Positions 1-64,000 of a DNA stretch of 64,000 nt are shown here, piece by piece. Under the pieces are notes generated by a model. The model was not told where the DNA came from. It was given only the letters and a program-made list of their open reading frames with translations, and made no database searches. The stretch comes from Escherichia coli (lineage in GTDB: Bacteria > Pseudomonadota > Gammaproteobacteria > Enterobacterales > Enterobacteriaceae). The stretch lies in NCBI RefSeq assembly GCF_045037415.1, contig NZ_CP173438.1. One strand, given 5' to 3'. The stretch's first letter is position 1. Every line of letters begins with the position of its first letter. Position numbers and translations under genes: made by a program.

Positions 1-1633
1 CTTCATCAATTGCCTGTTGAACAGTACGTCCGTTGCTCAACTCTTCTTTAATACGTTCGTTGATCAGTACGTTCGCATCGACCGCTACCGCAAGGGTTAA
101 GACGATACCCGCGATACCTGGCATACTCAGCGTTGCGCCTGGCAACAGCGACATAATACCGACAATCAAGATCAAGTTGGCAATCAGAGCACTGGTCGCA
201 ATCAGACCAAACTTCTTATAGAAGATGATCATGAACAGAATAGAAACCAGCAGACCGGCAAGGCAAGCCTCCAGCCCCTGCTCAATGTTCTGCATACCCA
301 GGGTTGGGCCAATGGTACGTTCTTCAACAATCTGAATCGGCGCGATCAACGCACCGGCACGCAGCAGCAGTGAAAGCTGACGCGCTTCGCTTGGGTTATT
401 GATGCCAGTAATACGGAAGCTGTTACCCAGACGAGACTGGATGTTGGCGATATTAATCACCTCTTCCTGTTTCACCAGAACCGCACGACCGTTTGCATCT
501 TTCTTACCGCTGTCTTTGTACTCCACAAACAGGGTTGCCATCGGTTTGCCGATGTTGTCCTTGGTGAAGTTAGACATGATGTTACCACCCGCGCTATCGA
601 GAGAGATGTTAACCTGCGGCTGGTTGTATTCGTCCTGGCTGGAAGTGGAGTCGGTGATATGGTCACCGGTCAGAATTACGCGTTTGTACAGCACAACCGG
701 CTGACCTTCGCGGGTCTGTTTCACTTCAGAGTCGCCCGGTACGCGACCGGATGCCGCAGCGGCCTGATCAACGTTGGTGTTTACCAGACGGAATTCCAGC
801 GTTGCCGTCGCACCCAGAATCTCTTTCGCACGCGCAGTGTCCTGAATACCTGGCAGTTCAACAACGATACGGTCAGCACCCTGACGCTGAACCACCGGCT
901 CCGCCACGCCAAGTTGGTTTACACGGTTACGCAGGATATTGATGTTCTGCTGCACCGCATATTCACGCGCTTCACTCAGACGAGCATCGCTCATTACCGC
1001 ACGCAGCTGGTTGCTGCCCTGGCTGCTAATCACCAGGTCCGGATGGCGCTTGCTCAGATACGCAATGGCTTCATCACGAGCTTTAGCATCGCGGAAAGTG
1101 ATGCTCAGGCCGTAGTTGTTTTCTTTACGAACGGTGGTATACGGGATGCCCTTTTCACGCAGGTCGCTGCGCAGGCTATCGATATTTTGTTCCTGGAGTT
1201 TGCCAAGCGCGGTGTCCATATCCACTTCCATCAGGAAGTGAACGCCGCCACGCAGGTCAAGGCCGAGCTTCATCGGCTCAGCATGAATAGCTGCCAGCCA
1301 GCGCGGCGTTGCCGGGGCAAGATTAAGCGCCACGACGTATTTGTCACCCATAACGCCCATTAATGCTTCACGAGCGCGCAGCTGGGTGTCAGTGGAGTCG
1401 AAGCGCGCAAGAATAGCGCCCTCTTCCAGTGCCACAGACTTAGCAGTTATTTTTTCTTCTTGTAACGTTTTCTGGACCTGGATCAGCGTTTGCTCACTGG
1501 CGGCGACTCCGCGCGCACCAGTGATCTGAACAGCCGGATCCTCACCAAACAGGTTGGGAAGCGCATACAGCAGACCGATGACAATCACCACGATCAGCAT
1601 GACGTACTTCCACAAAGGATAACGGTTTAACAC
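1..1633 (-). CDS. secD: Protein translocase subunit SecD, partial (N-terminal ~544 codons; 3' end runs off the window)
   Basis: Reverse-strand reading from 1633 gives GTG start and [12 protein letters not shown]..., matching SecD; lies directly downstream of yajC as in the yajC-secD-secF operon; no stop before the window edge. Confidence 0.9.
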
Positions 1634-1660
1634 GGCAATTCCCTTAGGGAAAAATTTTAA

Positions 1661-1993
1661 TTACAGCGCCTTCATGGTGCCTTTCGGCAGAACGGCAGCT
1701 ACGAAGTCACGTTTAATAACTACTTCAGTGGTGTCATTCAGTGCGATAGCAATGTAGCCGTTTTCCGCTACTTTGGTTACGCGACCGACCAGGCCACCGT
1801 TCGTCAGCACTTCATCACCTTTAGCGATGGAGTCCATCAGCTTTTTGTGTTCTTTGGTGCGCTTCTGCTGTGGACGCAGGATCATGAAATAGAAAATCAG
1901 ACCGAATACCACCAGCATCAAAATCAAAGACATCGGGCTACCTTGCGCCGGTGCACCCGTTGCCGCTACCGCATCAGAAATAAAAAAGCTCAT
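1661..1993 (-). CDS. yajC: Sec translocon accessory subunit YajC (110 aa)
   Basis: ORF 1661..2023; internal Met gives MSFFISDAVAATGAPAQGSPMSLILMLVVFGLIFYFMILRPQQKR..., the YajC sequence; start chosen at 1993. Confidence 0.93.
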   Translation of the reverse strand: MSFFISDAVAATGAPAQGSPMSLILMLVVFGLIFYFMILRPQQKRTKEHKKLMDSIAKGDEVLTNGGLVGRVTKVAENGYIAIALNDTTEVVIKRDFVAAVLPKGTMKAL

Positions 1994-2015
1994 TAAATTT
2001 CCCTCATTATTAATA

Positions 2016-3158
<1,143 letters not shown>

Positions 3159-3197
3159 TCAGAAAAACAGTCCAACGTTTAAACCAGCGCCGCGGAA

Positions 3198-4268
3198 TTA
3201 CTCCCCAACGCGCTCATTAATTGCCTGCGGATTGTACGTGATAAACATCGCATCACCGTAACTAAAAAAGCGATATTTCTCTTCTACCGCCGCTTTATAG
3301 GCATTCATGGTGTGTTGATAACCAGCAAATGCCGAAACCAGCATAATCAGCGTCGATTCCGGAAGGTGGAAGTTCGTCACCAGCGCATCGACCACTTTGT
3401 ACTGGAAGCCCGGATAGATAAAGATTTGGGTATCGTCAAAGAACGGTTCAATGAGATCGTTTTTCGCTGCCTGAGCCGCACTTTCCAGCGAACGTACTGA
3501 GGTGGTGCCAACCGCAATCACCCGGTTACCGCGCGCTTTCGCCGCCAGTACCGCGTCTACCACATCCTGCGGCACTTCAGCGTATTCCGAGTGCATGATG
3601 TGATCTTCAATGGTGTCGACGCGCACCGGCTGGAAGGTGCCCGCACCAACGTGCAACGTCACAAACGCCATCTCCACGCCTTTGGCGCGTAATTTTTCCA
3701 GCAAAGGTTCGTCAAAGTGCAGTCCGGCGGTCGGTGCTGCTACCGCGCCGGGTTTTTCGCTATAAACCGTTTGATAAAGTTCGCGGTCTGCATCTTCGTC
3801 CGGACGGTCGATGTACGGCGGCAGCGGCATATGGCCGATGCTGTTGAGAATATCCAGCACCGAACGTTGATCATTAAATTCGACTTCAAACAGTGCGCCG
3901 TGGCGCGCGGTCATTGTTGCGTTAATACTTTCGTCATCGCCCAGCAGCAGTTCTGCGCCAGGTTTTGGCGCTTTCGAGGCGCGAATATGCGCAAGAATGC
4001 GTTTGTCGTCGAGCATCCGCTCAACCAGCACTTCAATCTTGCCGCCGCTGGCTTTACGCCCAAACAGACGCGCCGGGATCACGCGGGTATTATTAAAAAC
4101 CAGAAGATCGCCGGGGTTGAGCTTATCGAGTAAATCGGTGAAAGTACCGTGCGTCAGCGCGCCCGTCGGCCCGTCCAGCGACAGTAAACGACAGCTACTG
4201 CGTTCAGGCATGGGATAGTGGGCAATCAGGGATTCGGGCAATTCAAAAGAGAAATCGGTAACGCGCAT
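3198..4268 (-). CDS. queA: S-adenosylmethionine:tRNA ribosyltransferase-isomerase, 356 aa
   Basis: ORF translation [29 protein letters not shown]...; upstream of tgt in the same orientation. Confidence 0.96.
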
Positions 4269-4360
4269 GACACTGACTCAGACTAAAATAAGAGGCGGGT
4301 AGTCTAGTGCCGGGGCGCTCTCCCTGCAACCTTTACCCCCCTTTGGATAGAATATAATCG

Positions 4361-4942
4361 ATGAATTTTTTAGCTCACCTGCATTTAGCCCATCTCGCGG
4401 AAAGCTCGCTTTCCGGCAATTTACTGGCTGATTTCGTACGCGGAAATCCTGAAGAAAGTTTTCCGCCCGACGTCGTGGCTGGCATTCATATGCATCGGCG
4501 AATCGACGTATTAACCGACAATCTGCCAGAAGTCCGCGAAGCGCGGGAGTGGTTTCGTAATGAAACGCGCCGTGTCGCGCCTATTACGCTGGATGTGATG
4601 TGGGATCACTTTCTGTCCCGCCACTGGTCGCAGCTGTCGCCCGATTTTCCGCTACAGGAATTTACCTGTTATGCCCGGGAGCAAGTGATGACTATTCTTC
4701 CAGACTCACCGCCACGCTTTATCAATCTGAACAACTACTTATGGTCAGAGCAGTGGTTGGTGCGCTATCGCGATATGGATTTCATCCAGAGCGTGTTAAA
4801 CGGCATGGCAAGCCGTCGCCCACGTCTGGATGCCCTGCGTGACTCCTGGTACGATTTAGACGCCCATTACGATGCTCTCGAAACCCGCTTCTGGCAGTTT
4901 TATCCGCGGATGATGGAGCAGGCGTCACGCAAGGCGTTATAA
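4361..4942 (+). CDS. acpH: Acyl carrier protein phosphodiesterase, 193 aa
   Basis: ORF translation [32 protein letters not shown]...; divergent from queA. Confidence 0.93.
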
Positions 4943-4946
4943 GACG

Positions 4947-6761
4947 TTAATTCATCCACACCGTAGCCGAAATGGCAGGCAAAGCCAGAATCCCGTCCGT
5001 CAGTTGCCCGTGACCTTCTTTGCGTTGCCATTGCGCGACATTAAGCAACGGCGACGCGGGTAGCACCACTTCACAGGCTTCGCCACGGTTGATTGCCACC
5101 AGTACACGCTGCTGATTCAGCACGCGGACAAATACCACCACGTTATCTTCCGCATACAGCACCTGACAGCCGCCACGACGCAACGCCTGACTTTTCTTAC
5201 GCAGCGCAATCATTCGCTGGTACAGCGCGAATAACGCCGAATCCTGCTTTTCCACCTGCCAGGGGAACGGCTTACGGCAAAACGGATCGTTTTTGCCATC
5301 CAGTCCCACTTCATCACCGTAATAAATGCACGGTACACCAGGCCAGGTGAACAGCCAGACCACCGCCAGGGGCAGGCGCGCAACATCCCGACCGAGCAGC
5401 GTTTTAAATCGCGCAGTATCGTGGCTGTCGAGCTGATTAAACATACGTAATTGTTGTTGATGAGAAAGCCCTGCGCGGTAATTATCCATCCAGGCCATAC
5501 AGGTTTGGGCGTCAATTTGCTGCGGATCGTAAGAGATATCGGTGTTGGCAAGAAATCCCCACAACGGGAATGTGAAGCCGCGATAGTTCATGGCGGCATC
5601 TTCCACATCGGCCTGTAACCATTGCCGTGCATCGCCAAAATGTTCGCCGACAATATACGCATCCGGCTGGGTTTCTTTCGCCGCTTCGGTGATCCCGGCA
5701 ACGTGCTGCAAATTATTGCGCGCCCCACCCGCTTCCCCCAGCATATGCACCACATCCAGCCGCCAGCCATCCATATTCCACGGCGCTTTCAGCCAGTGGC
5801 GGACAATACTGTCTTCCCCGCGATAAATTTCATTCACCAGACTTTCCGACTGATAATCCAGCTTCGGCAAGCTGGCATAGCCCAGCCAGTCGAGCGCCGT
5901 GCCATCATCACTAAACGAGTACCAGTCACGCCAGGGTGATTCGGGGTTGTGACAAGCTCCCCCCGTGCCACGATTGTGCCTGTCAAACCAGGCATGGGAA
6001 TCGCCACTGTGGTTAAACACGCCGTCCAGCACCAGTCGTATTCCCAGCTGCTGCGTATTGTGTCGCAAACGCAGCAACGCCCCATCACCGCCAAACTGCG
6101 GATCGACATGGCGATAATCCTCGGTATCGTATTTATGCACGCTGGGAGCTTTAAACACCGGATTGAGATACAGCGCCGTCACGCCAAGTTTTTTCAGATA
6201 CGGCAGTTTTTCACTTATCCCGTCCAGATCGCCGCCATAGAACGTTGATCCGCCAGCCTGCGCCGTGACCGGTTCATCCCAGTCACGCAATATGATCTCT
6301 TGTCCGGCTGCGTGATGGTAATAGACATGATCCTGTTCAGCTTCACGAGGAAGATTACGGGCGAAACGATCAGGGAAGATCTGATAAAAAATCTGATCCG
6401 CAGCCCATTGTGGGCCGATATCCGGTACATCGATGGCAAACTGCTCCTGTCGTGCCGGCGGCATTCGGCTGAAGCCTTGCGGTGTAAACCAACGCTGGCG
6501 ATCGTGCCACAGCAATTTGAAACTATAACGCCGCCGAGGTTGTCCGCAGGAGAGCTCGATCGCCGCCCGCCATGCGGTGACGCCAGGCTGCGGCTGACTG
6601 CGCTGCTTATGCATCGGTACTGACATTTCTTCGTTATCGTGTTCTGTACGCAGCATAATGCGCTGCGGTGGGTCTTCGCCCGTCAGCCACAGTGTAATGA
6701 GCAGTTGATCTTTGCTTTGTTTAACAAATGGGGGCACCGGCAGATGCCATGCATTTAACAT
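4947..6761 (-). CDS. malZ: Maltodextrin glucosidase, about 604 aa
   Basis: ORF 4947..6764 ([20 protein letters not shown]...); glycoside hydrolase family 13 motifs ([18 protein letters not shown]); second Met taken as start. Confidence 0.95.
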
Positions 6762-6839
6762 CATAATTCCCCTGTGATGAAAATCTGATCACCTTGCCAT
6801 AGCCTAATGCAGGATCACTCATCATCTGAAGGATATTTG

Positions 6840-6849
6840 GGGGAGGAGG
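6840..6849. promoter_or_regulatory. MalT-box-like motif (GGGGAGGAGG) in the malZ upstream region
   Basis: Sequence GGGGAGGAGG about 80 bp upstream of the malZ start matches the MalT box consensus GGGGA(T/G)GAGG; orientation and function not verified. Confidence 0.3.
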
Positions 6850-6919
6850 ACGGGGGCGGATAACTTTCGGAATAGCCGGATCAGGATTTCCTCCTGAACC
6901 GGCTTACAGAACGCAAGGA

Positions 6920-8293
6920 TTACTGGTTTTCAGCCAGCTGACGATCGTGGCGGCGCTTAAACATCCAGCCAATCAACAGCACAACAATCCACGCGAAACC
7001 AACATACAGCGAGATACGCGTATCAGGGTGATAACCAATCAACCCGATAATAAAGAGCAGGAAAATCAAACCGCCGATGGTCGTTGCTACCCCACCCGGC
7101 ACTTTAAATTTCAGCGCCTTAACTTCTTCTGGCGGCAAACGGCGACGGAAGGCGATTTGCGACAGCAGGATCATAATCCACACCCACACCGTGGCGAAGG
7201 TTGCCAGCGAAGCGATCACCAGGAAGACGTTTTCCGGCATGATGTAGTTCAGATACACCGCAAACAGCAGCGCGGTAGTCATCACCAGCACCGTAACCCA
7301 CGGAATACCGCGACGCGAGGTTTTGCTGAAAATTTTTGGCGCGCTGCCCTGCTCTGCCATACCGTGGAGCATACGGCCTACACCAAATACGTCACTGTTA
7401 ATTGCCGACAGCGAAGCGGTCAGCACAACAAAGTTAAGAATGCTGGCGGCAAAGGTAATGCCCATATGCTGGAACGTCAGCACAAACGGGCTACCGGCAG
7501 TGCCAACCTGATTCCACGGGTAGATAGACATAATGACGAACAGCGTACCGACGTAGAACACCAGAATACGCATCGGCACGGAGTTAATCGCACGCGGAAT
7601 CGATTTCTCAGGATCTTTCGCTTCACCGGCGGTAATCCCGATAATTTCGATCCCACCGTAAGCAAACATCACCATTTGCAACGACATCACCATACCAAGC
7701 CAGCCGTTACTGAAGAAGCCGCCGTTGCTCCACAGGTTATGAATACCGGTCGGTTGCCCGCCGTTGCCAATCCCCCAGATGATGATGCCGAAACCGGCGA
7801 CAATCATGATGATGATAGTGGCGACTTTAAAGAACGAGAACCAGAACTCCAGCTCACCGAATACCTTCACGCTCATCAGGTTTACGGCGCAAATGATCAG
7901 CACCACACTCAGTACCCAAATCCAGTGCGGCACCGTCGGGAACCAGACACCCATATAGATACCAAAAGCGGTCACATCGGCGATGGCGACAATAAGGATT
8001 TCAAAGCAGTAGGTCCAGCCGGTAATGTAACCTGCCAGCGGGCCGAGGTTTTCCTGCGCATAACGCGAGAAAGAGCTGGCTGCCGGGTTATGTACCGACA
8101 TTTCCCCCAGCGCACGCATAATGATATACGCCGCGATACCACCGATAATATAGGCCAACAACACGCTTGGACCGGCCATTTTGATGGCATCTGCCGAACC
8201 GTAAAACAGCCCGGTGCCAATTGCTGAACCCAGTGCCATAAAGCGTATGTGTCGGGTACTTAGCCCACGCTTTAGCTTGTTCTTACTTTCCAT
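6920..8293 (-). CDS. proY: Proline-specific permease (APC family amino-acid transporter), about 457 aa
   Basis: ORF 6920..8296, [52 protein letters not shown]...; highly hydrophobic with 12 predicted TM segments. Confidence 0.93.
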
Positions 8294-8368
8294 CAATTCC
8301 TAACCCATCAACACAATAAAAAACCACGGGGCATCGCAGCCCCGTGGTTAAAACAAATGTTCAGTGAT

Positions 8369-9688
8369 TTAGTGAGCGCTGGAGGTCACCTGACGACCTG
8401 CCGCGCGATCCCAGATAATGGCCAGAACCACCATCACCACTGTTGGCATTAACCACGCCAGACCTTGTTCGGCCAGCGGTAAACGCTGCGCCCAGGACGG
8501 TAAGATATCGCTGAATGCAGATGCCTTGATCCCGTCGAGAATACCAAAAAGCAGGCTGATAAACATCGGCGGAGCAATCACGCGGGACGAATTATGCCAC
8601 CATGAGCGTGTAAAACTTAATACAACCAGTGCGATACACGGCGGATAAATGGCGGTCAGCACCGGTACAGAGATCTGAATCAGCTGGCTCAAGCCGAGGT
8701 TAGACACCACCATCGAGAAGCCGCCGAGGATAAACACCAGCGTACGATAAGAGAGCGGTACGTACTGGGCGAAGAATTCTGCACAAGCACAGGTCAGGCC
8801 AACCGCCGTGACCAGGCAGGCGATGAAGATTAACGCCGCCAGCAGGAAGCTACCGCCGCCGCCAAAGGTATGCTGAACGTAAGCATGCAGGATCGCCGCA
8901 CCGTTTGCAGACTGATCGACCAGCGACGCGCTGTCTGAACCCAGACGGAACAGCGCCAGGTACAGCAGAGTCAGACCAACACCCGCCATCAGGCCAGCCC
9001 AGACGGTATAACGGGTCAGCAGACGCGCTTCGGTAACGCCACGAGAACGCGCCGCGTTAACAATAACGATACCAAACACCATTGCGCCCAGCGTATCCAT
9101 GGTCAGATAGCCGTTGACGAAGCCGTTAGAAAACGCAGCGTTTTGATAAGCCTCAGTCGCCGTGCTGATAGAACCCGCCGGCCAGATAATTGCGGCAACA
9201 GACAGGATGACCAGCGCGATAATTTTCAGCGGCGCAAGGAAGTTGCCCACGGTATCCAGCAGCTTGCCCGGATAGAGCGAAACCAGAATAACGATAGCGA
9301 AATAGACCAGGCTGTAAATAAACAGCGGCAGCGCGGAATCACCCGTCAGCGGCGCAATGCCCACTTCAAAAGAAACGGTAGCTGTACGCGGCGTAGCGAA
9401 AAGCGGCCCCACCGCCAGGTAACAAACTGTTGCCAGCAGTACGCCAGCGACTTTACCAATTGGCGTGCTGAGACTGTCAACACCGCCGCCAACTTTTGCC
9501 AGCGCCACTACCGTTAATACCGGTAGGCCAACGGCAGTAATGAGGAAGCCGAATGCCGCAGTCCAGACGTGTTCGCCTGCCTGCAAGCCGACCATTGGAG
9601 GGAAAATAATGTTACCTGCGCCGACGAACAACGCAAATGTCATAAAGCCCAGAGCGATGATATCGCGCGATCTTAATTGATGGGTCAT
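8369..9688 (-). CDS. brnQ: Branched-chain amino acid transport system 2 carrier (LIVCS family), 439 aa
   Basis: ORF translation [42 protein letters not shown]... Confidence 0.95.
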
Positions 9689-9931
9689 AAATCATACTGC
9701 CTGTGGATGTGGTGTTGTAACGTTAAATTTTTGTGCCAATCCCTGGGGATGATACAGCGGTATATTTAAACAATTTTAGCGGGAAATACTCCCAACCAGG
9801 CGCGGCGAAGAATAGTTTTTCGATTTACCGCGTAAATGCAGTCAGTATGACAGCACCTGAAGCGCAATTTAAACGCTTATAACGTTTTAAAGCAAGAAGG
9901 GATCTAAAAACCAGAGGTATATAGCGATAAG

Positions 9932-10015
9932 AAATCACCAACCAGTATAAAACACTATTTCAATGAAAAAGACATGGCTAATCATGCGAACAAAAAATCA
10001 CCAACCATTGTAAAA
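9932..10015. repeat. Two 21-bp imperfect direct repeats (AAATCACCAACCAGTATAAAA / AAATCACCAACCATTGTAAAA) spaced 63 bp apart, upstream of brnQ
   Basis: Seen directly: 9932..9952 and 9995..10015 share 18 of 21 positions; they lie in the phoR-brnQ intergenic region. Confidence 0.6.
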
Positions 10016-10038
10016 TCTAACGCCCGTATTTCGACTGC

Positions 10039-10067
10039 AAAGAAAATAAGCCAGCATCGGCTGGCTT
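10039..10067 (-). terminator. Putative rho-independent terminator downstream of phoR
   Basis: Inverted repeat AAGCCAGC-ATCG-GCTGGCTT at 10048..10067, followed on the minus strand by a T-rich run (ATTTTCTTT), 28 bp past the phoR stop. Confidence 0.55.
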
Positions 10068-10094
10068 ATGGCAATAAAAGATGACAAAGGCGAA

Positions 10095-11390
10095 TTAATC
10101 GCTGTTTTTGGCAATTAAACGTTCCGGGATAATAAAACTGAAACGTGTACCTTTTCCTACTGTACTCTCAATATTCAGGCGACTTTCGTGATGATTCACC
10201 GCATGTTTCACGATCGCTAACCCTAATCCGCTACCACCGGTTTGCCGGGAACGCGCTTTATCAACGCGATAAAAACGCTCGGTCAGGCGCGGAATATGCT
10301 CCGGTGCAATGCCCGGTCCGTTATCTTCAACACTAAATTCGGCACCGTGCGGCACTCGCTGCCAGCGTACGGTGATATGCGTGCCTTCCGGCGTATGATT
10401 CACGGCGTTATAGACCAGGTTCGAAATCGCACTACGTAGCTGATCTTCGTTGCCTGACACCTTGAGGCCGTTATCTATCTCAAAGGTAAATGTCTGTTTT
10501 TTCTGACTCAGAGTCTGAGCCTCGCGCTCAACGACGCGCAGCATCATCGGCACATCAACCTTTTCATTGAGCAAATGCGTCGGTGCGGCTTCTATTTTCG
10601 ACAGCGTCAGCAATTGCTTCACCAACCCTTCCATCCGCTGGGTCTGCTCACGCATGGTGTGCAACGCTTTTTCACGTACCGCGCCTTCCAGCGGTTGCTC
10701 ATCCATCATCTCCAGGTAACCCTGTAACACGGTCAATGGCGTACGTAACTCATGGCTCACGTTGGCAAAAAAGTTACGCCGCGCCCCTTCCAGTTGATGC
10801 ATTTGCGTGACATCTCGCGCCACCATCAGCAACTGTTTGTGGGTATAAGGCATGACGCGAATCTCCAGATGCCGCCCGGTATTGAGCACCAGATTGAGCG
10901 GGCGAGAGAAATCACGCGTTTTCAGATATTGCGTAAACTCCGGGTAACGCAGCAAGTTAAGGATGTTCTGCCCGTTATCTTCCGGCCAGCGCAAGCCAAG
11001 AATCTGTTGCGCCAGACCGTTGCACCAGAAAATACCGCCCTCTTCCGTGGTCAGCACCACCGCGTCGGGCAGCGACTCCGCGCCGCTACGAAAGCGTTTA
11101 ATCAGATTGCCCAGTTCACGGCGGCGTTTTTTATTTCGCAGCTGCATCTGGTGTAAGCCGTATAGTAGCGGTTCCCAGCTACCACGCCCCGGTGGCGGGG
11201 TCATACTACGATCCACCCACAGCCACCATGAAAGGCGCAATAAATTCCAGAAATGCCAGATAAGCAGTCCTGTTACCGATGCCAGCAAAAACCAGGGCAG
11301 GTAACCCAAAAATGCACCCAGGATGAAAGCCGGGAGGCAGCAAAATAGCAGCTCCAGCACCAGCCTTTTCCACGACAGCCGTTCCAGCAC
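10095..11390 (-). CDS. phoR: Phosphate regulon sensor histidine kinase, 431 aa
   Basis: ORF translation [58 protein letters not shown]...; H-box ...[14 protein letters not shown]...; directly downstream of phoB. Confidence 0.96.
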
Positions 11391-11447
11391 GTAAGATACT
11401 CCAGTTAAGAAATCATAAGCCCTGCTCTACGTCCGATGAGCAAGGCC

Positions 11448-12137
11448 TTAAAAGCGGGTTGAAAAACGATACCCTGTACCGCGCACGGTCTGCACCATGC
11501 GGTCATGCCCGCCGGGCTCCAGTGCTTTACGCAGGCGACGAATGTGGACATCGACCGTACGATCTTCCACATACACGTTGGTTCCCCATACGTGATTTAA
11601 CAGTTGCTCGCGACTGTACACGCGCTCGGGATGCGTCATAAAAAAGTGCAGCAGTTTAAATTCAGTTGGCCCCATCTCCAGCGGTTCTTCGCCCGCCATC
11701 ACCCGGTGAGATGTCGGATCGAGACTTAGCCCCTGCATCTCAATCACCTCTTCCACCGCCATCGGCGATATACGGCGCATTACCGCTTTAATTCGCGCCA
11801 CCAGCTCCTTCGGAGAAAACGGCTTGGTGATATAGTCATCCGCACCGGTTTCAAGGCCGCGCACGCGATCTTCTTCTTCCCCTCTGGCGGTCAACATCAC
11901 CACTGGAATATCCCGGGTCATCGACTCGCGCTTGAGGTGTTTGATGAACTGGATACCGGAGCCGCCAGGTAACATCCAGTCAAGGAGAATTAAATCCGGC
12001 CAGGGTTCATTCAGTTGATTCACAGCACTGTCATAATCTTCCGCTTCGACCGGCTGAAAGCCATTTTGTTCGAGCACGAAGCAGACCATTTCGCGAATTG
12101 GAGCTTCATCTTCTACGACCAGAATACGTCTCGCCAT
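11448..12137 (-). CDS. phoB: Phosphate regulon response regulator (OmpR family), 229 aa
   Basis: ORF translation [61 protein letters not shown]... Confidence 0.97.
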
Positions 12138-12190
12138 GATTTGCCCTGTTGTAATAAATAGGTTGCGATCATTAATGCGACGTCATTATG

Positions 12191-12219
12191 CGTCAGATTT
12201 ATGACAGATTTATGAAAAG
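12191..12219 (-). promoter_or_regulatory. Pho box (PhoB binding site) of the phoB promoter
   Basis: Minus-strand sequence CTTTTCATAAATCTGTCATAAATCTGACG contains tandem CTGTCAT-type repeats matching the Pho box consensus, 55-80 bp upstream of the phoB ATG. Confidence 0.85.
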
Positions 12220-12326
12220 CTCGTCGCACATATCTTCAGGTTATTGATTTCCGTGGCACAGAAAAAAGCAAATGGCACATCTGTTTGGGTATAATCGCGC
12301 CCATGCTTTTTCGCCAGGGAACCGTT

Positions 12327-13529
12327 ATGCGCATCCTTCACACCTCAGACTGGCATCTCGGCCAGAACTTCTACAGTAAAAGCCGCGAAGCTGAACATCA
12401 GGCTTTTCTTGACTGGCTGCTGGAGACAGCACAAGCCCATCTGGTGGATGCGATTATTGTTGCCGGTGATGTTTTCGATACCGGCTCGCCGCCCAGTTAC
12501 GCCCGCACGTTATACAACCGTTTTGTTGTCAATTTACAGCAAACTGGCTGTCATCTGGTGGTACTGGCAGGAAACCATGACTCGGTCGCCACGCTGAATG
12601 AATCGCGCGATATCATGGCGTTCCTCAATACTACCGTGGTCGCCAGCGCCGGACATGCGCCGCAAATATTGCCCCGTCGCGACGGGACGCCAGGCGCAGT
12701 GCTGTGTCCCATACCTTTTTTACGCCCGCGTGACATTATTACCAGCCAGGCGGGGCTTAACGGTATTGAAAAACAGCAGCATTTGCTGGCGGCTATTACT
12801 GATTATTATCAACAACATTATGCCGATGCCTGCAAACTGCGCGGCGATCAGCCTCTGCCCATCATCGCCACTGGACATTTAACGACCGTGGGTGCCAGTA
12901 AAAGTGACGCCGTGCGTGACATTTATATTGGCACGCTGGACGCGTTTCCGGCACAAAACTTTCCACCAGCCGACTACATCGCGCTCGGGCATATTCACCG
13001 CGCGCAGCTTATTGGCGGCATGGAACATGTTCGCTATTGCGGCTCCCCCATTCCACTGAGTTTTGATGAATGCGGTAAGAGTAAATATGTCCATCTGGTG
13101 ACATTTTCAAACGGCAAATTAGAGAGCGTGGAAAACCTGAACGTACCGGTAACGCAACCCATGGCGGTGCTGAAAGGCGATCTGGCGTCGATTACCGCAC
13201 AGCTGGAACAGTGGCGCGATGTATCACAGGAGCCGCCTGTCTGGCTGGATATCGAAATCACTACTGATGAGTATCTGCATGATATTCAGCGCAAAATCCA
13301 GGCATTAACCGAATCATTGCCTGTCGAAGTATTGCTGGTACGCCGGAGTCGTGAACAGCGCGAGCGTGTGTTAGCCAGCCAACAGCGTGAAACCCTCAGC
13401 GAACTCAGCGTCGAAGAGGTGTTCAATCGCCGTCTGGCACTGGAAGAACTGGATGAATCACAGCAGCAACGTCTGCAGCATCTTTTCGCCACGACGTTGC
13501 ATAGCCTCGCCGGAGAACACGAAGCATGA
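12327..13529 (+). CDS. sbcD: Nuclease SbcCD subunit D (Mre11-like phosphoesterase), 400 aa
   Basis: ORF 12285..13529; internal Met gives [31 protein letters not shown]... with phosphoesterase motifs (DWHLG, GDVFD, GNHD); start chosen at 12327. Confidence 0.95.
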
Positions 13530-16500
13530 AAATTCTCAGCCTGCGCCTGAAAAACCTGAACTCATTAAAAGGCGAATGGAAGATTGATTTCACCCGCGAG
13601 CCGTTCGCCAGCAACGGGCTGTTTGCTATTACCGGCCCAACCGGTGCGGGGAAAACCACCCTGCTGGACGCCATTTGTCTGGCGCTGTATCACGAAACTC
13701 CGCGCCTCTCTAACGTTTCACAATCGCAAAATGATCTCATGACCCGCGATACCGCCGAATGTCTGGCGGAAGTGGAGTTTGAAGTCAAAGATGAAGCGTA
13801 TCGCGCGTTCTGGAGCCAGAATCGGGCGCGTAACCAGCCGGACGGTAATTTGCAGGTGCCACGCGTAGAGCTGGCGCGCTGTGCAGACGGCAAAATTCTC
13901 GCCGACAAAGTGAAAGATAAGCTGGAACTGACGGCGACGTTAACCGGACTGGATTACGGGCGCTTCACCCGTTCGATGCTGCTTTCGCAGGGGCAATTTG
14001 CTGCCTTCCTGAATGCCAAACCCAAAGAACGCGCAGAATTGCTCGAGGAGTTAACCGGCACTGAAATCTACGGGCAAATCTCGGCGATGGTTTTTGAGCA
14101 GCACAAATCGGCCCGCACAGAGCTGGAGAAGCTGCAAGCGCAGGCCAGCGGCGTCGCGTTGCTCACGCCGGAACAAGTGCAATCGCTGACAGCGAGTTTG
14201 CAGGTACTTACTGACGAAGAAAAACAGTTAATTACCGCGCAGCAGCAAGAACAACAATCGCTAAACTGGTTAACGCGTCTGGACGAATTGCAGCAAGAAG
14301 CCAGCCGCCGTCAACAGGCCTTGCAACAGGCATTAGCCGAAGAAGAACAAGCGCAACCTCAACTGGCGGCGCTCAGTCTGGCACAACCGGCACGAAATCT
14401 TCGTCCGCACTGGGAACGCATCGCAGAACACAGCACGGCGCTGGCGCATACTCGCCAGCAGATTGAAGAAGTAAATACTCGCTTACAGAGCACAATGGCG
14501 CTTCGTGCGAGCATTCGCCACCACGCGGCGAAGCAGTCAGCAGAATTACAGCAGCAGCAACAAAGCCTGAATGCCTGGTTACAGGAACACGACCGCTTCC
14601 GTCAGTGGAACAACGAACTGGCGGGTTGGCGTGCGCAGTTCTCCCAACAAACCAGCGATCGCGAGCATCTGCGGCAATGGCAGCAACAGTTAACCCATGC
14701 TGAGCAAAAACTTAATGCGCTTGCGGCGATCACGTTGACGTTAACCGCCGATGAAGTTGCTAGCGCCCAGGCGCAACATGCTGAGCAACGCCCACTGCGT
14801 CAGCGCCTGGTCGCACTGCATGGGCAGATTGTTCCCCAACAAAAACGTCTGGCGCAGTTACAGGTCGCTATCCAGAACGTCACTCTGGAGCAGACGCAAC
14901 GTAATGCCGCACTTAACAAAATGCGCCATCGTTATAAAGAAAAGATGCAACAACTTGCCGATGTGAAAACCATTTGCGAGCAGGAAGCGCGCATTAAAAC
15001 GCTGGAAGCCCAGCGCGCACAGTTACAGGCGGGTCAGCCTTGCCCACTTTGTGGTTCCACCAGCCACCCGGCGGTCGAGGCGTATCAGGCGCTGGAACCG
15101 GGCGTTAATCAGGCCCGGCTATTAACGCTGGAAAAAGAAGTGAAAAAGCTCGGCGAAGAAGGTGCGACGCTACGTGGGCAACTGGACGCCTTAACAAAGC
15201 AACTTCAGCGCGATGAAAACGAAGCGCAAAGCCTCCGACAAGATGAGCAAGCACTTACTCAACAATGGCAAGCCGTCACGGCCAGCCTCAATATCACCCT
15301 GCAGCCACAGGACGATATTCAACCGTGGCTGGATGCACAAGATGAGCACGAACGCCAGCTGCGGTTACTCAGCCAACGGCATGAATTACAAGGGCAGATT
15401 GCCGCGCATAATCAGCAAATTATCCAGTATCAACAGCAAATTGAACAACGCCAGCAGCAGCTCTTAACGGCATTGGCGGGTTATGCACTGACATTGCCAC
15501 AGGAAGATGAAGAAGAGAGCTGGTTGGCGACGCGTCAGCAAGAAGCGCAGAGCTGGCAGCAACGCCAGAACGAATTAACCGCGCTGCAAAACCGTATGCA
15601 GCAGCTGACGCCGATTCTGGAAACGTTGCCGCAAAGTGATGAACTCCCGCACAGCGAAGAAACTGTGGCGCTGGAAAACTGGCGGCAGGTTCATGAACAA
15701 TGTCTCGCATTACACAGCCAGCAGCAGACGTTACAGCAACAGGATGTTCTGGCGGCGCAAAGTCTGCAAAAAGCCCAGGCGCAGTTTGACACCGCGCTAC
15801 AGGCGAGCGTCTTTGACGATCAGCAGGCGTTCCTTGCGGCGCTAATGGATGAACAAACACTAACGCAGCTGGAACAGCTCAAGCAGAATCTGGAAAACCA
15901 GCGCCGTCAGGCGCAAACGCTGGTCACTCAGACAGCAGAAACGCTGACACAGCATCAGCAACACCGACCTGGCGGGTTGTCTCTCACTGTGACGGTGGAG
16001 CAGATTCAGCAAGAGTTAGCGCAAACTCACCAAAAGTTGCGTGAAAACACCACGAGTCAAGGCGAGATTCGCCAGCAGCTGAAGCAGGATGCAGATAACC
16101 GTCAGCAACAACAAACCTTAATGCAGCAAATTGCTCAAATGACGCAGCAGGTTGAGGACTGGGGATATCTGAATTCGCTAATAGGTTCCAAAGAGGGCGA
16201 TAAATTCCGCAAATTTGCCCAAGGGCTGACGCTGGATAATTTAGTCCATCTCGCTAATCAGCAACTTACCCGGCTGCACGGGCGCTATCTGTTACAGCGC
16301 AAAGCCAGCGAGGCGCTGGAAGTTGAGGTTGTTGATACCTGGCAGGCTGATGCGGTACGCGATACCCGTACCCTTTCCGGCGGCGAAAGTTTCCTCGTCA
16401 GTCTGGCGCTGGCACTGGCGCTTTCAGATCTGGTCAGCCATAAAACGCGTATTGACTCGCTGTTCCTTGATGAAGGTTTTGGCACGCTGGATAGCGAAAC

Positions 16501-16669
16501 GCTGGATACCGCCCTTGATGCGTTGGATGCCCTGAATGCCAGTGGCAAAACCATCGGGGTGATTAGCCACGTTGAAGCGATGAAAGAGCGTATTCCGGTG
16601 CAGATCAAAGTGAAGAAGATCAATGGACTGGGCTACAGCAAACTGGAAAGTGCGTTTGCAGTGAAATAA
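13526..16669 (+). CDS. sbcC: Nuclease SbcCD subunit C (Rad50-like SMC ATPase), 1047 aa
   Basis: ORF translation [50 protein letters not shown]... (Walker A); long Q/E/L-rich coiled coil; CPLCG zinc-hook motif at 15041..15055; C-terminal signature LSGGESF and Walker [11 protein letters not shown]; start overlaps the sbcD stop (ATGA). Confidence 0.96.
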
Positions 16670-16794
16670 CTATTCAGCAGGATAATGAATACAGAGGGGC
16701 GAATTATCTCTTGGCCCGACTGGTCGTTATCCTGCAAGCTATCACTTTATTGGCTACGGTGATTGGTAGCCGTTCTGGTGGTTGTGATGGTGGT

Positions 16795-17979
16795 ATGAAA
16801 AAAGTTATTTTATCTTTGGCTCTGGGCACGTTTGGTTTGGGGATGGCCGAATTTGGCATTATGGGCGTGCTCACGGAGCTGGCGCATAACGTAGGAATTT
16901 CGATTCCTGCCGCCGGGCATATGATCTCGTATTATGCGCTGGGGGTGGTGGTCGGTGCGCCAATCATCGCGCTTTTTTCCAGTCGCTACTCACTCAAACA
17001 TATCTTGTTGTTTCTGGTGGCGTTGTGCGTCATTGGCAACGCCATGTTCACGCTCTCTTCGTCTTACCTGATGCTCGCCATTGGTCGGCTGGTTTCCGGC
17101 TTCCCGCATGGTGCATTTTTTGGCGTCGGCGCGATCGTGTTATCAAAAATTATCAAACCCGGCAAAGTCACCGCCGCCGTGGCAGGGATGGTTTCCGGGA
17201 TGACAGTCGCCAATTTGCTGGGCATTCCACTGGGAACGTATTTAAGTCAGGAATTTAGCTGGCGTTACACCTTTTTGTTGATCGCTATTTTTAATATTGC
17301 GGTGATGGCATCGGTCTATTTTTGGGTGCCGGATATTCGCGACGAGGCGAAAGGAAAACTACGCGAACAATTTCACTTTTTACGCAGCCCTGCCCCGTGG
17401 TTAATTTTCGCTGCTACGATGTTTGGCAACGCAGGTGTGTTTGCCTGGTTCAGCTACGTAAAGCCATACATGATGTTTATTTCCGGTTTTTCGGAAACGG
17501 CGATGACCTTTATTATGATGTTAGTTGGGCTAGGGATGGTGCTGGGGAATATGCTAAGTGGCAGGATTTCAGGACGTTATTCACCACTGCGCATTGCAGC
17601 AGTGACTGACTTTATCATTGTACTGGCACTGCTGATGCTCTTTTTCTTCGGCGGTATGAAAACAACGTCGCTTATTTTTGCTTTTATTTGTTGCGCGGGA
17701 TTATTTGCCCTTTCAGCACCTCTACAAATATTATTACTGCAAAATGCCAAAGGCGGAGAGTTATTAGGTGCCGCAGGTGGGCAAATAGCGTTTAACCTCG
17801 GTAGCGCCGTCGGCGCATATTGCGGTGGTATGATGCTGACGCTGGGGCTGGCATATAATTACGTGGCGCTGCCCGCCGCCCTGCTTTCGTTTGCTGCGAT
17901 GTCGTCGTTGCTGCTGTATGGTCGCTATAAGCGCCAGCAAGCGGCGGATAGTCCGGTGCTGGCGAAACCACTGGGGTAG
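16795..17979 (+). CDS. araJ: MFS transporter AraJ, 394 aa
   Basis: ORF 16711..17979; internal Met gives MKKVILSLALGTFGLGMAEFGIMGVLTELAHNVGISIPAAGHMISYYALG...; start chosen at 16795. Confidence 0.9.
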   Translation: MKKVILSLALGTFGLGMAEFGIMGVLTELAHNVGISIPAAGHMISYYALGVVVGAPIIALFSSRYSLKHILLFLVALCVIGNAMFTLSSSYLMLAIGRLVSGFPHGAFFGVGAIVLSKIIKPGKVTAAVAGMVSGMTVANLLGIPLGTYLSQEFSWRYTFLLIAIFNIAVMASVYFWVPDIRDEAKGKLREQFHFLRSPAPWLIFAATMFGNAGVFAWFSYVKPYMMFISGFSETAMTFIMMLVGLGMVLGNMLSGRISGRYSPLRIAAVTDFIIVLALLMLFFFGGMKTTSLIFAFICCAGLFALSAPLQILLLQNAKGGELLGAAGGQIAFNLGSAVGAYCGGMMLTLGLAYNYVALPAALLSFAAMSSLLLYGRYKRQQAADSPVLAKPLG

Positions 17980-18005
17980 ATTGCAGTCACGGTGCACGTT
18001 GCTTA

Positions 18006-18094
18006 TTGCCGGATGCGGCGTGAACGCCTTATCCGGCCTACGGGACTGTTCATTTTGTAGGCCTGATAAGACACGCCAGTGTCGCATCAGGCAT
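18006..18094. repeat. BIME/REP composite element, copy 1 (araJ-mak intergenic)
   Basis: TTGCCGGATGCGGCGTGAACGCCTTATCCGGCCTAC...GTAGGCCTGATAAGACACGCCAGTGTCGCATCAGGCAT: paired, oppositely oriented REP palindromes of the GCCGGATGCGGCG type. Confidence 0.8.
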
Positions 18095-18134
18095 CGGAGC
18101 ACCGGGGGGTTGCCGCCACTGTGCGCGTTATTTG

Positions 18135-18224
18135 TTGCCGGATGCGGCGCGAGCGCCTTATCCGGCCTACCGGACGGCTCACTTTGTAGGCCTGATAAGA
18201 CGCGGCAAGCGTCGCATCAGGCAT
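18135..18224. repeat. BIME/REP composite element, copy 2 (tandem duplicate of copy 1)
   Basis: A near-identical ~90-bp unit 129 bp downstream of copy 1 (TTGCCGGATGCGGCGCGAGCGCCTTATCCGGCCTAC...GTCGCATCAGGCAT). Confidence 0.8.
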
Positions 18225-18247
18225 GATACGCCAATTGCCTGGGTTTT

Positions 18248-19156
18248 TTACTCTTGTGGCCATAACCATGCAGCGCCGCGTACGCCGCTCGAATCACCAT
18301 GTTTCGCCTTGTGTACCGGCGTTTCACATTCTCCGCCGAAGACAAATTGTTTAATCAACTGCGGAACCGTTTGATATAAACGGTCTACATTGCTCATTCC
18401 GCCGCCCAGGACAATCACATCCGGATCGAGAATATTCACGACATGTGCCAGCGATTTTGCCAGCCGCAGCTCGTAGCGACGCAATGCCAGTTCCGCTACC
18501 GGATCGCTTTCTTCAACCAGGCGGATAATTTCACTGCCTTTCAGCGCATGTCCGCTCAAACGACGATAATCCGTCGCGAATCCCGTGCCTGAAATAAAGG
18601 TTTCAATACAACCTTGTTTACCGCAATAACAAGGGACTTCCTCGCGATAACGCAGTTCGTCTTCGTCCATCCACGGTAGCGGATTGTGTCCCCACTCGCC
18701 TGCCGTGCCATTGCCGCCGATATGCGCCCGCCCATTGAATGCCACGCCCGCGCCGCATCCCGTGCCGATAATCACGGCAAAAACCGTCTGCGCTCCCGCT
18801 GCCGCGCCATCTACCGCTTCTGAAACCGCCAGACAGTTGGCGTCATTTGCCAGCCGCACTTCCCGCTGCAACCGCGCGCTTAAGTCTTTATCGAATGGCT
18901 GACCGTTGAGCCAGGTTGAATTGGCATTCTTCACCACGCCGGTGTAGGGCGAAATCGAACCTGGAATGCCCATACCTACCGTTCCGCGCTGCCCTGTTGC
19001 CTGCTCCGCCATATCAACCAACGTGGCGATCGTTTCAATAGTCTGCCGGTAATCATCACGCGGCGTGGGCAGACGATGGCGGTACAACTGCTCCCCTGCA
19101 TCGCCCAATGCAATCACTTCAGTTTTGGTGCCGCCTAAATCGATACCTATACGCAC
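18248..19156 (-). CDS. mak: Fructokinase / manno(fructo)kinase (ROK family), 302 aa
   Basis: ORF 18248..19294; reading from the GTG at 19156 gives [36 protein letters not shown]..., the Mak sequence. Confidence 0.92.
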
Positions 19157-19280
19157 GGTACTCTCCTTATTTTTTTCAATATCAATAGCGTAGAGACGGA
19201 CAACCGGATTGGCAATGCAAGGCCGCCGACAATTCGTTATCATGCCCGCTAAATTTAACGACAAGGCCGTGGAAATTATC

Positions 19281-20192
19281 ATGCTGTGGTTCAAAAATTT
19301 AATGGTTTACCGTCTTAGCCGCGAGATTTCGCTGCGTGCAGAAGAGATGGAAAAACAGCTAGCCTCGATGGCATTTACCCCATGCGGCAGCCAGGACATG
19401 GCGAAGATGGGCTGGGTACCTCCGATGGGATCGCACAGCGATGCGTTAACGCACGTTGCCAATGGTCAAATTGTTATCTGTGCGCGCAAAGAAGAAAAAA
19501 TCCTCCCGTCCCCGGTGATTAAACAGGCGCTGGAAGCGAAAATCGCCAAACTGGAAGCGGAACAGGTGCGTAAGCTGAAGAAAACCGAAAAAGATTCGCT
19601 GAAAGACGAAGTGCTGCACTCTCTGCTGCCGCGTGCTTTCAGCCGTTTTAGCCAGACAATGATGTGGATCGATACGGTTAACGGTTTGATTATGGTGGAC
19701 TGCGCCAGCGCCAAAAAAGCGGAAGATACGCTGGCACTGCTGCGTAAAAGCCTGGGGTCGTTACCGGTTGTACCATTGAGCATGGAAAACCCGATTGAAC
19801 TGACGCTGACCGAATGGGTACGTTCCGGCAGCGCGGCACAGGGCTTCCAGCTGCTTGATGAAGCCGAGCTGAAATCGTTGCTGGAAGATGGCGGCGTGAT
19901 CCGCGCGAAGAAACAAGATCTGACCAGCGAAGAGATCACCAACCACATTGAAGCCGGAAAAGTGGTGACTAAACTGGCGCTCGACTGGCAGCAGCGCATT
20001 CAGTTTGTGATGTGCGACGATGGTTCGCTCAAGCGTCTGAAGTTCTGCGACGAGCTGCGCGATCAAAACGAAGATATCGACCGTGAAGATTTCGCCCAGC
20101 GCTTTGATGCCGATTTCATCCTGATGACTGGTGAACTGGCAGCGTTAATTCAAAACCTGATTGAAGGATTAGGTGGCGAAGCACAACGTTAA
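19281..20192 (+). CDS. rdgC: Recombination-associated protein RdgC, 303 aa
   Basis: ORF 19209..20192; internal Met gives [50 protein letters not shown]... Confidence 0.95.
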
Positions 20193-20209
20193 TTGCTGAT
20201 TTACCTTTA

Positions 20210-20248
20210 ATGCCGGATGCGACGCCTGCCGCGTCTTATCCGGCGTAC
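20210..20248. repeat. REP palindromic element downstream of rdgC
   Basis: ATGCCGGATGCGACGCCTGCCGCGTCTTATCCGGCGTAC, a REP-type imperfect palindrome. Confidence 0.7.
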
Positions 20249-20349
20249 GAAGCCACACCAGGAATATAATCGTTAGCTACAGCGGGCAATAATTCTTAGC
20301 GCAGCAATATTATGCGTTTTATGCTGTAACTTGCTCCAGGGGCGTTGTG

Positions 20350-20631
20350 TCATTGTTTTTCCTCAAGCCGGTGACGCGCTTCACTGCGAATTTTTCGCGT
20401 TGCCCCGGTTTTCACTAAATCACGTAACAGCGAAAGATCGGGTTGTTCGACAAATAAGAGTAATGATGGATCCTCTTTTAACCACGCCGTTTTCACATCG
20501 GCAGCCAGCTGTGAATTATTAATAGCCAGCGACCGCTCCTGAGGCTCAGTCAATGTCGTTAACAACAACACCGGGGTATGTGCGTTGTGCAATGCCGTTT
20601 GGCGCAAATGATCATTGCGACTTTGCAGCAA
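20350..20631 (-). CDS. Hypothetical small protein (93 aa), possibly the ykiA-position ORF; may be non-coding
   Basis: The only ORF over 80 aa in the 645-bp rdgC-ppnP gap; translation MLQSRNDHLRQTALHNAHTPVLLLTTLTEPQERSLAINNSQ... has no recognisable domain; overlapped by a 60-aa ORF on the opposite strand. Confidence 0.3.
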   Translation of the reverse strand: MLQSRNDHLRQTALHNAHTPVLLLTTLTEPQERSLAINNSQLAADVKTAWLKEDPSLLLFVEQPDLSLLRDLVKTGATRKIRSEARHRLEEKQ

Positions 20632-20800
20632 TGCACGCCACCATTCATCATCTGATTTATCTTTTATCGTCGCCAGTTCCGCAACAATATCTGGAGATCT
20701 TCGCTGATATTGATATCAACCTTGATGAATTATGAATATATCGGAAATCGAAAAAATCCCAGCAAAGGAAATATTATTATGGGTTAAAGAGAGGACATTT

Positions 20801-20832
20801 CAGAAAAATGCCCTCCCGTTCAAGGGGAAGGC
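20801..20832 (-). terminator. Putative rho-independent terminator downstream of ppnP
   Basis: Minus-strand hairpin GCCTTCCCC-TTGAAC-GGGAGGGC followed by ATTTTT, 7 bp after the ppnP stop. Confidence 0.5.
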
Positions 20833-20838
20833 GAGGAA

Positions 20839-21123
20839 TTACAGATAGCGGCACAGATAAGAGGTGGGTTCGGCAACTTGCAGATGAAACTCGCTGTGAC
20901 CGGGAACATTAAACACCGAACCGGCTTCATACACTTGCCAGTCGGTCGCGTCAGGCAGTAACACATTCAGCGCGCCACTGATTACCGTCATCTCTTCAGG
21001 CTCAGCGGTGCTGAAGGTGTATTCACCTTCAACCATAACACCCACGCTGGCGCGACCAGTGCTGCTGCTGGAAAAGCCGATCGATTTCACTTTGCCGGAA
21101 AAGTACTCATTACTTTGAAGCAT
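20839..21123 (-). CDS. ppnP: Pyrimidine/purine nucleoside phosphorylase (DUF1255, YaiE), 94 aa
   Basis: ORF translation [94 protein letters not shown]. Confidence 0.93.
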
Positions 21124-21194
21124 AAACTGGCCCTGTCTGGTAGTTGAACATCTACTTCACTATAGGGGCCAGAGGCGCTGGCTGTCACGCAAAA

Positions 21195-21872
21195 TTACAT
21201 CAGTAATTCCGCAGCCAGCCGTGCAATCAATACGTTAGAGAGCAAGACAGGAACATCGAGCTGTTTTTGCAGTAAATCGCGATGACGCTGGTTAAATCCC
21301 AAACAATCCAGCATGATGACATCTGCACCTTTTGCCAGTAATTCTTTCCCGGCATCAATGATTTTTTGTTCCGAATCATGAATGGGGTTACCCAATGAAA
21401 ATACTGGCGGTTTCTGCAAAATTTGCCATTTTTGCGCCTGAACGGTCAGCAACTCCTCAACCGGTACGATAACCCCCACCTGATGATCTTCAACAATAGA
21501 GGAAACCAGCGGTGGCAATATCCGCGACGGCTCAAGAAAGATCGTATTACGCGCGGTCATACTACTAATGTTTGCTGTACTCATTAATATAATGACGTCG
21601 TAACCCTGATTATCGAGCACTTCAACCACACCTTGCAGGTCTCGCTCAACTTTGCGACGCGAAACATGGGCCAGATGGTTGTCATTTAATAATGTGAGAA
21701 TTGTGTCTTCGCCTGCTTCTGGCGCGTACTCCGCCATCACTTCTTCGCGGCTTAACTTCCCCAGCAGGCTATGATGGGAAATATTATCTTCGTCAATGTA
21801 TTCTGTCAGGAGCGGCAAAACTTCCTGCATAGGTACAATGCCGATAGTCAGGATCGCCAACGACGCACTCAT
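21195..21872 (-). CDS. aroM: Protein AroM, 225 aa
   Basis: ORF translation [55 protein letters not shown]...; last gene of aroL-yaiA-aroM. Confidence 0.93.
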
Positions 21873-22129
21873 TGTTCTTCCACCTTACTTTTATTTCGTC
21901 GTTAATTACCGGGCAAGTGTTAAGCACCACTGCTGACACTTACTTGTGCTACAAATGACAAAAAGCGTAGCAGCAGACCTGCACTGCATAATGTAAAGAT
22001 TCCAAATGATTCCAGTAATGGATTGTTATTGTTTAATATTCTAATTATTTGAAAAACATGAATTGTGAAAAATGTGACGCAGATCCCTTGTGGCGGCACT
22101 CAGAATCCCTTCCGAGCGGTCTGATGCGG

Positions 22130-22330
<201 letters not shown>

Positions 22331-22370
22331 TTATTTCACGGGATGAACGTTAAGTATAGGCGCTCGAAAA

Positions 22371-22895
22371 TCAACAATTGATCGTCTGTGCCAGAGCGCT
22401 GCGAATTTCAGAAATCACCTGGCTGGGTTCGTTTGTTGCGTCGATGATAATATGCGCAACTTCGCGATATAGCGCATCGCGTTCTTCCAGCACTTCCTGA
22501 ACTTCTTCGCTCAGTGGTTTTCCCGTTAAGGTTGGCCGTAAATCTTCTTCCGGTGCAGCTTGCAGTCGGTTAACCAGGACTGATACTGGCGCACACAAAT
22601 AAACCACGATCCCGTTATTTTGCATGAAGTGACGATTAAATTCCGTCAGAATAATGCCGCCGCCCGTGGCGATAACGGTGGATGGCGCAGTTACCGCTTC
22701 CAGTGCCGCCGTTTCTCTGGCGCGGAATCCCGCCCACTCTTCCCTTTCGACGATCTCCGCGACCGTCATATTGAGCTGTGATTGCAACCACTGGTCGGTA
22801 TCGACAAACCGACGGTTAAGCGAATCGGCAAGGGCCATTCCGACCGTTGTTTTACCACAGCCCCGAGGCCCGATCAGAAAAAGAGGTTGTGTCAT
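22371..22895 (-). CDS. aroL: Shikimate kinase 2, 174 aa
   Basis: ORF translation [38 protein letters not shown]... (P-loop GPRGCGKTT). Confidence 0.96.
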
Positions 22896-22964
22896 CGTGG
22901 GTTTTCCCCAATAGGTCGCAATGCGGCGAAAGCCGGTGTCATGAGAATGGCGATCATACCATCA

Positions 22965-22974
22965 AACTAGTACA
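22965..22974. promoter_or_regulatory. TrpR-operator-like CTAG core (AACTAGTACA) in the aroL upstream region
   Basis: ACTAGT-type core 70 bp upstream of the aroL ATG; aroL is known to be TrpR/TyrR regulated; the match is partial. Confidence 0.35.
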
Positions 22975-23058
22975 ATTTCGATTGTAAAGAAAAAATTCCA
23001 CTTAAAGTGAAAATCTCAATACATCCCTTACTATACCAATAAATATTCAAGAATGAAG

Positions 23059-23076
23059 TGTAAATAATAAATTACA
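23059..23076. promoter_or_regulatory. TyrR box (TGTAAATAATAAATTACA) upstream of aroL
   Basis: Matches the TyrR box consensus TGTAAA-N6-TTTACA at 5 of 6 plus 6 of 6 positions; about 165 bp upstream of the aroL ATG, immediately downstream of the yaiI stop. Confidence 0.5.
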
Positions 23077-23077
23077 T

Positions 23078-23536
23078 TTAGCCACGACTACGTTGCACTT
23101 CCAGCCACCACTTCTCCAGCTCCGCAGCAAAAGCCTGGCGGTCACGTTGTGAAAGACTATCTGGTCCTCCGGTCTGGATCCCACTGGCACGTAAGGTATC
23201 CATAAAATCGCGCATCGTCAGGCGCTCACGAATGGTCGCTGGCGTATAACGTTCGCCGCGCGGATTAAGCGCCGCCGCGCCTTTCTCAATGGCTTCAGCA
23301 GCCAAAGGTATATCTGCGGTGATCACCAAATCGCCCGCTTCACACTGCCGAACAATTTCGTTATCGGCAACGTCGAAACCTGCCGCGACGCGCAGCGTAC
23401 GAATAAATCGTGATGGCGGCACGCGTAAACTCTGGTTTGCTACCAGTACCAGCGGCATCTGCATACGTTCCGCCGCGCGATACAAAATCTCTTTAATTAC
23501 ATTGGGACACGCGTCGGCATCCACCCAAATTGTCAT
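23078..23536 (-). CDS. yaiI: UPF0178 protein YaiI, 152 aa
   Basis: ORF 23078..23656; internal Met gives [50 protein letters not shown]...; start chosen at 23536. Confidence 0.9.
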
Positions 23537-23655
23537 AAAGTCATCCTTTGTTGGGTAATCCTCTATTGTGTCGCGCTTTTGCCTTCCGGCATAGTTCTGT
23601 TTATGCTTCTGCCAGCGATTATCAAAACAATGAATTTCACGGCAGGAGTGAGGCA

Positions 23656-24465
23656 ATGGAAAAGAAAATCGGTTTTATTGGCTGCGGCAATATGGGAAAA
23701 GCCATTCTCGGCGGTCTGATTGCCAGCGGTCAGGTGCTTCCAGGGCAAATCTGGGTATATACCCCCTCCCCGGATAAAGTCACCGCCCTGCATGAACAGT
23801 TCGGCATCAACGCCGCAGAATCGGCGCAAGAAGTAGCGCAAATCGCCGACATCATTTTTGCCGCCGTTAAACCAGGCATCATGATTAAAGTGCTTAGCGA
23901 AATCACCTCCAGCCTGAATAAAGACTCTCTGGTCGTTTCTATTGCTGCAGGTATCACGCTCGACCAGCTTGCCCGCGCGCTGGGCCATGACCGGAAAATT
24001 ATCCGCGCCATGCCGAACACTCCCGCGCTGGTTAATGCCGGGATGACCTCCGTAACGCCAAACGCGCTGGTAACCCCAGAAGATACCGCTGATGTGCTGA
24101 ATATTTTCCGCTGCTTTGGCGAAGCGGAAGTGATTGCTGAGCCGATGATCCACCCGGTGGTCGGTGTGAGCGGTTCTTCGCCAGCCTACGTCTTTATGTT
24201 TATCGAAGCGATGGCCGACGCCGCCGTGCTGGGCGGGATGCCACGCGCCCAGGCGTATAAATTTGCCGCTCAGGCGGTAATGGGCTCCGCAAAAATGGTG
24301 CTGGAAACGGGAGAACATCCGGGAACACTGAAAGATATGGTCTGCTCACCGGGAGGCACCACCATTGAGGCGGTACGCGTACTGGAAGAGAAAGGCTTCC
24401 GTGCCGCAGTGATCGAAGCGATGACGAAGTGTATGGAAAAATCAGAAAAACTCAGCAAATCCTGA
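23656..24465 (+). CDS. proC: Pyrroline-5-carboxylate reductase, 269 aa
   Basis: ORF 23548..24465; internal Met gives [41 protein letters not shown]... (NADP Rossmann GxGxxG). Confidence 0.95.
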
Positions 24466-24481
24466 TGGCTTTTGCCGGACG

Positions 24482-25597
24482 TCAGGCCGCCACTTCGGTG
24501 CGGTTACGTCCGGCTTTCTTTGCTTTGTAGAGCGCCAAATCTGCCGATTTCAACCACTCGCGATAGTGACTCATTTGTGGATTCAGCGGCGCAACCCCCA
24601 CACTAATCCGTAAAGTTACCTGTGGCGTATTCGGCAAGCGTAACGTGTTTAGCCCTTCATGCACCCGTAACATGGCGGTGATGGCGCTCTCAGCTGGCGT
24701 ACCGGACATGATTACTGCAAACTCATCGCCGCCAAACCGACCAATCACATCGCTACCGCGCAGGGTAATTTGTAACTGTCGGGTAAGCGCCACAATCGCT
24801 TCATCACCCACATCATGGCCCCAGGTATCGTTGATGCTCTTGAAATGGTCGATATCGATAATCAGTAACGTTGCATCGCGATTATGCCGCCGACAGTTAT
24901 CAAATTCATTGCGTAACATAGTTTCCCAATGACGTCTGTTATACACGCCCGTCATACCGTCGCGGGTACTCATGACCTGCAACCTGCGTTTATGTTCCGC
25001 CAGTTTAGTCGCCGTCTGGTAGCTGACCCAGCCAAACAGCAGAGGATAAATGACAATAATGGGAAGGGAGAGCCACCATTCCAGCGGTGCGCTATTGAAC
25101 GACACGGTGATGCCCGTCAGTTCGAGGGTGACAAGGCAGGAAACCACCATCAACACCAGACCCGCAACAAACAGACGGGGGCCGCCTGCCCCCATCAAAT
25201 TCAGACACATAATCATCAACATCGCGGTGGAAGGCAGCACGTTTACGCCCATTACGCCTACCCACATTCCCGCTAATACTGCATCGGTTTTTAAGTTGTA
25301 AATTTCCCGGCTAAGCGGATCGACGGCCCTGCTCGCTATCTGCCAGGCTAAATGCGGCCAGACGAACGCCCAGCCGACCAACACCAGCCACCACCAGCCC
25401 GGCGGCGGGTGCGAAACCAGCGTTGAAGCAATCGGTAAGAACATGCCAGCCAGACCAACCGCGCGGGGTAGTCTGACGCGACGGGCGAAGCGCAGCCCGG
25501 ACCGCTGATGTTCGTTTTGAGGAGTTAAAGGAGGTTCCTCCCCATGCGCCGCCGCTTTTTTGAAAAAGTTTTCATCATTCATTATTTTTGGGAACAT
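24482..25597 (-). CDS. dgcC: Diguanylate cyclase DgcC (AdrA/YaiC) with MASE2 membrane domain and GGDEF domain, 371 aa
   Basis: ORF translation with hydrophobic N-terminal half and C-terminal ...RDGMTGVYNRRHWE...DIDHFKSINDTWGHDVGD...RFGGDEFAVIM... (GGDEF active site). Confidence 0.95.
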   Translation of the reverse strand: MFPKIMNDENFFKKAAAHGEEPPLTPQNEHQRSGLRFARRVRLPRAVGLAGMFLPIASTLVSHPPPGWWWLVLVGWAFVWPHLAWQIASRAVDPLSREIYNLKTDAVLAGMWVGVMGVNVLPSTAMLMIMCLNLMGAGGPRLFVAGLVLMVVSCLVTLELTGITVSFNSAPLEWWLSLPIIVIYPLLFGWVSYQTATKLAEHKRRLQVMSTRDGMTGVYNRRHWETMLRNEFDNCRRHNRDATLLIIDIDHFKSINDTWGHDVGDEAIVALTRQLQITLRGSDVIGRFGGDEFAVIMSGTPAESAITAMLRVHEGLNTLRLPNTPQVTLRISVGVAPLNPQMSHYREWLKSADLALYKAKKAGRNRTEVAA

Positions 25598-25655
25598 TCA
25601 GAAACAATTTTCCCAAATTATAGAGACGGGACTAAAGGCAGAAGTATGAAATTTC

Positions 25656-25681
25656 GGGTGAGCCATTTTCGTAGCTCACCC
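25656..25681 (-). terminator. Putative terminator hairpin downstream of psiF
   Basis: Inverted repeat GGGTGAGC-N10-GCTCACCC, 18 bp past the psiF stop; the flanking T-run is weak. Confidence 0.4.
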
Positions 25682-25698
25682 GTTAGCACTATCAGGTA

Positions 25699-26019
25699 TC
25701 AGGCGGCTTTCTTGAGGCAGGCACTCATAAACTTATTACGATCATCCCCTTTCAGAGATTGTTGTGTTGCTTGATTATTACATTCGCGCATCTTTTGCTG
25801 CTGTGGCGTCAAACTTTTTTCACCAGGCGCAGATTTGCTGTTCTTCAGGCAATCACTCATGTAGGTCTTACGAGCATCCCCTTTCAACGCCTGCGCCGTC
25901 GCCTGCTGATTACAAGAGGTCATACGCTGTTGTTGTGGGGTTAAGGTTCTCTCGGCAGCGCCGACGGTGGTTAAAAAAACCAGACCGAAAAGCAAGGTAA
26001 CCAGTAATGTAATTTTCAT
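25699..26019 (-). CDS. psiF: Phosphate starvation-inducible protein PsiF, 106 aa
   Basis: ORF 25699..26037; internal Met gives MKITLLVTLLFGLVFLTTVGAAERTLTPQQQRMTSCNQQATAQALKGDARKTYMSDCLK...; directly downstream of phoA. Confidence 0.9.
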   Translation of the reverse strand: MKITLLVTLLFGLVFLTTVGAAERTLTPQQQRMTSCNQQATAQALKGDARKTYMSDCLKNSKSAPGEKSLTPQQQKMRECNNQATQQSLKGDDRNKFMSACLKKAA

Positions 26020-26093
26020 CGCACCATCCCTCTTCATGTTTTAACCATGAGCGTATGCGCCCGTGATCTGTCATTAAGTCTGGTTGCTAACAG

Positions 26094-26130
26094 CAAAAAA
26101 ACCACCCGGCAGCGAAAATTCACTGCCGGG
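26094..26130 (-). terminator. Rho-independent terminator downstream of phoA
   Basis: Minus-strand hairpin CCCGGCAGTG-AATTTTCG-CTGCCGGG followed by TGGTTTTTTT, 8 bp after the phoA stop. Confidence 0.65.
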
Positions 26131-26137
26131 CGCGGTT

Positions 26138-27553
26138 TTATTTCAGCCCCAGGGCGGCTTTCATGGTGTAGAAGAGATCGGTCTGGTCGGTCAGTCCAAC
26201 AACATTGGCGGCATGCGGGCCATACGCCGCAATACGCAACTGACTGCCGGTATGTTCTTGTGAATCCTCTTCGGAGTTCCCGTAACTCATCACCATCACT
26301 GCGCCATCTTTGGTATTTAGCGCCTGGGTGAGGCCCGGAGCTTTGGTATCTGGCGCAACTATCTGGCTGGCATGGGCGTGATCAGCGGTGACTATGACCA
26401 ACGTGTTACCATCCTTTTTAGCGAATTCCAGCGCCCGTTGTACGGCTTCATCGAGATCGACCGTCTCGCCAATTTGCCCACAAGGATTCGCAGCGTGATC
26501 CTGTTTATCGATTGACGCACCTTCAACTTGCAGGAAAAAGCCTTTCTCATTTTTACTCAACAATTCAATGGCTTTGTCGGTCATCTGCGCCAGGGTCGGT
26601 ACACTGTCATTACGTTGCGGATTAGGCGTACAGGTGACTGCGGGCTTATCTATATTACCGTGGTACGTTGCTTTCGGTCCTTGCCAGCGCACTGGCATAT
26701 TGCCGTCAGCAAACAGTCCTAATAGGGGTTTTTGCTGATTCGCTTCCGTCACCGAATTCAGTGAGGCAGCATCGCTCACCAACTGATAACCACGCGCCTG
26801 TGCCTGTTCACGCAGCGTTTTTCCCTGCCATTCACCGGCGGTTGCCGTTTCAGCAAAGGTTTTTGCACCGCCGCCAAGCGTAACATCGGCACGGGCGTTA
26901 AGCAGCTGTTCGGTAATCGATCCTTTTCCGCCTTTTTCCAGAGCGTTACCCGGACATTTTTCACTGGTCGCACTTGGACCGTAGCATTTGCGCGAGGTCA
27001 CATGCGCCACCAGCGCAGCGGGCGTGGCATCCTGCAACTCTGCGGTAGAAACGTTACCGGTCGCCAGACCTGCGGCTTTTGCCATTTCCAGAATCGTTGG
27101 GTGATCTTTTTCGTGAATATCGACGCCCAGCGCGCCGTTATAGGTTTTGACACCAGTTGACCAGGCGGTTGCTGATGCAGCCGAGTCGGTGACGTAGTCC
27201 GGTTTGCCGGTTTTTTTATTCAGCGCATAGTGAGTGTATTGCCCGGTAAGCGGTAAGGCATCGATACCTTTAAAAAAGCCGCCCGCACCTTCGGCATAAT
27301 TGCGTGCGGCAGTAATTTCCGAGTCCCCCATCCCATCGCCAATCAGCAAAATAATATTTTTTGCAGGTTTATCGCTAAGAGAATCACGCAGAGCAGCGGT
27401 CTGATCACCCGTTAAGCGGCGAGCACCGCCGGGTGCAGTAATATCGCCCTGAGCTGCCCGGTTTTCCAGAACAGGCATTTCTGGTGTCCGGGCTTTTGTC
27501 ACAGGGGTAAACAGTAACGGTAAGAGTGCCAGTGCAATAGTGCTTTGTTTCAC
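26138..27553 (-). CDS. phoA: Alkaline phosphatase, 471-aa precursor with signal peptide
   Basis: ORF 26138..27622; reading from the GTG at 27553 gives [43 protein letters not shown]... with active-site region DSAASATAW. Confidence 0.97.
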
Positions 27554-27613
27554 TTTATTTTCTCCATGTACAAATACATTAAAAAATAAAAACAAAGCGA
27601 CTATAAGTCTCGG

Positions 27614-27633
27614 CCGTGACAACTTTATGACAG
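27614..27633 (-). promoter_or_regulatory. Pho box of the phoA promoter
   Basis: Minus-strand CTGTCATAAAGTTGTCACGG, the classic phoA Pho box, 60-80 bp upstream of the phoA GTG. Confidence 0.85.
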
Positions 27634-27653
27634 CTGTTGAAAAGATTAACTTT

Positions 27654-27914
27654 TTACTGACGAGGATGCCTCAATAACTTCTTTACGTAATCGCGCAGCA
27701 GCTCCGTATCGTCGTCAGGAATGCTGGCATCGGGCTTTACCTCGTACAGCGCCCCCTCTACCTGATCAATCAACCGCTGTTGATCATTTTGCGCCATATT
27801 GCGAAGCATTGCCGTGACGATAATCTCCAAAGCTTCTACCTGCGCACACAGTTCTTTCGACTCTTCTTCTTTTTGGGCAAGCTTAAATAACAACTCAGCA
27901 ATGAGATTTTTCAT
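27654..27914 (-). CDS. iraP: Anti-adapter protein IraP (YaiB), 86 aa
   Basis: ORF translation [86 protein letters not shown]. Confidence 0.93.
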
Positions 27915-28376
27915 GTCTGTATTTCCTTATCCAAAGTATGGAGAAGTTAACATTATGTTTCACAACTTCATAGTGTCTGGAAGTATTATTTTTATGACAA
28001 AGGAAATACTTTGCGCAAATATTTTTTGTTTGATTACCAGCGAAACGTTTCTCTTATTTAAATAATTACCCACATAAAATATAGGTCTTTAATTATCAAC
28101 CTTTATTATAAATAAAAGTTATGAAATATATTCTCTTCGTTATCTTATAATTAAGAGAAAAAAACTCACCACATGGTCATTTAAGCCAGGAATAAATTAG
28201 CTTCCCGTTCATCATTTTTGTGATCTTGCACACATCTTTGAGATAACGCACTTTCTTCACCAGTACGTTGCTCGCTTTGTCAGCAGAAGATTGCAACATT
28301 CTGTCAGAAGGCCGCGAATCCCCCGTTTTGTCGTGGTAATGTATGCACTTTGTGTTAGACGGGATAGGTTTTTAAG

Positions 28377-29471
28377 ATGGAAAAACTGCGGGTAGGAATC
28401 GTTTTTGGTGGTAAATCAGCGGAACATGAAGTGTCTCTGCAATCGGCAAAAAACATTGTCGATGCCATTGATAAAAGTCGCTTCGATGTTGTGCTGCTGG
28501 GCATTGATAAACAAGGGCAATGGCACGTCAGCGATGCCAGCAATTATCTGCTAAATGCAGACGATCCTGCCCATATTGCGTTGCGTCCTTCGGCGACCAG
28601 CCTTGCGCAGGTGCCAGGTAAACATGAGCATCAGCTTATCGACGCACAAAACGGTCAGCCGTTGCCGACGGTGGATGTCATTTTCCCGATTGTCCACGGT
28701 ACGCTGGGCGAAGATGGTTCCTTGCAGGGAATGCTGCGGGTCGCCAATTTACCGTTTGTAGGTTCTGATGTTCTGGCTTCAGCGGCCTGTATGGATAAAG
28801 ATGTCACCAAACGTCTGCTGCGCGATGCCGGGCTGAACATTGCGCCATTTATTACCCTGACGCGCGCTAATCGTCACAACATCAGTTTTGCCGAAGTGGA
28901 GTCTAAACTGGGGTTACCGCTGTTTGTAAAACCGGCTAATCAGGGCTCTTCTGTTGGTGTCAGCAAAGTAACCAGTGAAGAACAGTACACAATTGCCGTC
29001 GATCTGGCGTTCGAGTTCGATCATAAAGTGATCGTTGAGCAAGGGATCAAAGGTCGTGAAATCGAATGCGCAGTTCTTGGCAACAATAACCCGCAAGCAA
29101 GCACCTGTGGCGAGATCGTACTCACCAGCGATTTCTATGCCTACGACACCAAGTACATTGACGAAGATGGCGCGAAAGTGGTAGTTCCGGCAGCCATTGC
29201 GCCAGAAATCAACGATAAGATCCGGGCGATTGCCGTTCAGGCTTATCAGACGTTGGGATGCGCAGGCATGGCGCGTGTAGACGTGTTTTTAACCCCAGAG
29301 AACGAAGTGGTGATCAACGAGATCAACACCCTGCCTGGCTTCACCAACATCAGTATGTATCCGAAGCTGTGGCAAGCCAGCGGTCTGGGTTACACCGACC
29401 TGATCACGCGTTTGATTGAGCTGGCGCTGGAGCGTCACGCTGCGGATAACGCACTGAAAACCACAATGTAA
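28377..29471 (+). CDS. ddlA: D-alanine--D-alanine ligase A, 364 aa
   Basis: ORF translation [50 protein letters not shown]... (ATP-grasp). Confidence 0.96.
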
Positions 29472-29476
29472 TATTC

Positions 29477-29515
29477 AAACGCCCGGTAATATTCTTATTG
29501 GGCGTTTTCAGTTTC
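29477..29515 (+). terminator. Putative rho-independent terminator of ddlA (overlaps the 3' end of convergent yaiZ)
   Basis: Hairpin AAACGCCC-N15-GGGCGTTTT followed by a T-rich tail, 6 bp after the ddlA stop. Confidence 0.5.
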
Positions 29516-29707
29516 TTCATCGCGACGACGAATAATCAATCCCGCCAGCCAGAAACTAATCACCCACGTCACCAGACCGACGGCATAGGTCTGCCAACCT
29601 TTTGCTTCAAATCCCAGTAACCCCACCACGCCATTAAGAATGAATATAAGGCCAATGGCGAACGCATAGTAGTGCCAGTCACGGCGGATTTTTACAGGCA
29701 GATTCAT
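29495..29707 (-). CDS. yaiZ: Small membrane protein YaiZ, 70 aa
   Basis: ORF 29495..29839; internal Met gives MNLPVKIRRDWHYYAFAIGLIFILNGVVGLLGFEAKGWQTYAVGLVTWVISFWLAGLIIRRRDEETENAQ (two TM helices). Confidence 0.8.
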   Translation of the reverse strand: MNLPVKIRRDWHYYAFAIGLIFILNGVVGLLGFEAKGWQTYAVGLVTWVISFWLAGLIIRRRDEETENAQ

Positions 29708-29966
29708 GGCAGCTCCGTTAACGAAAAACAACATCTTTTCATATTCTGTAACAACTGTCTGTGGTGTAGACAACACTTTCGCAATTGTTAATAAATTTAA
29801 CTTAAGGTTGCTATTTTGTGACTCGCAACGAAGATTCACGCTTCGGGAATATTCCCAACATCAATTTACCATGATTCTGATATTGACAATCTAAATGACC
29901 TGTCAGACTTGCCATAAGCCGCTGGTATCACACCAGAAGAGAAGCAGATGACTTCCGGAGGTTTTT

Positions 29967-30275
29967 ATGGCTGATTTCACCCTGTCAAAATCGCTGTTTA
30001 GCGGAAAATATCGCAATGCCTCTTCAACGCCTGGCAATATTGCCTATGCGTTGTTTGTGCTGTTTTGCTTTTGGGCTGGGGCACAATTGCTGAACCTGCT
30101 AGTGCATGCGCCCGGCGTCTATGAGCGTTTAATGCAGGTCCAGGAAACAGGTCGCCCACGGGTGGAAATTGGTTTAGGTGTCGGCACCATTTTTGGGCTG
30201 ATCCCGTTTTTAGTAGGCTGCCTCATTTTTGCAGTAGTGGCGCTATGGCTGCACTGGCGACATCGCCGCCAGTAA
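29967..30275 (+). CDS. yaiY: Inner membrane protein YaiY, 102 aa
   Basis: ORF translation [59 protein letters not shown]... Confidence 0.9.
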
Positions 30276-30283
30276 GATTTACG

Positions 30284-30317
30284 TTGCCAGATGCGGCCTA
30301 AAACGCCTTATCTGGCG
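30284..30317. repeat. REP-like palindrome / bidirectional terminator between convergent yaiY and yaiW
   Basis: TTGCCAGATGCGGCCTAAAACGCCTTATCTGGCG: inverted repeat GCCAGAT...ATCTGGC with REP-like core. Confidence 0.5.
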
Positions 30318-30333
30318 TGACATTCCTGTTTGA

Positions 30334-31428
30334 TCACTGTTTCATACAACGCGCCCGCCGTTCGTCTACGCGCTTCGCAAACCAGGCCGTAGTCAGATTG
30401 CGGGTGATTTTCGGGCTTTCCAGTTGAATGCCAGGCAACATTTCGCGGGGTAGTGATTTACCGGTTTTCGCTTCGGCAAGTTGATAAACTTTCTTGTACA
30501 GCGCCGTCTCCTCAAAAGAGAAGCTGTCCCCTTTCTCTAACTGACGGCGAATTTCGCTGTCACTCATCCCCAGTTTTCCCGCCAGTTTGCGCGTTGCCAG
30601 TTCGGTTTTCCCGGGCTCTTTACTGTCGTAACGAATTAAATCACCGTCCAGTGCCAGCTTCACGCCGCTGGCCTTACTGACCGCGTTCTGAAACGCGGCA
30701 TTACGGCTGGCGTACCAGCCAGCGTTAAAATCAGCAAAACGGTATATCGGCGCGCTATAGCTGGCGGGATAATTCAGTAAATGGTAAGTACCAAACCACA
30801 ACCCGCCGCGGCGACTGAAGACTTCCTGACGGACTGTACCGTCCATTTTCCACGGATACCCTTTGGTATGCTGTTCGGCAAAAGCAATACTGACCTGCAT
30901 CGGCCCACCGGTGCGCACCGGATTGAGCGAACCAAACAGCGTCTGCCCCATTGGCACCATGCTGATCAGATCGTCAAAAATCGCGCTCAATTGCTTTTCT
31001 GTACGCACCGAATCTAACCGTTCGCTATAGCTTTTGCCGTTTGGCGATTTGATTTTTAGCGCGGTATGCACCAGAAAAGCAGGAATGTGCATCCGTTCAG
31101 CACGACGGTCAATCTCTTGCCAGGCGATCTTGCTTAAGCCCGGAACGGCCGGATCTGCCTGATAATTTGACTCCTGCTGCGCCACCGCCAGCACCGAGCA
31201 GACGTTTTCCAGCGTCGGTGCCAGCCCCTGACTTTCAAAGGTGGTGGCGAGATCTTTCGCCCAGGCATCGCGGTCTTTCACGCTCGCAGGCATCTTCTGC
31301 CGCACGACGCTCGCCACATCTATCGCTTTTTCGCCCTTTTTCAACGGTTGCGGAGCCTGACTACTACACCCCGCTAAAACCAGAACCGCCAACAATGACA
31401 GCGAAGATAGAGGATTGACGCGCGACAT
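30334..31428 (-). CDS. yaiW: Lipoprotein YaiW (DUF1615), 364 aa
   Basis: ORF translation MSRVNPLSSLSLLAVLVLAGCSSQAPQPLKKGEK... (lipobox LAGC); immediately downstream of sbmA. Confidence 0.93.
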   Translation of the reverse strand: MSRVNPLSSLSLLAVLVLAGCSSQAPQPLKKGEKAIDVASVVRQKMPASVKDRDAWAKDLATTFESQGLAPTLENVCSVLAVAQQESNYQADPAVPGLSKIAWQEIDRRAERMHIPAFLVHTALKIKSPNGKSYSERLDSVRTEKQLSAIFDDLISMVPMGQTLFGSLNPVRTGGPMQVSIAFAEQHTKGYPWKMDGTVRQEVFSRRGGLWFGTYHLLNYPASYSAPIYRFADFNAGWYASRNAAFQNAVSKASGVKLALDGDLIRYDSKEPGKTELATRKLAGKLGMSDSEIRRQLEKGDSFSFEETALYKKVYQLAEAKTGKSLPREMLPGIQLESPKITRNLTTAWFAKRVDERRARCMKQ

Positions 31429-31440
31429 TACTTCTCCTTT

Positions 31441-32661
31441 TTAGCTCAAGGTATGGGTTACTTCCTGAATTTTGTCACCATCCAGCTCATGTTCAAAGCT
31501 GCGCAGACGTTTGTAGATAGACATCAACTCAACCAGTGTGGTCCATGAGTTAATCAGGTACTGGAAAGCACCGCGAACCTGACCAAAAACGTTAGTAATC
31601 TGCGTCATCAGGCCGAGTGTAATCGTACCGGCAACAATTGACGGAAACAGCAAGAACAAACCGAAAACGTTATCGACCTGCAAATAGAGAATGCGGGCGA
31701 TATTGAAATACATATAGTGAAAATAGAGGCGGAAATAGTTTTTCCGTACGGCGCTAAAAAGCTCGCGTACCGTAGGCGGCGTCACGCGCGTGGCATCGTC
31801 TTCACCATAAACCAGTTCTTTACGGTAGGCAGCCTCTACACGCTGGTTTTTAAACTCCAGCCCCGGCAGTTTGATCCCTACCACTGCCAGTAATCCGGTC
31901 CCCATCAGCGACCAGACGATAGCGGCAATCACCAGACCATACGGAATGTGCCCGACAATCGGCAGCTCCGGCACATGTGCGGAGAGCGTTACCAGCACCG
32001 GCAGGAAGGCGATCAACGTCATGATAGCGTTGATAAAGCTGACGCCCATATTCTCCAGCGTTGAAGCAAAACGCATGGTGTCTTCCTGCACACGCTGCGC
32101 GGCCCCTTCGATATGACGCAGTTGTTGCCAGTTCGCCATGTAATATTCGTTCATCGCCGTACGCCAGCGGAACACGTAGTGACTGACAAAGAAGTTGTTC
32201 AGCACACTGATCACCACCGCGATCAGCGCAATCCCCAGAAAGACGCCCACTTCGCGGTAAAATTGTTCGATGGTGACTTTATGCGGCGAACTTAGCGCCG
32301 TTTGAATCAGATCATAGAACGGCGCATACCAGGCGTTGACGGCAACCCCGACTTCCACCAAAAACCAGGTGACGAAGATAATCAGCGCAGTACCGAGTAT
32401 TGACCAGTATTGCCAACGGTGCGGGCTATAGATAAACCAGAACAATGCAAAAAGTCCTACGCAAACAATGTAGTAAGCGTAAAAAATCAGGAAATCCAAC
32501 GACCAGAAACGCGCGGCGCTAATCGGGATCTGCCCGGAAGCGCCGGTGATACGCGCCACCCAATCACCCCCACCGACTTGCCAGAAGATAACGGCAATCA
32601 ATGCCCAAACAAAGGCCGAGAGAAAAAACATTCCCGGCTTTGGGAAAAAAGACTTAAACAT
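31441..32661 (-). CDS. sbmA: Peptide antibiotic transporter SbmA, 406 aa
   Basis: ORF 31441..32667 ([30 protein letters not shown]...); start chosen at the Met of MFKSFF. Confidence 0.95.
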
Positions 32662-33012
32662 ATGCACTCCTGCTAACTTCTTATCGTTTTAACAACTGCT
32701 GTGTATTAACCGCATGACCGCTACAAAGCGTCAGCCAAATGAAACCGCCCATTGTGACCCATAGCAAGGCGCTTAGTTCGCCAGCCTGACCATAAGAATT
32801 GTTTCGACGGGTTTCACAAACCAAAGATTGTTTACATAAGCGGATTAACACGCGCAGGATCACAAATGCAGGCATTGGTGAGCAGGAAAAAGATCGTGTT
32901 TACGCGCCGTTACGTTTTTAACACTATTATTGCACTAATTCGCCCTTTGCAATCCATCAATGAGTAGTATAAATACGCTCAGTTACCTTCATTCAATCTA
33001 TGGACACCACCG

Positions 33013-34170
33013 TTGAAACGTAGTCTGCTTTTTTCTGCCGTGCTGTATTCGGCGTCATTGACCTCCGTCCATGCGGCTCAGCCGATCACTGAACCGGAGT
33101 TTGCCTCTGATATTGTCGATCGTTATGCCGATCATATTTTTTACGGCAGCGGTGCCACGGGGATGGCGCTGGTTGTTATCGACGGTAACCAGCGCGTCTT
33201 TCGCAGTTATGGCGAAACGCGACCTGGTAATAACGTTCGCCCGCAGCTGGATTCCGTCATACGTATTGCTTCCCTCACCAAGTTAATGACCAGTGAGATG
33301 CTGGTAAAATTGCTCGACCAGGGGACCGTGAAGTTAAACGATCCGCTAAGTAAATATGCTCCGCCAGGCGCACGCGTACCGACCTACAATGGGACGCCCA
33401 TTACGCTGGTGAATCTGGCAACCCATACCAGCGCCCTGCCCCGTGAACAGCCCGGTGGCGCGGCACATCGTCCGGTATTTGTCTGGCCAACGCGCGAGCA
33501 ACGCTGGAAATACCTTTCCACTGCCAAACTAAAAGCCGCGCCGGGCAGCCAGGCCGCGTACTCCAACCTCGCATTCGATCTGCTGGCAGATGCACTGGCG
33601 AATGCGTCCGGCAAGCCTTATACCCAGTTGTTTGAAGAGCAGATTACCCGTCCGTTGGGGATGAAAGACACCACCTACACCCCCTCACCGGATCAGTGCC
33701 GCCGTTTAATGGTTGCTGAGCGCGGTGCCAGTCCGTGCAATAACACGCTGGCGGCAATTGGCAGCGGCGGCGTCTATTCCACGCCAGGCGATATGATGCG
33801 CTGGATGCAGCAGTATTTGTCATCTGATTTTTATCAACGCAGTAACCAGGCTGATCGCATGCAGACGTTGATTTATCAGCGCGCGCAGTTTACAAAAGTG
33901 ATTGGCATGGATGTCCCCGGCAAAGCGGATGCGCTTGGTTTAGGCTGGGTATATATGGCCCCGAAAGAGGGTCGTCCGGGGATTATTCAGAAGACAGGTG
34001 GTGGTGGCGGTTTCATTACCTATATGGCGATGATCCCGCAGAAGAATATTGGTGCGTTTGTGGTGGTCACTCGTTCGCCGTTGACGCGCTTTAAAAATAT
34101 GAGCGATGGCATCAATGACCTGGTGACCGAGCTAAGCGGGAATAAACCGTTGGTTATCCCCGCATCCTGA
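33013..34170 (+). CDS. ampH: Penicillin-binding protein AmpH (class C beta-lactamase fold), 385 aa
   Basis: ORF translation MKRSLLFSAVLYSASLTSVHAAQPITEPEF... with SxxK motif (IASLTKLM) and signal peptide. Confidence 0.95.
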   Translation: MKRSLLFSAVLYSASLTSVHAAQPITEPEFASDIVDRYADHIFYGSGATGMALVVIDGNQRVFRSYGETRPGNNVRPQLDSVIRIASLTKLMTSEMLVKLLDQGTVKLNDPLSKYAPPGARVPTYNGTPITLVNLATHTSALPREQPGGAAHRPVFVWPTREQRWKYLSTAKLKAAPGSQAAYSNLAFDLLADALANASGKPYTQLFEEQITRPLGMKDTTYTPSPDQCRRLMVAERGASPCNNTLAAIGSGGVYSTPGDMMRWMQQYLSSDFYQRSNQADRMQTLIYQRAQFTKVIGMDVPGKADALGLGWVYMAPKEGRPGIIQKTGGGGGFITYMAMIPQKNIGAFVVVTRSPLTRFKNMSDGINDLVTELSGNKPLVIPAS

Positions 34171-34857
<687 letters not shown>

Positions 34858-34858
34858 T

Positions 34859-37867
<3,009 letters not shown>

Positions 37868-38392
37868 TTGTCATCCCTCCTCAGGGACGTAATAAGTTGA
37901 TCCATCAATTATCAATGCATAGAAAACATATTATGTTTCGCGTTTACGATTATGCGGCGTTATAGAGGAATGGTTCAATTATTCTTTCCCCTAAGTCCGA
38001 TTGCGGACATATATAAAGCACGTGAACACACACACAGAAATAAATAACAAAAACACAATATTTCAATACGTTAATGAAAGCGTTAATTTTAAAACATAGA
38101 CCATAAAAATATAAAACAGCTAAAACAGACAAATAATGTATCAATAAGCAATGAACTTTAAGTTATTCACTTTTTGAAAACGTCACCAAATCCCCAAAAA
38201 CAATAATCTATGGCTATAAATAAAAATTAAAAATATTTTCAGTGAATATGAAATTATTGCTATTTCTATTACAAAGATGTCCTGACCTCTTTTTCATTCT
38301 CTTCTTGTCAACATCGCGACAACTTTCGTAAAACACACCCAGCCTGCTTCAGGTATACTATGCCCCTCGATTCCACAAACATCAGGCAGACC

Positions 38393-39367
38393 ATGACAGA
38401 CTTAATCCAACGCCCTCGTCGCCTGCGCAAATCTCCTGCGCTGCGCGCTATGTTTGAAGAGACAACACTTAGCCTTAACGACCTGGTGTTGCCGATCTTT
38501 GTTGAAGAAGAAATTGACGACTATAAAGCCGTTGAAGCCATGCCAGGCGTGATGCGCATTCCAGAGAAACATCTGGCACGCGAAATTGAACGCATCGCCA
38601 ACGCCGGTATTCGTTCCGTGATGACTTTCGGCATCTCTCACCATACCGATGAAACCGGCAGCGATGCCTGGCGGGAAGATGGACTGGTGGCGCGTATGTC
38701 GCGCATCTGCAAGCAGACCGTGCCAGAAATGATCGTTATGTCAGACACCTGCTTCTGTGAATACACATCTCACGGTCACTGCGGTGTTCTGTGCGAGCAT
38801 GGCGTCGACAACGACGCGACTCTGGAAAATTTAGGCAAGCAAGCCGTGGTTGCAGCTGCTGCAGGCGCAGACTTCATCGCCCCTTCTGCCGCGATGGATG
38901 GTCAGGTACAGGCGATTCGCCAGGCGCTGGACGCTGCGGGCTTTAAAGATACGGCGATTATGTCGTATTCGACCAAGTTCGCCTCCTCCTTTTATGGCCC
39001 GTTCCGTGAAGCTGCCGGAAGCGCATTAAAAGGCGACCGCAAAAGCTATCAGATGAACCCAATGAACCGTCGTGAGGCGATTCGTGAGTCACTGCTGGAT
39101 GAAGCCCAGGGCGCAGACTGCCTGATGGTTAAACCTGCCGGAGCATACCTCGACATCGTGCGTGAGCTGCGTGAACGTACTGAATTGCCGATTGGCGCGT
39201 ATCAGGTGAGCGGTGAGTACGCGATGATTAAGTTCGCCGCGCTGGCGGGTGCTATAGATGAAGAGAAAGTCGTGCTCGAAAGCTTAGGTTCGATTAAGCG
39301 TGCGGGTGCGGATCTGATTTTCAGCTACTTTGCGCTGGATTTGGCTGAGAAGAAGATTCTGCGTTAA
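38393..39367 (+). CDS. hemB: Delta-aminolevulinic acid dehydratase (porphobilinogen synthase), 324 aa
   Basis: ORF 38360..39367; internal Met gives [55 protein letters not shown]... Confidence 0.96.
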
Positions 39368-39406
39368 TGATCATTATGCCGGGTTATCCAACCCGGCATT
39401 TCCCCC

Positions 39407-40258
39407 TTACCCCGCCCGATAAAACGGAATATCCCCAAGAATCGTCGCCCGATGCATAATCCGCCGCTGTGGCAGGTAATCCGCATTGGCATAGTGCTGA
39501 GTCACTCGGTTATCCCAAATCGCAATATCATTCGGTTGCCAGCGCCAGCGCACCTGAAACTCCGGTTTAGTGATATGGGCAAACAAAAAACCTAACAAGG
39601 CTTCGCTCTCTTTCTCGCTGACATCAACAATTCGTGTGGTAAAACCTTCGTTCACAAACAGTGCCTGTTTACCGGTCACCGGATGCGTTCGCACCACCGG
39701 ATGTAGCAACGGTGGATTTTTCGCGACCGCCTCACGCCAGCGTTGATGCTCAGCCTCGGTTTTGCGGTACTTGTATTCCGGGAACGATTTACGGAAATCA
39801 TGCTCCGCACGCAACCCGCTCAACAGCTGGCGGAAGGGAACAGAGAGCGCCTCATATGCGGCAATACCACTGGCCCAGAGCGTATCGCCGCCGGTCGAGG
39901 GTAACTCTTTCGCCGCCAGAATCGCCCCTGCGGGTGGCGTTTGAATAAATGTCACATCGGTGTGCCAGTTGTCGTTATCCGGCGGATTATCATTATGGGT
40001 ATCCAGGACGATGATCTCGTCAACCCCTTCAGCATGAGGGTAAACAGGGTGAATATGCAGCTCGCCAAAACGCTGGGCCAGCGCGCGTTGCTGCTGCGGC
40101 GTGATAGCTTGATCGCGCAGAAACACCACCTGATGGCGCAGCACCGCATGGTAAAGCTGTTCAAACTGATTATCGCTTAACGGGCGCGTTAAGTCGGCCC
40201 CCGTAATTTGTGCGCCAATATACGGCCCCAGCGGGGTAATGCTCAGACGTTCACTCAT
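39407..40258 (-). CDS. tauD: Taurine dioxygenase (alpha-ketoglutarate dependent), 283 aa
   Basis: ORF translation [50 protein letters not shown]... Confidence 0.96.
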
Positions 40259-41082
40259 TGTACTTCTCCATGCCAGGGCGTCAGGCGGCGCTGTAACGCG
40301 CGCAGACCCAGTTCTAAAAGAAAGGCGATAATCGCAATCACCGCGATCCCCGCCAGCACCACGTCAGTCGCGAGAAATTCACCCGCTGACTGAACCATAA
40401 ATCCTAAACCGCGCGTTGCGGCAATCAGCTCCGCCGCCACCAGCGTAGACCAGCCCACACCCAGACCAATGCGTAATCCGGTGAGGATTTCCGGCAGCGC
40501 GCCGGGCAAAATGACAAACCACAGCACCTGCGCACGGCTGGCACCCAGCGACTGGGCGGCACGAATGCGAACCTGCTGCGCGCTTTTCACCCCCGCCAGC
40601 GCCGACATCGCCACCGGCGCAAAAATCGCTAAATAGATCAGCAAGATCTTCGAGGTTTCGCCAATACCAAACCAGATCACCATCAGCGGCAAATAAGCCA
40701 GCGGCGGCACCGGACGATAAAGCTCGATTATCGGATCCAGAATGCCGCGCACCGTCGGGCTTAGCCCCATGGCGATCCCGACCGGAATACCGATCAACAC
40801 CGCCGCGAGTAGCGCCAGCAAAATGCGCGTCAGGCTGGCTGCCAGATGCTGCCACAGCGTGGCGTCCATAAATCCCTGCGGCCCGGCAATGGTGAGCAGT
40901 TTTGCCAGTACCTGTTGCGGTGGCGGCAAAAACAGCGGGCTAATCAGTTGCAGCGCCGCGACTGCCCACCATACAGTGAGCAAAACCGCTAACGTACCAA
41001 TGCTTAAGGTCACCTGACGCGAGAGCGGCCAGCGCCATTTCAGCCGATGCGAATGCAGTATTTCATTAATGAGCACACTCAT
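40255..41082 (-). CDS. tauC: Taurine ABC transporter permease, 275 aa
   Basis: ORF translation [59 protein letters not shown]...; 4-bp overlaps with tauB and tauD. Confidence 0.95.
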
Positions 41083-41846
41083 GAGAACGCCTCCCGTTGC
41101 TCAAATACGCGGCTTAAAACATATTCGCGCATGGCGATGAATTGTGGATCGGACTTGATGCTGCGGCTCGACTCTCCCGCAACAAAGCGGCGAGCAAAGT
41201 TGAGCGGCAGCCGCTCCAGCACACGGCCTGGGCCGGGTGAAAGCAAAACCAGTTCAGTCGCCATAAACACCGCTTCTTCTATATCGTGGGTAATCAACAG
41301 CACCTGCTTTCCCGTCTCCTGCCAAAGTTTCAGCAGCAGGGTTTGCATCTGGTCGCGGGTGAAGGCGTCCAGCGCACCAAACGGTTCGTCGAGTAATAAC
41401 AGCTGGGGATTTGCCGCCAACGCGCGGGCAATCCCCACCCGCTGACGTTGACCACCGGAAAGCTGCCAGATGTAGCGTTTTTCTGCGCCTTCCAGCCCGA
41501 CTTTTTTCACCATCTGGTGTGCGATTTCCAGTCGCTGCATTTTCTCTACACCTGCCAGTTGCAGGCCGAACGCCACGTTGTCCTGTACATTGCGCCACGG
41601 TAACAACCCTTCATTCTGAAAAACTACGCCACGCTCTGCTCCCGGTCCCTGAATACCCTTACCCGCCAGTTGAATGCTGCCATGCTGATAAGGCACAAAA
41701 CCAGCAATCAAATTCAGCAACGTAGTTTTGCCGCAGCCAGACGGCCCCAGAACTACCAGAAGCTCGCCGCTTTCCAGCGTCAGGTTGATATCTTCCAGTG
41801 CCGGTTTGCCGCCATAATCGGCGTAAAGATGAGAAATTTGCAGCAT
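41079..41846 (-). CDS. tauB: Taurine ABC transporter ATP-binding protein, 255 aa
   Basis: ORF translation [50 protein letters not shown]... (Walker A, LSGGQRQR signature). Confidence 0.95.
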
Positions 41847-41858
41847 CTGCGCCTCCTT

Positions 41859-42821
41859 TTATTGCACGAAGCGCGAGGTAACGTACTGGCTGTAATCATT
41901 CGCTACAGCCGGGACTTTGCCCTGCTCTTTCAAAAACTGCGCGGTGTCGATGATCGCTTTGTTCACCGGTCCGGTCAGTTCTGCCGTTTGTTGCTGCGGC
42001 GTCAGATAGGTATTCCCCTTCACCAGCCCCGGAACGTCACCTTCCGGCACGCCGCTTAACCGCGCCAGTTTGCTGATGTTTTCCGGCTGTTTCAGCCACG
42101 CGTCTGGGTTAGCAATGTACGGTTGCTGAGCATCGATGGCGCTTTTAGCGAACGCTTTCACGACCTCAGGATGTTTCTCGGCAAAATCTTTCCGCACGAC
42201 CCAGACGTCCAGTGTCGGCGCGCCCCACTGCCCGACCTGTTCAGAATCGGTCAGCACCTTGCCATCTTTTTCCAGGGCGTTAACCGCCGGTGCCCATACA
42301 TAAGCACCATCAATATCTCCCCGCTGCCATGCGGCGATAATTGCGGGCGGCTGCAGGTTCACAATCTCAACTTGCCCAGGTTTAATACCCCAGTGTTTCA
42401 GCGCCGCCAGCAGGCTGTAGTGGGTGGTGGAGATAAACGGTACGGCGATGCGTTTACCAATCAAGTCTTCCGGTTTACTGATAGTTTTCTTTACCACCAG
42501 CGCTTCGGAGTTACCCAGTTTTGACGCCAGCAAGAAGACTTCAATCGGCACCTGTTGGCTGGTTGCAACCGCTAACGGGCTGGAACCGAGGTTGCCGATT
42601 TGCACATCGCCCGAAGCCAGCGCCCGCACGATGCTGGCTCCACTGTCAAACTTACGCCAGTCCACGGTTGCTCCGCTTTCTTTAGCAAAGGTGTTGTCGG
42701 CCTGAGCCACTTTCGCCGGTTCGGCGGAGGTTTGATACGCCACGGTGACGTTCACCGCTTGCGCCTGAAAAGCGATGAATGCCAGTGCGGCAAGAAATGT
42801 GTTACGCGATGAAATTGCCAT
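41859..42821 (-). CDS. tauA: Taurine ABC transporter periplasmic binding protein, 320 aa
   Basis: ORF translation MAISSRNTFLAALAFIAFQAQAVNVTVAYQTSAEPAKVAQADNTFAKESGATVDWRKFDSG... Confidence 0.95.
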   Translation of the reverse strand: MAISSRNTFLAALAFIAFQAQAVNVTVAYQTSAEPAKVAQADNTFAKESGATVDWRKFDSGASIVRALASGDVQIGNLGSSPLAVATSQQVPIEVFLLASKLGNSEALVVKKTISKPEDLIGKRIAVPFISTTHYSLLAALKHWGIKPGQVEIVNLQPPAIIAAWQRGDIDGAYVWAPAVNALEKDGKVLTDSEQVGQWGAPTLDVWVVRKDFAEKHPEVVKAFAKSAIDAQQPYIANPDAWLKQPENISKLARLSGVPEGDVPGLVKGNTYLTPQQQTAELTGPVNKAIIDTAQFLKEQGKVPAVANDYSQYVTSRFVQ

Positions 42822-43051
42822 GATTGTCTGCTCCCCCGTCTTGTTATGGGAGCAGTATTTCGTTGCGGGTAAGTTTGATAAAGGAATTAAAACGTCTTGT
42901 TAATAACAAAGCGTTTTTAGAAAAAAATCGGCAATGGTTAGCGAGTTTGCGCATTTTGCTACTTTTAACAAACATCGCCTGATGTGACGCTCACGCCTCT
43001 TATCATGCCTACAAATACTGGGGCCGGATAAATTTTATTCTCCAGTGTTAT

Positions 43052-43100
43052 ATACTATAGGGGGGTATGCATTGACATATAGCATACCCCCCTATAGTAT
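43052..43100. promoter_or_regulatory. FrmR operator: perfect 19-bp inverted repeat with G6/C6 tracts flanking an 11-bp spacer, overlapping the frmRAB promoter
   Basis: ATACTATAGGGGGGTATGC-ATTGACATATA-GCATACCCCCCTATAGTAT; arms are exact reverse complements; 27 bp upstream of the frmR ATG; the spacer contains TTGACA. Confidence 0.75.
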
Positions 43101-43126
43101 ATTGCGTGCAGATGATGAGGTGCGAA

Positions 43127-43402
43127 ATGCCCAGTACTCCGGAAGAGAAGAAAAAGGTCCTTACTCGAGTTCGTCGTATTCGGGGGCAGATTGATGCTCT
43201 GGAACGGTCGCTGGAGGGTGATGCCGAATGCCGTGCCATACTCCAACAGATCGCTGCCGTTCGGGGCGCGGCTAACGGACTGATGGCAGAAGTGCTTGAA
43301 AGCCATATCCGGGAAACGTTTGACCGAAATGACTGCTACAGCCGTGAAGTCAGCCAATCCGTTGACGACACTATTGAACTGGTTCGTGCCTATCTTAAAT
43401 AG
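43127..43402 (+). CDS. frmR: Formaldehyde-responsive repressor FrmR (CsoR/RcnR family), 91 aa
   Basis: ORF 43106..43402; internal Met gives [65 protein letters not shown]... Confidence 0.93.
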
Positions 43403-43406
43403 CTGA

Positions 43407-44546
<1,140 letters not shown>

Positions 44547-44638
44547 TTTCCCGCTGGTTTACCCCGTCCAGTTCAGATGGGGTTCTTAATACTCTCCCCG
44601 GGCAGCCGTCCGGGGGATTAACCGTGAGATAATGACTG

Positions 44639-45472
44639 ATGGAACTCATTGAAAAACATGCCAGCTTTGGCGGCTGGCAAAATGTGTATCGGCATTATTC
44701 CCAATCACTGAAATGTGAAATGAATGTCGGCGTCTATCTCCCCCCAAAAGCCGAGAATGAAAAATTGCCGGTGTTGTACTGGCTTTCAGGCCTGACCTGC
44801 AACGAGCAAAATTTCATTACTAAATCGGGGATGCAGCGTTACGCGGCTGAGCACAACATTATTGTTGTTGCGCCGGACACCAGTCCGCGAGGCAGTCATG
44901 TCGCAGATGCTGACCGTTACGATCTCGGGCAAGGTGCCGGGTTTTACCTGAACGCGACGCAAGCGCCGTGGAATGAACATTACAAAATGTATGACTATAT
45001 CCGCAACGAGCTGCCGAATTTAGTGATGCATCATTTTCCGGCAACGGCCAGAAAGTCAATCGCAGGTCATTCTATGGGCGGGCTGGGCGCGCTGGTGCTG
45101 GCGTTACGTAACCCAGATGAATATGTCAGCGTCTCGGCGTTTTCGCCCATTGTCTCCCCATCGCAAGTACCGTGGGGACAGCAAGCCTTTGCCGCATATC
45201 TTGGTGAAAATAAAGATGCCTGGTTGGATTACGATCCGGTGAGTCTTATTTCACAAGGTCAACGCGTTGCGGAAATCATGGTTGATCAGGGGTTGAGTGA
45301 TGATTTTTACGCGGAACAACTGCGGACTCCAAATCTTGAAAAGATCTGCCAGGAGATGAATATCAAGACGTTAATCCGTTATCACGAGGGTTATGATCAC
45401 AGCTATTATTTTGTCTCCAGTTTTATTGGCGAGCATATTGCCTACCACGCCAATAAACTGAATATGCGTTGA
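44639..45472 (+). CDS. frmB: S-formylglutathione hydrolase (esterase D family), 277 aa
   Basis: ORF translation MELIEKHASFGGWQNVYRHYSQSLKCEMNVGVYLPPKAENEKLPVLYWLSGLTCNEQNF... with GHSMGG catalytic serine motif. Confidence 0.95.
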   Translation: MELIEKHASFGGWQNVYRHYSQSLKCEMNVGVYLPPKAENEKLPVLYWLSGLTCNEQNFITKSGMQRYAAEHNIIVVAPDTSPRGSHVADADRYDLGQGAGFYLNATQAPWNEHYKMYDYIRNELPNLVMHHFPATARKSIAGHSMGGLGALVLALRNPDEYVSVSAFSPIVSPSQVPWGQQAFAAYLGENKDAWLDYDPVSLISQGQRVAEIMVDQGLSDDFYAEQLRTPNLEKICQEMNIKTLIRYHEGYDHSYYFVSSFIGEHIAYHANKLNMR

Positions 45473-45486
45473 GCATCCGCGCACGC

Positions 45487-45577
45487 ATGCCGGATGCGGC
45501 GTAAACCTTATCCGGCCCACATTTCGCTCGTAAACCGTAGGCCTGATAAGACGCGAAAAGCGTCGCATCAGGCATCT
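45487..45577. repeat. REP/BIME palindromic element cluster (frmB-yaiL intergenic)
   Basis: ATGCCGGATGCGGCGTAAACCTTATCCGGCC...GTAGGCCTGATAAGACGCGAAAAGCGTCGCATCAGGCAT: two oppositely oriented REP units. Confidence 0.75.
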
Positions 45578-45596
45578 GCACACGATTTATCAATGT

Positions 45597-46136
45597 TTAC
45601 CACATCAAATCATCAGGCACTTTGAAGTCGGCATACGGATCGTCTTCATCCTGCTCTTCGGCGCTGAGCGCGCTGTGCAACACAATACTGCTGGCATCAC
45701 GCTGAGCAATTTTATCGGCAACGCTGGCGGGAATAATGGCGTATTCACCTTCGCTATTGTTATCGACCAACAAGCGGGCAATCGCCAGACGACCATTAAT
45801 CAACTGCGTTTGCGTGAGCTTATCGACAAAAATCTTCTTAATCAGATTGCCGTCAGTGAAGTTAAAACCAATATCGCCATTGGCAATGGTAATTCGGTTC
45901 ATTTCAATGAGCTGCTTCACCTGGGCTTTATATTCTTTCGCCAACGCCGCTTGTTTTTGTTGCTCGCTAAGCTGTTTATCACGCTCAAGCTGTGCCTTTT
46001 TATTTTCTTCTACCGCCGCCCGTGCTTCACGCGCCTGAACACGCGATTTTTTCGCCGTTCTCTCGACCTTCGCCGCTTTTTTGCTGGTGACTAGTCCCGC
46101 TTTGAGCAACTGCTCTTGTAAGGTAAGTTTTGCCAT
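45597..46136 (-). CDS. yaiL: DUF2058-family protein YaiL, 179 aa
   Basis: ORF 45597..46253; internal Met gives MAKLTLQEQLLKAGLVTSKKAAKVERTAKKSRVQAREARAAVEENKKAQLERDKQL...; start chosen at 46136. Confidence 0.85.
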   Translation of the reverse strand: MAKLTLQEQLLKAGLVTSKKAAKVERTAKKSRVQAREARAAVEENKKAQLERDKQLSEQQKQAALAKEYKAQVKQLIEMNRITIANGDIGFNFTDGNLIKKIFVDKLTQTQLINGRLAIARLLVDNNSEGEYAIIPASVADKIAQRDASSIVLHSALSAEEQDEDDPYADFKVPDDLMW

Positions 46137-46237
46137 CTTTGTTTCCAAACCCGCTGAATAATTTTTAGCGAGTATACCTGTAAACGCCGTAGGTGTATTG
46201 GGGGCAAGTCCCTTTCGCCCCTGCTTAATAAGGCGCG

Positions 46238-47449
46238 TCAGGCATCGGCACACGGCTGCATTCTTGATCTCCGACTCATCAAAATAAACACCGCCAACCC
46301 AGCAACAAGAATACCCGGTGCAGAAGCGGCCATTACGCCGACCGTGCCAGTGCCTAATGCCAGCATTTTCCCGGCCAGTAACGGACCGCTCATAGCCCCC
46401 AGACGCCCTACCGCCACGGCTGTTCCCACACCTGTTGCGCGGATCTGCGAACTGTAAAACAACGGTGCCAGAGCATACAAAACGCTTTGCCCACCTGTCG
46501 CAAACAACCCCGCGACAAATCCCGCCAGCAACATACTGTTAAATGACGACACCGTTCCCAGCGCCAGCAGCGAAGCTAACATGCCGCTATAAATCAGTAG
46601 CGACATGGTTACTGGACGCAGTTTATCCATCAATGCGCCCAACATTAACGTCCCGCTTGCCGCCCCCATTTGCAGTGCAAACATCACCCCTGCCGCCTGC
46701 GATGGCTGGAATCCTTGCTCCACCAAAAGCAGCGGCAGCCAGTTGATCAACATGTAGACCACCAGCAGAGTGAAAAAATAACACAACCACAGCAGCAGCG
46801 TCGCGGTTGCCGTTTCTGGCGCAAATAACGCACGCAGTGGTGGCGCAGCCTGTTTTTCGCCAGCGAAAACCGTCGACTCCGGCAGCCAGCGCATTAATAG
46901 CGGCACCAGAATCAACGGCACCACACCACCTACCCAAAACACCGTTTGCCATGCTAAGTTTGCCCCCGCGAAACCCAGCGTCGCCGCCAGCGCCGCGCCA
47001 ATGGGAACACCGCAATACATCAGGCTCACTGCCGTCCCACGAAAACGTGGTCCCGCGGCTTCAGACGTCAGGGCGATAAGATTCGGCAACGCCGCCCCCA
47101 GCCCGACACCGGTCATCAGCCGCGCAAAGACCAGTGAGGGGAAATCCCATGCAATCGCCGTTGCCAGCGAGAACAAACCAAACAGCGCAACTGAGCCAAT
47201 CAAAATACGCTTACGCCCATAACGGTCTGCCAGCATCCCGCCAACCAGCGCGCCGGGTAGCAAACCGAGTATTCCGGCGCTAAATATCCAGCCCATTTGC
47301 ATTTTATCGAGTGCGAAAGCCTGGGCGATGCCACCCGCCGCAATGCCAGCCGCCTGAAGATCCAGCCCTTCCATCAGAGCGACCAAAAAACAAAGCCCGA
47401 TGGTCAGCATCAGGCGGGATGAAGATGATGAAGGGGTACGAGTCGACAT
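46238..47449 (-). CDS. mhpT: 3-(3-hydroxyphenyl)propionate transporter (MFS), 403 aa
   Basis: ORF 46238..47494; internal Met gives MSTRTPSSSSSRLMLTIGLCFLVALMEGLDLQAAGIAAGGIAQAF...; MFS motif GMLADRYGRKR. Confidence 0.9.
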   Translation of the reverse strand: MSTRTPSSSSSRLMLTIGLCFLVALMEGLDLQAAGIAAGGIAQAFALDKMQMGWIFSAGILGLLPGALVGGMLADRYGRKRILIGSVALFGLFSLATAIAWDFPSLVFARLMTGVGLGAALPNLIALTSEAAGPRFRGTAVSLMYCGVPIGAALAATLGFAGANLAWQTVFWVGGVVPLILVPLLMRWLPESTVFAGEKQAAPPLRALFAPETATATLLLWLCYFFTLLVVYMLINWLPLLLVEQGFQPSQAAGVMFALQMGAASGTLMLGALMDKLRPVTMSLLIYSGMLASLLALGTVSSFNSMLLAGFVAGLFATGGQSVLYALAPLFYSSQIRATGVGTAVAVGRLGAMSGPLLAGKMLALGTGTVGVMAASAPGILVAGLAVFILMSRRSRMQPCADA

Positions 47450-47527
47450 AAGATGAACCTCATTGCGAGTGCAGGTGAATCGCGACTGATACATTGCCAG
47501 CCGCGTAATCAGAACTATTTAATGACT

Positions 47528-47578
47528 GCCTACGGGCGAAATGTAGGCCGGATAAGGCGTTCACGCCGCATCCGGCAG
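47528..47578. repeat. REP palindromic element (mhpT-mhpE intergenic)
   Basis: GCCTACGGGCGAAATGTAGGCCGGATAAGGCGTTCACGCCGCATCCGGCAG. Confidence 0.75.
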
Positions 47579-47624
47579 TCGTGCTGGGATGGGCATACAA
47601 AATGCACGTTCTCGGCAGTCAATA

Positions 47625-48634
47625 TTATTTGTTGTTGCGCAGATCCAGCGCCACGTCGACGATCATATCCTCCTGGCCGCCAACCATCCGGCGTTTGCCC
47701 AGCTCAACGAGAATATCCACCGCGCTTAAGCCATAACGCGCCGCCGCCGTTTCACAGTGACGCAGGAAGCTGGAGTAAACACCAGCGTATCCCAGCGCCA
47801 GCGTTTCGCGATCGACTCGTACCGGTCGATCCTGCAACGGACGCACCAGGTCGTCAGCGGCATCCATTAACGCATAGAGATCGCCCCCATGCTGCCAACC
47901 CAGTTTATCCGCGGCGGCAATAAATACTTCCAGCGGCGCGTTACCTGCGCCCGCGCCCATTCCCGCGAGGCTGGCGTCGATTCGGTCGCAGCCCTCTTCC
48001 ACCGCCGCGATAGAATTCGCCACGCCAAGACTCAGGTTATGGTGAGCGTGCATGCCGGTTTGCGTTTCTGGTTTCAGCACTGCTTTCAGGGCGCGGAAAC
48101 GGTCACGGATATCGCTCATGTTCATCGCACCGCCAGAATCCACCACATAAATACAGGTCGCACCGTAGCCTTCCATCAGCTTTGCCTGCTTTGCGAGATT
48201 CTCCGGCGTGGTCATATGGCTCATCATCAGAAAACCAACGGTGTCCATTCCGAGCTCGCGGGCATACTGAATATGCTGGGCGGAAACATCAGCCTCGGTA
48301 CAGTGCGTTGCCACACGAACCACCCGCGCGCCAGCCTGCCAGGCATTTTTCAGATCGTGAATAGTGCCGATTCCTGGCAGCAACAACGTCGCGATTTTGG
48401 CGTGCTTCACCACATCCGCCGCCGCTTCAATCCATTCAAGGTCGCTATGTGCGCCGAAACCATAGTTAAAGCTGGAACCCTGCAAACCGTCGCCGTGGGC
48501 CACTTCAATCGAATCCACGCGGGCATCATCCAGTGCTTTGGCAATCTGGCGGACATTTTCCAGCGAATACTGATGACGAATGGCGTGCATACCGTCACGC
48601 AACGTGACGTCCGAAATATAAAGTTTTTTACCGT

Positions 48635-48638
<4 letters not shown>
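47625..48638 (-). CDS. mhpE: 4-hydroxy-2-oxovalerate aldolase, 337 aa
   Basis: ORF translation [52 protein letters not shown]... Confidence 0.95.
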
Positions 48639-50400
<1,762 letters not shown>

Positions 50401-51267
50401 TTAAGGGCGTGCGAGGAAATTCAGCACCAGTTGATTGAAAGCGTCGGCATGTTCCCACTGCGCCCAGTGACCACAGTCGCGGAAGATATGCAGTTCAGAA
50501 CCGGCAATGCCGGACAGCAGACGCAGACCCGCATCCATCGGCACAAAGCGGTCGTTGCGCCCCCAGACAATCAGGGTTTGCGCTTTGATTTCCGCCAGAC
50601 GTGGGCCAAAATCCGGGAACTGTTTCGGATTGGCTTCCAGGCTCTTAACGAAGTTTTCCAGGTGATCGCGGCGCGACAGCATATTATTCAGGCGCGCTTC
50701 AAACAGGGCGTCGGTCAAATCGCTGGTATCAAAAACGAAGATATCCATCATCAGCTTCAGGTTTTCGATAGTCGGCTGACGATAAAGCTGATTCAGTCGC
50801 TTAATACCTTCGGTTGGCATCGGCGTAAACAAACTCATGCCGCCCGTACCGCCGCCCATCAGCACCAGTTTGCCGACGCGCTCCGGCCAGTTAAGAGTGA
50901 ACGCCACAGAACTGTGGCCACCCATCGAGTTGCCCAGCAGGTGGATTTTGGCGATATCCAGTTGATCCACCACGCTTTTCAGGATTCGCGCATTAAGATC
51001 CGATCGCGAACCACTATTAACGATCGAATCGCTCTTACCCCAACCCGGACAATCCAGCAGGATCACCCGATAGCCCGCCTCTACCAGCGGATCGATATTG
51101 CGGCTGAAGTTCGCCCAGCCAGTAGCACCCGGGCCGGAACCATGCAGCAGGACAACGGTTTCGTCGCCTTGTCCGCAGTCATTAAAATGGATGCGCAGCG
51201 TTTTACCCGCTTCTTCTACATTCAGAAAACGGCTGGTGGCGGCTTCGGTTTGTGGCTGATAACTCAT
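50401..51267 (-). CDS. mhpC: 2-hydroxy-6-ketonona-2,4-dienedioate hydrolase (alpha/beta hydrolase), about 288 aa
   Basis: ORF 50401..51330; [54 protein letters not shown]... with GNSMGG nucleophile elbow; start uncertain (alternatives at 51282 or 51330). Confidence 0.9.
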
Positions 51268-51284
51268 CATCTTCTCCTGCATAT

Positions 51285-52229
51285 TCAGTTCTCTGTTCTG
51301 GCGCTTAACGAGCCAAATCCGGCAATCCACTCCGGGATTGGGCGGTAATAACGCCCTTCGCTACGCCAGTTGCCAAACGCAGAAATAGCGGCAAAAGCGG
51401 CGACCCAGGTTTTGATTTCATGTGTCGACTTTCCGGCAATGGCGGAAAGCTCTTCGTTACTGACGGCATCCAGTTCCTGTATGCGTCCCTGCTCCAGCAA
51501 AGTCATGAACTGGTTATCCCAAATCGGGTTGAGCGGATGCAGCGTTCTCTGATCCTCAACAAACTTCTCAGCGGCGCTAATCACCCGTTGCTGACGCAAT
51601 TCGCGCTCACTGGCGGGTAAATCTTTCCCGCTCCCCAACAGACGGTCGCGCATATGGGCATCGGCTTTCGCCAGTTCGGGCACCGGCGGCTGATGGGAAA
51701 GCCCACCGGAACCCAGGAACAGCACGCGTTTATTGAGAGTACTGGTGAAACGTCCAATGGCTTCCCCCAACATGCGGGTACGCTGGAAACCGGGCAGCGG
51801 CGTGGCGACACCGTTGATGAACACCGGCAGTACTGGCACCTTATCCAGCCCACCGAGCAGGAACTCCAGCGGCTGGGCGAACCCGTGGTCCACCTGCATA
51901 CAGTAAGAAACGGCAAGATCGATCCCGCTCTTCATGACGGCATGCGCACAGGCCTCCGCCAGCTCCACAGGCACGGGCAGCTCTCCTGCCGCACTGCCGA
52001 AATCACCAATTGCCGTCGCTCCAACGCCTAAACAGAACGGTGGCATCACGTCATAGAAAAAGCCGTTGTAGTGATCTGGCGCAAACAGCACCACCAGTTC
52101 AGGGGAGAAAGCCGCAATACGCTCGCGGGCGCTGGCAATCACGCCATTGACCTCATCGAGTACCTCTTGTGCCGGGTCGACATACCCCACCAGCGGCGAG
52201 TGGGAAAGACAGTGAAGATAAGCGTGCAT
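51285..52229 (-). CDS. mhpB: 3-(2,3-dihydroxyphenyl)propionate 1,2-dioxygenase (extradiol), 314 aa
   Basis: ORF translation [65 protein letters not shown]... Confidence 0.95.
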
Positions 52230-52230
52230 A

Positions 52231-53895
52231 TCAGGCTACCTTTTCGACAGAAACGTCGGCATCAGGGCGGGTCAGCGTCATCACCGACGCCAGTTTATTC
52301 AGGGTCTTGCCCAGGGTTTGCGGAATGGCGGTGGCGGCAACAAAGCGATCCGGGCGCATCACCACCAGCGAAGCATTGTGTTGCGCGAACCAGCTACGCA
52401 GGCGACCTTGCGTATCCCCCACGCGTAGTACGCCGTCGTGGTTATCCTGTGCGGTATGAATTTGCACTTCCGGCACCACCTGAATGAAGCGTGTGCCCAA
52501 CGCGCGCCACTGCTGGATTTGCTCGTCGCTCATCCCCCACAGTGGATTGCATCCCCAGCCAATTACCGCGAAGTTCGCGCCGATCGCGTTATCGAGTAGC
52601 GTCACGTCGCCGTTTTCCAGCGTGACTTTCGGCTGAATAAACATCTTGCCGACCGGAGAGTGCTTCGCTTCGCCCTCACGCACCAGCGCACCGCCGTAAT
52701 ATTGCGGCATCGGCTTGAAGCGCATTTCGAGGAAGTAGCGTTTTACTGGCGGCAGATAATTCAGCAGCCAGGAAACGCCGTCACGTAACGTACCCTGCCA
52801 GCGTTTCGGCGGAGCCAGCACGTTGCCCGCCGTCACGGACAGGTCAATCATCGCTTTGGCGTGATCGCGACGTTCTTGTTGATAGGTATCGAGCAGCGCA
52901 TCGCGGGCTTTCCCCTGGATAACCAACGCCAGTTTCCATGCGAGGTTAAAGGCGTCGCGCATACCACTGTTATAGCCCTGCCCCTGCCACACCGGCATGA
53001 TGTGCGCGGCATCGCCCGCCAGCAGTACGCGATCAATACGAAAACGTTGCGCCAGTCGCGCGTTGTGGGTGTAGACACGCTGGCGAATCAATTCAACATT
53101 GTCCGGATTAGGCAGCACTTTGCTTAACAGCTTGCGCATATTTTGCGGCTCACGCAGCTGTTCTTCGGTTTCTCCCGGCATCACCATAAATTCAAAGCGA
53201 CGTACCGCATGAGGCAGCGCGGCAGAAACATACGGGCGCACCGGATCACAACACAAATAGATATGCGGCGTACTTAACGGATCGTTGGCGATATCTACCA
53301 CAATCCACTGATTTGGCGCAGTTTTACCTTCAAACGGCACATTCAGGGTGCGACGGACAAAACTTGCCCCACCATCACAGGCCACCAGCCACTGGGCTTT
53401 GACCGTTTCCCGCTGCCCTTCTTCCGTTTTCAGGTGCAAGGTCACTTCGTCATCTTGCTGGCTGAAGGCCTCCAGCTCGCGGGAAAACAGGCAGCGCACA
53501 TTCGGAAAACGCGACAATCCTTCCAGCATCACCGCATCGACCTGAGGCTGAATAAAGGCGTTACGGCGCGGCCAGCCAAATTCATCGGTCATTGGCTGAA
53601 TATCAGCAAAACAGCGACCTTTTGGGGTGAGAAAACGCATCGCGTGCCACGGCGTAGTGTGCGGCAGAACATTATCGACCAGGCCAACCGACTGCATGGT
53701 GCGCAGCGCCTCGTCATCAATACCAATCGCACGCGGGTAGTCGATCAACTTATCGAGTTTCTCCACCACCAGCACGTCAATGCCCATCTGGCCGAGATAG
53801 TTCGCCATCATCAGCCCGACCGGACCGGCACCAGCGATCGCCACCTGAACGCTATGGTTAACAGCAGGCTGGATGTCAGGGTGTTGTATTGCCAT
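52231..53895 (-). CDS. mhpA: 3-(3-hydroxyphenyl)propionate hydroxylase (FAD monooxygenase), 554 aa
   Basis: ORF translation [47 protein letters not shown]... (FAD-binding GxGxxG). Confidence 0.95.
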
Positions 53896-54036
53896 TTCAG
53901 TACCTCACGACTCGGACAAAATGCCGTTGCGCGCACAGTACAGCGCAACTTATTTTGTTAAAAACATGTAAATGATTTTTTATTGTGCGCTCAGTATAGG
54001 AAGGGTGTTTTCGGCTACAATCAAAACATGCCCGAA

Positions 54037-54053
54037 TGTGCACCAGGTGCACA
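54037..54053. promoter_or_regulatory. 17-bp palindrome TGTGCACCAGGTGCACA, candidate MhpR operator in the mhpR-mhpA divergent region
   Basis: Perfect inverted repeat (8-bp arms around a central base) between divergent mhpR and mhpA; consistent with an IclR-type activator site. Confidence 0.55.
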
Positions 54054-54085
54054 ACGTTGTTTTAACTATATAAATGTCAATTAAT

Positions 54086-54919
54086 ATGCAGAACAATGAG
54101 CAGACGGAATACAAAACCGTGCGCGGCTTAACCCGCGGTCTAATGTTATTAAATATGTTAAATAAACTTGATGGCGGTGCCAGCGTCGGGCTGCTGGCGG
54201 AACTCAGCGGCCTGCATCGCACCACTGTGCGGCGACTGCTGGAGACGTTACTGGAAGAGGGATATGTCCGGCGCAGTACCTCCGATGACAGTTTTCGTCT
54301 GACCATCAAAGTGCGGCAATTAAGCGAAGGATTTCGTGACGAACAGTGGATTTCTGCACTGGCGGCCCCGCTGCTGGGCGATCTGTTGCGCGAAGTGGTA
54401 TGGCCGACAGATGTGTCCACGCTGGATGTTGATGCAATGGTGGTACGCGAAACCACCCATCGTTTCAGCCGCTTATCTTTTCACCGGGCAATGGTCGGGC
54501 GACGGTTACCGCTTCTGAAAACCGCCTCGGGCCTGACCTGGCTGGCCTTTTGCCCGGAACAAGAACGCAAGGAATTAATCGAGATGTTAGCCTCCCGCCC
54601 CGGTGATGACTATCAACTGGCACGAGAACCGTTAAAGCTGGAAGCCATTCTGGCGCGCGCGCGCAAAGAGGGGTACGGACAGAACTACCGCGGCTGGGAT
54701 CAGGAGGAGAAGATCGCCTCTATCGCCGTACCGCTGCGCAGTGAACAACGGGTGATTGGCTGTCTGAATCTGGTGTATATGGCGAGCGCAATGACCATCG
54801 AACAGGCAGCGGAAAAGCATCTTCCGGCGCTGCAACGGGTGGCAAAACAGATCGAAGAAGGGGTTGAATCGCAGGCTATTCTGGTAGCGGGAAGGCGAAG
54901 CGGCGTGCATTTACGCTGA
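54086..54919 (+). CDS. mhpR: IclR-family transcriptional activator of the mhp operon, 277 aa
   Basis: ORF 54074..54919; internal Met gives MQNNEQTEYKTVRGLTRGLMLLNMLNKLDGGASVGLLAELSGLHRTTVRRLLETL... Confidence 0.93.
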   Translation: MQNNEQTEYKTVRGLTRGLMLLNMLNKLDGGASVGLLAELSGLHRTTVRRLLETLLEEGYVRRSTSDDSFRLTIKVRQLSEGFRDEQWISALAAPLLGDLLREVVWPTDVSTLDVDAMVVRETTHRFSRLSFHRAMVGRRLPLLKTASGLTWLAFCPEQERKELIEMLASRPGDDYQLAREPLKLEAILARARKEGYGQNYRGWDQEEKIASIAVPLRSEQRVIGCLNLVYMASAMTIEQAAEKHLPALQRVAKQIEEGVESQAILVAGRRSGVHLR

Positions 54920-54995
54920 CACCATCGAATGGCGCAAAACCTTTCGTGGTATGGCATGATAGCGCCCGGAAGAGAGTCAATTCAGGGTGGTGAAT

Positions 54996-56078
54996 GTGAA
55001 ACCAGTAACGCTATACGATGTCGCAGAGTATGCCGGTGTCTCTTATCAGACCGTTTCCCGCGTGGTGAACCAGGCCTGCCACGTTTCAGCGAAAACGCGG
55101 GAAAAAGTGGAAGCGGCGATGGCGGAGCTGAATTACATTCCCAACCGCGTGGCACAACAACTGGCGGGCAAACAGTCGTTGCTGATTGGCGTTGCCACTT
55201 CCAGTCTGGCCCTGCACGCGCCGTCGCAAATTGTTGCGGCGATAAAATCTCGCGCCGATCAACTGGGTGCCAGCGTGGTGGTGTCGATGGTAGAACGAAG
55301 CGGCGTCGAAGCCTGTAAAGCGGCGGTGCACAATCTTCTCGCGCAACGCGTCAGTGGGCTGATCATTAACTATCCGCTGGATGACCAGGATGCCATTGCT
55401 GTGGAAGCTGCCTGCGCTAATGTTCCGGCGTTATTTCTTGATGTCTCTGACCAGACTCCCATCAACAGTATTATTTTCTCCCATGAAGACGGTACGCGAC
55501 TGGGCGTGGAGCACCTGGTCGCATTGGGTCACCAGCAAATCGCGCTGTTAGCAGGCCCATTAAGTTCTGTCTCGGCGCGTCTGCGTCTGGCGGGCTGGCA
55601 TAAATATCTCACACGCAATCAAATTCAGCCGATAACAGAACGGGAAGGCGACTGGAGTGCCATGTCCGGTTTTCAACAAACCATGCAAATGCTAAATGAG
55701 GGCATCGTTCCCACTGCGATGCTGGTTGCCAACGATCAGATGGCGCTGGGCGCAATGCGCGCCATTACCGAGTCCGGGCTGCGCGTTGGTGCGGATATCT
55801 CGGTAGTGGGATACGACGATACCGAAGACAGCTCGTGTTATATCCCGCCGTTAACCACCATCAAACAGGATTTTCGCCTGCTGGGGCAAACCAGCGTGGA
55901 CCGCTTGCTGCAACTCTCTCAGGGCCAGGCGGTGAAGGGCAATCAGCTGTTGCCCGTCTCACTGGTGAAAAGAAAAACCACCCTTCCGCCCAATACGCAA
56001 ACCGCCTCTCCCCGCGCGTTGGCCGATTCATTAATGCAGCTGGCACGACAAGTTTCCCGACTGGAAAGCGGGCAGTGA
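54996..56078 (+). CDS. lacI: Lactose operon repressor, 360 aa, GTG start
   Basis: Reading from the GTG at 54996 gives (M)KPVTLYDVAEYAGVSYQTVSRVVNQ...VSRLESGQ, the LacI sequence; ORF track starts 9 bp upstream. Confidence 0.97.
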   Translation: MKPVTLYDVAEYAGVSYQTVSRVVNQACHVSAKTREKVEAAMAELNYIPNRVAQQLAGKQSLLIGVATSSLALHAPSQIVAAIKSRADQLGASVVVSMVERSGVEACKAAVHNLLAQRVSGLIINYPLDDQDAIAVEAACANVPALFLDVSDQTPINSIIFSHEDGTRLGVEHLVALGHQQIALLAGPLSSVSARLRLAGWHKYLTRNQIQPITEREGDWSAMSGFQQTMQMLNEGIVPTAMLVANDQMALGAMRAITESGLRVGADISVVGYDDTEDSSCYIPPLTTIKQDFRLLGQTSVDRLLQLSQGQAVKGNQLLPVSLVKRKTTLPPNTQTASPRALADSLMQLARQVSRLESGQ

Positions 56079-56091
56079 GCGCAACACAATT
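56071..56091. promoter_or_regulatory. lac auxiliary operator O3
   Basis: GGCAGTGAGCGCAACACAATT, centred 92 bp upstream of the O1 centre, overlapping the lacI 3' end; matches O3 with one substitution relative to my memory of K-12. Confidence 0.7.
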
Positions 56092-56114
56092 AATGTGAGT
56101 CAGCTCACTCATTA
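56091..56114. promoter_or_regulatory. CRP (CAP) binding site of the lac promoter
   Basis: TAATGTGAGTCAGCTCACTCATTA: TGTGA-N6-TCACT palindrome-like CRP site. Confidence 0.85.
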
Positions 56115-56126
56115 GGCACCCCAGTC

Positions 56127-56156
56127 TTTACACTCTATGTGTCCGGCTCGTATGTT
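56127..56156 (+). promoter_or_regulatory. lac promoter -35 (TTTACA) and -10 (TATGTT) hexamers
   Basis: TTTACA at 56127..56132 and TATGTT at 56151..56156 with 18-bp spacer, as in the lacP1 promoter. Confidence 0.85.
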
Positions 56157-56162
56157 GTGTGA

Positions 56163-59275
<3,113 letters not shown>

Positions 59276-59281
59276 TAATAA

Positions 59282-60580
<1,299 letters not shown>

Positions 60581-60589
60581 GCAATCAAT

Positions 60590-60620
60590 GTCGGATGCGG
60601 CGCGAGCGCCTTATCCGACC
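60590..60620. repeat. REP palindromic element between lacY and lacA
   Basis: GTCGGATGCGGCGCGAGCGCCTTATCCGACC (inverted repeat GTCGGAT...ATCCGAC). Confidence 0.7.
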
Positions 60621-60645
60621 AACATATCAGGGCGGAATGATCGCA

Positions 60646-61257
60646 ATGAACATGTCGATGACAGAAAGAATAAAAGCAGGCAAGCTATTTACCGATATGT
60701 GCGAAGGCTTACCTGAAAAAAGACTTCGTGGAAAAACGTTAATGTATGAGTTTAATCACTCGCATCCATCAGAATTTGAAAAAAGGGAAAGTCTGATTAA
60801 AGAAATGTTTGCCACGGTAGGGGAAAACGCCTGGGTAGACCCCCCCGTCTATTTCTCTTACGGTTCCAACATCCATATAGGCCGCAATTTTTATGCAAAT
60901 TTCAATTTAACCATTGTCGACGACTACACGGTAACGATCGGTGATAACGTACTGATTGCACCCAACGTTACTCTTTCCGTTACGGGACACCCGGTACACC
61001 ATGAATTGAGAAAAAACGGAGAGATGTACTCTTTTCCGATAACGATTGGCAATAACGTCTGGATCGGATGTCATGTGGTTATTAATCCAGGCATCACCAT
61101 CGGGGATAATTCTGTTATTGGCGCGGGTAGTGTCGTCACAAAAGACATTCCACCAAACGTCGTGGCTGCAGGCGTTCCTTGTCGGGTTATTCGCGAAATA
61201 AACGACCGGGATAAGCAATATTATTTCAAAGATTTTAAAGTTGAGTCTTCAGTTTAA
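60646..61257 (+). CDS. lacA: Galactoside O-acetyltransferase (hexapeptide-repeat), 203 aa
   Basis: ORF 60595..61257; internal Met gives MNMSMTERIKAGKLFTDMCEGLPEKRLRGKTLMYEFNHSHPSEFEKRESLIKEMFATVG... Confidence 0.95.
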   Translation: MNMSMTERIKAGKLFTDMCEGLPEKRLRGKTLMYEFNHSHPSEFEKRESLIKEMFATVGENAWVDPPVYFSYGSNIHIGRNFYANFNLTIVDDYTVTIGDNVLIAPNVTLSVTGHPVHHELRKNGEMYSFPITIGNNVWIGCHVVINPGITIGDNSVIGAGSVVTKDIPPNVVAAGVPCRVIREINDRDKQYYFKDFKVESSV

Positions 61258-61269
61258 ATAAGCAAAATT

Positions 61270-61350
61270 GCCTGATGCGCTCCGCTTATCAGGCCTACAA
61301 TTTCAGTGATCTACGTAGGCCGGATAAGGTGTTCACGCCGCATCCGGCAT
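61270..61350. repeat. REP/BIME palindromic element cluster filling the lacA-codA gap
   Basis: GCCTGATGCGCTCCGCTTATCAGGCCTAC...GTAGGCCGGATAAGGTGTTCACGCCGCATCCGGCAT: two oppositely oriented REP units between the convergent lacA and codA stops. Confidence 0.75.
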
Positions 61351-61377
61351 AAACTACGCTCGCGGTAACCCAGCCGA

Positions 61378-62661
61378 TTACCGTTTGTAATCGATGGCTT
61401 CTGGCTGCTCCAGATATACGGTGGTTTGTGCCGGTTTTGTGCTGGCAATCACCTTGCCGCCACGTACCGAATAGCGCACCGGAACCTGACGGCGCAGCGC
61501 GTCAAACCCATTTTCAGCCGGCAGGATAATCAGGTTGGCGCTGTTTCCGGCGGCAATGCCGTAATCCTGCAAATTCAACGTTCTGGCACTGTGGTGGGTG
61601 ATTAAATTCAGGCCGTCGTTAATCTGCCCATAGCCCATCAGCTGGCAAACATGCAGCCCCATATGCAGCACTTGCAGCATATTCGCCGTTCCCAGCGGAT
61701 ACCACGGATCGAAGACATCATCGTGACCAAAGCAGACGTTAATGCCGGACTCCAGCATCTCTTTAACGCGCGTGATGCCGCGACGTTTTGGATACGTATC
61801 GAAACGTCCTTGCAGATGAATATTGACCAACGGGTTGGCGACAAAGTTAATACCGGACATTTTCAGCAAACGAAACAGGCGCGAAGTATACGCCCCGTTA
61901 TAGGAGTGCATTGCCGTAGTATGGCTGGCGGTGACTCGCGCGCCCATGCCTTCACGGTGCGCCAGGGCAGCAACGGTTTCGACAAAGCGTGATTGCTCAT
62001 CATCAATCTCGTCACAGTGAACATCGATGAGACGGTCGTATTTTTGCGCCAGGGCGAAGGTTTTATGCAGCGACTCCACGCCATATTCACGGGTAAATTC
62101 AAAATGCGGAATCGCCCCAACAACGTCTGCCCCTAAGCGTAACGCCTCTTCCAGCAACGCTTCACCATTGGGATACGACAAAATCCCTTCCTGCGGGAAG
62201 GCGACGATTTGTAGATCAATCCACGGCGCAACTTCCTGTTTCACTTCCAGCATTGCTTTCAGCGCAGTCAGCGTTGCGTCCGAAACATCGACATGGGTAC
62301 GCACATGCTGAATGCCGTTGGCAATCTGCCATTTCAGCGTTTGCCATGCGCGTTGTTTCACATCGTCATGAGTTAATAACGCTTTGCGCTCGGCCCAGCG
62401 TTCAATGCCTTCAAACAGCGTGCCGGACTGATTCCAGTTCGGTTGTCCGGCGGTTTGCGTGGTGTCCAGGTGAATATGCGGCTCCACAAACGGCGGTAAA
62501 ACTAAACCTTGTTCGGCATCCAGGCTGTTTTCAGTTACGGGCATCACGCCGGATTGCGCATCAATGGCGCTGATTTTTCCGTCGTGAAAATGAATCTGCC
62601 ACAGCCCCTCTTTGCCGGGTAACCGGGCGTTAATAATTGTTTGTAAAGCATTATTCGACAC
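61378..62661 (-). CDS. codA: Cytosine deaminase, 427 aa, GTG start
   Basis: ORF 61378..62676; reading from the GTG at 62661 gives [72 protein letters not shown]...; overlaps the codB 3' end by 11 bp. Confidence 0.96.
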
Positions 62662-63910
62662 TGTTAGCCTCCACATGCGTCATTGCTGCTGTCGTTTTAC
62701 GATTCAAAATCGGGTTAAGGATCAGATAGCTCAGCGCGCCACCTAATACCGCGTTGACCGGAACAATTCCCGGTAACCAGTGGCCTGCGGCAATCCCCAG
62801 CGCGACAGCCAGAATCGCCACCCAATTGACACTCATCATACGCGTGGTCGCAAAGTGCTCATAGCGGCGACGGTTCATCAGATAATCAGCGATGATCACG
62901 CCGCCCACCGGAGGAATAGCTGCCGAAAGGAAGGTCAACCAGCCGACAAAATTGTTATACAGCCATAATGCGCAGACCGTACCGATAATACCGTTAATCA
63001 CCGAAAGGGTTTTGCTCGACATACCGGTAATGTTGGCGAAACCTAAACCCGACGCATAGAGCGCGTTATCGTTGGTGGTCCAGATATTCAGCCCCAGCAC
63101 CACAATCGCAGGCAGCAGCAGGCCCTGAGCAATCATCACATCAGAGATATCCGCCATCCCCAGTGCCGCCGCGCCCGCTGCACCGAAAATAAACATCAAC
63201 GAGTTGCCGAGGAAAAAGGCCACCATCGCCACCAGCACCGCCAGTTTGGCATTACGACCAAACCGGACAAAGTCAGCGGTGAGCGTGCCCGCACTGATAA
63301 ATGACCCCACAACCAGCGCCAGCGCGACATTGAAATCTAACGGTTGTGCGGGAACGACCGCTTTTAATGCGTCCAGGCCGCCCATGCCGTTAACGGCCAG
63401 CCACACGGAATAACCGCCAAGACAGGCGATAGCCGGAACCGCAATCACCGAAAGAACTGTCAGCGCCGAAATGCCAAAGAAGACGGTGACGGTCATCAGT
63501 AAACCGGAGACGGCAATCAGCAAATTAATATCCAGCCCGGTTGCCTTGCCCACCGGAATAGCAAACATCGCCACGCCAACGCCAAACCAGCCAACCTGGG
63601 TGCCGCCCAGCAGCAGTGAAGGCAACCATGAGCCTTTAACACCAAACGAGAAGCGAGCAAGAAGATGGGTGGTCAGGCCGGTTTTTGCGCCAATGTAACC
63701 AAGAAATGAAGTGTAAATACCGAGGAGAAGATTACCGATGAGAACTGCGAGGAAGAAATCATGATAGCTAAGACCGGTTCCGAGAGTGCCGCCGGTCCAC
63801 ATACTGGCGGAAAAGAAGGTTAATCCCAGCATGACGAACGTCAATGCCAATACCCCTTTCCGCGCCGACTGCGGGACTGGCCCCTGGCTAAAGTTGTTAT
63901 CTTGCGACAC
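62651..63910 (-). CDS. codB: Cytosine permease (NCS1 family), 419 aa
   Basis: ORF translation [64 protein letters not shown]...; the first codon reads GTG in this sequence. Confidence 0.96.
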
Positions 63911-63976
63911 GAAATTCCCCCTTTTTGCTGTTTGAAACCCAAAAAATCCGCCGCATTCTATTCATCTGAAGATAAA

Positions 63977-63992
63977 AAGCAATCGTTTTCGT
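63977..63992. promoter_or_regulatory. PurR-box-like palindrome (AAGCAATCGTTTTCGT) upstream of codB
   Basis: 15 of 16 matches to the PurR operator consensus ANGCAAACGTTTNCNT, about 70 bp upstream of the codB start at the window edge; codBA is a known PurR target. Confidence 0.45.
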
Positions 63993-64000
63993 ATGGGGAT

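Follow-up and report, generated by a model that had tools for sequence, protein, structure and literature searches.

What became of the cyanate genes that stand between the lac and cod genes of Escherichia coli K-12, and how did they come to be missing from the DNA under study? In K-12 MG1655, the gene order is codB, codA, cynR, cynT, cynS, cynX, lacA, and the stop codons of codA and lacA are 3,794 bp apart. In the 64-kb stretch of DNA analysed here (the window), the open reading frames and the sequence confirmed the short spacing given in an earlier note on this DNA: between the lacA stop (61257) and the codA stop (61378) lies a spacer of exactly 120 bp (61258–61377). The difference of 3,674 bp agrees with that note's statement that about 3.6 kb carrying cynR, cynT, cynS and cynX separate the two genes in K-12. 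The features of the region are as follows (window coordinates).

54987–56078, + strand: lacI, followed by lacZ, lacY and lacA, all on the + strand
60646–61257, + strand: lacA (galactoside O-acetyltransferase), intact, last gene of lacIZYA
61258–61377, no strand: lacA–codA spacer, 120 bp, the site without cynR-cynTSX (3,674 bp net)
61269–61298: Y-type REP palindrome, TGCCTGATGCGCTCCGCTTATCAGGCCTAC, matching the Y pattern GCCTGATGCGCTCCGCTTATCAGGCCTAC at 61270–61298; homologous to the REP abutting lacA in K-12
61299–61314: BIME linker, 16 nt, AATTTCAGTGATCTAC, a mosaic combining the two linker alleles of K-12 (lacA-side and codA-side)
61315–61349: Z-type REP palindrome, inverted, GTAGGCCGGATAAGGTGTTCACGCCGCATCCGGCA; in K-12, a full-length copy is present on the codA side only
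61350–61377: unique codA 3' flank, 28 bp, colinear with the K-12 sequence just downstream of codA
61378–62661, − strand: codA (cytosine/isoguanine deaminase), intact, convergent with lacA, GTG start
62651–63910, − strand: codB (cytosine permease)

The genes on either side of the spacer are in order. No internal stops were found in lacA, codA or codB, all of which are full length, and the extent of codA is that annotated in an identical RefSeq genome. In comparison with the K-12 proteins, 419 of 419 amino acids were identical in CodB (100%), 420 of 427 in CodA (98%) and 193 of 203 in LacA (95%); the 10 differences in LacA include the start codon (60646–60648), which is ATG in the window strain and TTG in K-12. 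The neighbourhood is thus the one known for the K-12 cyn operon, bounded by codBA and lacAYZI, but the operon itself is wholly absent from the window. None of its gene set (cyanase, carbonic anhydrase, cyanate transporter, LysR regulator) was detected: a tblastn search (E ≤ 1e-3) identified no homologue of CynR, CynT, CynS or CynX encoded within the 64 kb, and neither alignment to K-12 nor tblastn revealed a remnant of cynR or cynX in the 120-bp spacer. The claim that cynR-cynTSX is missing relative to K-12 therefore holds.

The spacer had been described as consisting nearly entirely of two REP-type palindromes. Two REPs are present indeed, but the BIME that they form (61269–61349) covers 81 of the 120 bp, leaving 11 bp beside lacA and the unique 28 bp beside codA. 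The Y-REP and the Z-REP stand head to head in opposite orientation on either side of the 16-nt linker, and a scan with consensus patterns that drew in part on the K-12 copies gave zero and one mismatches, respectively. Both carry the conserved GTAG/CTAC head, both lie wholly between the convergent lacA and codA stop codons, and each forms a hairpin of its own in the minimum free energy structure of the + strand. A repeat search placed the arms of the Z-REP at 61316–61332 and 61335–61351, with a second pairing that joins the two REP heads. For RNA transcribed from the spacer, folding predicts the REP hairpins on both strands, with energies of −40.5 and −46.6 kcal/mol (z about −3). Four matches to the Z pattern lie in the 64-kb window (zero expected), and queries containing the BIME gave a median of 16–37 matches per E. 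coli genome. In all these respects, as 29–35 nt imperfect palindromes with a GTAG/CTAC head that are extragenic, located between convergent genes, paired head to head and multi-copy, the two elements resemble the REP/BIME sequences of E. coli, and no difference from them was found.

By analogy with the established biology of REPs at 3' ends, the surviving BIME probably protects or stabilises the lac and codBA mRNAs by hairpins at their 3' ends and attenuates convergent read-through. No intrinsic terminator was found in the 120-bp spacer. We discarded the idea of an sRNA in the spacer because the sole Rfam match, to naRNA4 (a REP-derived nucleoid-associated RNA), scored 35 bits at 61318–61375, below the gathering threshold of 59.5 bits; this match is generic REP resemblance only. 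Other Z-type REPs in the window lie at 18008–18037, 18137–18166 and 47547–47576, the first two of which, 129 bp apart, probably form a BIME cluster. The lacY–lacA spacer (60581–60631) harbours yet another REP, TGTCGGATGCGGCGCGAGCGCCTTATCCGACC, which matches REP copies elsewhere in K-12 and again gave a sub-threshold match to naRNA4.

A BLAST comparison of the junction with K-12 yielded two colinear blocks, one reaching from the codA side to position 357566, the other extending on the lacA side from position 361181. The former spans codB/codA and ends 112 bp beyond the codA stop; the latter begins 68 bp beyond the lacA stop and continues into lacA/lacY. The two blocks overlap by 60 bp (window positions 61266–61325), all of them within the BIME, indicating that the cyn segment of K-12 has the same repeat at either end. 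In K-12, a full BIME follows codA, and a copy in the same orientation with an internally truncated Z-REP is found on the lacA side. The cyn+ layout is therefore codA, BIME, cynR, cynTSX, partial BIME, lacA, with the two BIMEs in direct orientation; this bracketing of cyn by direct repeats was found in K-12 and in a lineage approximately 10% divergent from E. coli (locus L096, see below). The K-12 codA–cynR spacer of 336 bp (NC_000913.3 357455–357790; L001 3956–4291) contains in addition a tandem duplication of approximately 200 bp, so that the whole BIME is present twice.

The allele in the window contains a single BIME, one flank of which aligns colinearly with the codA-side copy and the other with the lacA-side copy. 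The flanks are colinear with K-12 into the BIME; one hybrid repeat is retained, and nothing else is lost or gained. The linker and the Y-REP contain a mixture of K-12 left-type and right-type bases. Because this BIME is a mosaic of both K-12 copies, the crossover is blurred by divergence and cannot be placed to the base; such a mosaic is expected after approximately 3% divergence and gene conversion among REPs.

The short junction is widespread. Among 5,426 complete E. coli genomes, lacA is contiguous with codA in 1,019 (19%), and 4,262 (79%) carry cynR-cynTSX, always at 95–100% identity to K-12. At least 145 complete genomes show neither pattern, for example lac-deleted laboratory strains such as DH10B and other rearrangements. 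The 2.2-kb junction of the window was retrieved in 548 records at ≥99% identity, with lacA annotated directly beside codA in all, and genomes that are 100% identical to the window across the junction include O25b:H4-ST131 strains. The holders of the short junction include ST131, E2348/69, S88, UTI89, APEC O1, IHE3034, UM146, NU14 and the type strain ATCC 11775, all of which belong to phylogroup B2; annotation of the B2 genomes likewise puts lacA directly beside codA. The window strain is an ST131-like member of phylogroup B2, and the window represents the B2 allele of the lac–cod region.

The absence of cyn is a fixed difference of phylogroup B2. It was regarded in the earlier note as a strain-level presence/absence polymorphism, but it is the state of a whole phylogroup, found in about 19% of the complete genomes and published in 2009. 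The possibility raised there that most E. coli have the 120-bp spacing did not materialise (4,262 of 5,426 complete genomes are cyn+ versus 1,019 with the short spacing). As a whole, the first reading is partly supported: it was right in kind and wrong in scale, the loss being lineage-wide and not strain-level.

We consider it likely, from the arrangement of the repeats and their distribution, that cyn was lost by a deletion between two BIMEs in the B2 stem. In the B2 ancestor, homologous (unequal) recombination between the two direct BIMEs, with an assumed role for RecA, would have excised the 3.7-kb cynR-cynTSX segment. The product would be one hybrid BIME, its full-length Z-REP derived from the codA side and its Y-REP lying beside lacA, as seen in the window, and the deletion would then have been inherited by the whole of phylogroup B2. 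A recombination origin of the junction is well supported by the directly oriented BIME copies on both sides of cyn in cyn+ genomes; the earlier suggestion of a plausible recombination scar in REP sequence is borne out to this extent. Recombination between dispersed REP copies gives rise to duplications and deletions and has been described for Salmonella and E. coli.

The flanking repeats fit a deletion and a Campbell-type insertion alike, so that the distribution of cyn among relatives is needed for polarity. The relatives used for this purpose were strains of phylogroup F (the closest relative of B2 is phylogroup G) and the lineages represented by the loci L003 and L096/L097. In phylogroup F, IAI39 and SMS-3-5 carry cyn at the lac–cod locus, and in the phylogeny of Touchon et al. 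2009 (PMC2617782) the first split of the species leaves IAI39 together with B2. Between K-12 and F, the cyn genes differ by 0.6–3.6% per gene, and the flanking codB, codA and lacA by 2.2–3.3%. That cyn has diverged as much as its flanks indicates vertical inheritance over the same span. The GC content of the cyn genes (50–59%) resembles that of their neighbours. The codA–cynR spacer of the F strains is 132 bp long with a single BIME copy, compared with the duplication in K-12, and their cynX–lacA spacer (SMS-3-5, L084 25381–25467; IAI39, L083 10798–10884) contains a different single REP, TGTCGGATGTGCCCAATGGCGCATCCGACA, and no partial Y/Z BIME. Thus, the cynX–lacA spacer has been remodelled within cyn+ E. 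coli; the two-BIME state is not universal among cyn+ lineages, and we infer it for the B2 ancestor before the deletion.

A more distant cyn+ relative, approximately 10% divergent from E. coli, was found via a LacA cluster in two Logan assemblies with 99.99% mutual identity (L096/L097; ERR3985422 and ERR3985445). Its gene order is mhpCBA-mhpR-lacIZYA-cynX-cynS-cynT-cynR. The lacA–cynX spacer is of the K-12 type including the truncated Z-REP, and a K-12-type BIME follows cynR, within which the contig ends. The cyn region is 92% identical to that of K-12, which argues against a recent transfer. A second divergent lineage is cyn−. The locus L003 (NZ_JAATUR010000022.1, labelled E. coli SCPM-O-B-8794) is approximately 93% identical to the window over 12.6 kb (approximately 7% divergent) and shows lacA, BIME and codA with an 86-bp spacer and without cyn. 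The same arrangement was found in further assemblies encoding the LacY of L003, in eight of the eight places shown, which stand for 19 of the 24 contigs read. With cyn missing from this second divergent lineage, the loss looks recurrent. Most simply read, the cyn+ two-BIME state is old, and cyn was lost separately in the stem of B2, in the lineage of L003 and in several other strains.

Two of these other strains have junctions of their own. In the non-B2 strain 2015C-3905, codBA is 98.8% identical to K-12 and 97.0% identical to the window. After removal of an inserted IS621, the Y-REP of its junction is the K-12 lacA-side copy, and the linker and Z-REP are the K-12 codA-side copy; the crossover is exact, unlike in B2, and falls within the shared TTATCAGGCCTAC. 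Strain Z1323CEC0015 has the same LacA, CodA and CodB proteins but a different junction, which is of the K-12 lacA-side type through the linker and continues with a B2-type Z-REP, placing the crossover at another point. The different junctions in the two strains indicate that recombination at the BIME has taken place more than once. The B2 case is comparable to known REP-mediated chromosomal rearrangements in that the lost segment has direct repeats on both sides and a single hybrid repeat is left behind, with an unambiguous crossover in 2015C-3905; it differs in being a natural deletion fixed in a lineage, whereas the known case is a laboratory-selected duplication.

Three other explanations of the short junction were weighed against a BIME–BIME deletion in the B2 stem. 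An assembly collapse at the REP repeats, a possibility already raised in the earlier note, or a deletion confined to this isolate can be dismissed. REP repeats do break short-read assemblies, as the L096 contig ending inside the BIME illustrates, but the identical 2.2-kb junction is present in hundreds of closed genomes (the 548 records at ≥99% identity and the 1,019 contiguous cases), and assembly error is ruled out because the same junction occurs in approximately 1,000 independent complete genomes. According to a more substantial alternative, B2 has kept a primitive codA–BIME–lacA arrangement, and cynR-cynTSX was inserted later in the other E. coli lineages, for instance when a circle with one BIME integrated by a Campbell-type mechanism. 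Such an integration would also leave direct BIMEs on both sides, which makes the repeats symmetric evidence, and the cyn− state of the L003 lineage fits an ancestral absence and a parallel loss equally. CynS is patchy among Enterobacteriaceae, and in a search of CodA contigs neither lac nor cyn was found beside codA in any of the 79 loci listed from genera other than Escherichia (L003 is the one Escherichia locus in that list), as would also be compatible with a late arrival. We nevertheless regard an ancestral absence as unlikely: the F strains, grouped with B2 in the tree of Touchon et al. 2009, are cyn+, the divergence of cyn between phylogroups A and F equals that of the flanks, the approximately 10% divergent L096/L097 lineage has the K-12-type cyn+ layout with both junction types, the GC content of cyn does not set it apart from its neighbours, and the events seen in K-12-like backgrounds run in the direction of deletion.

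The deletion may also have happened elsewhere, with a ready-made cyn− haplotype reaching B2 from another lineage by homologous recombination across lac–cod. Alleles are exchanged between lineages at this locus, as indicated by the hybrid junction of Z1323CEC0015 with its K-12-like lacA side and B2-like codA side. We consider such an import quite improbable for B2, since its flanks are approximately 97% identical to those of A and F and only 93–95% identical to those of the one known divergent cyn− lineage, and no donor is evident; moreover, the imported haplotype would itself have originated by the same BIME–BIME deletion. Candidates for further outgroups were of little help. The CynS homologue P0113 (87%, labelled 'E. 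coli') was rejected as a second cyn type as its contig represents the normal locus in an assembly full of frameshifts, and the LacA cluster P0126 (88%, locus L100) was rejected as an outgroup because it is a K-12-like metagenome contig with 98.5–99.8% nucleotide identity. Locus L098 (LacA 85%) represents a genus-level relative (77% nucleotide identity) in which lacA abuts prpE and is uninformative for the polarity of cyn.

Returning to the BIME–BIME deletion, the evidence for repeated loss raises a wider reading, namely that the BIME pair bracketing cynR-cynTSX is a recurrent, genus-wide deletion hot spot and that the surviving BIME is repeatedly struck by REP-targeting IS elements. Under this reading, independent losses with differing crossovers number at least three or four (B2 stem, L003 lineage, 2015C-3905 and Z1323CEC0015), and we judge the chances of this reading, taken as a whole, to be evenly balanced. 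If true, the locus would serve as a natural test bed in which REP-mediated deletion could be measured, and perhaps also selection against cyanase in lineages adapted to a host. IS elements split the BIME at the same site in other strains: IS1 in two genomes, IS1397 in at least five and IS621 in 2015C-3905 (split copies H1/H2, H3–H5, H77, L085 and L083 14374–15722; in the cyn+ strain IAI39, the codA-side BIME is affected). In 2015C-3905, the insertion point of IS621 coincides exactly with the crossover inferred for the deletion (GGCC|TAC). Both IS1397 and IS621 are known to target REP/BIME sequences.

The loss of cyn in B2 has been known since 2009. Table 5 of Touchon et al. [quoted passage not shown] 2018 (PMC5996543), and B2 was negatively associated with cyanate degradation in Touchon et al. 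2020 (PMC7314097). The gene set and the lineage are the same as those found here, the window being 100% identical to ST131 across the junction. Where they treat B2, these papers give gene content; the single-BIME junction and its explanation by flanking repeats were worked out in this analysis. Our search for cyn in the source strain covered the 64-kb window, and its genome-wide absence rests on the literature. Lacking cynS, cynT and cynX, the strain is predicted to have lost CynS-dependent cyanate detoxification and the use of cyanate as nitrogen source because it has no cyanase, in agreement with the growth predictions of the published models (PMC5996543).

Absent cyanate degradation is a published metabolic marker of B2, the phylogroup of ST131 and of most extraintestinal pathogenic E. 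coli. To this record the present analysis adds a little, namely the anatomy of the junction and evidence that BIME-mediated loss has recurred; these provide a plausible mechanism, recombination between flanking BIMEs, and evidence that the loss is derived and recurrent. The case makes a tidy textbook example of REP-mediated genome reduction that will not surprise specialists.

A few observations concern the neighbouring genes. In Table 5 of Touchon et al. 2009 (PMC2617782), codA is also given as absent in group B2, yet it is intact and annotated in the window and in every B2 genome listed. In L098 (1–4218; Logan SRR29622568), prpE (86.5% identity) comes immediately after lacZYA (approximately 77% nucleotide identity to E. 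coli), codBA and cyn both being absent, and the whole prpE–lacA interval seems to be modular among the relatives of E. coli. Among the matches listed, CodB and CodA of Hafnia paralvei ATCC 29927 (L004 8743–11284) are 94% and 90–91% identical to the E. coli proteins, and those of Citrobacter reach 82–84%, below Hafnia paralvei despite the greater taxonomic distance of Hafnia. Because the identity exceeds that of the more closely related Citrobacter, the comparison of these proteins suggests a horizontal transfer of codBA.
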